Of a DNA stretch of 32,000 nucleotides, positions 1 through 32,000 are shown piece by piece. Both the position numbers and the translations under genes were made by a program. Source of the DNA: an uncultured archaeon (GTDB lineage Archaea > Asgardarchaeota > Thorarchaeia > Thorarchaeales > Thorarchaeaceae). The number at the start of each line of letters is the position of its first letter. Position 1 is the stretch's first letter. Where the stretch lies: contig CAYHAA010000001.1 in NCBI GenBank assembly GCA_964354495.1, forward strand, positions 338,075-370,074, given 5' to 3'. Below the pieces are notes generated by a model. The model saw nothing but the letters and a program-made list of their open reading frames with translations. It searched no databases and had not been told where the DNA came from.

Positions 1-702
1 GATAGCCAATAGAACAGATGTCACGACAAATATCACAGCGATTCTTTCGAGGGGATAGATAAAAGCAACGCCCACAAACCAACCACCGACAAGCTCCGGA
101 GCATAGCTGGTTACATACACAAAATGATACGCAGCTATGGTCCCACCTACTACACTATCTGCAAGCAAAGCGATGAAACTCAGCAACCACAATGTCAGGA
201 AGTTGAATTCTGGTTTCATCTTGTCATAGTGCATTTCCTTCTTGAGCCACTCCCTAGTCCTAGGGAGGATGAACAATGCAGTAAGAAGCATCGCTACAAG
301 ATGTAGCCAAATGTAGATGTATGCTATTCCGCCAATTGGACTTACTAGAAAAGCTGCGATCGAAAGTCCGTAGATCAGAATCACGATTCCTGGCTTGTTC
401 GTTCTCAGACTTCCAGCTATGAATGCACCTGCGGTTGATGCAACCACAGGCACAATCGGCCCCAAGACTCCACCAATGTTGAAGAGCAAGACTCCTAGCA
501 TTGAACCAATGAATACTGAGATTCCTCCGTAGAGAGGCCCCAACAAGAATCCAATCACAACTCCCGTTACAAGCCCCAGTGAGATGAAGCCTCCTCCGCT
601 GGTCAGAACAAAGAGAGGAAGCATAGTCATTACAAGGTGAAGTGCAGCAAAGACTCCAACTAACGCCCAATAGAATGTGGTCGAATGGGAATGTCCCAGC
701 AT
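1..702 (-). CDS. Polytopic membrane protein, ECF transporter S-component-like (3' end runs off the window)
   Basis: Absent from the ORF track because it has no stop in the window. ATG at 702 is preceded by an in-frame TGA. 234 open codons: MLGHSHSTTFYWALVGVFAALHLVMTMLPLF...GFLLGPLYGGISVFIGSMLG...FIYPLERIAVIF. About 6-7 hydrophobic helices; the G-x-x-x-G-P-x-x-G pattern is typical of S-components. Confidence 0.65.
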   Translation of the reverse strand, partial: MLGHSHSTTFYWALVGVFAALHLVMTMLPLFVLTSGGGFISLGLVTGVVIGFLLGPLYGGISVFIGSMLGVLLFNIGGVLGPIVPVVASTAGAFIAGSLRTNKPGIVILIYGLSIAAFLVSPIGGIAYIYIWLHLVAMLLTALFILPRTREWLKKEMHYDKMKPEFNFLTLWLLSFIALLADSVVGGTIAAYHFVYVTSYAPELVGGWFVGVAFIYPLERIAVIFVVTSVLLAI

Positions 703-822
703 GTTTCAGCCTCTCGAAGATTGCACCAATGAGAATCAGTGGGCAAGTCTAGACGCACGGATTTCCATTTCTACTATTTGAAGCTACTCAAAATCAAAAA
801 GCCCCTGATTGACTCATCACAT

Positions 823-1764
823 TCAACTACTAGATGATGCCGCAATCCAGAAGAACAGACCGCCCAAGATCCACACAAAAAGGCCCGCACCCAGTAGGAC
901 CCCAAGCGTAGCTCCCATCCCGGATGAGCCAAAATTCACATGCATATTCGTGAATGCCTTGAAGCCTCCAACATACTTCGTTTCATAATCGCAGTGGAAT
1001 TCCTTGTCAGTCACTGCCCCACATATCTCACAGACGTATCTGTTTTGAAAGACTGCTCCGAGAACGCTGTCAACATTGCAGCCTATGAAGCCAGTCAATA
1101 CAGTAAGAGGTATGAGGACGTAGATCTGTTCAACTGATGTGACTGCAGGTGCCCAACCCGGTACAAAGACTGAGAAGACAACAGCAATTACCCCGATTAT
1201 AAGACCTGCTAAAAGTGCAACACCCTCACCAAGCAAGGAGACTGCGCCGATTGTTCCGGTTGGTACCTTCCTTCGAAGATTGGTGATTAATCTTGGCTTG
1301 CTCTTGCTGAAGACGCCTAATTCGCTAGCCAAAGTATCCGCGGCTGTAGTTGAAACTGCTCCGACATAACCCCCGAAGAGAAAGAACGGCCAGCCTGCAG
1401 CTGCTAAGTCTGGAACGAAACTTACAAGGTACATGGCGACCGAGAACATCATTGGAATGAGTCCACTTCCGAGTACATTCTTCCATGATCTCTTACCTTT
1501 TCCTTCTTGAGCACAGTTCTTCTGCATTTTTGCCTTGTACTTGTATTTCGTGGCAATCCCTGCACTCATGAAATAGAAAAGCACAATCACGAAGGCTGAA
1601 ACGCCACCTGTGTACCAGATAGTAAATCCCACAATGAAGGCACTGATGAGACCAGAAATATCGACAAAGTGAGCCTTATAGGCTAGCGCTCCGACAGCAC
1701 CCATCACCAATAGTCCGGAAACAGCCGGATGCGCAAGTATCTCAAACATTCCTTTCACATCCAT
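823..1764 (-). CDS. DUF92/TMEM19-family membrane protein (CTP-dependent kinase/cytidylyltransferase-like)
   Basis: Motifs GKRSWKNVLGSG, AADTLASELG, PTGTIGAVSLLG, VDSVLGAVFQ and NMHVNF, plus a C-x2-C...H-C insert (CEICGAVTDKEFHC); multiple TM helices. Confidence 0.85.
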   Translation of the reverse strand: MDVKGMFEILAHPAVSGLLVMGAVGALAYKAHFVDISGLISAFIVGFTIWYTGGVSAFVIVLFYFMSAGIATKYKYKAKMQKNCAQEGKGKRSWKNVLGSGLIPMMFSVAMYLVSFVPDLAAAGWPFFLFGGYVGAVSTTAADTLASELGVFSKSKPRLITNLRRKVPTGTIGAVSLLGEGVALLAGLIIGVIAVVFSVFVPGWAPAVTSVEQIYVLIPLTVLTGFIGCNVDSVLGAVFQNRYVCEICGAVTDKEFHCDYETKYVGGFKAFTNMHVNFGSSGMGATLGVLLGAGLFVWILGGLFFWIAASSSS

Positions 1765-2095
1765 GAATTATCATTAGCTTTGTTTAGGGGAATATCATTG
1801 CAATCTACTTCGAATGCTCTATGAGCATATATCATAACCTAATCTACACCAGATTAACACTCTGCCGTTCGGATTTTGCATTTATAGCTTTGCCTTAGGT
1901 ATAGCTATCCTGCAACCTATCTTCGTCAATATGGTGTCTTTCATAAATAGTTCGACAACAGACGAATAACGAATTGTCAAAGTTTAAATCGGCAATAGTC
2001 GAAATCGCCCTATCATCTAGAATCGTTTCGATGTGCTTTTCTCTTGCCGAACAGAGGATTGTGAATAATCTATGGTCATAGCATCATATGGCCGC

Positions 2096-5000
2096 CTAAT
2101 AGACTGTGAACTGCTTCTTCACTATCTCTACTGCACGATTTGGAAGCGGACGACCGTGTTGCGAGATGACTGCATCTAGGTAGTAGCCTGAAACAACATC
2201 GATGGGTGGGGTCAGCCATCTCACAATCATTGTGTTCTTCTTTCCGCTTCCCAAAGGAATCTCGTACTCCTTGATAATCTCACGTCTTGACATTAGTCTA
2301 AGATTGATTGCCAGGCCCTTCAGATCCTCTCTTGCGCTCTCCACATCCACAACAATATCGACTGGAGTGAGTCTGGCAACAAGACCTGGAATCTCATCAC
2401 CTGTTTCGTTTCTTATTGAAAAGCCGACCTTGAAGAATGGTCTTTCAATAGCCTTGACTTTGAACCGTTGGCTATTCTCATTGGATTGAGTTCCACAAAT
2501 CAGGCTCGCCTTCAAGTGTGCTGTGCTCATTTCTGCACCTAGGGGCACTCTGAATTGGACTGGAATCATTTTTGCTTTTTCAGGTTCTAGGTTGATGTTT
2601 CTCTCAATCAGGCTGAAGTTACCAGCAATTGATTCAAGGCTCACAGAAAGACTGCAATCTGTTGGCTCTACATGGCCGCACTCGATCTGTATTGTCAGCT
2701 GAACCAATTGGTCAGGTAGCGTGTAACTGGGAAGCCCGATGAAATCAATCGCTGCAAAACCTGCCGTGGGACCACCAACGATGTCTATTGTTGCCGAACG
2801 CCGATCCATCTCCATGTCTGCATAGCTGAGCACTGCAACAAGCGAGACCGTCTTTGGGCTTGTCGACGACTGTGGAGCTGGGATTGTGATGGGACCGAAG
2901 GCTAATGATAGGTTCTTGCTCTGTTTTACAGGCTGCCGAAGGACTATGTGCTCCTCACCATCAGGAAACACGAAAGATAGGGAGAGAATAGCTGGGTCTC
3001 CCTGCTCCATATTCCTTCGGATTCGCAACCATCCTGACACCTTGCCTCCGATGTGAGAACGTTGGGGAACTCGAAGTGAGTCTAGATTGATGCGAGTCGC
3101 GATTTGATCTATACTGAATCTGTCCGACTCGGCTGATGCTATGAGACTTCCCCTCTCAATTACGCGAGTGCGAATTACACCAACTCTGTCGGACTGAGTC
3201 ATCTTCTCCACATGAGGGACTCTCCACCGAAAAGTCGCTGTTCTGCCCATGAACTCCCCGTATTGCAGGCTTTCAATTTCAGTCGACTTCTCTGATTCTG
3301 AATAATAGTCAACAATCATCCTTGCTGATGTTCCAATCACCTTGCTCCTATCACTTACAACTACACTCCCCGTCACGAATTCGCCAGGCATGTAACTGCT
3401 TTTCAAATCTGATTCTAGGATGGCTTGCGGCCCCCTTCTCACAAATCCCACGTAGAAGGGCTTTGATGTTCCTTCAGCTATTTCCATATTCTCTTCGTTA
3501 AGCAAGCGAATCTGGAGAACACATCTCTCAACACCTTCAGCAGCATCCGGTGGAATTAACAGAGGCGGCAGGTGTGAACTCTCAAGGACCGTGATTTCTC
3601 CTCCCTCAATCTCTAGCATCTCTCTAGTTCCGACTATGACGCGTTCGAGATTGGGTGCCAGTATATTGATTTGACAGCTGACGAATGATTTCGAAGGATA
3701 ATTGGTTTCGATTTCTCCGACAAAAAGAACAGGCGTCTTGCCGTCTGCAAACTGAGTTGTCGTGCCTGGTCTGATTGATGCACTCATCCAATACGTGTTG
3801 ATAGTACTAGTAAAACTGATCTGGCGGCCTGCAAAGCCCACTTCCGCAATTACGTTGTAGGCAGTTGTGTCCTTTCGAGTTCTGAAGACAACTCGGGAAA
3901 CATGGATTTCTCCCGCTTCGATTCTGTCAACTGTCAGGACATTGCCATCCACAGTATTCCTGCGAGAGTCTTCTATTGAGTACTTCACAGTCAGGCTCTC
4001 GAGGCTTCTACCAGTACTATTGCGGACGAGGATGTTGAATTCTGCCTCTTGACCCGCGAATGCTCTATCAGAGTCTATGACGATTTCAGGTTCAAGCCCC
4101 TTCCACCAACATAGCCACGTAGGAAGATGCGGGGCTCCTTCAATTGGATCGTAGAGCCAGTTGGTGCTACATTCTCTCGTGACCTCTGCTAGACGTTTCA
4201 AGAGTGCAACCATATTGAAATCGGATTTTGCAAATACATCGAGCTGAAAGTCTGCCTCAGTTGTCCTCGGATTTACGTACTCACTTCCGAATATCGAAAC
4301 GAGCAATGCTTGAATGAATGGATTCTCAACAACCTTGAGGTCGTCCAGCTCATCGCGAATCAGGTAGAGCATTGAAACAACGGCGTCTCCAATGTATCTG
4401 TTCCGTCGTGTTGAATCAATAATGCCTAAGTCAGACACTTGATGATTGTAGACTGTAAGGAAATCATCCTCACCCTCGCCAGGCTTGAATGGACCCCAGA
4501 GTCCGGCAGCCACTGCAGAGGCTCTATTTGCGCTTAGTGATTTTGCACCAACATCTAGCACTCTCTGGCCTTGATTGACCATGCGTTTAGCTTTTAGAGC
4601 AAGAGCTTGGAGGATTAGTGCTAGTCCCATCCTTCTTGGAATACTCAGCTGAGTATCAAACACTCGAAGTTCAATCGTTCCGTAGTCTGTGTACGGATAG
4701 CAGTCTACCATTCTTGCATAGCTTCTGTTTACATGCTTTGCAAATGCTTCCTTGTCTGCTATCCTGATGTATGGAATCATCTCAAACTCGTTAGTTGGAC
4801 CCATTTGTGTTGTGTTCTTGAACAGCCTAATTGATCTCTTGCAACGGGGTGCACGGAACACGCCTTTGTCATCTATCGTTATTTCATCGCTTGTCTTCTT
4901 GTTTTCAAATGGCGAATTCACGGATAATGCAATGAGATGCGGAATGAAATTGCGGATCATGTTATAGACAGCGATTTTGGTGGTTTCATCAACTTCCGGG

Positions 5001-5521
5001 CTGAGAATGTGATGGTGTTCACCAAATGACAGATTGCGTAGGTACTCCTGTGTTGGATTCAGGCCAGTCGATATGAGAACCGCTTGGGAATCCTTGGGTA
5101 TGGACTCATATGAGATAGCTATCAATGTCTGTATCCACCATGCAAGCTCTTCGAGTGTCGTGCACGGAGGCGTTGCGACTTCCAGAATCCAGGTCAGGCT
5201 GACAACATTCGGGTCATGTCCCAGGAGAGTATATTCCCTTAGCTGTCCCGCAGGATTCTTATACGTGGCAACTATTCGTGAACCTCGTTCTCCTTCTTCT
5301 GTCTGCGCAGAATGATCATATTTCTGTCTGACAGTTTCCACTGATGAGGACCTGATTTTCTTGTCAAGAAGCCCCTTTGCGCTTGAGACTATCTTGTCGA
5401 ACAGATCTAAGACGTCTTCTCCACGAATCCAAGTACCATCTTTGCGAATGACCTGAAGTTCAACCTCTATGCCATGAGGAAAGGGCAACTGCATCTCTGA
5501 ATCACTTGAGGTCGATGTCAT
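2096..5521 (-). CDS. Glutamate-cysteine ligase family 2 (GCS2/YbdK-type carboxylate-amine ligase) fused to about six C-terminal beta-sandwich (Ig-like) domains, 1141 aa
   Basis: GIEVELQ (ExE), LEVATPPC, STGLNP, FGEHHH, IPHLIALSVNSPF, RSIR and YGTIELRVFD match the GCS2 catalytic motifs. The C-terminal ~665 aa is strand-rich with repeated domain-start and domain-end patterns. ATG at 5521 is preferred over GTG 5530 because AGGTG lies just upstream. Confidence 0.85.
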   Translation of the reverse strand: MTSTSSDSEMQLPFPHGIEVELQVIRKDGTWIRGEDVLDLFDKIVSSAKGLLDKKIRSSSVETVRQKYDHSAQTEEGERGSRIVATYKNPAGQLREYTLLGHDPNVVSLTWILEVATPPCTTLEELAWWIQTLIAISYESIPKDSQAVLISTGLNPTQEYLRNLSFGEHHHILSPEVDETTKIAVYNMIRNFIPHLIALSVNSPFENKKTSDEITIDDKGVFRAPRCKRSIRLFKNTTQMGPTNEFEMIPYIRIADKEAFAKHVNRSYARMVDCYPYTDYGTIELRVFDTQLSIPRRMGLALILQALALKAKRMVNQGQRVLDVGAKSLSANRASAVAAGLWGPFKPGEGEDDFLTVYNHQVSDLGIIDSTRRNRYIGDAVVSMLYLIRDELDDLKVVENPFIQALLVSIFGSEYVNPRTTEADFQLDVFAKSDFNMVALLKRLAEVTRECSTNWLYDPIEGAPHLPTWLCWWKGLEPEIVIDSDRAFAGQEAEFNILVRNSTGRSLESLTVKYSIEDSRRNTVDGNVLTVDRIEAGEIHVSRVVFRTRKDTTAYNVIAEVGFAGRQISFTSTINTYWMSASIRPGTTTQFADGKTPVLFVGEIETNYPSKSFVSCQINILAPNLERVIVGTREMLEIEGGEITVLESSHLPPLLIPPDAAEGVERCVLQIRLLNEENMEIAEGTSKPFYVGFVRRGPQAILESDLKSSYMPGEFVTGSVVVSDRSKVIGTSARMIVDYYSESEKSTEIESLQYGEFMGRTATFRWRVPHVEKMTQSDRVGVIRTRVIERGSLIASAESDRFSIDQIATRINLDSLRVPQRSHIGGKVSGWLRIRRNMEQGDPAILSLSFVFPDGEEHIVLRQPVKQSKNLSLAFGPITIPAPQSSTSPKTVSLVAVLSYADMEMDRRSATIDIVGGPTAGFAAIDFIGLPSYTLPDQLVQLTIQIECGHVEPTDCSLSVSLESIAGNFSLIERNINLEPEKAKMIPVQFRVPLGAEMSTAHLKASLICGTQSNENSQRFKVKAIERPFFKVGFSIRNETGDEIPGLVARLTPVDIVVDVESAREDLKGLAINLRLMSRREIIKEYEIPLGSGKKNTMIVRWLTPPIDVVSGYYLDAVISQHGRPLPNRAVEIVKKQFTVY

Positions 5522-5530
5522 TCTTAACAC

Positions 5531-6202
5531 CTAGTGGGTCGTGGTGGCTTCGAGAATTTCTGCAATCTTGGGTACATTCCCTGCAAGTGTTGAGGAGAGC
5601 GTCATTTCTAGAACCACAACATTTCCAATATCTCTTGCCAATTCAGTCAGCTTGTATGTGAGCAATCCTCCCCCGAATTCACCATCATCCTCAAGCACTT
5701 GGAGGTTCAGCTCTCTGAGCTTCTCCTTGAATGTCGATATCTCTTTCGCATTACCATATCTGTATCTTGTTCCTAGGATTACTGCTTTGCTGCTATCTAT
5801 GACAGCAGGTAATGACGACCACCTCAGATTGATTATCAGTTTGGATGTCTTGAGTTTGAGCTGTGCTCTGATGATCTTCATGATGGAATCACATGTCGCT
5901 GGTGATTCGCTTCGGTCTGAGTCTTTTATGATGACCGGCAATCTGAACCCTTTCCCTCTAAGCCCCTCAAACGCGTCGTGAATTGGATCGCCCTTGATGT
6001 CGGCGGTCAACGCACATACAATGCCAGTTATTGAACCCTGAACTAACAGACCACTTGTAGAGATGTCATCTACTCGCAGGTTGCTTTCAATGGATTCCAG
6101 ACTAGTGTGGAGACTGGATAGTCGCTGTAAGAGACTGCCAAGAATCTGCTCTGCCCTTTCTAGTTCTCGGAAAAGGTCTGCTCCTTCACTAGCACTGGTC
6201 AT
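5531..6202 (-). CDS. N-terminal coiled coil plus degenerate N-formylglutamate amidohydrolase (FGase)-like fold, probably catalytically inactive
   Basis: C-terminal half follows the FGase pattern (LIINLRW ~ lldlHS; VILGT; EFGGGLLT ~ PyxGGxit; VVLEM ~ aiQiE), but the His metal ligands are missing. The stop lies 9 nt before the ligase ATG. Confidence 0.55.
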   Translation of the reverse strand: MTSASEGADLFRELERAEQILGSLLQRLSSLHTSLESIESNLRVDDISTSGLLVQGSITGIVCALTADIKGDPIHDAFEGLRGKGFRLPVIIKDSDRSESPATCDSIMKIIRAQLKLKTSKLIINLRWSSLPAVIDSSKAVILGTRYRYGNAKEISTFKEKLRELNLQVLEDDGEFGGGLLTYKLTELARDIGNVVVLEMTLSSTLAGNVPKIAEILEATTTH

Positions 6203-6221
6203 TGATAGGTACCACTCTCTG

Positions 6222-6227
6222 AATAAA
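6222..6227 (-). promoter_or_regulatory. Putative TATA box for a (near-)leaderless transcript of the FGase-like/ligase operon
   Basis: TTTATT about 20-25 nt upstream of ATG 6202; no SD before that ATG. Confidence 0.4.
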
Positions 6228-6294
6228 GCTCAACAAGCAACAGCTCCCCTCACTCGTTATTATCTTTCCTAGTTCAATGCAGTTCTAAGGAGGA

Positions 6295-6732
6295 TTAAAC
6301 ATCTGCAATCAGGCTCATCAACTCATCAATCTTTGCCCTAAGTTCCTTCAGACGATACCAAGTTGACTCACGCCCACTTTGATCTGCAAGTTTCCTAACG
6401 ATGATACCATAGTCAACGCCAGCAAGGTCTCCTAGCAAGATGAGTGCACTCTTTGACTTGAAGTGAGTTTCGTTCACTCTGCCGTTTCTGAACCTAGTGA
6501 CTAGAGGTTCAAGCGCTCGTTCGGCCGAATCTATCTCGATTAATGCACCGCGGTAGTTGCTCTTTGGGTCCTTTATGGCATACCCTCCGACCAAAGGAGT
6601 CATTCCAACGCCTAATGACCCTTTCCCGATATCATCAAGTATGTCCATAGCTTTCTGGTAAAACTCATCACCGTCAACTAGACACTTCTTGATTGCACTC
6701 AAGATTCGAGGTCGTTCGATGGAGTCGGTCAT
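6295..6732 (-). CDS. Hypothetical alpha-helical protein, 145 aa
   Basis: Strong SD GAGGTGA before ATG 6732 (MTDSIERPRIL...). The longer ORF-track start overlaps the oppF terminator. No recognised motif. Confidence 0.7.
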   Translation of the reverse strand: MTDSIERPRILSAIKKCLVDGDEFYQKAMDILDDIGKGSLGVGMTPLVGGYAIKDPKSNYRGALIEIDSAERALEPLVTRFRNGRVNETHFKSKSALILLGDLAGVDYGIIVRKLADQSGRESTWYRLKELRAKIDELMSLIADV

Positions 6733-6757
6733 CAGATCACCTCGGTGAGAAGTGTAG

Positions 6758-6799
6758 AAAAAGGAAGTGGATACGGGTGCATCAAGGGTCACACCCGTA
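6758..6799 (-). terminator. Hairpin + pyrimidine spacer + oligo-T after oppF
   Basis: TACGGGTG/CACCCGTA 8-bp stem (6772-6779 with 6792-6799), then TCCACTTCC and TTTTT on the minus strand. Confidence 0.55.
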
Positions 6800-6808
6800 A
6801 TTCAGATT

Positions 6809-7870
6809 CTATAATTGGACTTCCGGTAGCTCACCAGCAAAGTGGCATGCCACAACATGCCCTTCACCTACATCTCTGTCTTCGGGGACCTCTCTCACGC
6901 AGATTTCCTGCGCATATGGACACCTTGGATGGAACCGGCAACCTGAAGGCACATTTATGGGACTTGGAGGTTCTCCCTTCAAGGATTCGATACGTCGTTT
7001 GATAGTGGGGTCTCCAGAAGGCACTGCTGAAATCAGTGCTCGAGTGTACGGATGCAGTGGACTGAAAGCTACATCGTGCGCTGGCCCCAGCTCCATGACT
7101 CTCCCTAGATACATGATTCCGATTCTATCAGCAATATAGGTTGCGACAGCCAGGTCATGGGTGATAAACAGATACGTGAGTCCAAGCTCCTCACGCAGAT
7201 TCAGCAATAGGTTCAGGATTTCTGCCCTTATTGACACGTCAAGCATTGAAACAGGCTCATCAGCCACCATGAACTCAGGATGCAGCATGAGAGCCCTGGC
7301 AACTGATATTCTCTGTCTCTGTCCTCCTGAGAGCTCATGAGGATACCTGTCAATATAGTCCTCTGCCGGAGTAAGGGCAACGCTCTCCAGTGCCTCGAGG
7401 ACTCTCAGACGTCTTTGGCTCGGCGTTAGAGGCATCTTGTGAACCATAAGTGGCTCTTGCACTATACTAAAGACACTCTGCTTCGGGTTAAGGGACTCGT
7501 AGGGATCTTGGAATGTAATCTGCATGCGCTTCCTGAGTTCCTTGATCTCATTTCTGTCAAGAGTCGCCAAGTTCTGGCCCGCGTAGATTACCTCTCCATC
7601 AGTAGGGATTTCTAAGTGTAGGATGCATCTGCCCGTTGTGGTCTTCCCGCAACCAGATTCTCCTGCTAGAACAAGTATCTCCCCTTTCTTGATATCGAAA
7701 GTCACTCCGTCTACTGCCTTCACGAAGAGCTCTTGTCTGTACAACATCGATGATAGGAACCCTGTGTTGACTGCAAACCATTTTCGCATGTTCTTAACAG
7801 CTATTAGAGTGCTACCGTTCTTGACATCAACGGAACCCTGTAGAATTCTTGATTCATCTGTAGTCATCAT
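6809..7870 (-). CDS. oppF: Oligopeptide/dipeptide ABC transporter ATP-binding protein (OppF/DppF type)
   Basis: Walker [26 protein letters not shown], Walker B MVADEP, C-terminal HPYT...GCRFHPRC...ACH. Confidence 0.92.
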   Translation of the reverse strand: MMTTDESRILQGSVDVKNGSTLIAVKNMRKWFAVNTGFLSSMLYRQELFVKAVDGVTFDIKKGEILVLAGESGCGKTTTGRCILHLEIPTDGEVIYAGQNLATLDRNEIKELRKRMQITFQDPYESLNPKQSVFSIVQEPLMVHKMPLTPSQRRLRVLEALESVALTPAEDYIDRYPHELSGGQRQRISVARALMLHPEFMVADEPVSMLDVSIRAEILNLLLNLREELGLTYLFITHDLAVATYIADRIGIMYLGRVMELGPAHDVAFSPLHPYTRALISAVPSGDPTIKRRIESLKGEPPSPINVPSGCRFHPRCPYAQEICVREVPEDRDVGEGHVVACHFAGELPEVQL

Positions 7871-7873
7871 CTA

Positions 7874-8863
7874 TCACTCCAAGTCTACTTCAATCTCGCC
7901 TCTAAGCTGCTCAGCAAAGTGACAGGAAACAAACCTACCCGGTTCGACCTCCAGAGCCTGCGGGTCCTCTTTTGAACAAATGTCCTGCGCATATGGACAT
8001 CGAGGATGGAACCGGCAACCCGTCGGCGGCGAAATCAGATCTGGCGGAGACCCCGGAATCGAAGTCAGTTTCTTCTTCTCTGCCTTCACCATACTCGGAA
8101 TCGCACCTACTAGACCAGTAGCGTATGGATGAATTGGGTCCTTGAATACCGATACAACATCGGCCAGCTCTACAATCTTACCTGCATACATGATTGCAGT
8201 CTTGTCGCAGGTCTCTGCTATGACACTGAGGTCATGCGTAATCAAAATGAGTGATAAGCCAAGGTCCTTCTGGAGCTTCTGCATGAGCTTCAGAATTTGT
8301 GCTTGGATTGTGACATCAAGCGCGGTGGTTGGCTCATCAGCAATGACGAGATCTGGATTGCATGCAAGAGCCATGGCTATCATTGCTCTTTGGCGCATTC
8401 CTCCTGAAAACTCGTGGGGGTAGTTGTGAATGCGCCCCGGATCAAGACCAACCATCTCGAAGAGCTTGGCGCAACGGTCTAGTGCCTCTTCCTCGGTCAC
8501 GTTCTCATGCATCAAGATTGCTTCTGCAATCTGTTCTCCTATCTCAAACACGGGATTCAGTGCGTTCATGGCTCCTTGGAAGACGATAGCTACGTTCTTC
8601 CATCGGATGTCACGCATCTCCTTAGCGGTCTTGCGGATTAGGTCGTCACCCTTGAAGTACACGTTTCCGCCAACGATGTTTGCCGCAGGTGGGAGAAGCT
8701 GCATGATTGAATATGCCAAGCTTGACTTTCCACAACCGCTCTCCCCCGCAAGTCCGATGGACTCACCGGGCTCCAGCATCAAGGAAACGTTGTCGACTGC
8801 TTTTACAAGACCCTTCTGTGTTTGGTAATACATCCTAAGATTACGAATGTCCAGCAGGGGCAT
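7874..8863 (-). CDS. oppD: Oligopeptide/dipeptide ABC transporter ATP-binding protein (OppD/DppD type)
   Basis: [45 protein letters not shown]. Start taken at ATG 8863 (MPLLDIRNL) after SD GGAGTG. Confidence 0.92.
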
Positions 8864-9232
8864 GATTGTACACTCCATCGAGCCAAAAATGGCCCTGGGC
8901 AGGGCATTTGCCTCACCCTTCTTGGGATACCGCTGCCATGAGGTCGGCTTAAATATGTTGCTTTCAAAGACATTCGTCCGAAGGCCGTCTGACACTGGCA
9001 TGCCCACTGGTACCAGATGCCAATCACGAAAGTGAAGCTATCTTTACATCTGCCATATCGGAGCTTGGGTCAAGGCTCTTGTTCGATTAGAAAGAGTAAA
9101 AGCACTTTGATGTATAGTCGCCACTGAACAAAGATGTCAGGAATGACAATAAGATCCTTTCCAAGGACTCAGAATAGACCTCAGAAGCGAATTCTCTTGA
9201 TTCCCTTCATTCTTATGATAGGTGGTTGGACT

Positions 9233-9457
9233 ATGACATTTGTCCACTTCCTCCAGTTCCTAGGAACCATCATTGCCATGACAGGAGCACTGACAACATT
9301 CCTAGTGGGGGCATTGTATGCAGATCTCTGGGCTTCACATCGAAGGACACAACAGATGATAGAAGAACGCCAAGAAGAAGGTCGCGAAACTCCTGATGTC
9401 ACTGCGGATATTCCACCAGCTGAAGATCCTTTTGAAGAGACCTATGGTGAAGAGTAA
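9233..9457 (+). CDS. Small single-pass membrane protein with an acidic tail, 74 aa
   Basis: SD AGGTGG before ATG 9233; hydrophobic segment FLQFLGTIIAMTGALTTFLVGALY followed by an E/D/P-rich tail. Confidence 0.55.
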   Translation: MTFVHFLQFLGTIIAMTGALTTFLVGALYADLWASHRRTQQMIEERQEEGRETPDVTADIPPAEDPFEETYGEE

Positions 9458-9648
9458 TTCCCCCAATCTACAAAGTAGATGATAGTGACTATCAAACTAA
9501 TTAGTCGGGTACCCGAACCAATTCCTTTTTTAGGCAAGCTTTCAGGGTCGTGACCAAGTATACCAAACAAGAGGGCTTCGCGGCTCCATTGAACGAGTAC
9601 AGATTCGTTCACATGAGTGCGAATAGTCCTACCGATGGAGGATAACAC

Positions 9649-11235
9649 TTGTCCGAGTCCCATAAGGGTTGGAAAGATCGTAATTGGTATGTCAGTATCA
9701 CTGGTTTCTGGAAAGAATATCGCAAGCATAGAATTGGGTTAGTCGGCCTTTTTCTGATTATGTTTTTCGTAGGCATGGCGATATTTGCTGAACAATTGGT
9801 CACAAATGATCCATCGCCGCAGGCCAAGGTTGCTCCTACCTATCTTATGCCATCGTGGTTGTCAGTGTTTGATCCCTCAGGTGTTATAACAGGTGACATT
9901 CTGCCAGACCCCGATATAGATCACGAACCGATTGTCGGAGGAAATGGAACTAGTTCTGAGTTCAGCGCACTATATGCTCCCAAAGGCGGTTCGAATCTCG
10001 ATAGTTATGTGAACCTGACATGGGCACATACCGCTGGGACTCAGCTTGACTTTGGAATTGATCCTAACAGTATCCTGCCTGATTATACTGACCTAGCTTA
10101 CTTTGAGCAGAACTTCACTTGGTCATTCAATAGCCGACCAAGTGATGTGAACATGTCTATTACTTTTGGCACAACTCGAACAGGTGATTTTGCTGCCGGC
10201 GCTCAGGCTGGAAATGCCCTCATGTTCCGACTCTATGTTTGGTTTATTGACTCCTCAGGCGAATGGACAAAGGTGTATGAGACAAGAGATGCCACTTTTG
10301 TAGAAGAGATACAAGAGAGGCGGATCAGTCTGAACTACATCAGTATCAAGTCCATTTTTGATGGAACGACGATGACTAATGGCACACAAGCAGATCCAAC
10401 GGATACTATTCGGATGATGGTCGGTCTTGCACCCTATCGTTGGTTCGATAGCAGCTCATATGGCTCTGGCAATTACACCTATCCCTGGCAATACTACAAT
10501 GGCTCAGTGACAGTCAAAGTCACCAAACTGATGATGATTGGCTATGGCGAGTATTTTGGACTATTGGGAACCACAAATTGGGGTGCTGATGCCTATTCAC
10601 AGTTAATCTATGGCAGCAGAATCTCCCTCATTATTGGCGTTCTCGCCACTGGTCTATCGACCGCAGTTGGTGTCATTGTCGGAATGGTCGCAGGCTATTT
10701 TGGCGGCAAGATCGATGAAGTGTTGATGAGAGTTGTCGACTTCCTACTGGTCATTCCGGGTTTGCCGTTGATGATGGTGCTAGCGGCGTTTCTGGGAGCA
10801 AGGATAGAAAACATCATCCTAGTCATCGCAATACTAGGATGGACCGGGACGTCGCGGCTCATACGGTCTCAGGTCTTGGCCGAAAAGAATAAGGCCTACG
10901 TCGAGTCAGCCCGAGCGATTGGTGCCTCTGACACCTACATCATGTTCCGGCATATTTTGCCCAACGTGACACCAATCCTGTTCGCAAATATCACTCTAGG
11001 CGTTGTTGGTGCAATCCTTTCAGAAGCAGGACTGTCATTCCTTGGCCTGACCAATCCTGAAGACCCAAGTTGGGGCAGAATGCTCGCAGATGCAAACACC
11101 GGTGGCGCCTTTAGTAGCGGGGCATGGTGGGTAGTTCTCTTCCCTGGCCTGATGATCACTCTCATCTCACTTGCTTTCACATTCGTGGGGCATACATTAG
11201 ACCAAGTCCTCAACCCACGATTGAGAGAGAGGTAG
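9649..11235 (+). CDS. oppC: Peptide/nickel ABC transporter permease (OppC/DppC type) with a large extracytoplasmic insertion
   Basis: SD GGAGG + TTG; N-terminal FWKEYRKHRIGLVG; LLGTTNWGADAYSQLIYGSRISL; EAA loop YVESARAIGA...RHILPN; SFLGL; SWGRML. Confidence 0.9.
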   Translation: MSESHKGWKDRNWYVSITGFWKEYRKHRIGLVGLFLIMFFVGMAIFAEQLVTNDPSPQAKVAPTYLMPSWLSVFDPSGVITGDILPDPDIDHEPIVGGNGTSSEFSALYAPKGGSNLDSYVNLTWAHTAGTQLDFGIDPNSILPDYTDLAYFEQNFTWSFNSRPSDVNMSITFGTTRTGDFAAGAQAGNALMFRLYVWFIDSSGEWTKVYETRDATFVEEIQERRISLNYISIKSIFDGTTMTNGTQADPTDTIRMMVGLAPYRWFDSSSYGSGNYTYPWQYYNGSVTVKVTKLMMIGYGEYFGLLGTTNWGADAYSQLIYGSRISLIIGVLATGLSTAVGVIVGMVAGYFGGKIDEVLMRVVDFLLVIPGLPLMMVLAAFLGARIENIILVIAILGWTGTSRLIRSQVLAEKNKAYVESARAIGASDTYIMFRHILPNVTPILFANITLGVVGAILSEAGLSFLGLTNPEDPSWGRMLADANTGGAFSSGAWWVVLFPGLMITLISLAFTFVGHTLDQVLNPRLRER

Positions 11236-11248
11236 AAACGGATGTCAA

Positions 11249-11289
11249 GATAGGAGGCTGTCCGCCTTCCTATCCCTCCCCTTTTTTTT
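11249..11289 (+). terminator. Hairpin + C-rich spacer + T8 after oppC
   Basis: GATAGGAGGC-tgtcc-GCCTTCCTATC (one bulge), then CCTCCCC and TTTTTTTT. Confidence 0.55.
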
Positions 11290-11406
11290 GCCATTTCTTC
11301 CTTTCGTCAGCCGAGAGCACTACGCTTATTAGGTAGTTGTTTGATGTTTTGCCCGTAACGGTACTTAGTATCTCTATGTACTGGACGAATTGGAGTGAGT
11401 CTAGTA

Positions 11407-12468
11407 ATGGGACTTCGAGAATATGTCATTCGACGGTCAATCTACATGTTTCTGCTTGTAGTGGCTGTTGTCTGTTTCAACTTCTTCCTGTTCAGACTCC
11501 CGACATTCCTCTTTGGGGCCAGTCCGGTTAGCCTGATGCTCAGCGACGAACTTCGCCGCAACCTGACACAGGAGCTTCTAGAGCAGATGTATTTGAACTT
11601 TGGTCTTGTACCCGATCCTGACATTTTCGACTGGATCTACATGTTCTGGAGGTACGTTGTCAGCATGTTCACAGGCAACTTCGGAGTCTCCTTCTTGACC
11701 CAGCGACCCGTGATGGACTCTATTGTGGAGCGCCTGCCAAACACCTTGTTGCTAATGGGTACATCCTCAATGGTTTCCATACTCTTGGGAATCTGGACCG
11801 GTGTGAAGGTAGCTGCCGACCCTGGGTCTCGAAAGGATGTCGGCGCAGTCACTTTGGCTTTATTCATCTATGCCCTGCCTGTGTTTTGGCTGGGCATGAT
11901 GCTCTTGCTGGTCTTTGGCTTCATGCTTCCAGAGTGGACTGATGCCATGTGGGGCGTCCGCATCGGGTTCCCGCAGTTTGGCACTATCAGCTATGAAGTG
12001 TGGGAGGTCGCGAGGACCAACCCATTTGGTGCACTGATGGTCGCAGGCGACTTGCTTCACCATCTAATCCTGCCAATGATCACTCTTGGCATAGGTGGAT
12101 ACGGTGGATACTTCCTCTACATGCGGAACAACCTGATAGACGTCATGACAGAGGACTACATCTTAACAGCACGTGCAAAGGGTCTAGATGAGAATCAGGT
12201 GCTCTACAAACACGGCCTGAAGAATGCCATGCTTCCAATGGTCACTATCATTGCGATGAACTTCGGTTTCCTCATTAATGGAGCAACACTTACGGAAACG
12301 GTATTCACTTGGAGAGGATTAGGGCGGTTCATATTTGAGAGTCTGTTGCTAATGGACTATCCTGTTATCCAGACAATCTTCATGATTATCGCAATAACTG
12401 CAATATTGGCCAACTTTGTTGCAGACCTGTTATATGGCGTCTTGGATCCCCGAATCAAATACGGGTAG
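11407..12468 (+). CDS. oppB: Peptide/nickel ABC transporter permease (OppB/DppB type)
   Basis: GNFGVSF, RLPNTLLL, PVFWLG, HLILP, EDYILTARAKGL, KHGLKNAMLP, DLLYGVLDPRIK. Start at ATG 11407 after SD GGAGTGA. Confidence 0.92.
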   Translation: MGLREYVIRRSIYMFLLVVAVVCFNFFLFRLPTFLFGASPVSLMLSDELRRNLTQELLEQMYLNFGLVPDPDIFDWIYMFWRYVVSMFTGNFGVSFLTQRPVMDSIVERLPNTLLLMGTSSMVSILLGIWTGVKVAADPGSRKDVGAVTLALFIYALPVFWLGMMLLLVFGFMLPEWTDAMWGVRIGFPQFGTISYEVWEVARTNPFGALMVAGDLLHHLILPMITLGIGGYGGYFLYMRNNLIDVMTEDYILTARAKGLDENQVLYKHGLKNAMLPMVTIIAMNFGFLINGATLTETVFTWRGLGRFIFESLLLMDYPVIQTIFMIIAITAILANFVADLLYGVLDPRIKYG

Positions 12469-12482
12469 TCAACGAACTGAGC

Positions 12483-12520
12483 GGGTCGCGTTTTGCTCGA
12501 CCCCTCTCTCGCTTTTTTCT
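12483..12520 (+). terminator. Hairpin + CT-rich spacer + oligo-T after oppB
   Basis: GGGTCG-N9-CGACCC, then CTCTCTCGC and TTTTTT. Confidence 0.45.
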
Positions 12521-12718
12521 TGTTCTCATATGGCATGTTTCACAGTGACGATAGCAATCATTTCGTTGTTCTATTTTTTTATTCGACCAGCATCTAACTA
12601 TCATTTTGCTATGTTCAGATGTACTCAACGCTTACAGAATACGCAATGCTTTTATTGACCGCTGGCAAGGCCCTCTCATCCGAATTCGACTCGGAAGGAA
12701 AGGAGATAGAGAGAAAAC

Positions 12719-14575
12719 ATGCTTTCTAAAAGTAACAAGAGACTGCTAGCTATCACCTTTGCCGCTGCTTTCTTTCTCATGGCAGTATCCCCTGCTTTTG
12801 TACAAGCCGTGGATCCTTATAATTGGGAATTGAAAACCGGCCCATATGTAGACAAGATCGTCTACAAGGTGATAAATAGCCAGGACCAAAGGGTTTTGGC
12901 AATGCTGGCTGGAGAAATCGAAATGGACAACAGTTTCTTCGACCCAGTGCATTACGAAACTCTTGATAATGACCCAGACATTGATATATTCAGTGCTCTG
13001 AGAAACGGCTATGGCCACATCACAATCAACTGTCGCGATGCACCTCTGAATGAGAGTGTTCTGAGAAGAGCCTTCGCTTTTGCGTTTGATAAGGAAAGGG
13101 TCAGTGCTGAAGTCTTGGATGGTTATTCCCAGACTCACGACTCCTTGGTACCTTATCCAAATGGATGGTGCATTGAAGAGGAGTTCACCGATCGCTACTA
13201 CACTGCTCAGGTAACTAAGGGCAATGAAATTCTCAACGCCTCTGGTCTATTCGGTTATGGACCGGGCGGCTGGAGGCAATACAAGGGTCAAACAATCAAC
13301 ACGATTGAAATCGAGTACTCATCCTCCTCAGTTGAGATTGCTGGTGGTACCGCACAGGTCGGTGTTGATGCCCTGCTAGCGCTCGGTATTCCTGCTGTAA
13401 CAAAGGCAGCTGAATTCAACGAGTACATCTCAAGGCTGGACTCTCATGGTGATTACGACATGGTCTTCTATGCTCTGAACTTCTATAGCAACGATGTTGA
13501 CTGGCTTGCGTACGAGTTCTGGTCAGAGTATGCTGACACACCATACCAGAATCCAACTAACTTCAGGAACGCAACCTACGATTCATGCAGACAGCAACTG
13601 CTCTACGGTACGACCTATGATGAGGTCTACAATGCGTCAGCCTGGATGCAGAGGATTCTCCAGTACAACGTTCCAAGACTGGTTGCCTATGAGAATACCT
13701 ACAACCAAGCCTACAGGAATGACAAGTTCACTGGACATGTTTCTGATCTTGGTAGATACATTGTTGGTCCTTGGACCATGAGAAAGGTACACCTGATCGA
13801 TGGAACCATGGGTGGTACATTACCCATCGCCATCAGTGAGGAACCTGACAGCTTCAATATCTATGTCACGAACTCTGCCTACTCCGCAGCAGTCCTAGAG
13901 AACCTGTGGCCATCACTCTACAGCTTTGGTCCGGACCTCAATCCATTCCCAGACCTGGCCGAGAACCTGCTCACTGAAACACATGCTGACAATCCTGCAG
14001 TCCCCGCAGGTCATACTCGGTTCACCGTCGATATTGTCCAGAATGCAACTTGGAGCGATGGTGTGCCTCTGACTGCCGACGATGTAGCATTCTCAATGAC
14101 CTATGCCTTTGAAAGCTATGTCTATGGTAACCCGGCCGGAACTGATATTGGTGACTTGGTCGCAGCCTACGCACCAACTCCATACAGAGTTGTCATTGAG
14201 TTCAGCACTGAGTCATACTGGCACTTCTCCAACTTCGCCTACGACACTGTCATACCCAAGCACATCTTCAACGATGTTGATGGGATTGGATATGCCGGTT
14301 GGAACACATGGAACCCAGTATTTGATCCAGCCGAGCCCAACGTGAACTGTGGACCCTTCAAGTTCACCGACTTTGAGGTCGGCGAGTTCTATGAAGTAAC
14401 ATGGAACCCAGCCTTCTACTTCGGTATTGACCACCCAGAACCAACAACCACCACAACCACAACTACAAGCGGTGGAGTTGCTCCTGTTGATTGGACATTG
14501 GCCCTTGTAGCTGGAGCTGTTGGAGCTGCAGTCGTTATTCTCGTTGGTGGCTTTGTGCTACTCAGACAGAAGTAA
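12719..14575 (+). CDS. oppA: Family-5 ABC solute-binding protein (OppA/DppA-like), circularly permuted, with signal peptide, Thr-rich linker and C-terminal TM anchor
   Basis: Signal peptide (MLSKSNKRLLAITF...VQA); family-5 motifs LAGEIEM, LRRAFAFAFDK, SDGVPLTADDVAFS and CGPFK present but in permuted order; T8 linker; TM LALVAGAVGAAVVILVGGFVLL followed by RQK. Confidence 0.88.
   Translation: MLSKSNKRLLAITFAAAFFLMAVSPAFVQAVDPYNWELKTGPYVDKIVYKVINSQDQRVLAMLAGEIEMDNSFFDPVHYETLDNDPDIDIFSALRNGYGHITINCRDAPLNESVLRRAFAFAFDKERVSAEVLDGYSQTHDSLVPYPNGWCIEEEFTDRYYTAQVTKGNEILNASGLFGYGPGGWRQYKGQTINTIEIEYSSSSVEIAGGTAQVGVDALLALGIPAVTKAAEFNEYISRLDSHGDYDMVFYALNFYSNDVDWLAYEFWSEYADTPYQNPTNFRNATYDSCRQQLLYGTTYDEVYNASAWMQRILQYNVPRLVAYENTYNQAYRNDKFTGHVSDLGRYIVGPWTMRKVHLIDGTMGGTLPIAISEEPDSFNIYVTNSAYSAAVLENLWPSLYSFGPDLNPFPDLAENLLTETHADNPAVPAGHTRFTVDIVQNATWSDGVPLTADDVAFSMTYAFESYVYGNPAGTDIGDLVAAYAPTPYRVVIEFSTESYWHFSNFAYDTVIPKHIFNDVDGIGYAGWNTWNPVFDPAEPNVNCGPFKFTDFEVGEFYEVTWNPAFYFGIDHPEPTTTTTTTTSGGVAPVDWTLALVAGAVGAAVVILVGGFVLLRQK
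14444..14467 (+). repeat. ACN codon repeat encoding the poly-Thr (T8) linker
   Basis: aca acc acc aca acc aca act aca immediately before the membrane anchor of OppA. Confidence 0.8.
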
Positions 14576-14588
14576 GCTAATGTAAAAT

Positions 14589-14623
14589 AGGGGACAGCTG
14601 TCCCCTCCCCCTTTTCTTTTTTT
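14589..14623 (+). terminator. Perfect 18-bp palindrome + C5 + oligo-T after oppA
   Basis: AGGGGACAGCTGTCCCCT followed by CCCCCTTTTCTTTTTTT. Confidence 0.6.
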
Positions 14624-14721
14624 CATCATCTTTTACATACCTTCATGCGATGGTTGAATAGATTCCTTCATTGCGTTGAAGAGAGCCTCTTTAATGGAAT
14701 GAGCACCAAAAGCCAAGAGGA

Positions 14722-15603
14722 ATGACCGTGATGAACATCAACCAATCTCGGCTAACGATACTAGTTGTTTCAGCACTTCCCTTGGCAATTGGCACGGTCT
14801 TGGCGATTCTTGTTCTCGATACAGCCACAATAGGCGACATACTACTGATCAATACGAGGCCAACTACACTAGGAGAACTTGCGATCCAGACTGGAGTATC
14901 TGTTGGTCTGGGGACACTAATCCTCTTCTCGCTATTCTACGCTATGGAGCGGCGGGGCCCCGGTACAAAGAGGGCCTTAGTCGCTCTCGTAGTTTCACCA
15001 ATCCTGACTGCTTCATTCTTCCTGCTAGGGCAATCCTTGCTGTTCATCCTCTTCAGGGGAACATCGACCTCAATACTTCCGAGTCTGCTCTCCTTTGCCT
15101 CTCTTGGAGTTCTGCTCATGTCGTTCGTGTTCATCATGATGGATTCCGTTCCGCCGCTGATGAAGAACATCTTCGTAGCCTTCTACGGGAGTGTCTTCGG
15201 AACATTTCTAGGAGTAATGTCGATAACTGCAAGCATGTTTGTCTTGGTGGTAGTCGTTGTTCTGGAGGACTTCCTCCTTACTCGCTACTCTCCGGCAGCG
15301 CAAGCTGTAGCGTTGATTGAGACGCCTGGCAATGATCCCTTTGACTATGCGAGAATCCAGACCAAGGGTGCAGCTGTCGGAGCAGGTGATTTCATTGCCT
15401 TCTCACTGGTTGCAGCTCATTCTCTCATTTTCTTTCCAATCTATGTCTGGGCCATGTCAGTCGTGTTAGCTCTCGTAGGTATCACCATCAATGCTACCGT
15501 CTTGGCTAAGGAGAACAGGATTCTCCCAGGGATTCCACTTCCTGCACTGCTCTCACTCTTCCCATGGGCCGCCCACATTGTGACCTACGCTCTCCTCATC
15601 TGA
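14722..15603 (+). CDS. Presenilin/signal-peptide-peptidase-like GxGD intramembrane aspartyl protease
   Basis: About 9 TM helices; first catalytic Asp in VLEDFLL (YD position), GAGDF (GxGD), and C-terminal LPGIP at the PAL/PGL position. Confidence 0.75.
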   Translation: MTVMNINQSRLTILVVSALPLAIGTVLAILVLDTATIGDILLINTRPTTLGELAIQTGVSVGLGTLILFSLFYAMERRGPGTKRALVALVVSPILTASFFLLGQSLLFILFRGTSTSILPSLLSFASLGVLLMSFVFIMMDSVPPLMKNIFVAFYGSVFGTFLGVMSITASMFVLVVVVVLEDFLLTRYSPAAQAVALIETPGNDPFDYARIQTKGAAVGAGDFIAFSLVAAHSLIFFPIYVWAMSVVLALVGITINATVLAKENRILPGIPLPALLSLFPWAAHIVTYALLI

Positions 15604-15662
15604 TAGCTGCGTAAAGCACAAGCCAAATATGTTTCAAACAAACAGCAAAGGCTTGAAACAAC

Positions 15663-16205
15663 ATGATTGCGAGCGAACGGTCTCAGAACATCATCATAGC
15701 TCTTACCATAGCAACCGCGATTATTGGTTCTGGATTCATGGTAGGAAATGCCTACTATTATGGAGGTACCTATGTCTTGACTGAGCGATTGGATGCCAGT
15801 CTGGCAGCTATCCATGTGAGTAATGTTGACCTTGGCAATTTGTCAGTAAGGCCTCTGATCTCTCTCACCTTTAACATGAAAACGACTGCACAGGTCGAAG
15901 GAAATGCAAGAATCACTTTTCTTGGTGCAACATTATGGTTGAATAACGACCTTCTATCACTCATGGCATTTGCATCCACTCCCAGTCTTGCTAATCAGTA
16001 TCTTCGTTCTGGCTATAACAAAAACGTGACCATGAGTCAGAGTGCAGGTCCTCCTGATGACATCCAAGCAATCTGGGATGCATACAATACCTCCACGTGG
16101 GCATGGAACGTCACCCTCAGGTATTCCATGATAGTCTTCGACGTGTCTAACACAATCACATGGCGCTTCCTTGATTTTTACACGACGGATTTCATATTGG
16201 CCTAA
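15663..16205 (+). CDS. N-terminally anchored exported protein, LEA_2/WHy-like beta-sandwich
   Basis: Single N-terminal TM (IIIALTIATAIIGSGFMV), strand-rich remainder, four N-x-S/T sequons (NLS, NVT, NTS, NVT). Confidence 0.5.
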   Translation: MIASERSQNIIIALTIATAIIGSGFMVGNAYYYGGTYVLTERLDASLAAIHVSNVDLGNLSVRPLISLTFNMKTTAQVEGNARITFLGATLWLNNDLLSLMAFASTPSLANQYLRSGYNKNVTMSQSAGPPDDIQAIWDAYNTSTWAWNVTLRYSMIVFDVSNTITWRFLDFYTTDFILA

Positions 16206-16214
16206 TGGCAGAAT

Positions 16215-17246
16215 CTAATTCCTTGGGGCAGTCCTCTTCTTTAGTTCAGTGATTCTCTCCACGCCAAGAGCGTCCACTCCCTGCAACTCTGCGAGCTCGA
16301 CAGATAGCATGTCAAGATAATGAGTCAAAATGAGCATCTTCTCGACAATCGAACTGCCTGATGCCTTCAGGCTAACAGGATTCATATTCAGATCATTGCA
16401 GAGATCTACCACCGCGTCCAGTTGCCGCTTCACCTGCACTGCTTCGCCTTCTTGCCTAAGGAAAACAGGTAGGATGTAATCTTGCTGTCTACTCTGGAAT
16501 CCCTCAATTTCATTGTGTGTTGCTTCTGGCATCTCCAGACTGAAAGCCATCATCTTTGAGTTCTCATTGACTTGGCACTTTGCTCGATATGCAACGGGTC
16601 TCAAGTAACGAGCTCCTATGAATAGTGGAATCTTGCCACGAATCTTGCCAGCTGTCGCAGATGGTGAGGGAATCCATTCTCCCCATTTCTCTGCTGCAGC
16701 TGTCAAATCCATAGCAATCTCGTCGAACTCTGTAGGAGTCAGCCCAGTAAGCGACTGTGAGGCCCTCAGCGCTGCAGAGAACAGAAGTGGAAGTGCTGCT
16801 CTTGGCTGCAAACCTCTTTGGATGAAGATTTGAGGATGACGATCATAGTCAGTTTTCATCTGCCCTCCCGAAGTGATAGTAAGGATTTTCGAACCTCTCT
16901 CATTTGCCTGTTTGAGAGCAGAGAGCGTTTCTTCAGTATTGCCAGAATAGCTGACTGCTATGGTTGCCCAGTCCTTTGTCACATATCTCGGAAGGTCATA
17001 ATCTCTTTCAATACAAATCGGTATGAGTGCCTCATGACATAGGACCTCTCTCACATAGTTGCCAACAATTGCGCTGCCACCCATGCCTAGAAAACAGAGT
17101 CCCTCGATGCCCTGCTCGTTGAATTCTCTCGCTCTCTCAATTATCTCTGGGTCGATATCAGTGAGTGTTAGCATCTGTGCGAAATGAGAGACCATGCTTT
17201 TCATGTCTGCCAAGTCTAGTGTTTTTGGAAGCTTCCGCATGGCCAT
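16215..17246 (-). CDS. Bifunctional phosphoglucose/phosphomannose isomerase (SIS fold)
   Basis: GMGGSAI, SYSGNTEET, TSGG, QPRAA, ENSK and PEATHNEIEG motifs. Start at ATG 17246 or 17240, just downstream of TTTAAG (17270-17265); the ORF-track extension is unlikely. Confidence 0.88.
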   Translation of the reverse strand: MAMRKLPKTLDLADMKSMVSHFAQMLTLTDIDPEIIERAREFNEQGIEGLCFLGMGGSAIVGNYVREVLCHEALIPICIERDYDLPRYVTKDWATIAVSYSGNTEETLSALKQANERGSKILTITSGGQMKTDYDRHPQIFIQRGLQPRAALPLLFSAALRASQSLTGLTPTEFDEIAMDLTAAAEKWGEWIPSPSATAGKIRGKIPLFIGARYLRPVAYRAKCQVNENSKMMAFSLEMPEATHNEIEGFQSRQQDYILPVFLRQEGEAVQVKRQLDAVVDLCNDLNMNPVSLKASGSSIVEKMLILTHYLDMLSVELAELQGVDALGVERITELKKRTAPRN

Positions 17247-17509
17247 CGCAATGGACGCTCTTCCCTTAAAGGTAATCGCATTAGTACTTGCCTCCTTTCC
17301 CAACAGGAATGGGCTCTGTGTGAAAAGTCAATGATAGCGTAATGATCAGAACAATTCGCGTCATATCATGTACGGATCCTACACTCATTATTCCTTTTCT
17401 GACCGTACCAATTCATAGTTGCTGACTTTTCACACAGAGCCACAGGAATGAGAAGACTAAAGTACGGGATACATCATCTTCGCGTTCTCAGTAGCCTGGA
17501 GGATTCAAA

Positions 17510-18037
17510 ATGGGTGTCATGAAGACAGCAGCAGTAAAGGGGATCATCCCACCTGGTAACAAGGTCGGAGAACTCCGATCCAATATTATTCGGCTCATAA
17601 CCGAGACTTCAGCAGTTCTAGAGCGACGTTTTGGAGCTGCCGGCCTTGAAGCAGTTGGGGAGATCTTTAGAACATTAGGTGAACAGGATGCCAAGACTAT
17701 GAAGACGCGCCTAGGTTTTGGAGATACGTTGAAAGACTCTCTTGATGCTTGGCTTGTTATTGCTCATATTATGGGATCAAAGATGGAACCAAACTGGGTC
17801 TCAGAGAACCGAGTAGAAGTGAGTCACAGCTATTGCCCACAGTACGAGGAATTCCTCAAGCATGGGAAGCTGTACTGTACACATGCCTGTCTTCCGTATG
17901 TTGGTGCGGTAGGAGAGAACATTGGCAAGGGCGTGAAGATGGAAGTGGTACGGGCTGCTGATGAGAACGCACCGTGTGTCAAGGCTCTAGCTGTTCCCGC
18001 AAAGGACAGTGAGCGAGTTGAAAAGGGAAAACATTAG
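17510..18037 (+). CDS. ATC-hydrolase/V4R-like domain protein with four conserved Cys
   Basis: SD GGAGG; helical N-half followed by SYCPQY...YCTHAC...APCV, the C-x-C-x3-C...C pattern of V4R/ATC-hydrolase-like folds. Confidence 0.55.
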   Translation: MGVMKTAAVKGIIPPGNKVGELRSNIIRLITETSAVLERRFGAAGLEAVGEIFRTLGEQDAKTMKTRLGFGDTLKDSLDAWLVIAHIMGSKMEPNWVSENRVEVSHSYCPQYEEFLKHGKLYCTHACLPYVGAVGENIGKGVKMEVVRAADENAPCVKALAVPAKDSERVEKGKH

Positions 18038-18668
18038 ACTCCCCACTGACTCCTCATCACTCGCCTGTGTTCTATCACAACCTGATCAAGAGCCCAACGG
18101 GGCAGTCGTCCTGCTCCATCCCCATCCTCTCTACGGGGGAGATAAGGACAATCAAGTAGTGAAAGACCTGGATGAGGTCTTTCTTCAACTGGGTTTTGCG
18201 ACACTACGTTTTGATTTCAGAGGTGTTCATGGAGGATACGCTGGGATTGCTGGGGCTGTGGAGGACACCTACCATGCCATCGAGCTACTCGAAAGTTATG
18301 AACTTCAAACATTGGGACTAGCGGGCTATTCCTTTGGAGGTTCGACAGCATTACGTGTAGCCTCCTCTAGGCCAATGACTTTCTTGGTGTCCTTGAGTGC
18401 TTCATTTGACCTGTTTCTTGAGGGTGGGTATAATGCATCAACATTATCTCTAATACACTGTTCAACTCTTCTCTTCCATGGTCAATCGGACACATCTGTC
18501 CCTCATACTGATTTACGAATGTTTGCCCGTATGATAACAGGTGCTAGAGCGGTTTCATTACAGAATGAGAATCATTTCTATCAGGCATCAATGCAGACTG
18601 TGAGTGACGAAATTCGTTCATTCGTATCTGGATTATCAAGAAGGGTAGCTGCTGAAAGGTATCCTTAA
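18009..18668 (+). CDS. Alpha/beta-fold hydrolase
   Basis: HPHPLYGGDKDNQVV, LRFDFRG, nucleophile elbow GYSFG, DTSVP, ENHF triad; overlaps the upstream gene by 29 nt. Confidence 0.88.
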   Translation: MSELKRENIRLPTDSSSLACVLSQPDQEPNGAVVLLHPHPLYGGDKDNQVVKDLDEVFLQLGFATLRFDFRGVHGGYAGIAGAVEDTYHAIELLESYELQTLGLAGYSFGGSTALRVASSRPMTFLVSLSASFDLFLEGGYNASTLSLIHCSTLLFHGQSDTSVPHTDLRMFARMITGARAVSLQNENHFYQASMQTVSDEIRSFVSGLSRRVAAERYP

Positions 18669-18706
18669 GTAGCGAGTTTTTTTTGAATTCAAATCGGTGG
18701 CTCAAG

Positions 18707-19378
18707 TTGTTGAAGGCTTTGATTTTTGACATGGATGGTACAATAACTGAGCTATCTCTGCCGTTGGAGGCAATGAGACAGGATACTAAGACCTACTATG
18801 TCGAAAGAGGTTTTCCCGCACAATCACTGGAACCCGCGGATGGAATCTCGAGCTCTACTGCCAAAGCGAAGGAGTATTTCCTTTCTGCAGGTCTGTCGCA
18901 GGAGGAATGGGAACACATGGAGTTTGAAGTTGATGAAATGCTGAATAGACATGAAGGGTTTGCCGCCGTAGATGCAGCACTTATCGAAGGAGCTTTAGAA
19001 ATAGTACATAGGATAAGGGGCCTTGGTCTTCTTACAGCGATCTTCACGAATAATGGCAGACCGTCAGTCGATAAGATAATGCAGCATATCCCCCTTGCAG
19101 ATTACTTCGACATCATACAGACGAGGCATGAATCGCCTCAGCCAAAACCTTTTCCCGATGGACTATGGAAACTGGTATACGCCTTGGGTGTCCACCCTGA
19201 TGAGACAGCGTATGTTGGTGATGCTCTTATCGATGCCACAGCGGCGAAGAGAGCAGGAATCGAATTCTGGGGCGTAGCGACAGGTGAAACTCCCTCGTGG
19301 GTTCTCAAAGATGCAGGTGCTTCTGTTGTCTTTGAGTCACTTGATGGCATTCTTGGTGAAGTGATCTCAAGAAGATGA
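18707..19378 (+). CDS. HAD-superfamily hydrolase (phosphoglycolate-phosphatase-like)
   Basis: Motif I FDMDGT, motif II FTNN, motif III KPFP, motif IV VGDALID. TTG 18707 follows SD GGTGG (ORF track starts at 18683). Confidence 0.88.
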   Translation: MLKALIFDMDGTITELSLPLEAMRQDTKTYYVERGFPAQSLEPADGISSSTAKAKEYFLSAGLSQEEWEHMEFEVDEMLNRHEGFAAVDAALIEGALEIVHRIRGLGLLTAIFTNNGRPSVDKIMQHIPLADYFDIIQTRHESPQPKPFPDGLWKLVYALGVHPDETAYVGDALIDATAAKRAGIEFWGVATGETPSWVLKDAGASVVFESLDGILGEVISRR

Positions 19379-19574
19379 AGCCTGCTCCAGCTGATTGGCC
19401 ATTTGTTAAGTCCGTTGTATGATTAGTGACTTGAAGCGATTTTGACTTCTAGTAAGAGTATTCGCATTTTGGAGTCATTCATGGGCGATTCCATTTCGCG
19501 CGCCAATTGGGCGTGCAGCTTAATTCGAGAGCCTTTCTGGAGGGTCTGTTTTTCATATGTGGTCTAACTGAAGG

Positions 19575-19581
19575 TTATATA
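19575..19581 (+). promoter_or_regulatory. Putative TATA box
   Basis: AAGG-TTATATA upstream of the 19664 gene. Confidence 0.45.
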
Positions 19582-19663
19582 CGCTTTCGTGACTATCACT
19601 ACTGTGACAGGCACCATCACCATACTTGAAAATGCGGATAGCACGCCAGAGGTCAGGGACCAA

Positions 19664-20053
19664 ATGACTATAGATGAGGGAACATTCTTAGTACTACGCT
19701 CAGCTTCAGGCGCGTTTACATGCAGATATCCGCCCGTCCCTCGTCATTGGAACTCACTCGACAGGCCTCACGTTGCGCTACTGCTGCCTGACGCAAATGG
19801 TATCTTCACTGTCTTTCTCTCTCAGCCCGAAGAAAAAGAACCATTCAGCCCGCAGCGACTTCAGACTGTGGATCTCAATCGGCTTCCTGCAAAGTCAATT
19901 ATAGAGATACGACATAGTAACGCACATTATGCATATTATCGTCGAGATGATGGCTCATGGACGAAGGTGGCTGAGGCAAATGATCCCTTTGTCGTTGAAG
20001 TGTTCTCTCATGGTTATGCCCCTATTCTCATGAATATGATTCCATCCGTCTAA
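19664..20053 (+). CDS. Hypothetical beta-rich protein, 129 aa (alternative GTG start at 19589)
   Basis: SD-like GAGGTCA before ATG 19664; GTG 19589 lies too close to the TATA box; no recognised motif. Confidence 0.6.
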   Translation: MTIDEGTFLVLRSASGAFTCRYPPVPRHWNSLDRPHVALLLPDANGIFTVFLSQPEEKEPFSPQRLQTVDLNRLPAKSIIEIRHSNAHYAYYRRDDGSWTKVAEANDPFVVEVFSHGYAPILMNMIPSV

Positions 20054-20282
20054 AACGAATGCCTTTGTTAAGAATCATTGTCTGGGTAGTTCTAACCATA
20101 AAGGGGGAACATAATGCAATGTTCTTAGAGATGCATAGGACGCTTGAGAAAGAGGTTCGTATCGCTGTTCTCTTGAGAGGAGCCCTCATGAGCTCAAGAC
20201 GCAGTCGATAATAAGGCAGAAAGCTAGTAAAGATATCCACTATCTGACATTTGCTTAAATGTATTCCAGACTAGTAGAGCGT

Positions 20283-20360
20283 AGGGGCCCGGGGCCATTC
20301 TCTCTCAAAAATAGTTTCTCTCCTCTTTTCATGTTCTCTTCGGCCCCCCCTCTCTCTTTT
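20283..20360 (+). ncRNA. Candidate small noncoding RNA 1
   Basis: TTAAAT at 20255-20260; G-rich 5' arm (GGGGCC) complementary to GGCCCC at 20342-20347; CU-rich interior; ends in CTCTCTCTTTT. No credible ORF. Confidence 0.25.
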
Positions 20361-20538
20361 ATCGAATTCTGTTTCTCGAAAGAATCCAATCAAGGAACCT
20401 GATGAATCTTGATTCCTAAACTCGAACTCCTTGTTCACGAGTCACCAATGAGTGCTAGACTTCAAGTCCCTAAGGATCGTTGTTTTGGCTGGTACATTAC
20501 AGGAATACTTATATGATAATATACTGTAATATATCTTG

Positions 20539-20665
20539 GATAGGGGGTCCAACGCGACCTTCATGAGTCTGTTCAATCTCCTCTCTCTCCCTCCCAAATT
20601 TCCGACCCGAATGACGTACTTCGTTTCTTTCTCGGACCCCCTCCTTCCCTCCTCCCACCGTTTTT
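20539..20665 (+). ncRNA. Candidate small noncoding RNA 2
   Basis: TTATAT at 20509-20514; AGGGGGTCC (20542-20550) is the reverse complement of GGACCCCCT (20634-20642); CU-rich interior; ends in a C/T tract plus TTTTT. Confidence 0.25.
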
Positions 20666-20765
20666 GAAGAACGCTTCTTCATGATTTCGCTCTTTGTTTG
20701 GCTCCTAGTTTCTTGGTACGTTGCTTGTTAAGCCAGCAAGTTTTAAAGGAGTAGACTCTGGAGCC

Positions 20766-21287
20766 ATGCCAAGGCGAGCAAGTATGTCCACGGCAAAGAG
20801 TGCAATTGACAGTACTTTTCGACGGATACTGAAATACGCTGCTGAGATTATAATGTCAATCATCCTGCTTGTGATAATCTGCATACCCTTGGCATTCACG
20901 ATACCAGGATGGTTCCAGCATGTGCTTCTAGGTACTCCAAGAACTGAAATGACACTCAATCTAGTGAAATGGTTCGGCTATGATGGATCTCTCTGGGTGA
21001 CACTGCTGCTTGGACTGATTAGCTTCTCTCTCGGTTACTTATACATCTCAAGAATGAAGGCGGGCGTTATATCTGCTGCAGAAGAAGAGGTTGTGAAGGA
21101 AGCGCCCGAACTCTCTGAAGAAGAAGTTGAGATCACTGCGGCTGAAGATATGGAGGAGGAAAGTGCAGAGTTAGCAGCTGAAGATCAAGAAGATGACGAA
21201 GGCGGGGCAGAACCTGATCTTGAGGATATTGATGAAGCTATAGACGGATTAGCGGAGAATGACGAAGAGAGCGAGAAACACGACTAG
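20766..21287 (+). CDS. Membrane protein (2-3 TM) with a highly acidic C-terminal tail, 173 aa
   Basis: TTTTAAAG at 20741-20748 precedes ATG 20766; hydrophobic N-half; last 70 aa contain 34 D/E. Confidence 0.75.
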   Translation: MPRRASMSTAKSAIDSTFRRILKYAAEIIMSIILLVIICIPLAFTIPGWFQHVLLGTPRTEMTLNLVKWFGYDGSLWVTLLLGLISFSLGYLYISRMKAGVISAAEEEVVKEAPELSEEEVEITAAEDMEEESAELAAEDQEDDEGGAEPDLEDIDEAIDGLAENDEESEKHD

Positions 21288-21307
21288 CTTCTTCGTTTTT
21301 CATCATG

Positions 21308-22117
21308 CTACACGAGTTTCATTTTTGCTGCGAGCTTGTTCACGAGCACTGCAAATGCCTTCGACGCCTTTGAATCTGGGTCCTCCAGAACAAATGGGGT
21401 GCCATTGTCACTTAGAGTAATCACTCTAGGATCCAAGGGAAGGGTACCGAGATGTTCGATTCCATATTCCTTCGATGCTCTTCTGGCTGCACCCTCTCCA
21501 AAGATTTTGTAAGACTCGCCACACTTTGGGCAAATGAATTCTGCCATGTTCTCGACAATGCCAAGGATAGGTATGCCCATTTTCTCGACAAGTTGAATTG
21601 CTCTTCTAGCATCGAGTACTGCTACTTCCTGAGGCGTTACTACAATGACCACACCATCGATATCAGGTATTGATTGTAGGATGCTAAGTATCTCATCTCC
21701 AGTTCCTGGGGGAAGGTCTACAACAAGGACATCAAGGGCTCCCCAATTAACATTGGATAGGAACTGGCTGATTGCCTTGGCGACCAGAGGCCCTCGCCAC
21801 GCAACTGCATCATCATTCTTTCTCAAGAGGAAAGCCATACTCATGACCTTGACACCAAGTGGTCCGAGGATAGGATTGATGAAATCGCCCTCTGTAGTTG
21901 GATGTTTGCCTTCTAGGCCGAGCAGTTTTGGAATGTTTGGCCCATAGATGTCGACATCAAGAACTCCTGCTGCCTTTCCTTTGTTTGCAAATGAAACTGC
22001 AAGGTTAGCGGCGACTGTTGTCTTTCCGACTCCTCCTTTTCCGGACAATACGACAATCTTGTGCTTTATTCCCTTCATATTCTCTGCGACTTCTGGAAGT
22101 ACAGGTGATTTAGTCAT
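21308..22117 (-). CDS. mrp: Mrp/NBP35 (ApbC) family Fe-S cluster carrier ATPase
   Basis: SGKGGVGKT, DVDIYGPN, WRGP, DLPPGTGD, VENM and CPKC motifs. Confidence 0.93.
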   Translation of the reverse strand: MTKSPVLPEVAENMKGIKHKIVVLSGKGGVGKTTVAANLAVSFANKGKAAGVLDVDIYGPNIPKLLGLEGKHPTTEGDFINPILGPLGVKVMSMAFLLRKNDDAVAWRGPLVAKAISQFLSNVNWGALDVLVVDLPPGTGDEILSILQSIPDIDGVVIVVTPQEVAVLDARRAIQLVEKMGIPILGIVENMAEFICPKCGESYKIFGEGAARRASKEYGIEHLGTLPLDPRVITLSDNGTPFVLEDPDSKASKAFAVLVNKLAAKMKLV

Positions 22118-22174
22118 GACAATCGCATTGGTGCGCCTTGCGAGTTCTAAAAAGACTTTGCATACGTTTGAGAA

Positions 22175-22999
22175 TCAAGGGCCCTCTTGAAGACCCTTGA
22201 ATGCGTCTAGAATCAATCGAGCTAGCTCTTCATTCGAAGCAGCAACGAAATTCATCATAATTCCTTGTTGGAGAGGGCTGCAGAATCTCTCTCCCCCTTG
22301 ATCAAGTACAAATCCTCCTGCTTCGAATACCATATGTATTCCGCAGATATGGATAATTGGCAGCTTGTTCCTCATATCGACCATTCCATCAAGCAGGCCT
22401 CCGGCTGTCCAGCAGAGGTCGAGTAGGTTGCTTCCGGTTCTCCGAATGTCATGCGCTGCTCTCATTACTCTCATGGAGCTCTCAAGAAAATCAGAATCCC
22501 ATGCTTTCTTGGTATCATAGGATATGATGGCATCTGCCGGACTGACTGGAGCTGCTACGGTTAGTTTCTTTCCATTTCGAGTGACACCTTTGTTTCTTAT
22601 CGCAACATAGGTTTCGTTAGAAAACACTGATTCTATGACACTGATATCTACGTCATCCGAAGTCATTCTAGGATTGAAAGGAGCTATCGATATACCAATG
22701 GAAGCAAGTGGAATGCCTCTCCTCAGGTTTGCAGAACCATCAACAGGATCGACAAGGGCCAGATACTCCGGTCGTCTTCCCGCAGTCAGGAATCCTTTTT
22801 CTTCCGTCAGTATGGTAAACTCCACGCCCGAGCTTTGAAGGACTGAGATTATCTCGTCCTCTGCGCATAAGTCCAAGACAAGTGTCTGGTCACCATAGGG
22901 ATTGATTGTACCTGTGTACTCATTGGCACGATCCATATTCTCCAGGATGATCTTCTTTGCTGAGTCAGCGGCTGCTTTGATGGTTTTGAGCACGGTCAT
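22175..22999 (-). CDS. Archaeal inositol monophosphatase/FBPase-family protein
   Basis: GDQT...D..AE, TEE, LVDPVDGSANL, RRTGSNLLDL and EAGG motifs; the Asp of the WD motif is missing. Confidence 0.85.
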   Translation of the reverse strand: MTVLKTIKAAADSAKKIILENMDRANEYTGTINPYGDQTLVLDLCAEDEIISVLQSSGVEFTILTEEKGFLTAGRRPEYLALVDPVDGSANLRRGIPLASIGISIAPFNPRMTSDDVDISVIESVFSNETYVAIRNKGVTRNGKKLTVAAPVSPADAIISYDTKKAWDSDFLESSMRVMRAAHDIRRTGSNLLDLCWTAGGLLDGMVDMRNKLPIIHICGIHMVFEAGGFVLDQGGERFCSPLQQGIMMNFVAASNEELARLILDAFKGLQEGP

Positions 23000-23193
23000 A
23001 GTATCTCCTCGTAGGCATTGGCCTTCCTTCTCTATTTCACTTAAGCGGTCGGAGTGCCGACACGCACAATGCAGGAGTGTTAATGCGAATTCTCACTGTG
23101 TTAGCATTCCTGTGAAGGATTGAGTGGGTTAGACAATACCTTAAATGGTTGAGGGCACGAAATAAAAACGTAAGGCACGACACGGTGGTTCTC

Positions 23194-23859
23194 ATGGGTT
23201 TCTTGAGTGGTAAAAAGAAAGTCGATACAGAACGTGGAATCCTAGAGATGAAGGGTACAATGAATGCATTGACCCTCAGAGTCAGAAGACTAGAGACCAG
23301 AATGGCTGAAGAACAACAGTCTGCAAAGGAGGCCATGTCACGAGGCAACCGGTCCATTGCTCGGTCTCATCTCAGTATCGTTGTTGACCTGGAAAATAGG
23401 AAAGGCCGATATCAACAACAGTATCTTACGCTAGAAACAGCACTTCTCAACCTCGAAGAAGCAAAGACTCAGTCTGAGGTCCTTAGGGCGTTCAGTATTG
23501 CCAATGACGCCTTGACAGAGGCACGGACTCTCTTGAAACCTGAGGAAATCCAGGCGCAGCTCGATAGGCTCTCTGAATCTTTCGAACATATTTCCATAGC
23601 AGGTGAGCTGCTCTCGGAGGATCTCAGTGGAGCTGACTCCACTGTTGAAATGGAGGAGCGAGTTGACCGCGAACTTGATGCTATGGAAGCAGAGGTTCTT
23701 CTTGAGAAGGAGGGAGTTCTTCCGCCGCTCGAGGTCGAAGGAGGAAAAAGGCCCAAGGACGCGACCGCTGAAAAGGCAGGAGAAAAACGAATCGATGCCC
23801 TCCTTGCAGATCTAGAGAAAGAGGCTCGTGAAGAAAGAGAGCGAGAAGCTGAGGTATAG
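23194..23859 (+). CDS. ESCRT-III / Snf7-family protein (Vps20/32/60-like)
   Basis: MGFLSGKKK start after SD GGTGG; basic helical hairpin, AKEAMSRGNRSIARSHL (cf. A..al..G.k..A...L), LE..L..LE.A....EV..A, acidic C-half, LPPLEV and a terminal amphipathic helix. Confidence 0.8.
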   Translation: MGFLSGKKKVDTERGILEMKGTMNALTLRVRRLETRMAEEQQSAKEAMSRGNRSIARSHLSIVVDLENRKGRYQQQYLTLETALLNLEEAKTQSEVLRAFSIANDALTEARTLLKPEEIQAQLDRLSESFEHISIAGELLSEDLSGADSTVEMEERVDRELDAMEAEVLLEKEGVLPPLEVEGGKRPKDATAEKAGEKRIDALLADLEKEAREEREREAEV

Positions 23860-23903
23860 TCGAATCCTAGCCGTCTGAACTCATTCTACAGGTGCATACG
23901 AAG

Positions 23904-24551
23904 TTGAAGATAGAACTCGTTGTTTTTGATGTTGATGGGACGCTTACCCAGCATAGCAGTGTGTGGTGGAGACTTCACGAGCTCTTTGGCACCACCAAAG
24001 AGGGTCGGGTCTACTTCGACCAGTACTTTGCTGGAGATATCAGCTATCAACAATGGGCTGACTATGATGTTGCTCTTTGGAAAGGACAACCAGTCGACCG
24101 TGTGTTGAAAGTCGTACAGGATACGCGGCTCGTTGAGGGAGCCAAAGAGACCATTCAGATTCTACGAGACCACAACATCCATACAGCAATTCTATCTGGC
24201 GGACTTGACATAATGGCTAATGACATCGCGCGTAGGGTGGGAATTGAATTCGTCCTGACGAACAGGCTTGTCCATAAGAATGGTTACCTGACAGGTACTG
24301 TTGAGAATGTCATCGGATGGGCTGAGAAAGCAAGTCATATTCAAAAGGTTCTTGACCACTTTGGTGTCGAGCGTGAACAGACCGCCTTTGTTGGCGATGG
24401 TAGGAATGATATGAGTGTCTTTGCAGTGGTAGGCTTTTCGATTGCCTTCAATCCCGCAGATCAAGAGGTCGCAGACGCAGCAACAGTCGCTGTGAAGGAA
24501 CGCGATCTTCGAGCTATTCTCCCTCATATCATATCGGGGTACCAGCGATGA
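23904..24551 (+). CDS. Phosphoserine-phosphatase (SerB)-like HAD phosphatase
   Basis: FDVDGTL, ILSGG, EK, VGDGRND and IAFNP motifs; TTG 23904 after SD AGGTG (ORF track starts at 23892). Confidence 0.85.
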   Translation: MKIELVVFDVDGTLTQHSSVWWRLHELFGTTKEGRVYFDQYFAGDISYQQWADYDVALWKGQPVDRVLKVVQDTRLVEGAKETIQILRDHNIHTAILSGGLDIMANDIARRVGIEFVLTNRLVHKNGYLTGTVENVIGWAEKASHIQKVLDHFGVEREQTAFVGDGRNDMSVFAVVGFSIAFNPADQEVADAATVAVKERDLRAILPHIISGYQR

Positions 24552-24694
24552 GAAGCATGAACACATAGACCTGAAGGAGTATGATCATTGCCTGCTGGTT
24601 CGATGATTTATGGTTCCCCCATGAGCCTTCATTCAGGACCTTCGTTTCTCAAATCCATACCGGCTAATACTGATGGTGATTATCCTTACTGCTG

Positions 24695-25861
24695 TCATTC
24701 AAGATTTGTATATCGAGCTCCGCCTCCAGTATTGAGAAGAATGACATCTTCGTCGAAATCAATCGTACCCGCATCAATGAGATTCCTTAGTCCTACAACC
24801 CCGACTGCGCTTTCAGGACAGATATCCAATCCTTCTAGCCTCGCAACCAAGCGCTGAGTTGGTTCGATGTCATGTTCCGCTACTGCTACAGCTCCGCCGC
24901 CTGAGTTTCTTATCGCGTTGAGAATCTGCCTTCCAGCGAAAGGACTGGGCACACGAAGACCGAGTGCCATGGTCTTTCCGTTCACCCAGGGTTCTAGATT
25001 GTCTGTTCCCTTCTCTATTGCTCGCACAACAGGGGCACATCCACCACTTTGGGCAGCATATATTCTTGGACGTTCACTTCCTACAAGGCCCAGAGTTTCA
25101 AGCTCCTCAAATGCTTTCCAAATGCCGATGATTGCTGTTCCACCACCAGTAGGACAGATTATTGCGTCGGGGACTGACCAACCCATCTGCTCAGAGATTT
25201 CAAAACCAAGAGTCTTTTTACCTTCTACTCTATAGGGCTCCTTTGCTGTTGAAAGGTCTGTCCAATCACCGTTTCTTTTCCTCATTTCTTGTCCTGCGTC
25301 TGATATTGTACCACGCACTCGAACTGCTTCGGCACCGAACAGCTCACACTGTGCAAAGAAAGGTTCAGGAGTATCATCCGGCATGAAGATGTGCGCTGAC
25401 ACTCCAGCTGCTGCACTGTATGCACTTGCAGAAACACCGGCATTACCAGCTGATGGCAGTGCGAAACTCTTTGCCCCAAGCTCAAGACTCTTGGATATGG
25501 CTGTGCAGAGACCTCTATCCTTGAAGCTCCCTGTTGGGTTTTGGGCTTCGTCCTTGATTCTCAACATCCTGAGGCCCAAGTGCTTACCCAGCTGCCTTGA
25601 CAGCAGAAGTGGTGTCCATCCTTCGCCAAGACTAATGACGTAAGATGGGGACTTCACAGGGAGGAGCTGTGAATATCTCCACATCGAGTTAAGGTTTGAA
25701 GGGAACTCTCCGGAATCAATCTCCTCTTGGACGCTGCCCGTATCATATACTGCAAACAGGGGTGATCCACAGACGCAATATGTGCTGAGGTGATCAGCAG
25801 AGTGTTCTCTTCTGCATTGCGGGCATCTAAGGTGCGAAATATGAGAGATCAATGAGTTCAC
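24695..25861 (-). CDS. thrC: Threonine synthase (PLP-dependent)
   Basis: N-terminal CPQC...CVCG, SLGEGWTPL, PLP lysine in NPTGSFKDRG, SAGNAG, GKKT, PTGGG, CPESA, NTGGG. Confidence 0.85.
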   Translation of the reverse strand: MNSLISHISHLRCPQCRREHSADHLSTYCVCGSPLFAVYDTGSVQEEIDSGEFPSNLNSMWRYSQLLPVKSPSYVISLGEGWTPLLLSRQLGKHLGLRMLRIKDEAQNPTGSFKDRGLCTAISKSLELGAKSFALPSAGNAGVSASAYSAAAGVSAHIFMPDDTPEPFFAQCELFGAEAVRVRGTISDAGQEMRKRNGDWTDLSTAKEPYRVEGKKTLGFEISEQMGWSVPDAIICPTGGGTAIIGIWKAFEELETLGLVGSERPRIYAAQSGGCAPVVRAIEKGTDNLEPWVNGKTMALGLRVPSPFAGRQILNAIRNSGGGAVAVAEHDIEPTQRLVARLEGLDICPESAVGVVGLRNLIDAGTIDFDEDVILLNTGGGARYTNLE

Positions 25862-25983
25862 CTGAACTTAGACCATATGATACTCCGCGCAGTTGTACAT
25901 AAGCGTGTAGGATTGATTGAATGAACACCCTTATTTGTTGTATCGGCGTTCTTCTGTTCTGAGAGTATTCGGACGGGATACAT

Positions 25984-28659
25984 TTGGGCGAGCTCAAGCG
26001 CATAACGTTGCCCTTCACGGCCATCGTTGGCCTCGAACAGCTAAAGCTAGCCCTTCTTCTAAACGGTGTGAATCCTTCTATTGGAGGCGTGCTCATCTCA
26101 GGTCCGAAAGGCACAGGGAAGACGACTGTTGTTCGAGCACTTGCAGATCTGCTCCCTGAAGTCGATGTGGTGAAAGATTGTCGTTTTGGGTGTAATCCCA
26201 GCAATCCTGATTTCTTTTGTGAAGAATGTAGATCTCGTGTGTCAGGTGGTGCAGCGCTTGAATCCACAAGACGGAAGATGCGAGTTGTGAATCTGCCTCT
26301 TTCGACCACTGAGGACCGCCTCATTGGTGCGTTAGACATCGAGCAAGTTCTTCGGGAGGGTATCCGTGCACTTAAACCAGGGATACTTGCAGATGCACAT
26401 CAAAACGTTCTGTATGTAGATGAAGTGAATCTATTGCCAGACCACCTCGTCGATGATCTCCTTGATGCCGCTGCGACAAAAGTCAACACGATTGAACGCG
26501 AAGGAATCTCCATCTCACACCCCTCGGACTTTGTCCTTATAGGCACAATGAACCCAGAAGAAGGTGAGCTCCGACCGCAACTATTGGATCGATTCGCTCT
26601 CCATGTTGCAATTGGTTCGAATCACTCTATCGAAGAACGGATGGAGCTTGTAAGAAGGAATCTTGAGTTTGAGAGAGACCCTGACGGATTTCGCGAAGAC
26701 TGGTCGGATGTTCAGCAAGAGATACGAGAAAGAATCGTACGTGCCAAAGACTCACTGGAAAACGTAGAGCTAGATGATACGAACTTGCGCGCCATAGCGA
26801 TGGCTTGTGATGCACTAGAAGTCGATGGTGTTCGGCCGGATATCGTGATTAGCAAGACAGCAATTACACACGCTGCATTTCAAGGCCGCACAAAGGTCAC
26901 TCTTGAAGACATGAAGCTTGCTTCGCAACTTGCTCTAAGTCATAGAACCCGTAGAGGCGGTCTCTTGGAGCCGCCCTCTTCTGGCGATATTGATCGAGCA
27001 ATAACAAAAGCAGTGGACGTTGCAAAGAAAAACGACCGCAGGAAATCGCCAACTGAAATTCCCAAGGAGGACGAAGAGACCGCTGAGCAGGGAGAGCGAC
27101 GAAGCGGAGGTCGCTTTGGCAGGCAATCAGGTTTTGCTCAATTTGGAAGACAGGAGGGCAAAAAAAAAACTCCCGGTAAAATAAGAAGGCCAGAGGGCAA
27201 TCCCATCAAGGGCACAATATGTGCAGTGATGATGGTTGTTAGTTTTAGCTATTTTCTCTGGATCTATGCAAGCCCTGTGAATTGGCTGTTTGGTTCCTGG
27301 ATTCTTGAGTTTCCTCCTCTCCATGTCATCATTATTGACACTATCATCTATATCCCTCTTATCTGGCGACTCGTTAGGAAATGGCTTGAAGTCATGACTC
27401 GGCGAAAGAGCGGACCAACAGCCGGAATCGACACAGTGGAACCAGGTCGCGCCATGCCTGAATCTGGTGATGAGTGGGGACTAGCGACAAGACCCTATGT
27501 TCCAGAAAAGCCAAGCATAATTACAGGGCCAAAATCCGACATTAGAGAATCTCCTTTTGGACTGGACGATAGTTTCTTTGTCAAGATGCCTGATATCGAC
27601 ACAGGAGAAGAGATCTTCGATGGTGAAAAGCTCCGGATGAGGGCCATGATTCGCTCTCGCGTCACAACTGGGAACTGGATAAACAAACGAGTGAGCTCAC
27701 GAGCATTCGGGTCTCTGAAGTCTACTGGTGCAGTGAAACATGGAAGACCTATCCGATCCCGAATGCCTGCCCGCGAAATCGAGAGCATACATGTGCCTTC
27801 AACGGTAATGGCAGCAATTGTCAGGACCGGTCATGCACAGCATTTGCCGATTAGAATCACGCGTGATGACCTTCGTGAGAACATGTTTGCTGGCAAGAGC
27901 CCTCTTACGATAATTCTTGTCATCGATGTAAGTCTATCAATGAAGGGCAGCATGGAGGAAGTCAGGCAACTACTCGAACGCATTGAGGGCGAAACCCGTG
28001 GTTCCAAGGATCGAACTGGGATAATAGCGTTCAAGGATAGTGGAGCCGTGGAAGTTCAGGCTCCTACAACCAATTGGAATAAGATCTACAGAGTTCTAGG
28101 CCGTCTAAGGATATCTGGTCTGACACCGCTTGCAGATGCTCTCCGAAAGGCGTTTGAAACCATTCAGAGAGAGCGAATGAGGAATCCTGACATTGAGCCT
28201 TTTGTCATAGTTATTTCAGACTTCTCTCCGAACATCCCGCTAGCTCAGTCCGTTGGGCCCGGTGACAGTCAATATACCCCCGTGCAAGACCTCATCAGGA
28301 CTTCTCGAATGTTGCGAAAGGCGAAGATTCGAATGGCCGCTATCAATGTTGACCCAGAACAGAGCAAATGGCCAAGATTCCTTGAACGTCCCTATCATGA
28401 AGCGCTCGAACTAGCAGCGATGCTTAGAGCTAGGAAAGACGGTCTTGATGATCCGATTGAAGCAGTTCTTTCAGTAGACGAGTTTAGGAGATCTTTTGGC
28501 GCTTATCTTGTAGCTAAGGCCGGGGGCGGTCGAGCACACCTTTCGCGAGACCTCATGAAGGAGAAATCCATACTTCGGACACTCTTGCTTACTGGTAGAA
28601 CTAGGTCGCGATTTCGTGAGGAAGACTTGAGAGAGATTGAAGCGTATCTTCCAAAATGA
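25984..28659 (+). CDS. ChlI/ChlD (Mg/Co-chelatase subunit)-like AAA+ ATPase with C-terminal vWA domain and an internal TM hairpin
   Basis: PFTAIVG, Walker A GPKGTGKT, Walker [26 protein letters not shown]; vWA MIDAS DVSLS, GLTPL, ISDF; two hydrophobic helices at about residues 410-464. Confidence 0.85.
27160..27169 (+). repeat. A10 homopolymer within the CDS (candidate slippage/frameshift site)
   Basis: GGC AAA AAA AAA ACT; stop codons follow within 3-4 codons in both shifted frames. Confidence 0.7.
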
Positions 28660-28842
28660 TTCCTCGGTTTTGCACTCGCAATTAGATTATTAACAGGGGC
28701 AGTGTCCTTGACATACGCGCATGGCTGATAGATGTCTTCTGTCATAGTGAGCGAGGAGAGCCCCGAATGGGTTTCTATGAATTTGCTTTTCATGCACCAG
28801 ACACAAGTCGTGCGCACCTTTCAAAAAAGAGGAGTTCAATAA

Positions 28843-29853
28843 ATGCTTCCAGGCAAAGTCCCACCAGATATTCTCAAGAAGATAGTATTCTCTCACCTTG
28901 GTGTCCTGGATCCTAGAGTTCTACTTGGACCGCGTCTTGGAGAGGATGCATCCCTCATTCAGATTGGAGACAAGGTAATTGTTGTTTCAACTGATCCTAT
29001 CACTGGGTCCGTAGAGGATATTGGATGGCTTGTGGTCCACGTCAACGCGAATGATATTGCCACCTTTGGCGTTGCTCCGAGATGGTTGTTGGTCTCAATC
29101 ATGCTGCCCAGCGGTTATAGACCGCTAGCACTGGCAAAAATAATGAAGCAAATAGATGAGGCCTCGAGAGAGCTGGGTATTGCAGTCGTGGGTGGTCACT
29201 CAGAAATAACAGAGCGACTAGATCAACCAATCATCGTTGGTTTCATGATGGGTGTCACTGAGAAGGATCATTATGTCACAGCTAGTGGTGCGCGAACTGG
29301 GGATGCAATACTCATGACCAAGACTGTGGCCATTGAAGGTACTGCTATTCTTGCAACTGAAGGATATGCAACACTCTCTAAGAGCATCGGTGTTGATGTC
29401 ATAAGAAAAGGTCGCAAACTGAGAGGGCAGATCAGTGTGGTTAAAGATGGCGTTGTTGCTTTTGCGACCGGGCATGTTCATGCAATGCACGATCCCACTG
29501 AGGGCGGCCTCGCAGGCGGAATTCATGAACTGTGTGATGCCAGCCAGGTTGGTTTCGAGATCAGAAGCGATGACATTCCCATCAGCAGTCCAACGAAACG
29601 AATCTGTGAGACCCTCGGAATCAATCCGCTTGAGTTGATATGTAGTGGGTCCATGATCATGAGCTGTTCTGCTGAGAATGCGAATGAAGTGATCCATGCG
29701 CTTGAATCGGAAGGGATAGCAGCGACACGTATAGGAACAATAGTTAGCGACCTAGATCATCGCAAGATTCATACTGGTGGTTCATTAGCTGACCTGCCTC
29801 GACCCAAGAGCGATGCGCTATGGAATGCTCTCAAGAAAGTCAATCCTTCATGA
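28843..29853 (+). CDS. AIR synthase (PurM-like) family protein
   Basis: GKVPP, GEDA, STDPITG, HVNANDIA, GGHSE, HDPTEGG, SGSM; lacks the C-terminal PRIC of HypE. Confidence 0.85.
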   Translation: MLPGKVPPDILKKIVFSHLGVLDPRVLLGPRLGEDASLIQIGDKVIVVSTDPITGSVEDIGWLVVHVNANDIATFGVAPRWLLVSIMLPSGYRPLALAKIMKQIDEASRELGIAVVGGHSEITERLDQPIIVGFMMGVTEKDHYVTASGARTGDAILMTKTVAIEGTAILATEGYATLSKSIGVDVIRKGRKLRGQISVVKDGVVAFATGHVHAMHDPTEGGLAGGIHELCDASQVGFEIRSDDIPISSPTKRICETLGINPLELICSGSMIMSCSAENANEVIHALESEGIAATRIGTIVSDLDHRKIHTGGSLADLPRPKSDALWNALKKVNPS

Positions 29854-30619
29854 ATCTCTTCAATCGGTCGATTTCCTCATCATGGATGAATTCGATTTTC
29901 ACTGGCGAAAGAGCGATATTGTTGTTGACCGAAACTTCGTAGGCATCAGTTCCCCTAGGTGCCTCTTGTTCAATGCCTAGATACCAATAATACGGCCGGC
30001 CATTTGGATCAAGCCTGCGCTCCACTTCATTATGCATCCGAACCTTTGTCGGCTTTGTGATTACCAACTTGCTCTTATCTGACAATTCAGCGGGAAAGTT
30101 CAGATTAAGAAGATCAACACCTTCAGGCATTCCTCTGTCCAACACTCTCATCACAAGGTCCCGTGTGATTTTGCAGATTTTGCTGCAGTCCTGTGTGGTG
30201 CCTGTTGAGTCGAACCACTCTTCGGGCGTTGCCTGGCGTGATACTGCAATGGCTGGAATTCCACGCAATGCTGCCTCGAAGGCGGCTCCCACTGTTCCAC
30301 TCGTTAGCATACTCTGATACCCGACATTCGCGCCTGTGTTTGGACCTGATACAAGTAGACCTATGTCTTCGTAGAATGACTCCGCAAGTATGATAGAGTC
30401 TGCAGGGGTTCCATCATGAGTTACAAAACTGTATCCATTTATGGTATGCTGCTCGGTGATTCGAATCGGCCTTGTCAATGTGAGCGCTTTTCCAGAGGCA
30501 CTCTTCTGGACATCGGGAACCATGACGAAAAGCTCGACCTCTCTGCTCAGCACTTCAGCGAGTTTCAGTAGTCCTTCACTGCGGGGTCCATCATCGTTTG
30601 TTAGGCACACTCTTGGCAA
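29840..30619 (-). CDS. surE: 5'/3'-nucleotidase SurE
   Basis: LTNDDG, QKSASG, GTPAD, VSGPNTGAN, SGTVGAAFEA, LNLNFP; 3' end overlaps the convergent AIR-synthase gene by 14 nt. Confidence 0.93.
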   Translation of the reverse strand: MPRVCLTNDDGPRSEGLLKLAEVLSREVELFVMVPDVQKSASGKALTLTRPIRITEQHTINGYSFVTHDGTPADSIILAESFYEDIGLLVSGPNTGANVGYQSMLTSGTVGAAFEAALRGIPAIAVSRQATPEEWFDSTGTTQDCSKICKITRDLVMRVLDRGMPEGVDLLNLNFPAELSDKSKLVITKPTKVRMHNEVERRLDPNGRPYYWYLGIEQEAPRGTDAYEVSVNNNIALSPVKIEFIHDEEIDRLKRFMKD

Positions 30620-30685
30620 TCAGCATTACTCCAGTTTTGGAATCAACTGATTGTACTATGCCCTATTGATAAGAATAATGATATG

Positions 30686-30721
30686 AAAAAGAGAGGGCTG
30701 TGAGAGCACAACTGCTCTCAC
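30686..30721 (-). terminator. Hairpin + CT spacer + oligo-T after the histone gene
   Basis: GTGAGAGCA-4 nt-TGCTCTCAC 9-bp stem, then AGCCCTCTC and TTTTT on the minus strand. Confidence 0.6.
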
Positions 30722-30744
30722 TCCCGGCACCAGAGAGTTTCTCT

Positions 30745-30915
30745 CTACAAGTCGTAGGGCTTGAGCGTCTTGCGCTTGTTCTCACTTGTTCTGACAGCGG
30801 CGGCACCAAGGATCTCACCGATTTTTTTATCGAGAGCCTCGTAGAAATCACCGCTCACTTGAAGATTCTTTTTCTTAGCATAGTCTTGAATTGCTTTCTT
30901 AACGACAAAACTCAT
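30745..30915 (-). CDS. Short histone-fold protein with truncated alpha3 (face-to-face/DUF1931-like histone), 56 aa
   Basis: SD GGAGGA before ATG 30915; MSFVVKKAIQDYAKKKNLQVSGDFYEALDKKIGEILGAAAVRTSENKRKTLKPYDL contains QVS (L1) and RKTLKPYD (RxTxxxxD). Confidence 0.85.
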   Translation of the reverse strand: MSFVVKKAIQDYAKKKNLQVSGDFYEALDKKIGEILGAAAVRTSENKRKTLKPYDL

Positions 30916-30960
30916 TTTGTATGTTTCCTCCGTAGAGTGCCCTAAATGGCCCCTAAGTCG

Positions 30961-30967
30961 TATATAA
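30961..30967 (-). promoter_or_regulatory. BRE/TATA box of the histone gene
   Basis: AAAGCC-TTATATA on the minus strand, about 45 nt upstream of ATG 30915. Confidence 0.6.
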
Positions 30968-31265
30968 GGCTTTACAGAGAAGGCAATTATTGGGCGCCTT
31001 TTGGCTGTTTTGACGGATTTGCGCATCTTCAACAGTCAGTGCAATTAGTGTGCAACAAACAGATTCCGATATCTCTCATTCGGTTCCCGAAACAACGATA
31101 GTATCCGACTGATTTCTCCTTCAACAGCCTCTTTTGAAGACCGTTGAAATACCGCCGCTTGACCTATCTCTCCTTTGTGATTCTGATAATAGGTTTCTCA
31201 AAACATCTAAAAGACACAGTCGTCAAATCAACTCTAGAGCTTTAGTGTCAAGGTGAGATTGAAGC

Positions 31266-32000
31266 ATGAGGTATTCACATGGAATCATCTTTGGTGCGAT
31301 AATTCCGGGCATCATTTTCTTGGGGGCCGCTGTTATCAAAATCGCTGGCATTGGTGCAGACGCAGCCATAATAGAAGCTCTTTGGAATGTCTATGTAGTA
31401 TGGTTCCTCATAAGCATCATTTTTCCGATTAGTTTCCTGATTATGATACGCTTTGCAAGAAAGGATCTCTTCACGGAGGTCCTGATTTTCATGGCGGGGG
31501 GCTTCTTCTTCTTCTCCCCACTCTGGCTGTTCTTTGCAACAGAGATTTCAGGTGACTCTTGGACGGATCTCTTGCTGAAGGGAATCACTTCCGGACTGAT
31601 AGGTTTCGGGCCAAGTAGCACGATTGTCGGGATTGGTATTAGCAATGTGTTTCTAGTGCCGTTTCTCATTCTGTCCGTGATTCTTGGAGTTGTCTTTCTT
31701 AACCCCTCCTTTGTAGCAAAACACACCGGTCCTGTGGAACTGCCAGAACTTACTGCACTGAAAGAAACAGCCGTGGGATTGGAAGAGGACTCGATTGAAG
31801 CCGAGATGCCAGATGTAACTCCCCCAACGACCACTGCCGATAGCGTAGCAGCCCTCAGAGAAGTCTTGATCGAGTTGGGCACAACGGACCCCGTGATCAA
31901 TCTCATTCTCAATTCGGGAATTGGAACCATTACTGACCTTGCTGCTACAGGCCATGACCAACTCTCAAACCTCTCTGGACTTGACAGACACGCAGCCGAG
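31266..32000 (+). CDS. Multi-pass membrane protein with acidic linker and C-terminal helix-hairpin-helix-like domain (partial)
   Basis: Absent from the ORF track (no stop in the window). SD AGGTGA; 245 open codons; about 4 TM helices, then EEDSIEAEMPDVTPP, then LILNSGIGTITDLAATGHDQLSNLSGLDRHAAE, resembling the RadA-N/HHH_5 pattern. Confidence 0.7.
   Translation, partial: MRYSHGIIFGAIIPGIIFLGAAVIKIAGIGADAAIIEALWNVYVVWFLISIIFPISFLIMIRFARKDLFTEVLIFMAGGFFFFSPLWLFFATEISGDSWTDLLLKGITSGLIGFGPSSTIVGIGISNVFLVPFLILSVILGVVFLNPSFVAKHTGPVELPELTALKETAVGLEEDSIEAEMPDVTPPTTTADSVAALREVLIELGTTDPVINLILNSGIGTITDLAATGHDQLSNLSGLDRHAAE

Follow-up and report, generated by a model that had tools for sequence, protein, structure and literature searches.

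We found that the reverse strand of the window, the whole stretch of 32,000 nucleotides of Asgard archaeal DNA analyzed in this work, encodes at positions 2096-5521 a real cytoplasmic protein of 1141 amino acids (aa), in which a ligase domain (residues 1-474) is followed by a tail of six beta-sandwiches (residues 475-1141), as the original prediction had it. We reasoned that this protein could be a catalytically competent amide ligase working in one module with an amidohydrolase (AH) and an N-domain-vWA protein (NvWA), with the tail serving as a docking scaffold and a protein or peptide as the likeliest substrate class, a reading to which we give about even chances. The locus comprises the following features.

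2096..5521, (-) strand: ligase-plus-tail gene, 1141 aa, stop codon 2096-2098, ATG 5521-5519 (open reading frame [ORF] and homologue starts)
4100..5521, (-) strand: divergent YbdK/GCS2-type carboxylate-amine ligase domain, residues 1-474, predicted glutamine-synthetase-like fold (Pfam, NCBIfam, PDB, AF2, Foldseek, VIA)
3791..4099, (-) strand: predicted beta-sandwich D1, residues 475-577 (AF2 strands)
3434..3790, (-) strand: predicted beta-sandwich D2, residues 578-696 (AF2 model, boundaries, VIA)
3101..3433, (-) strand: predicted beta-sandwich D3, residues 697-807 (AF2; weak in-register similarity to D4 and D5, E 3e-4)
2768..3100, (-) strand: predicted beta-sandwich D4, residues 808-918 (AF2 model)
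2444..2767, (-) strand: predicted beta-sandwich D5, residues 919-1026 (AF2 model, VIA)
2099..2443, (-) strand: predicted beta-sandwich D6, residues 1027-1141 (AF2 model)
5531..6202, (-) strand: 223-aa protein, directly upstream, stop 9 nt before the ligase ATG
6295..6732, (-) strand: 145-aa protein, next gene upstream, start set at an internal ATG to fit homologues of 145-146 aa

The maximal ORF covers 2096..5530 (-), with a GTG start and 1144 open codons. Nearly all of the 146 homologues measure 1141-1153 aa, and the 120 homologues listed are all of this length or fragments, with starts that correspond to the ATG at 5521. Because the homologues begin at this ATG, from which residues of the ligase are numbered below, 2096-5521 are the correct coordinates, and the gene had been delimited properly at the outset. 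The protein had also been described as free of a signal peptide and transmembrane helices, in agreement with its hydrophilic N terminus and a maximal 19-residue Kyte-Doolittle mean of 1.37.

Judging from profiles and conserved residues, the enzyme is a very divergent GCS2-like ligase that is apparently active. Pfam GCS2 (PF04107) matched it over 46 residues only (25.6 bits versus a cut-off of 21), and the NCBIfam YbdK subfamily model TIGR02050 gave E 7e-16 with 58.5 bits against a cut-off of 176.4, every equivalog model being far below its cut-off; in the PDB, the sequence of YbdK 1r8g was matched at E 2e-3. The AF2 model of the domain (pTM 0.82) found YbdK 1tt4 in Foldseek (E 2.3e-12, TM 0.70 by target), which bore out the expected YbdK relationship and the glutamine-synthetase-like fold. 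The YbdK/GCS2 enzymes (E. coli 1r8g, Salmonella 1tt4; Haloferax GshA) share the fold, and in VIA, YbdK was the closest structure (Z 25.7/25.4; for the best match, rmsd 3.5 and 317 residues aligned), at 20-21% identity over ~317 residues. Plant GCL followed (Z 19.5), together with Dop (Z 19.3) and PafA (Z 17.4) of Actinobacteria, which share the superfamily and the fold, but YbdK is clearly closer. In contrast to YbdK, the Asgard protein is three times longer, and its 475-aa catalytic domain contains conserved insertions, notably the loop 202-238, which lies near the active site and was modeled with low AF2 confidence.

Database names of these proteins read "glutamate--cysteine ligase," and the one studied here is the sole GCS2 homologue of its own genome, with no second match to PF04107; both points favor an ordinary gamma-glutamylcysteine ligase (GshA) that would supply a low-molecular-weight thiol. 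We consider this quite unlikely, since the 58 bits of the ligase stand against NCBIfam GshA/YbdK cut-offs of 176-437, another residue stands in place of the strand-5 arginine, thiol synthesis has no role for a 667-aa tail or for the vWA/hydrolase linkage, and the clade is missing from many Asgard families among the 400 genomes surveyed. The database labels are probably misleading for inferring thiol metabolism in Asgard genomes.

Strand-1 GhExE, HxH, and strand-6 Ex[RK]xxD are the active-site motifs defined in PMC2588565. Sequence similarity to YbdK is confined to three motifs, with strand-1 GhExE, HxH, and strand-6 ExRxxD shared. The catalytic set originally read from the sequence (ExE, E, HxH, R, and ExR) is present, and E19/E21, E114, H169/H171, R190, and E284/R286/D289 are invariant in 49 Thor homologues. 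When 63 clade members were compared, D289 was kept in all 63, H171, E284, and R286 in 62, E21 in 61, H169 in 60, and E19 in 56 (with 6 alignment gaps at E19); GhExE (GIEVE), E114, R190, NSP at 202-204, and R270 are also kept, in clade members and in classical relatives. A published analysis describes the strand-5 arginine as common to the carboxylate-amine/ammonia ligases, with GatB/GatE as the sole exception (PMC2588565). Its replacement, noticed earlier, was recovered in the alignment, where the D-I-R-P strand of YbdK corresponds to D-C-Y-P, and the position is occupied by Tyr in 32 and by Phe in 22 of the 63 clade members. Since the 25 nearest small GCS2 relatives often lack this arginine (T12/R6/S3), its loss alone marks no new substrate class. 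The same loss, along with the low model confidence around loop 202-238, would suit a pseudoenzyme in which the ligase fold is retained merely as a binding scaffold, but every metal- or phosphate-binding residue stays unchanged between lineages that are only ~30-50% identical, and we regard that option as highly improbable.

The AF2 model of residues 475-1141 is all-beta (mean pLDDT 85.9) and consists of six units of 103-119 aa, whose ends coincide with KPFYV, DRFSI, ATIDI, QRFKV, and KQFTV; the strand-rich units that had been delimited by eye are thus the same six. Their description as tandem repeats holds for structure, the beta-sandwiches being repeated in the model, but not well for sequence, in which similarity between units is marginal by hhalign. 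A recent tandem duplication of tail units is not supported, as the best pairs (D3-D4 and D3-D5) reached only E 3e-4. With a pTM of 0.39, the inter-domain arrangement of the tail model is not reliable.

In Foldseek, the best matches of the whole tail were macroglobulin (MG) arrays in the PDB (E 5.5e-19 to 1e-15) and CARDB arrays in AFDB (E 1e-21). Like the MG arrays of alpha-2-macroglobulin, complement C3-C5, CD109, and TEP1, and like CARDB/DUF11 proteins, the tail is modeled as a string of ~100-aa beta-sandwiches, whereas TM-scores of 0.14-0.24 indicate that the domain type is common and the arrangement is not. Pfam MG2 (E 0.13) and CARDB (PF07705; E 0.2, 12.3 bits versus 22.7) both fell below threshold, and a thioester domain, a CGEQ motif, a bait region, and a signal peptide are absent from the ligase-plus-tail protein. 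The VIA matches were tied at Z 11-14 among transglutaminase barrels, GH2 sandwiches, RbmA, VPS26, and A2M, and a single fold assignment (arrestin, MG, or TRAPP) was dropped on that account. For pairs of units, D1-D2 matched transglutaminase C-terminal barrels (Z 14.2, 198 residues aligned), D4-D5 the FnIII pair of RbmA (Z 12.2), and D5-D6 VPS26B (Z 11.9), next to a GH2 sandwich match (Z 12.4). Eukaryotic transglutaminases (TG3, TG2, and factor XIII) likewise have a sandwich pair behind their catalytic domain, whose products are gamma-glutamyl amide bonds, but the catalytic domains are unrelated (papain-like in theirs, GS-like in the Asgard ligase), and the Z score of D1-D2 is only 1-2 above generic tandem-sandwich matches, which makes this a resemblance in fold and not evidence of kinship. 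Taken together, the models support six beta-sandwiches in the tail, of a macroglobulin/CARDB/Ig type. D1 is the unit shared most widely; it is matched, with part of D2, in the copy of ~1190-aa frame of families f15/f16 and in some giant proteins; profile matches in other architectures run to positions 636-650 (about 640 in giants).

By profile searches, the ligases form a distinct, small clade within the YbdK/GCS2 family; this clade is common among Asgard archaea, with members in 261/400 genomes. When a library of 1.84 billion proteins was searched, 231 proteins reached E 1e-3 and 101 reached E 1e-30, and classical GCS2 proteins of 350-400 aa appeared only from ~E 1e-30 down to ~1e-6. The fusion of ligase and tail is kept across Thorarchaeota as well as in genomes that carry an Odinarchaeota or Asgardarchaeum label, in line with the expectation that relatives would share it, and a scan of genome contigs with Thor-specific peptide patterns hit Thor genomes only, one of them labelled Hermodarchaeota, and no further lineages. 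The Loki and Heimdall members, of 544-590 aa, have no tail. Thus, the tail is lineage-specific and not a trait of the whole enzyme family, and it is not essential to the core chemistry. One core occurs with six sandwiches, with tails of 1230-1410 aa, as the ligase alone, and at the C terminus of giants of 2200-3800 aa (largest 3804 aa), and the large accessory regions fused to it are of four or more unrelated kinds. These architectures group by subclade on the clade tree, which is unrooted, its classical GCS2 outgroup having been left out by the coverage filter, and which does not address attachment to classical GCS2.

The strongest clue, absent from the original prediction, is the Asgard-wide linkage of the ligase to AH and NvWA, which suits thiol synthesis less well than it does a write/erase/bind system. 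In ten loci examined, AH and NvWA orthologues were the only other families in common within ~11 kb of the ligase; the trio lay within this distance in most of the ten, and in a few AH or NvWA fell outside the stretch retrieved. Identities are 27-36% for the AH orthologues (E values from 1e-26 to 1e-71) and 28-39% for those of NvWA, and the metal ligands of AH (Amidohydro_2; DAHxH, H181, H249, and D307) and the MIDAS site of NvWA (DxSxS, T, and D) are intact. In the genome that contains the window, AH is located at 331199-332704 and NvWA at 332963-334063 of contig C1, ~6-9 kb from the ligase. Thor genomes have both genes ~6-10 kb from the ligase, with unrelated DUF92, Band_7, NfeD, and Rce1-like genes in between, which excludes co-transcription there. 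The cultured Lokiarchaeum ossiferum carries three adjacent genes, for a HEAT protein (NEF87_004190), the ligase (UYP47906), and the hydrolase (NEF87_004192). HEAT-repeat proteins recur near the ligase as lineage-specific extras.

Phyletic counts for all three genes were taken from the same 400 genomes. Ligase, AH, and NvWA each occur in 75/85 genomes of Thor family f1, in 120, 113, and 110, respectively, of the 135 genomes of f22 (the largest Asgard family sampled), and in none of the genomes of three further families (0/31, 0/12, and 0/19), a co-occurrence that is weaker than these raw counts suggest, since related genomes are not independent samples. Eight Thor genomes are devoid of all three genes, and six of the eight are 91-99% complete. 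Genomes of f15 and f16 contain 2 ligases, mostly 2 AH, and 3-4 NvWA in two separate clusters; in these families, the complete set has been duplicated as a unit.

Very variable architectures of up to 3804 aa and duplicated modules could indicate a component of a conflict or defense system, which would explain the variable giants and the vWA partners. We judge this quite unlikely, because PADLOC gave no match for the ligase, AH, NvWA, or the small neighbors, and the ligase looks housekeeping: it is single-copy with stable synteny in Thor, near-universal there and in f22, and its domain has a mean column identity of 79%.

Amidohydro_2 is mainly a small-molecule family, which we counted in favor of a metabolite substrate, and the existence of tail-less clade members also argues for one. 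The ligase would then make a gamma-glutamyl or other amide or a dipeptide, the Amidohydro_2 enzyme would make or degrade a related compound, and the sandwiches would serve only oligomerization, localization, or regulation. Moreover, the closest characterized relatives (YbdK, GshA, EgtA, and plant GCL) all use small substrates (PMC7278568). On the other side, neither GshB nor any other pathway enzyme was consistently near the ligase in the loci examined, a MIDAS-vWA adaptor companion, HEAT proteins, and giant non-enzymatic regions are atypical of metabolic operons, and the core is joined to at least four unrelated large accessory regions. Such a pair of small-molecule enzymes is, in our view, a real possibility but one well short of even chances.

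For the amide ligase acting within the AH/NvWA module, we infer the reaction catalyzed, which way the hydrolase acts, what the tail does, and what kind of substrate is used as follows. By analogy with the superfamily, the ligase would phosphorylate a carboxylate, and an amine would then attack the acyl-phosphate; the carboxylate would most likely be the gamma-carboxylate of a glutamate-type group. The Amidohydro_2 metal hydrolase is a candidate eraser or processing enzyme, and the Cdc48-N-like/vWA protein with its intact MIDAS may bind an acidic ligand or the substrate; HEAT-repeat proteins and the small upstream protein may be lineage-specific extras of the module. In the Thor/Odin branch, the six Ig-like beta-sandwiches fused to the ligase would act as a scaffold docking partner or substrate proteins, and if the tail is read in this way, free cysteine is a less likely substrate than a protein or peptide, which we take as the most probable class. 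Protein or peptide modification is a plausible role for the module. A narrower version, in which ligase, amidohydrolase, and MIDAS-vWA protein constitute an Asgard-specific reversible protein-modification system, we put forward only tentatively and with some doubt. There, the ligase would act on a target bound to the beta-sandwich tail or to HEAT partners, either joining a glutamate-type carboxylate to an amine or amidating a carboxylate of the protein; the vWA MIDAS would read the acidic mark or the unmodified carboxylate, and the hydrolase would strip the mark.

In concept, this would be akin to pupylation, in which a GCS2-derived ligase acts on a protein and another enzyme removes the mark (PMC2588565). 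The Asgard ligase has strand-6 ExRxxD, whereas PafA has [QH]x4D (motif from PMC2588565), and in contrast to Dop, the candidate eraser is an unrelated Amidohydro_2 and not a ligase paralogue. A Pup-like GGQ/GGE C terminus, looked for in the adjacent ORFs only, is not present in the two small upstream proteins (...ATTTH and ...LIADV). The six-sandwich tail and the fixed amidohydrolase/vWA companions are absent from descriptions of YbdK, and a literature search on the Asgard ligase family and its module retrieved no description.

No known relatives of eukaryotes are closer than the Asgard archaea, and for most multi-domain proteins specific to Asgard lineages no function is known; here, a recognizable amide-ligase core lies within an unstudied module of three genes that is conserved, occurs widely, and suggests write/erase/bind logic. 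If the substrate is a protein, the module would represent a new post-translational modification pathway derived from a glutathione-type ligase, as pupylation was, and if the modification is reversible, it would add a third tagging chemistry of prokaryotes to the ubiquitin-like and Pup systems; if the substrate is a metabolite, a new Asgard-specific compound would be expected. The presence of the module in cultured L. ossiferum opens the question to proteomics and biochemistry.

The 223-aa protein is a probable co-transcribed partner of the ligase. Its gene has the same position in other Thor genomes, is absent in CP070761, and has 22 homologues, all from Thor; its profile matched, at E 1.3e-10, a gene of 263 aa that lies immediately upstream of the ligase copy of f16 in locus L012. 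A short EDxGxFxGG-like motif is common to this protein and a Loki partner of 620-645 aa. The protein gave no Pfam match up to E 5 and its profile no PDB match, and language-model leads to an FGase/gamma-PGA-hydrolase fold scored 0.87, under the 0.9 reliability line. Homology to the C-terminal domain of the Loki partner was rejected as unsupported (hhalign E 0.07 and 0.59). The 145-aa protein had no Pfam match, and three distant Thor genomes have a called gene of 145-146 aa in the corresponding place. An oligopeptide ABC transporter was also considered as a partner and rejected: oppD/F and oppC/B/A flank the locus only in the Thor genomes inspected (4/4), and no opp genes were present at the Odin, Heimdall, Loki, or other loci examined. 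We read the opp genes beside the ligase as inherited synteny rather than as part of the system.

The ligase gene is read on the reverse strand, from a frame that opens with GTG; three codons past it, the ATG at 5521 is the start in all close homologues and gives a product of 1141 aa, whose residue numbers are counted here from that ATG. The preceding gene ends in a TAG stop, 9 nt before this ATG.

Window 2096-5530, minus strand: ligase open reading frame with GTG opening
Window 4100-5521, minus strand: ligase domain, residues 1-474 (sequence hits and AF2 model)
Window 2099-4099, minus strand: tail, residues 475-1141 (AF2 model)

The N-terminus is not hydrophobic, and since the peak 19-residue hydropathy mean is only 1.37, neither a signal peptide nor a membrane helix is predicted, so that the original prediction of a gene at 2096-5521 free of both agrees with these data. 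Among 5.8 billion protein clusters searched, 146 relatives were found, nearly all of 1141-1153 aa with 49-100% identity; almost all the named ones are Candidatus Thorarchaeota, and of the named genomes that of Thorarchaeota isolate OWC2 is nearest (ligase domain 94% identical).

Judged by sequence, the ligase domain shows little likeness to known families. Pfam GCS2 matched with 25.6 bits across 46 residues only, the NCBIfam YbdK subfamily gave E 7e-16, yet one third of the cut-off score, and YbdK of the PDB was reached at E 2e-3 by the sequence alone; a profile of 49 sequences brought this to 8e-7, in an alignment limited to three motifs. As modeled by AF2 (pTM 0.82, mean pLDDT 74), the domain is clearly predicted to adopt a YbdK-type glutamine-synthetase-like fold. 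Comparison of the model by the structure aligner VIA placed YbdK nearest (Z 25.7 for 1tt4 and 25.4 for 1r8g; rmsd 3.5, 317 aligned, 20-21% identity), followed by plant glutamate-cysteine ligase (19.5), Dop (19.3), PafA (17.4), and glutamine synthetases (about 15). Databases name these proteins "hypothetical" or "glutamate-cysteine ligase family protein"; that the enzyme is a plain GshA seems very improbable to us.

Residue conservation was scored on 63 members of the clade (Asgard ligases of divergent YbdK/GCS2 type) and 25 classical small relatives (ordinary GCS2 proteins), all aligned to the domain profile. Kept in the clade are strand-1 GhExE (GIEVE), E114, H169xH171, R190, N202-S203-P204, R270, and strand-6 E284xR286xxD289, and those of these positions that the alignment covers in the small relatives are kept in them too. 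Such strand, HxH, and ExRxxD-type residues form the metal, ATP, and acyl-phosphate set that defines carboxylate-amine ligases (PMC2588565). Because this set is conserved, we take the enzyme to be active, as a prediction, and give a pseudoenzyme very little credence. The D-I-R-P strand of YbdK aligns with D-C-Y-P, as had been noticed by eye; the Arg position holds Tyr or Phe in 54/63 clade members, and Arg is mostly missing from the 25 nearest small relatives as well (T in 12, R in 6, S in 3). By these alignments, the loss of Arg is genuine and characteristic of the clade, though not unique to it. The clade-specific invariant residues S230, R232, N236, and Q239 all lie in loop 202-238, a candidate substrate loop modeled with low AF2 confidence.

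The AF2 model of the tail, built on a 49-sequence alignment, is all-beta with a mean pLDDT of 85.9 and a pTM of 0.39, at which the relative placement of units is not predicted. Six units, D1 to D6, were delimited (residues 475-577, 578-696, 697-807, 808-918, 919-1026, and 1027-1141), and their ends match the motifs from which six strand-rich units had been proposed; a failure to model as beta-sandwiches, named beforehand as a refutation, was not seen. Foldseek matches in the PDB were mostly tandem MG domains; those of complement C4/C3/C5, A2ML1, CD109, bacterial alpha-2-macroglobulin, and TEP1 had E values from 5.5e-19 to 1e-15 at a TM of only 0.14-0.24. Among AlphaFold DB clusters, the top match was a 1226-aa protein also named "glutamate--cysteine ligase" and aligned across its own tail, and CARDB, DUF11, and A2M arrays came after it. 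When unit pairs were compared by VIA, D1-D2 matched transglutaminase C-terminal barrels (Z 14.2), D4-D5 the RbmA FnIII pair (Z 12), and D5-D6 VPS26B (Z 11.9), values that are effectively tied. No thioester motif and no significant Pfam domain were found in the tail, and sequence similarity between its units is marginal (best E 3e-4). Since the fold matches are broad and the VIA values tied, the tail as modeled is a string of generic Ig-like sandwiches.

A whole-protein ligase profile matched in 261 of 400 genomes of the phylum. Full-length ligase-plus-tail matches occurred in 75/85 genomes of the window's own family, and in two small sister groups frames of comparable length gave matches that extend far into the tail, so that the fusion, whose conservation in relatives was to be checked, is kept there. 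One of these groups is named Candidatus Asgardarchaeum and has cluster members labeled Odinarchaeota; a 1150-aa Odinarchaeota protein covers profile positions 5-1130. Elsewhere the ligase domain alone matches (E around 1e-100): the large Loki-type families have frames of about 480-590 aa (587 aa in Lokiarchaeum ossiferum; a tail-less one of 562 aa is extended at its N-terminus by a lysine-rich stretch), and Heimdallarchaeota-labeled genomes have a form of 544 aa. Two families carry two ligase paralogues per genome: one paralogue has frames of about 1190 aa, and its match covers D1 and runs partway into D2; the other has frames of about 1100-1410 aa. When 1.84 billion representatives were searched exhaustively with a profile, only 231 proteins reached E 1e-3 and 101 reached E 1e-30, including proteins of 2232-3804 aa with the ligase close to the C-terminus and forms of about 1250 aa carrying a double zinc ribbon. 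In an unrooted FastTree tree of 64 ligase domains, the Thor and Odin six-sandwich forms make one well-supported group, and other architectures likewise cluster. The six-sandwich tail is thus the solution of one branch, and the varied architectures show a catalytic core joined to several unrelated large accessory regions. Within the searches made, the clade is Asgard-specific in the sense that it has so far been named only in Asgard genomes, and a literature search found no paper on it, on its architectures, or on the gene association described below.

Three metagenomic proteins of the clade, P0143, P0196, and P0150 (3551, 3804, and 2769 aa), carry the ligase close to the C-terminus, with thousands of residues that no Pfam family matches; in P0150, residues 1005-1058 form a helix-hairpin-helix (HHH_5) domain. 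The gene of an identical-length (2769-aa) member of its cluster has an N-domain-vWA gene on either side.

ORFs from 14 loci, pooled as ten sets, were compared all against all by BLAST. Besides the ligase, only two gene families are common to all ten sets, with the provisos that fusion proteins merge the two into one BLAST cluster and that at a few loci only one of them lies inside the fetched stretch. AH is an Amidohydro_2 metal hydrolase of about 490-540 aa (27-36% identity with the Thor copy, E 1e-26 to 1e-71), and NvWA, of about 360-500 aa, combines an N-terminal Cdc48-N-like domain with a vWA domain (28-39%, E 1e-30 to 1e-92). AH orthologues have the complete metal-ligand set (DAHxH, H181, H249, D307), and those of NvWA retain the MIDAS DxSxS, Thr, and Asp. 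The order is vWA, a 399-aa gene without known function, ligase, AH in Heimdall; HEAT protein, ligase, AH in L. ossiferum; and AH, NvWA, ligase in Asgardarchaeum. AH or NvWA also directly adjoins the ligase in the Odin locus and the locus of a 1374-aa ligase, and two NvWA genes flank a giant ligase. In the window's own genome, a HEAT-repeat gene and further vWA genes lie near AH and NvWA, both just beyond the window start.

Contig 331199-332704: AH
Contig 332963-334063: NvWA
Contig 340170-343595: ligase

When AH and NvWA were each searched in the same 400 genomes, they were found in the same genome families as the ligase, the genomes counted being relatives and not independent samples.

Genomes with each gene, by genome family
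f1 (Thor, own family): ligase 75/85, AH 75/85, NvWA 75/85
f11: ligase 18/22, AH 16/22, NvWA 17/22
f13: ligase 12/12, AH 11/12, NvWA 12/12
f21: ligase 11/14, AH 11/14, NvWA 10/14
f22: ligase 120/135, AH 113/135, NvWA 110/135
f8: ligase, AH, NvWA each 0/31
f10: ligase, AH, NvWA each 0/12
f14: ligase, AH, NvWA each 0/19

Ligase, AH, and NvWA are all absent from eight Thor genomes, of which six are 91-99% complete, and the two-ligase families mostly have two AH and three to four NvWA genes per genome, set in two clusters. This recurrent joint loss and joint duplication argues strongly that ligase, AH, and NvWA form one functional unit. In such a module, the ligase would activate a carboxylate via ATP and couple it to an amine, the hydrolase might act on the bond so made or on a precursor, the MIDAS site of NvWA could bind an acidic group of substrate or product, and the tail may dock partners or targets. 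This module reading, with a macromolecule or peptide as the substrate, strikes us as about as likely as not. Amidohydro_2 enzymes have small-molecule habits, and these, together with the Loki and Heimdall members without a tail, counsel caution; ligase and hydrolase as a small-molecule enzyme pair is a possible but rather unlikely reading, and a defence system a far-fetched one.

Several loci of the module have features of their own. A Thor genome (97% complete) has as its sole ligase match a 708-aa frame (C27:82034-84109; profile positions 7-693, E 3.6e-132) and no AH or NvWA match, and may hold a module in decay. Just before the window, an 890-aa protein (L024:8391-11063, minus strand) is AH-like in its first half (E 5e-7) and NvWA-like in its second (E 1e-9), without a Pfam match, and resembles a degenerate copy in which AH and NvWA are fused. 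One complete f16 genome has two full module copies (L012 and L013), each with AH, NvWA, and ligase side by side; the ligase ORFs, of 1191 and 1399 aa, differ in their tails, the longer with a faint ASH-domain match (E 0.006). Upstream of the Odinarchaeota ligase (L020:841-8008) lie genes for an Arf-like small GTPase and a 780-aa protein, in which sandwiches of the CarboxypepD_reg/PEGA type are combined with a winged-helix region at the C-terminus that resembles EAP30/Vps36 (ESCRT-II type; E 4.9e-5). That 780-aa gene is also a neighbor of the ligase in the Asgardarchaeum locus (L016). Cultured Candidatus Lokiarchaeum ossiferum B-35 has three consecutive same-strand genes (L015:4535-9885).

Gene one: NEF87_004190, 645 aa, N-terminal beta-sandwich and helical repeats, UniRef label HEAT repeat protein
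Gene two: ligase UYP47906, 587 aa
Gene three: amidohydrolase NEF87_004192, 527 aa

A second Loki-type family likewise has the 645-aa partner beside its ligase (24% identity, E 9e-35).

Around the Thor ligase, the order oppD, oppF, 145-aa gene, about 222-aa gene, ligase, DUF92 is kept down to 52% identity, the about 222-aa gene being absent from one complete Thor genome. No part of this order recurs in the loci of other lineages, and it is therefore read as inherited synteny.

Window 823-1764, minus strand: DUF92 integral membrane protein (E 3e-65)
Window 5531-6202, minus strand: 223-aa protein, directly upstream of the ligase
Window 6809-7870, minus strand: oppF-like, oligopeptide-type ABC transporter
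Window 7874-9007, minus strand: oppD-like, same transporter type
Window 9649-11235, plus strand: oppC-like, same transporter type
Window 11395-12468, plus strand: oppB-like, same transporter type
Window 12719-14575, plus strand: family-5 solute-binding protein, same transporter type

The complete opp transporter (6809-14575) adjoins the ligase in 4/4 Thor genomes inspected and not in other lineages. In all Thor genomes inspected, the gene directly downstream of the ligase, on its strand, is that of DUF92, which was not seen near the ligase in other lineages.

Homologues of the 223-aa protein in a large protein database are from Thor only, and searches of Pfam and the PDB gave no match; language-model leads to the FGase and gamma-PGA-hydrolase families (0.87) are sub-threshold. 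Its profile matches a 263-aa gene directly upstream of one f16 ligase copy (L012; E 1.3e-10), which makes it a probable partner of ligases carrying the beta-sandwich tail; matches to equally placed Asgardarchaeum and Odin genes are marginal (E 0.01-0.7). Invariant in the protein are R16, E39, C63, D96, E99, R146, D172, a GEFGGG motif, and ExTxS.

Follow-up and report, generated by a model that had tools for sequence, protein, structure and literature searches.

What is the role of a protein that looks like a disarmed hydrolase and is encoded directly ahead of a carboxylate-amine ligase? The question is raised by a 32,000-nucleotide stretch of DNA from an uncultured archaeon of the Thorarchaeaceae (the whole stretch is called the window here), in which a gene for a 223-aa protein, hereafter the partner, precedes a gene for a ligase of the GCS2/YbdK type. 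An earlier note on this DNA, made from the sequence alone, had proposed that the partner has the fold of formylglutamate amidohydrolase (FGase) and serves the ligase as a substrate adaptor, a product reader or the modification target itself. Eukaryotes have their closest known relatives among the Asgard archaea, whose conserved gene modules of uncharted chemistry offer a rare way into Asgard cell biology. Our literature search found no paper on the pairing of this partner with its ligase.

A tightly coupled gene pair in Thorarchaeota

The partner reading frame (window 5531-6202, minus strand) opens with ATG and comprises 223 codons followed by a TAG stop. Its protein is present as a single copy in its own genome and has 22 near-full-length homologues of similar length, all from Thorarchaeota. 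An exhaustive HMMER search gave 45 cluster representatives with identities down to ~22%, nearly all of them 213-233 aa long, and those distant homologues that carry names are mostly labelled Thorarchaeota. Conserved length, close homologues and single copy together bear out the reading of this frame as a real gene. Searches of the 223-aa sequence against Pfam (E-values up to 1), NCBIfam and PADLOC returned no match.

Downstream lies the ligase gene (2096-5521, minus strand), whose product has 1141-1144 aa and highly conserved orthologues. The first ~460 residues form the ligase part (Pfam GCS2, E 9e-6; TIGR02050, E 7e-16) and the remainder a long beta-sandwich tail; in the window this tail has a weak MG2 match (E 0.13). 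Read directly from the sequence, the junction between the two genes is TAG-GTG-TTAAGA-ATG (5519-5533, minus strand), and the partner stop indeed overlaps the ligase Shine-Dalgarno site (TAGGTG), as had been claimed. The same TAGGTG, with a start codon 6-7 nt further on, recurs in four related Thorarchaeota loci (L001, L002, L003 and L006), and in other lineages the partner stop and the ligase start overlap or abut, as in TAAAATG, TAGATG and TAAATG.

On the 5′ side of the partner we found a BRE/TATA-like element, AAAGATAATAAC (6256-6267, minus strand), which begins the search for a promoter ~55 nt ahead of the ATG. Five related Thorarchaeota loci have a near-identical copy at an equal distance, with one G-for-A change in L006, and the element is the putative partner promoter. 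A TATA-like box thus exists, as the earlier note says; a TTTATT nearer the partner ATG is not conserved across the compared loci. From these sequence features, partner and GCS2-type ligase are predicted to be a tightly coupled two-gene unit behind a conserved promoter-like element. Further upstream, after a gap of 92 nt, come an orphan gene for a 145-aa protein (6295-6732, minus strand), conserved in Thorarchaeota by synteny, and two oligopeptide-transporter ATPase genes. Copies of the 145-aa protein from the compared Thorarchaeota loci share 54-73% identity, and it has no match in Pfam, NCBIfam or PADLOC; the Atlas places it first with its own cluster, whose members are 90% archaeal and for the most part Thorarchaeota, and next to unnamed bacterial clusters at 0.89-0.90.

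The whole block of oppD/F, 145-aa gene, partner, ligase and DUF92 gene is kept in six further Thorarchaeota loci, even where the partner has only 22-34% identity to that of the window. To compare rates we took identity to the window's proteins, locus by locus. Partner identity is 22-58% where the ligase core stays at 68-84%. For example, in L007 the values are 22% for the partner, 72% for the ligase core, 47% for the ligase tail, 56% for the 145-aa protein and 84% for OppF, and in L006 they are 34%, 68%, 41%, 54% and 81%, respectively. Within the block the partner gene thus evolves fastest; even so, protein length, heptads and a set of lineage-specific invariant polar residues are retained.

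An FGase-like domain behind a coiled coil

An AF2 model of the partner (pLDDT 84) begins with a long helix spanning residues 4-42 (6077-6193, minus strand), in which five heptads and an L-E-R-A motif are conserved. Across 32 family members (alignment A2) the heptad a/d positions of residues 7-42 are 79% L/I/V/M/F, as against 17% elsewhere, so that a continuous hydrophobic a/d pattern runs along the helix and the proposed N-terminal heptad coiled coil is well founded. A profile search of the PDB with the same alignment returned only designed helical bundles, which matched this coiled coil.

After the helix, residues 52-223 (5534-6049, minus strand) are modelled as an alpha/beta domain with the order beta-alpha-beta-alpha-beta-beta-alpha-beta-alpha-beta-alpha. 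Structure searches all placed it in the phosphorylase/hydrolase-like three-layer fold, and the alpha/beta/alpha layers can be superposed on solved FGases. The top Foldseek matches in the PDB were PbaB and nucleoside phosphorylases, and the best matches also included PbaA; AFDB and Atlas matches to the model comprised several FGase, M14 and related families, and an Atlas shape search reached FGase clusters at TM 0.60, scores which by themselves do not discriminate between families inside this fold.

Finer resolution came from two independent lines, both of which point to FGase ancestry. Among the 100 named clusters nearest to the partner by language-model features, 39 were FGase and 54 Gamma_PGA_hydro (93 together), with scores of 0.91-0.93. 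In addition, profile-profile comparison by hhalign of A2 with an alignment of 28 genuine PF05013 proteins from Asgard genomes gave a probability of 94.2% (E 1.2e-7) over 166 columns, covering residues 53-223. The real score was 57.8, compared with at most 16 for the controls (the reversed FGase alignment and 20 column shuffles). The similarity spans the whole domain and is specific within the fold: three other leads from the fold searches failed against alignments built in the same way, namely pyroglutamyl peptidase I (Peptidase_C15, PF01470; probability 7), the PbaB/PAC2 family of proteasome assembly factors (PF09754; 0.2), and purine nucleoside phosphorylase/MTA nucleosidase (PNP_UDP_1; 0.1). 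The partner does not reach the Pfam gathering score for FGase (PF05013), and a single one of the 32 family members matches FGase (E 0.015).

The earlier note had also listed FGase motifs in a particular order, and the alignment to the 28 FGases reproduces that order. LIINLRW falls on the strand of the FGase D-x-H-G motif, VILGT on a conserved Gly, EFGGG on Y-x-G-G and VLEMT on Q-x-E. The fold and motif order put forward from the bare sequence have thus survived both the structural model and the profile comparison.

Structural motifs kept, catalytic residues lost

Each FGase-invariant residue was mapped to a partner residue through the hhalign columns. Those retained are FGase D95 (partner D72), G186 (G144), Y220 (F/Y176), G222 and G223 (G178 and G179) and Q239 (E/Q199). 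Those lost include His77 of PHGG, replaced by T66, and the D-x-H-G residues D172, H174 and G175, replaced by R127, S129 and S130. The D-x-N-R residues D132, N134 and R135 have become K93, S95 and D96, the catalytic E241 has become T201 (Thr in 30/32), and R128 and R247 have become P89 and A207. The His and Asp of PHGG and D-x-H-G, and the catalytic Glu of Q-x-E with D-x-N-R, by which an active FGase would be recognised, are missing from the partner, and its family has no conserved His. Accordingly, the absence of the PHxG and D-x-H ligands noticed at the outset extends to the homologues.

Compared with FGase/HutG-like enzymes (PF05013; 2q7s, 2odf), the partner shares the Gly, Y/F-x-G-G and strand motifs in order; it lacks the PHGG His, D-x-N-R, D-x-H-G, the catalytic Glu, a conserved Arg and a Pfam-level match, and it carries an N-terminal coiled coil. 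Its likeness to the poly-gamma-glutamate hydrolases PghP/PghL (PF05908), of the same superfamily, comes from language-model proximity, in which they supply 54 of the 100 nearest named clusters; it has no Pfam match to them, and the His-Glu-His zinc site of that group is absent from the partner family. The zinc ligands of PghL are His41, Glu46 and His102, and its nearest structural neighbours are 2odf and 2q7s (PMC6506827). By analogy with PghL, the PHGG and D-x-H-G residues presumably form the metal site of FGase. Since the structural motifs are kept and the catalytic residues are gone, the partner is best described as a pseudoenzyme of FGase fold that carries a coiled coil at its N terminus.

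Conservation across the entire partner superfamily is highest in the loop D172-x-G-E-F-G-G-G (5666-5689, minus strand), which aligns with the Y-x-G-G loop of FGase. Among 55 domain sequences from all lineages, partner D172 is found in 51 and G179 in 53, and an aromatic residue is conserved at position 176. In this same set a single residue attains 60% or more in just two polar columns, D172 and S/T203, and in none of the His, Cys, Lys or Arg columns. Within Thorarchaeota the invariant polar residues of the partner include D72, D96, R97, E99, R127, R146, D172, E175 and E199. Six residues (R97, E99, R127, W128, R146 and E199) are invariant in Thorarchaeota only and are not kept in the Loki-type members described below, suggesting that any binding site would be lineage-specific.

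The pair is conserved across Asgard archaea

The A2 profile gave weak matches in other Asgard families. In each of nine distant loci with such matches the partner lies directly upstream of a window-type ligase on the same strand (9/9; phmmer E 1e-70 to 1e-186). Altogether, the arrangement holds in 30/30 partner-bearing loci examined, Loki-type genomes included, and the pairing is kept in 12 Asgard families, so that the adjacency which the earlier note had wished to see checked across Thorarchaeia and other Asgards is firmly conserved. The two genes stay adjacent amid differing flanks, among them genes for an ESCRT-II-like protein, a coiled-coil protein, a prenyltransferase and a vWA protein.

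For co-occurrence we searched 400 genomes of the Asgard phylum with a 55-sequence domain profile (A3) and the ligase core, and tallied the results per family. The partner domain was found in 210/400 genomes and the ligase in 250/400. In f22 each gene was counted in 112 of 135 genomes; f1 has the ligase in 74 and the partner in 65 of 85, f21 in 11 and 10 of 14, and f23 in 4 and 3 of 4. Each gene was counted in one of three genomes in f17 and in every genome of f16 (6), f15 (5), f18 and f19 (2 each), and f2, f3 and f20 (1 each). The ligase is found without the partner in f11 (17 of 22 genomes) and f13 (all 12), and 19 other families have neither. Across the 400 genomes, the per-family tally never showed the partner in a family without the ligase.

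The reverse situation does occur. In the Thorarchaeota genera g3, g6 and g14, oppF, the 145-aa gene and the ligase are kept and the partner is missing from between the latter two, leaving the 145-aa gene directly ahead of the ligase (with a gap of 18 nt in L033). Similarly, the f11 and f13 ligases (977-1086 aa) are always without a partner; an f13 locus (L041) has an Amidohydro_2 gene directly upstream of the ligase, and the corresponding 463-aa protein of an f11 locus (L038) has no Pfam match. In f15 and f16 there is also a second ligase paralogue, which is larger (1233-1399 aa) and has no partner (L035:2648-6349, minus strand; L036:1618-5817, minus strand). The partner is not indispensable, for the ligase exists without it in some lineages.

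Genuine FGases behave differently from the partner. None was found in the Thorarchaeota family searched (0/76), and those of Loki-type genomes are encoded on contigs other than that of the partner, which always accompanies a GCS2-type ligase.

Loki-type partners and domain shuffling

In f15 and f16 the partner has 247-263 aa and the ligase ~1185 aa including a tail. In f17 to f23 the ligase is short (469-606 aa), and the homologous domain forms the C-terminal part of a partner of 298-728 aa. The Loki-type partner is a sandwich-solenoid protein of roughly 600 aa; its AF2 model (pLDDT 89) comprises a beta-sandwich (8-107), a helical solenoid (116-400) and the C-terminal alpha/beta domain (432-617). 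It is on this model that the assignment of the head as a beta-sandwich is based. Thor and Loki-type domains align by hhalign with probability 95 (E 3.3e-8), a Loki-type profile finds f23 members on which it was not trained (E 1e-16 to 1e-21), and AFDB entry A0A0F8VPL0 is matched by both models. By these comparisons, one homologous domain is common to the short protein of Thorarchaeota and the Loki-type protein of roughly 600 aa. The link from the Loki-type domain to FGase is transitive, via the Thorarchaeota profile, because direct hhalign comparison of the two gives probability 2.

The Loki-type loci have the order partner, ligase, Amidohydro_2, with a vWA protein encoded nearby. The Amidohydro_2 gene follows the ligase in the f17 to f22 loci; none was identified after the f23 ligases. 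If the module includes an eraser, it is likely to be this separate Amidohydro_2 enzyme and not the partner.

In Thor-type loci it is the ligase that carries sandwich domains, in Loki-type loci the partner. This swap is a hint of the Rosetta-stone type that the two proteins form a complex. Comparison of the Loki-type N-terminal sandwich with the Thorarchaeota ligase tail by hhalign gave a probability of 27 (E 7e-4).

In Foldseek the Loki-type partner model matches alpha-2-macroglobulin and complement C3/C4/C5 (E ~1e-7, best 7e-8) with a TM of ~0.12, and we do not read this likeness as homology. The proteins concerned are L014:6296-8146 (plus strand) and its orthologues in L018-L027; the L014 protein contains no cysteine, so that a thioester is impossible.

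Discussion

We conclude that the partner is most probably a pseudoenzyme of the FGase/poly-gamma-glutamate-hydrolase branch that acts as a non-catalytic accessory subunit of the ligase, a reading to which we assign a probability of about 0.6. Adjacency, coupling, co-occurrence and domain shuffling are genomic hints that it may form a complex with the ligase. What has stood of the earlier proposal is its structural and positional side: FGase ancestry, loss of the metal and catalytic residues, and a tight pair kept in 12 Asgard families. New here are the recognition that the ligase module has a fixed companion, predicted to be co-translated, in 210/400 genomes, and that this companion is a disarmed FGase-type hydrolase.

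In the mechanism that we propose, the alpha/beta domain descends from zinc carboxypeptidase-like hydrolases, having kept the fold and the glycine/aromatic loops and lost the metal ligands, the substrate-anchoring D-x-N-R and the catalytic glutamate on the way. The partner would be made in step with the ligase as its non-catalytic accessory subunit, with docking or oligomerisation provided by the coiled coil or, in Loki-type members, by the beta-sandwich and helical solenoid. The degenerate acyl-glutamate pocket, together with the retained aromatic-Gly-Gly capping loop, may then hold or sense the substrate or product of the ligase and thereby set its specificity or activity. Inactive subunits of peptidase fold are known to serve substrate recognition, for example nicastrin in gamma-secretase and GPAA1 in GPI transamidase. 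These are eukaryotic membrane-complex subunits of M28-like ancestry; their likeness to the partner would lie in its putative recognition role, and we claim no sequence relationship. PghP and PghL cleave gamma-glutamyl amide bonds, the bond type made by GCS-type ligases. The partner would represent a clear case of a pseudoenzyme recruited to accompany an enzyme that forms the kind of bond which the ancestor of the pseudoenzyme broke.

Several other explanations have to be weighed against an accessory subunit with a pocket, and the dispensability of the partner in some lineages speaks against such a subunit. Very fast evolution of the partner would also fit a loosely constrained scaffold without a specific pocket, that is, a pure assembly factor whose stable fold aids folding or oligomerisation of the ligase through the coiled coil and has no part in specificity. 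Superfamily-wide conservation is indeed confined to structural residues (Gly, aromatic and hydrophobic) and one Asp, three Thorarchaeota genera have lost the partner, and proteasome assembly factors PbaB and PbaA are among the best Foldseek matches in the PDB. We nevertheless consider this unlikely: the many invariant polar residues in Thorarchaeota are more than a passive scaffold needs, and PAC2 similarity is lacking at the profile level. That the adjacency is inherited synteny of a gene with an unrelated function is highly improbable. The entire Thorarchaeota block, with its opp, DUF92, Band_7 and NfeD genes, is syntenic and its gene order could be inertia, but such inertia does not account for a pair that stays together in families with different flanks, for stop and start codons that overlap or abut in several lineages, or for the confinement of the partner domain to families that have the ligase.

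Two further alternatives give the partner a chemical role. It might be a cryptic hydrolase that erases the product of the ligase, cleaving amides at a new, metal-independent site such as D172 with S/T203 or E199. Amidoligases commonly have hydrolases of FGase fold as neighbours, the superfamily retains D172 and S/T203 throughout, and E199 shares a strand with the lost catalytic Glu, which it precedes by two residues. Against this, all metal and catalytic residues of FGase are replaced, no His or Cys is conserved, Loki-type members have Asn in place of E199 and have lost R146, and Loki-type operons already possess an Amidohydro_2 enzyme directly after the ligase; such an activity appears improbable. 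A comparably slim chance goes to the partner being the target or carrier, with the ligase activating one of its carboxylates (e.g. D172 or E175 in an exposed loop) or attaching a group to it. Glutamine-synthetase-fold ligases can act on protein carboxylates, as in PafA/Pup, strict co-translation would yield one target per enzyme, and D172 in its Gly-rich loop is almost invariant. However, the partner C terminus is not conserved, Loki-type members do not keep E175, and loss of the partner where the highly conserved ligase stays is unlike the behaviour of a sole substrate. Our preferred reading remains the non-catalytic accessory subunit.

A much broader scheme can also be imagined, and we rate it as doubtful. 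Here the pseudo-FGase would provide recognition in an ATP-driven system, present throughout the Asgard archaea, for writing and erasing amide marks, composed of the GCS2-type ligase, the Amidohydro_2 eraser and vWA/Cdc48-N-type adaptors. Proteins or peptides bearing gamma-glutamyl-type marks would be read or presented by means of its dead acyl-glutamate pocket. If true, the amide-mark module would be a previously unknown protein-modification pathway, of pupylation-like logic, in the archaeal relatives of eukaryotes.

Observations on flanking genes

Three neighbourhoods contain genes that deserve mention in their own right. The f2 locus, from a family of the same taxonomic order as the window's genome, encodes an 805-aa protein (L017:5562-7976, plus strand) with an EAP30/Vps36 (ESCRT-II) domain (E 3e-19); its gene is directly upstream of the partner and overlaps the partner start. 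At the equivalent position the f3 locus L031 has a gene for a 794-aa protein with only weak CarboxypepD_reg matches. In the f17 locus L015 the trio of partner, ligase and Amidohydro_2 is flanked by a gene for a RACo-type corrinoid activator and one for a 696-aa vWA protein (L015:3078-4988 and L015:9293-11380, respectively, both on the minus strand). In the window itself, a small ORF of 107 aa, hydrophobic in its central part and acidic towards the tail (9134-9457, plus strand), lies between divergent transporter permease and ATPase genes, and a gene for a protein of 80-123 aa occupies this place in all related loci.

Follow-up and report, generated by a model that had tools for sequence, protein, structure and literature searches.

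Poly-A recoding has already been described for 'magnesium chelatase' genes. In the fs-chlD genes a -1 event takes place at A_AAA_AAR within runs of 7-11 A's (PMC3711429; PMC5009743), with archaeal examples in Methanocaldococcus and Methanococcus (PMC3711429; Atkins et al., 2016, PMC5009743), and some of the genomes that carry such genes lack chlH/cobN and tetrapyrrole pathways, a condition referred to as 'stage 1' (Kuznetsov et al., 2022, PMC9227772). When -1 recoding at poly-A runs of these genes was followed in E. coli, runs of 7, 9 and 11 A's gave 10%, 40% and 63% shift respectively (Antonov et al., 2013, PMC3711429), efficiencies that need not apply in archaea. A related homopolymer site is that of dnaX in Thermus thermophilus, where transcriptional slippage occurs at a run of nine in an organism with two tRNA-Lys species (PMC5009743). 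Judged on its sequence, the Thorarchaeota locus described here is a membrane-anchored Asgard variant of the published fs-chlD recoding at poly-A. For chlD genes the mechanism is thus already in the literature (PMC3711429, PMC9227772), as an earlier note on this DNA had stated; what is added here is a broader ortholog count and a series of repeated, short-lived in-frame alleles. Our literature search found no paper connecting Asgard, chelatase and von Willebrand; the supplement of PMC9227772 has no mention of Asgard or Thorarchaeota, nor does PMC11237513, which deals with archaeal fusion/fission families, mention chelatase.

The locus lies in a 32,000-nucleotide stretch of Thorarchaeota DNA (hereafter the window), where a ChlI/ChlD-like gene at 25984..28659 on the + strand encodes 891 aa (P0001; TTG start as listed) in a single frame in this assembly. 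Its domains follow one another in the order AAA+ module, basic linker, A10 run, TM hairpin and vWA domain. The ChlI-like AAA+ module (26011..27009, +, residues 10-342) is complete: in the profile search TIGR02030 aligned at 385 bits across profile positions 2-334 of 337, the solved ChlI structures 6l8d, 8osf and 1g8p match residues 4-342 end to end (E 5e-99), and both nucleotide-binding motifs are intact, Walker A as GPKGTGKT (26101-26124, +) and Walker B as LYVDEVNLL (26410-26436, +). The module also contains a Cys-rich insert (26179-26229, +). A charged linker (27010..27159, +, residues 343-392) follows, and the purine-rich GGAGGGC at its end abuts the run on the 5' side. Beyond the run come a conserved peptide unique to the long form of the protein (27170..27210, +), recognized by period-3 entropy and a survey of start codons, and then a membrane hairpin, also confined to the long form (27211..27375, +), with hydrophobic helices at residues 410-430 and 447-464 and K/R clusters around them, from which the positive-inside rule gives a predicted topology. 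The vWA domain (27910..28224, +, residues 643-747) matches VWA_2 at 48 bits and carries a MIDAS motif, DVSLS, at 27925-27939 (residues 648-652). The scores of the protein against the equivalogs for ChlI, ChlD and a putative cobaltochelatase all fall below their cut-offs (TIGR02442, 569 bits vs 779; TIGR02030, 385 bits vs 467; TIGR02031, 301 bits vs 500), and the Pfam matches to bpMoxR and AAA_3 are merely marginal.

The A10 run itself occupies 27160-27169 (+), that is, codons 393-395 and the first base of codon 396, in the context ggc AAA AAA AAA Act ccc ggt aaa ata aga. Stops of both shifted frames begin soon 3' of it, 8 nt and 13 nt away: a frame shifted by -1, or a run longer by one A, would close at the TAA at 27177-27179 (+), giving a KKKNSR tail and 398 aa, and a frame shifted by +1, or a run shorter by one A, would close at the TAA at 27182-27184 (+), giving a KKKLPVK tail and 399 aa. 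The second of these is the zero-frame stop position used by relatives with A9 (L005, tail KKKLPEK-stop). On re-reading, the earlier note had the position of the run, both stops and both product lengths right, and the profile and structure alignments bear out its placing of the run after a complete ChlI-like module and ahead of the TM hairpin and vWA domain. It was also correct that A10 is the longest homopolymer, since two T8 runs rank next in the window. Across the 3.3-Mb genome there are 10 A/T runs of at least nine, and this is the sole one deep within a long ORF. Other long A/T runs (C10:13264, C1:486655 and C2:4710) were considered as similar sites, and none of them has a two-frame gene arrangement. 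The genome as a whole favours the other lysine codon (AAG 66.5%, AAA 33.5%), and among the 170 Lys-Lys-Lys triplets of its long ORFs a single one is written AAAAAAAAA, namely the triplet at A10.

The protein was searched against the window's genus and then against the whole class (87 genomes, 17 genera), and in nearly every genome the match splits into two pieces in different frames that meet at residues 388-399. We typed this junction in 67 orthologs from 17 Thorarchaeota genera, calling frames by anchors. A run of A8-A11 stands at the equivalent position in 66 of the 67 (A9, n=48; A10, n=13; A11, n=4; A8, n=1), and in the one exception, L067, a G interrupts the run and an in-phase A_AAA_AAA is retained immediately 5' of the zero-frame stop. 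To pass from the AAA+ frame to that of the TM-vWA half, 59 orthologs require a -1 change and two a +1 change, while six, including the window's copy, are in frame. In most of the 59 the zero-frame stop falls 4-5 codons past the run (tails such as KKKLRKE-stop and KKKKLKE-stop), and their zero-frame product is a ChlI-like ATPase of ~400 aa. The in-phase heptamer of the -1 orthologs is A_AAA_AAA in A9 copies and A_AAA_AAG in A10 and A11 copies, the latter having compensating flanks that restore the need for -1. The locus sits in a syntenic block that is found family-wide (ParA, IMPase, Snf7, HAD, ThrC, the gene itself, AIRS-like, SurE). We considered these neighbours as a functional clue, and none of them adjoins homologs of the gene in other Asgard families, which points to general collinearity and not to an operon.

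Conservation at the run is of a kind that its amino acids do not explain. In an alignment of 54 sequences, seven A columns are invariant while adjacent third codon positions vary freely, and a conserved control lysine 25 codons downstream is encoded by AAG in 30 orthologs and by AAA in 20. Because the run is invariant in spite of the AAG preference and of the mixed codons at this nearby lysine, selection appears to act on the nucleotides and not on lysine. Of the outcomes that the earlier note had named as refuting its idea, breakage of the run by AAG codons was not seen in 66 of the 67 orthologs, and a separate chlI was not found in the genome. These observations support the run as a selected slip site between the complete ChlI-like ATPase and the TM-vWA half, and we consider it likely, with good confidence, that it is the programmed slip site of an fs-chlD-type gene conserved across the whole Thorarchaeota family.

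Relatives from outside this family are informative on whether the two halves belong together. In another Asgard family the relatives are fused in frame (856-892 aa) with the same membrane segment, which argues that the AAA+ and TM-vWA halves form one protein. We considered an A6-A7 Lys-Lys dnaX-like heptamer in this fused sister family as a slip site of its own, but AAA is the favoured Lys codon of that gene (67%) and the heptamer is broken in one ortholog; we rejected it, and it served as a negative control. Neither a conserved slip site nor a separate chlI was found in the fused sister family, so the short form would seem not to be universally needed and may be an addition of the Thorarchaeota family.

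For the Thorarchaeota copies themselves, one alternative to a single recoded gene is a pair of ordinary genes, the first chlI-like and the second encoding the TM-vWA half from the TM1 Met onward, with the A-run incidental. A search of the C-terminal half against a library of 1.84 billion cluster representatives gave six entries at E <= 1e-30, and the best of these, P0002, is indeed a 477-aa gene call that begins at the Met inside TM1; furthermore, an ATG occurs at this position or at most two codons away in all 54 aligned orthologs. Since this Met is conserved in TM1, the absence of a start codon alone leaves independent initiation possible. However, conservation of the kind seen in coding sequence extends, in the long-form frame, over the ~19 codons ahead of the Met. 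Period-3 entropies in the 40 nt 3' of the run are 0.80/0.49/1.39 by codon position in that frame, as expected of coding sequence, and in the out-of-frame relatives the conserved post-run peptide is encoded in the long-form frame from the run onward with no start codon ahead of it. Specifically, 37 of the 54 orthologs have no ATG, GTG or TTG in this frame before the TM1 Met. For ten orthologs, in which t+AA makes a stop, this frame is not open until within the run, so that ribosomes must enter it there. Two separate genes would, moreover, leave TM1 shortened to ~14 residues, would offer no account of an A-run that is invariant against codon preference, and sit poorly with the existence of fused relatives and in-frame alleles; we therefore regard this reading as very improbable, and the start of P0002 seems to be an artefact of gene calling on a split locus. 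Less credible still, to the point that we give it hardly any weight, is gene decay, with the frame breaks as inactivating mutations at a fragile homopolymer. The frame state does differ between orthologs (-1, 0 and +1), and L011 carries an additional disruption in its N-terminal part, but an identical -1 break recurs in 59 genomes spread over 17 genera, where the two halves are intact and subject to purifying selection, and the signs expected of decay, a C-terminal dN/dS near 1 or scattered stops in most orthologs, were not seen.

A single recoded gene being preferred, the state of the window's own copy bears on two further alternatives. A tree of the 67 junction regions, built with the run masked, places the -1 state as ancestral and has the in-frame state arising at least five times, at tips only; the window's sister on this tree is L005, with A9 and 90% nucleotide identity. 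Two other public assemblies of the species, with contigs that come from independent studies and are 99.7% identical to the window, likewise have A9 (X1, depth 37; X5, depth 12), so that being out of frame is the norm even in the window's own species. The window's A10 is accordingly a +1A allele of recent origin, unless it is an error in the homopolymer. That it is an assembly or sequencing error, the organism really having A9 in the standard out-of-frame arrangement, is a serious possibility, though we place it a little short of even; recoding would then hold and an in-frame slipping gene would not. The A9 of X1, X5 and L005 and the confinement of in-frame states to the tips of the tree all fit such an error, but X1 and X5 are other strains than the window's (4 substitutions in 1601 nt), and in-frame alleles occur in five lineages, so that real ones exist. 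For example, L034 and L037, which come from separate genomes, have a common in-frame allele with differing runs (cA11 vs cgA10), and L036 is in frame through a change outside the run (ccc -> A). Every in-frame allele retains A10-A11, and from their distribution on the tree we conclude that such alleles arise repeatedly but do not persist. Changes of this kind could also be taken as phase variation at the DNA level, in which replication slippage would toggle between A9 (short form only) and A10 (long form only) with no programmed slippage of RNA polymerase or ribosome. One-A differences do separate very close relatives, as between the window and X1/X5, between L035 and L051, and between L041 and L053, both of which are inside the single genome G096, and the Logan contigs of runs X6 and X7 are broken around the run. 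Nevertheless, 88% of species representatives share the -1 state and the others are found at tips only. With a pure switch, moreover, most species would be 'off' and would not translate the 500-aa TM-vWA half; this half is nonetheless free of stops, retains 53-93% identity and evolves as coding sequence. We consider phase variation improbable.

Under the preferred reading of a programmed slip site, copies of the standard type, which have A9 to A11 and are out of frame, would by normal decoding yield a soluble and complete ChlI-like AAA+ ATPase of ~400 aa, and a -1 event at the run, in which RNA polymerase adds one A or the ribosome slips back by one base, would fuse this ATPase to the TM hairpin and the vWA/MIDAS domain to give a membrane-anchored protein of ~890 aa. 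The locus is thus best read as a single gene with two products, a short form that is soluble and a long form anchored in the membrane, which should differ in location because the long form has the membrane hairpin; the slip may in this way act as a localisation switch. Because both forms would have the AAA+ module in common, they would probably co-assemble, and by analogy with ChlI/ChlD, and given the hydrophobic hairpin, we suggest a shared ring that the long subunits tether to the membrane. The pairing of a soluble short form with an anchored long form is as the earlier note had proposed. Its default direction has to be turned around, since 59 of 67 orthologs, and the two same-species assemblies as well, would have the short form as their default product. 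Similarly, its picture of a gene that is in frame and makes the short form by slipping fits the in-frame alleles directly, while the A10 on which it was built is either an error in the homopolymer or an exception at a tip of the tree. If the A10 allele is real, the long form would be its default product, and a slip of one A in either direction would give short forms, as in Thermus dnaX. The window's in-frame sequence by itself demands no slip.

Slippage by RNA polymerase and frameshifting by the ribosome are indistinguishable from sequence. We see about an even chance that RNA-polymerase slippage is the main mechanism. It is favoured because the run is kept at nine or more, approximately the length of the RNA-DNA hybrid and beyond the seven needed for tRNA slippage, and because no conserved downstream stimulatory structure was found when 54 sequences were folded with RNAalifold (-0.02 kcal/mol consensus, 4 pairs, 0 compensatory changes). 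It is favoured also because the genome encodes both tRNA-Lys(CUU) and tRNA-Lys(UUU), an argument that was made for Thermus (PMC5009743). Ribosomal -1 frameshifting, or both mechanisms together, we rank below this, the ribosomal route being possible but somewhat unlikely as the main one; with only A7 beside its stop, L067 speaks for ribosomal slippage as a route that may also serve. A more speculative proposal, which we think rather unlikely, is that the run works at two levels, with heritable A9/A10 changes that flip the default product and RNA slippage that always supplies the other, so tuning the ratio of soluble to membrane-tethered subunits of an AAA+/vWA machine that has no tetrapyrrole chelatase subunit and is found throughout the Thorarchaeota family searched; it would be the first conserved recoding site to be described from the Asgard archaea. 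Were this so, the locus would be a natural reporter for slippage by the eukaryote-like archaeal RNA polymerase.

The function of the two products is probably not that which their annotation implies. A stand-alone chlI was not found in the window's genome, which is 97.7% complete (the other TIGR02030 matches reach only 33 and 20 bits), so that its absence, which the earlier note had stated for the window, holds genome-wide; nor was any ChlI-like match outside the gene's own pieces found in the relatives searched. With a separate chlI absent, the short form would have no other source. CobN/ChlH (PF02514) was likewise not found in the window's genome. Across the class the profile matched 0 of 87 genomes, against 5 of 14 used as controls. 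As the class has no large subunit, the products would not form a Mg/Co chelatase, and the label of chelatase subunit that the earlier note had used is doubtful. What the gene family appears to encode is an I/D-type AAA+/vWA motor without the catalytic subunit of a chelatase. MoxR-type systems (RavA-ViaA, CbbQ-CbbO and NorQ-NorD) combine an AAA+ ring with a vWA/MIDAS adaptor, have no tetrapyrrole substrate, and are made from separate genes without recoding. By analogy with such MoxR-vWA pairs, the motor probably uses ATP at the membrane to remodel a target or to load a cofactor.

Several consequences follow if the locus is read in this way. Gene callers split it in Thorarchaeota into a 'magnesium chelatase' gene and a 'VWA protein' without a start, and it should be entered as one recoded gene. 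It would represent a family-wide recoding site in the Asgard archaea, the closest archaeal relatives of eukaryotes, with products that differ by a membrane anchor, and the slip ratio would set the number of ring subunits tethered to the membrane. The class-wide lack of the catalytic chelatase subunit, in turn, would leave a conserved I/D-type AAA+/vWA motor with another job.

Compared with known systems, the locus is closest to fs-chlD. In both, a conserved poly-A run links a complete ChlI-like AAA+ ORF of ~1 kb to a vWA half that lies in the -1 frame; in both a separate chlI is absent, fused in-frame relatives exist, and carriers without chlH/cobN occur. The Thorarchaeota locus departs from the published fs-chlD genes in its Asgard host, in the membrane hairpin of two helices that separates AAA+ from vWA in the long form, in that no conserved structure was found downstream, and in that no large subunit was found in any of the 87 class genomes. 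The window's copy departs further from the fs-chlD norm in being in frame, with the default and slipped products swapped. In this respect the window's A10 allele resembles dnaX of Thermus thermophilus, with the long product in a single ORF, a homopolymer of 9-10, stops soon in both non-zero frames, and two tRNA-Lys species in the genome. However, the proteins are unrelated, that of Thermus being a clamp-loader subunit; furthermore, the single-ORF state is the fixed norm in Thermus and a rare allele of a normally split gene here. The out-of-frame orthologs, in contrast, recall -1 frameshifting of the E. coli dnaX type in having an X_XXY_YYZ heptamer in the zero frame, and differ from that type in that a conserved downstream stimulatory structure was not found. 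At the level of the protein, the N-terminal part is like Mg-chelatase ChlI/BchI in its full-length structural matches and intact Walker motifs, and the C-terminal part is like ChlD/BchD in its vWA domain with a MIDAS motif, but the whole is unlike ChlI and ChlD in scoring under every equivalog cut-off (TIGR02030 and TIGR02031 among them), unlike ChlD in having a TM hairpin in place of the soluble acidic/Pro-rich linker, and unlike Mg-chelatase in that no ChlH/CobN catalytic subunit was found in the genome or class. For an I/D-type pair that would work without H, the MoxR-type pairs of an AAA+ and a vWA protein may offer, by analogy, a suitable model.

The ChlID-like gene lies within a conserved gene order (window 21308–30619) that encodes, in sequence, ParA/NUBPL, IMPase, an ESCRT-III-like Snf7 protein, HAD, ThrC, the ChlID-like protein, an AIR-synthase-like protein and SurE, and this ParA/NUBPL-to-SurE order is maintained in 12 genomes sampled within the family (L082–L093). 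The poly-A run at the junction between the AAA+ and TM-vWA parts is interrupted in one ortholog alone, L067, where it reads GGG AAA AAG AAA CAG (G066:C37:97160–97760, approximately 60 nt around the junction). The same ortholog carries a second in-phase A_AAA_AAA heptamer immediately 5′ of the zero-frame stop (CC AAAAAAA TAA), which resembles a slip site that either serves as a back-up or has been relocated; its sister, L070, contains both an A9 run and this same A7. Elsewhere in the window's own genome, another A10 run occurs in a similar context (ggggcA10c; G000:C10:13264–13273). There the longest frame is on the opposite strand, such that the run forms Phe codons of a hydrophobic protein, and no two-frame arrangement was seen at this second run.

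The zero-frame stop that would end the short form is usually a TAA or TGA within ATAAGG or GTGAGG. Five orthologs (L061, L073, L076, L080, L081) have ATTCGG at this position, and their short-form tails extend longer, to approximately 14–20 residues past the Lys run, which indicates that the exact C-terminus of the predicted short form is not conserved. Upstream, a Cys-rich insert, CRFGC...C..C (C66, C70, C79 and C82; window 26179–26229), follows Walker A and precedes Walker B in the AAA+ module and may represent a metal-binding knuckle. In the ortholog L011 (G001:C4:16576–21078), the N-terminal half matches residues 1–234 only, in one open frame, so this copy carries a further break or inserted segment 5′ of the poly-A site.

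Run length also differs between near-identical copies. One MAG, G096 (6% contamination), contains two such junctions on separate contigs (L041 on C195 and L053 on C247), one of them A10 and in frame, the other A9 and out of frame; these probably represent two strains of different run length that were binned together. Logan contigs of two further metagenomes, X6 and X7, end on either side of the A-run with none spanning it (window 26975–27200), breaks that could be due to run-length heterogeneity or merely to low depth.

In the Asgard family f12, genome G035 has no separate chlI. A Lys-Lys site (A6–A7) occupies the corresponding linker position of related genes in this family, and was rejected as a slip site for two reasons: these genes favour AAA for Lys, and conservation of the site is not strict. 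These relatives (L027 and L129–L140, from genera g12 and g34) are fused and in frame, encoding proteins of 856–892 aa in which the TM segment is present.
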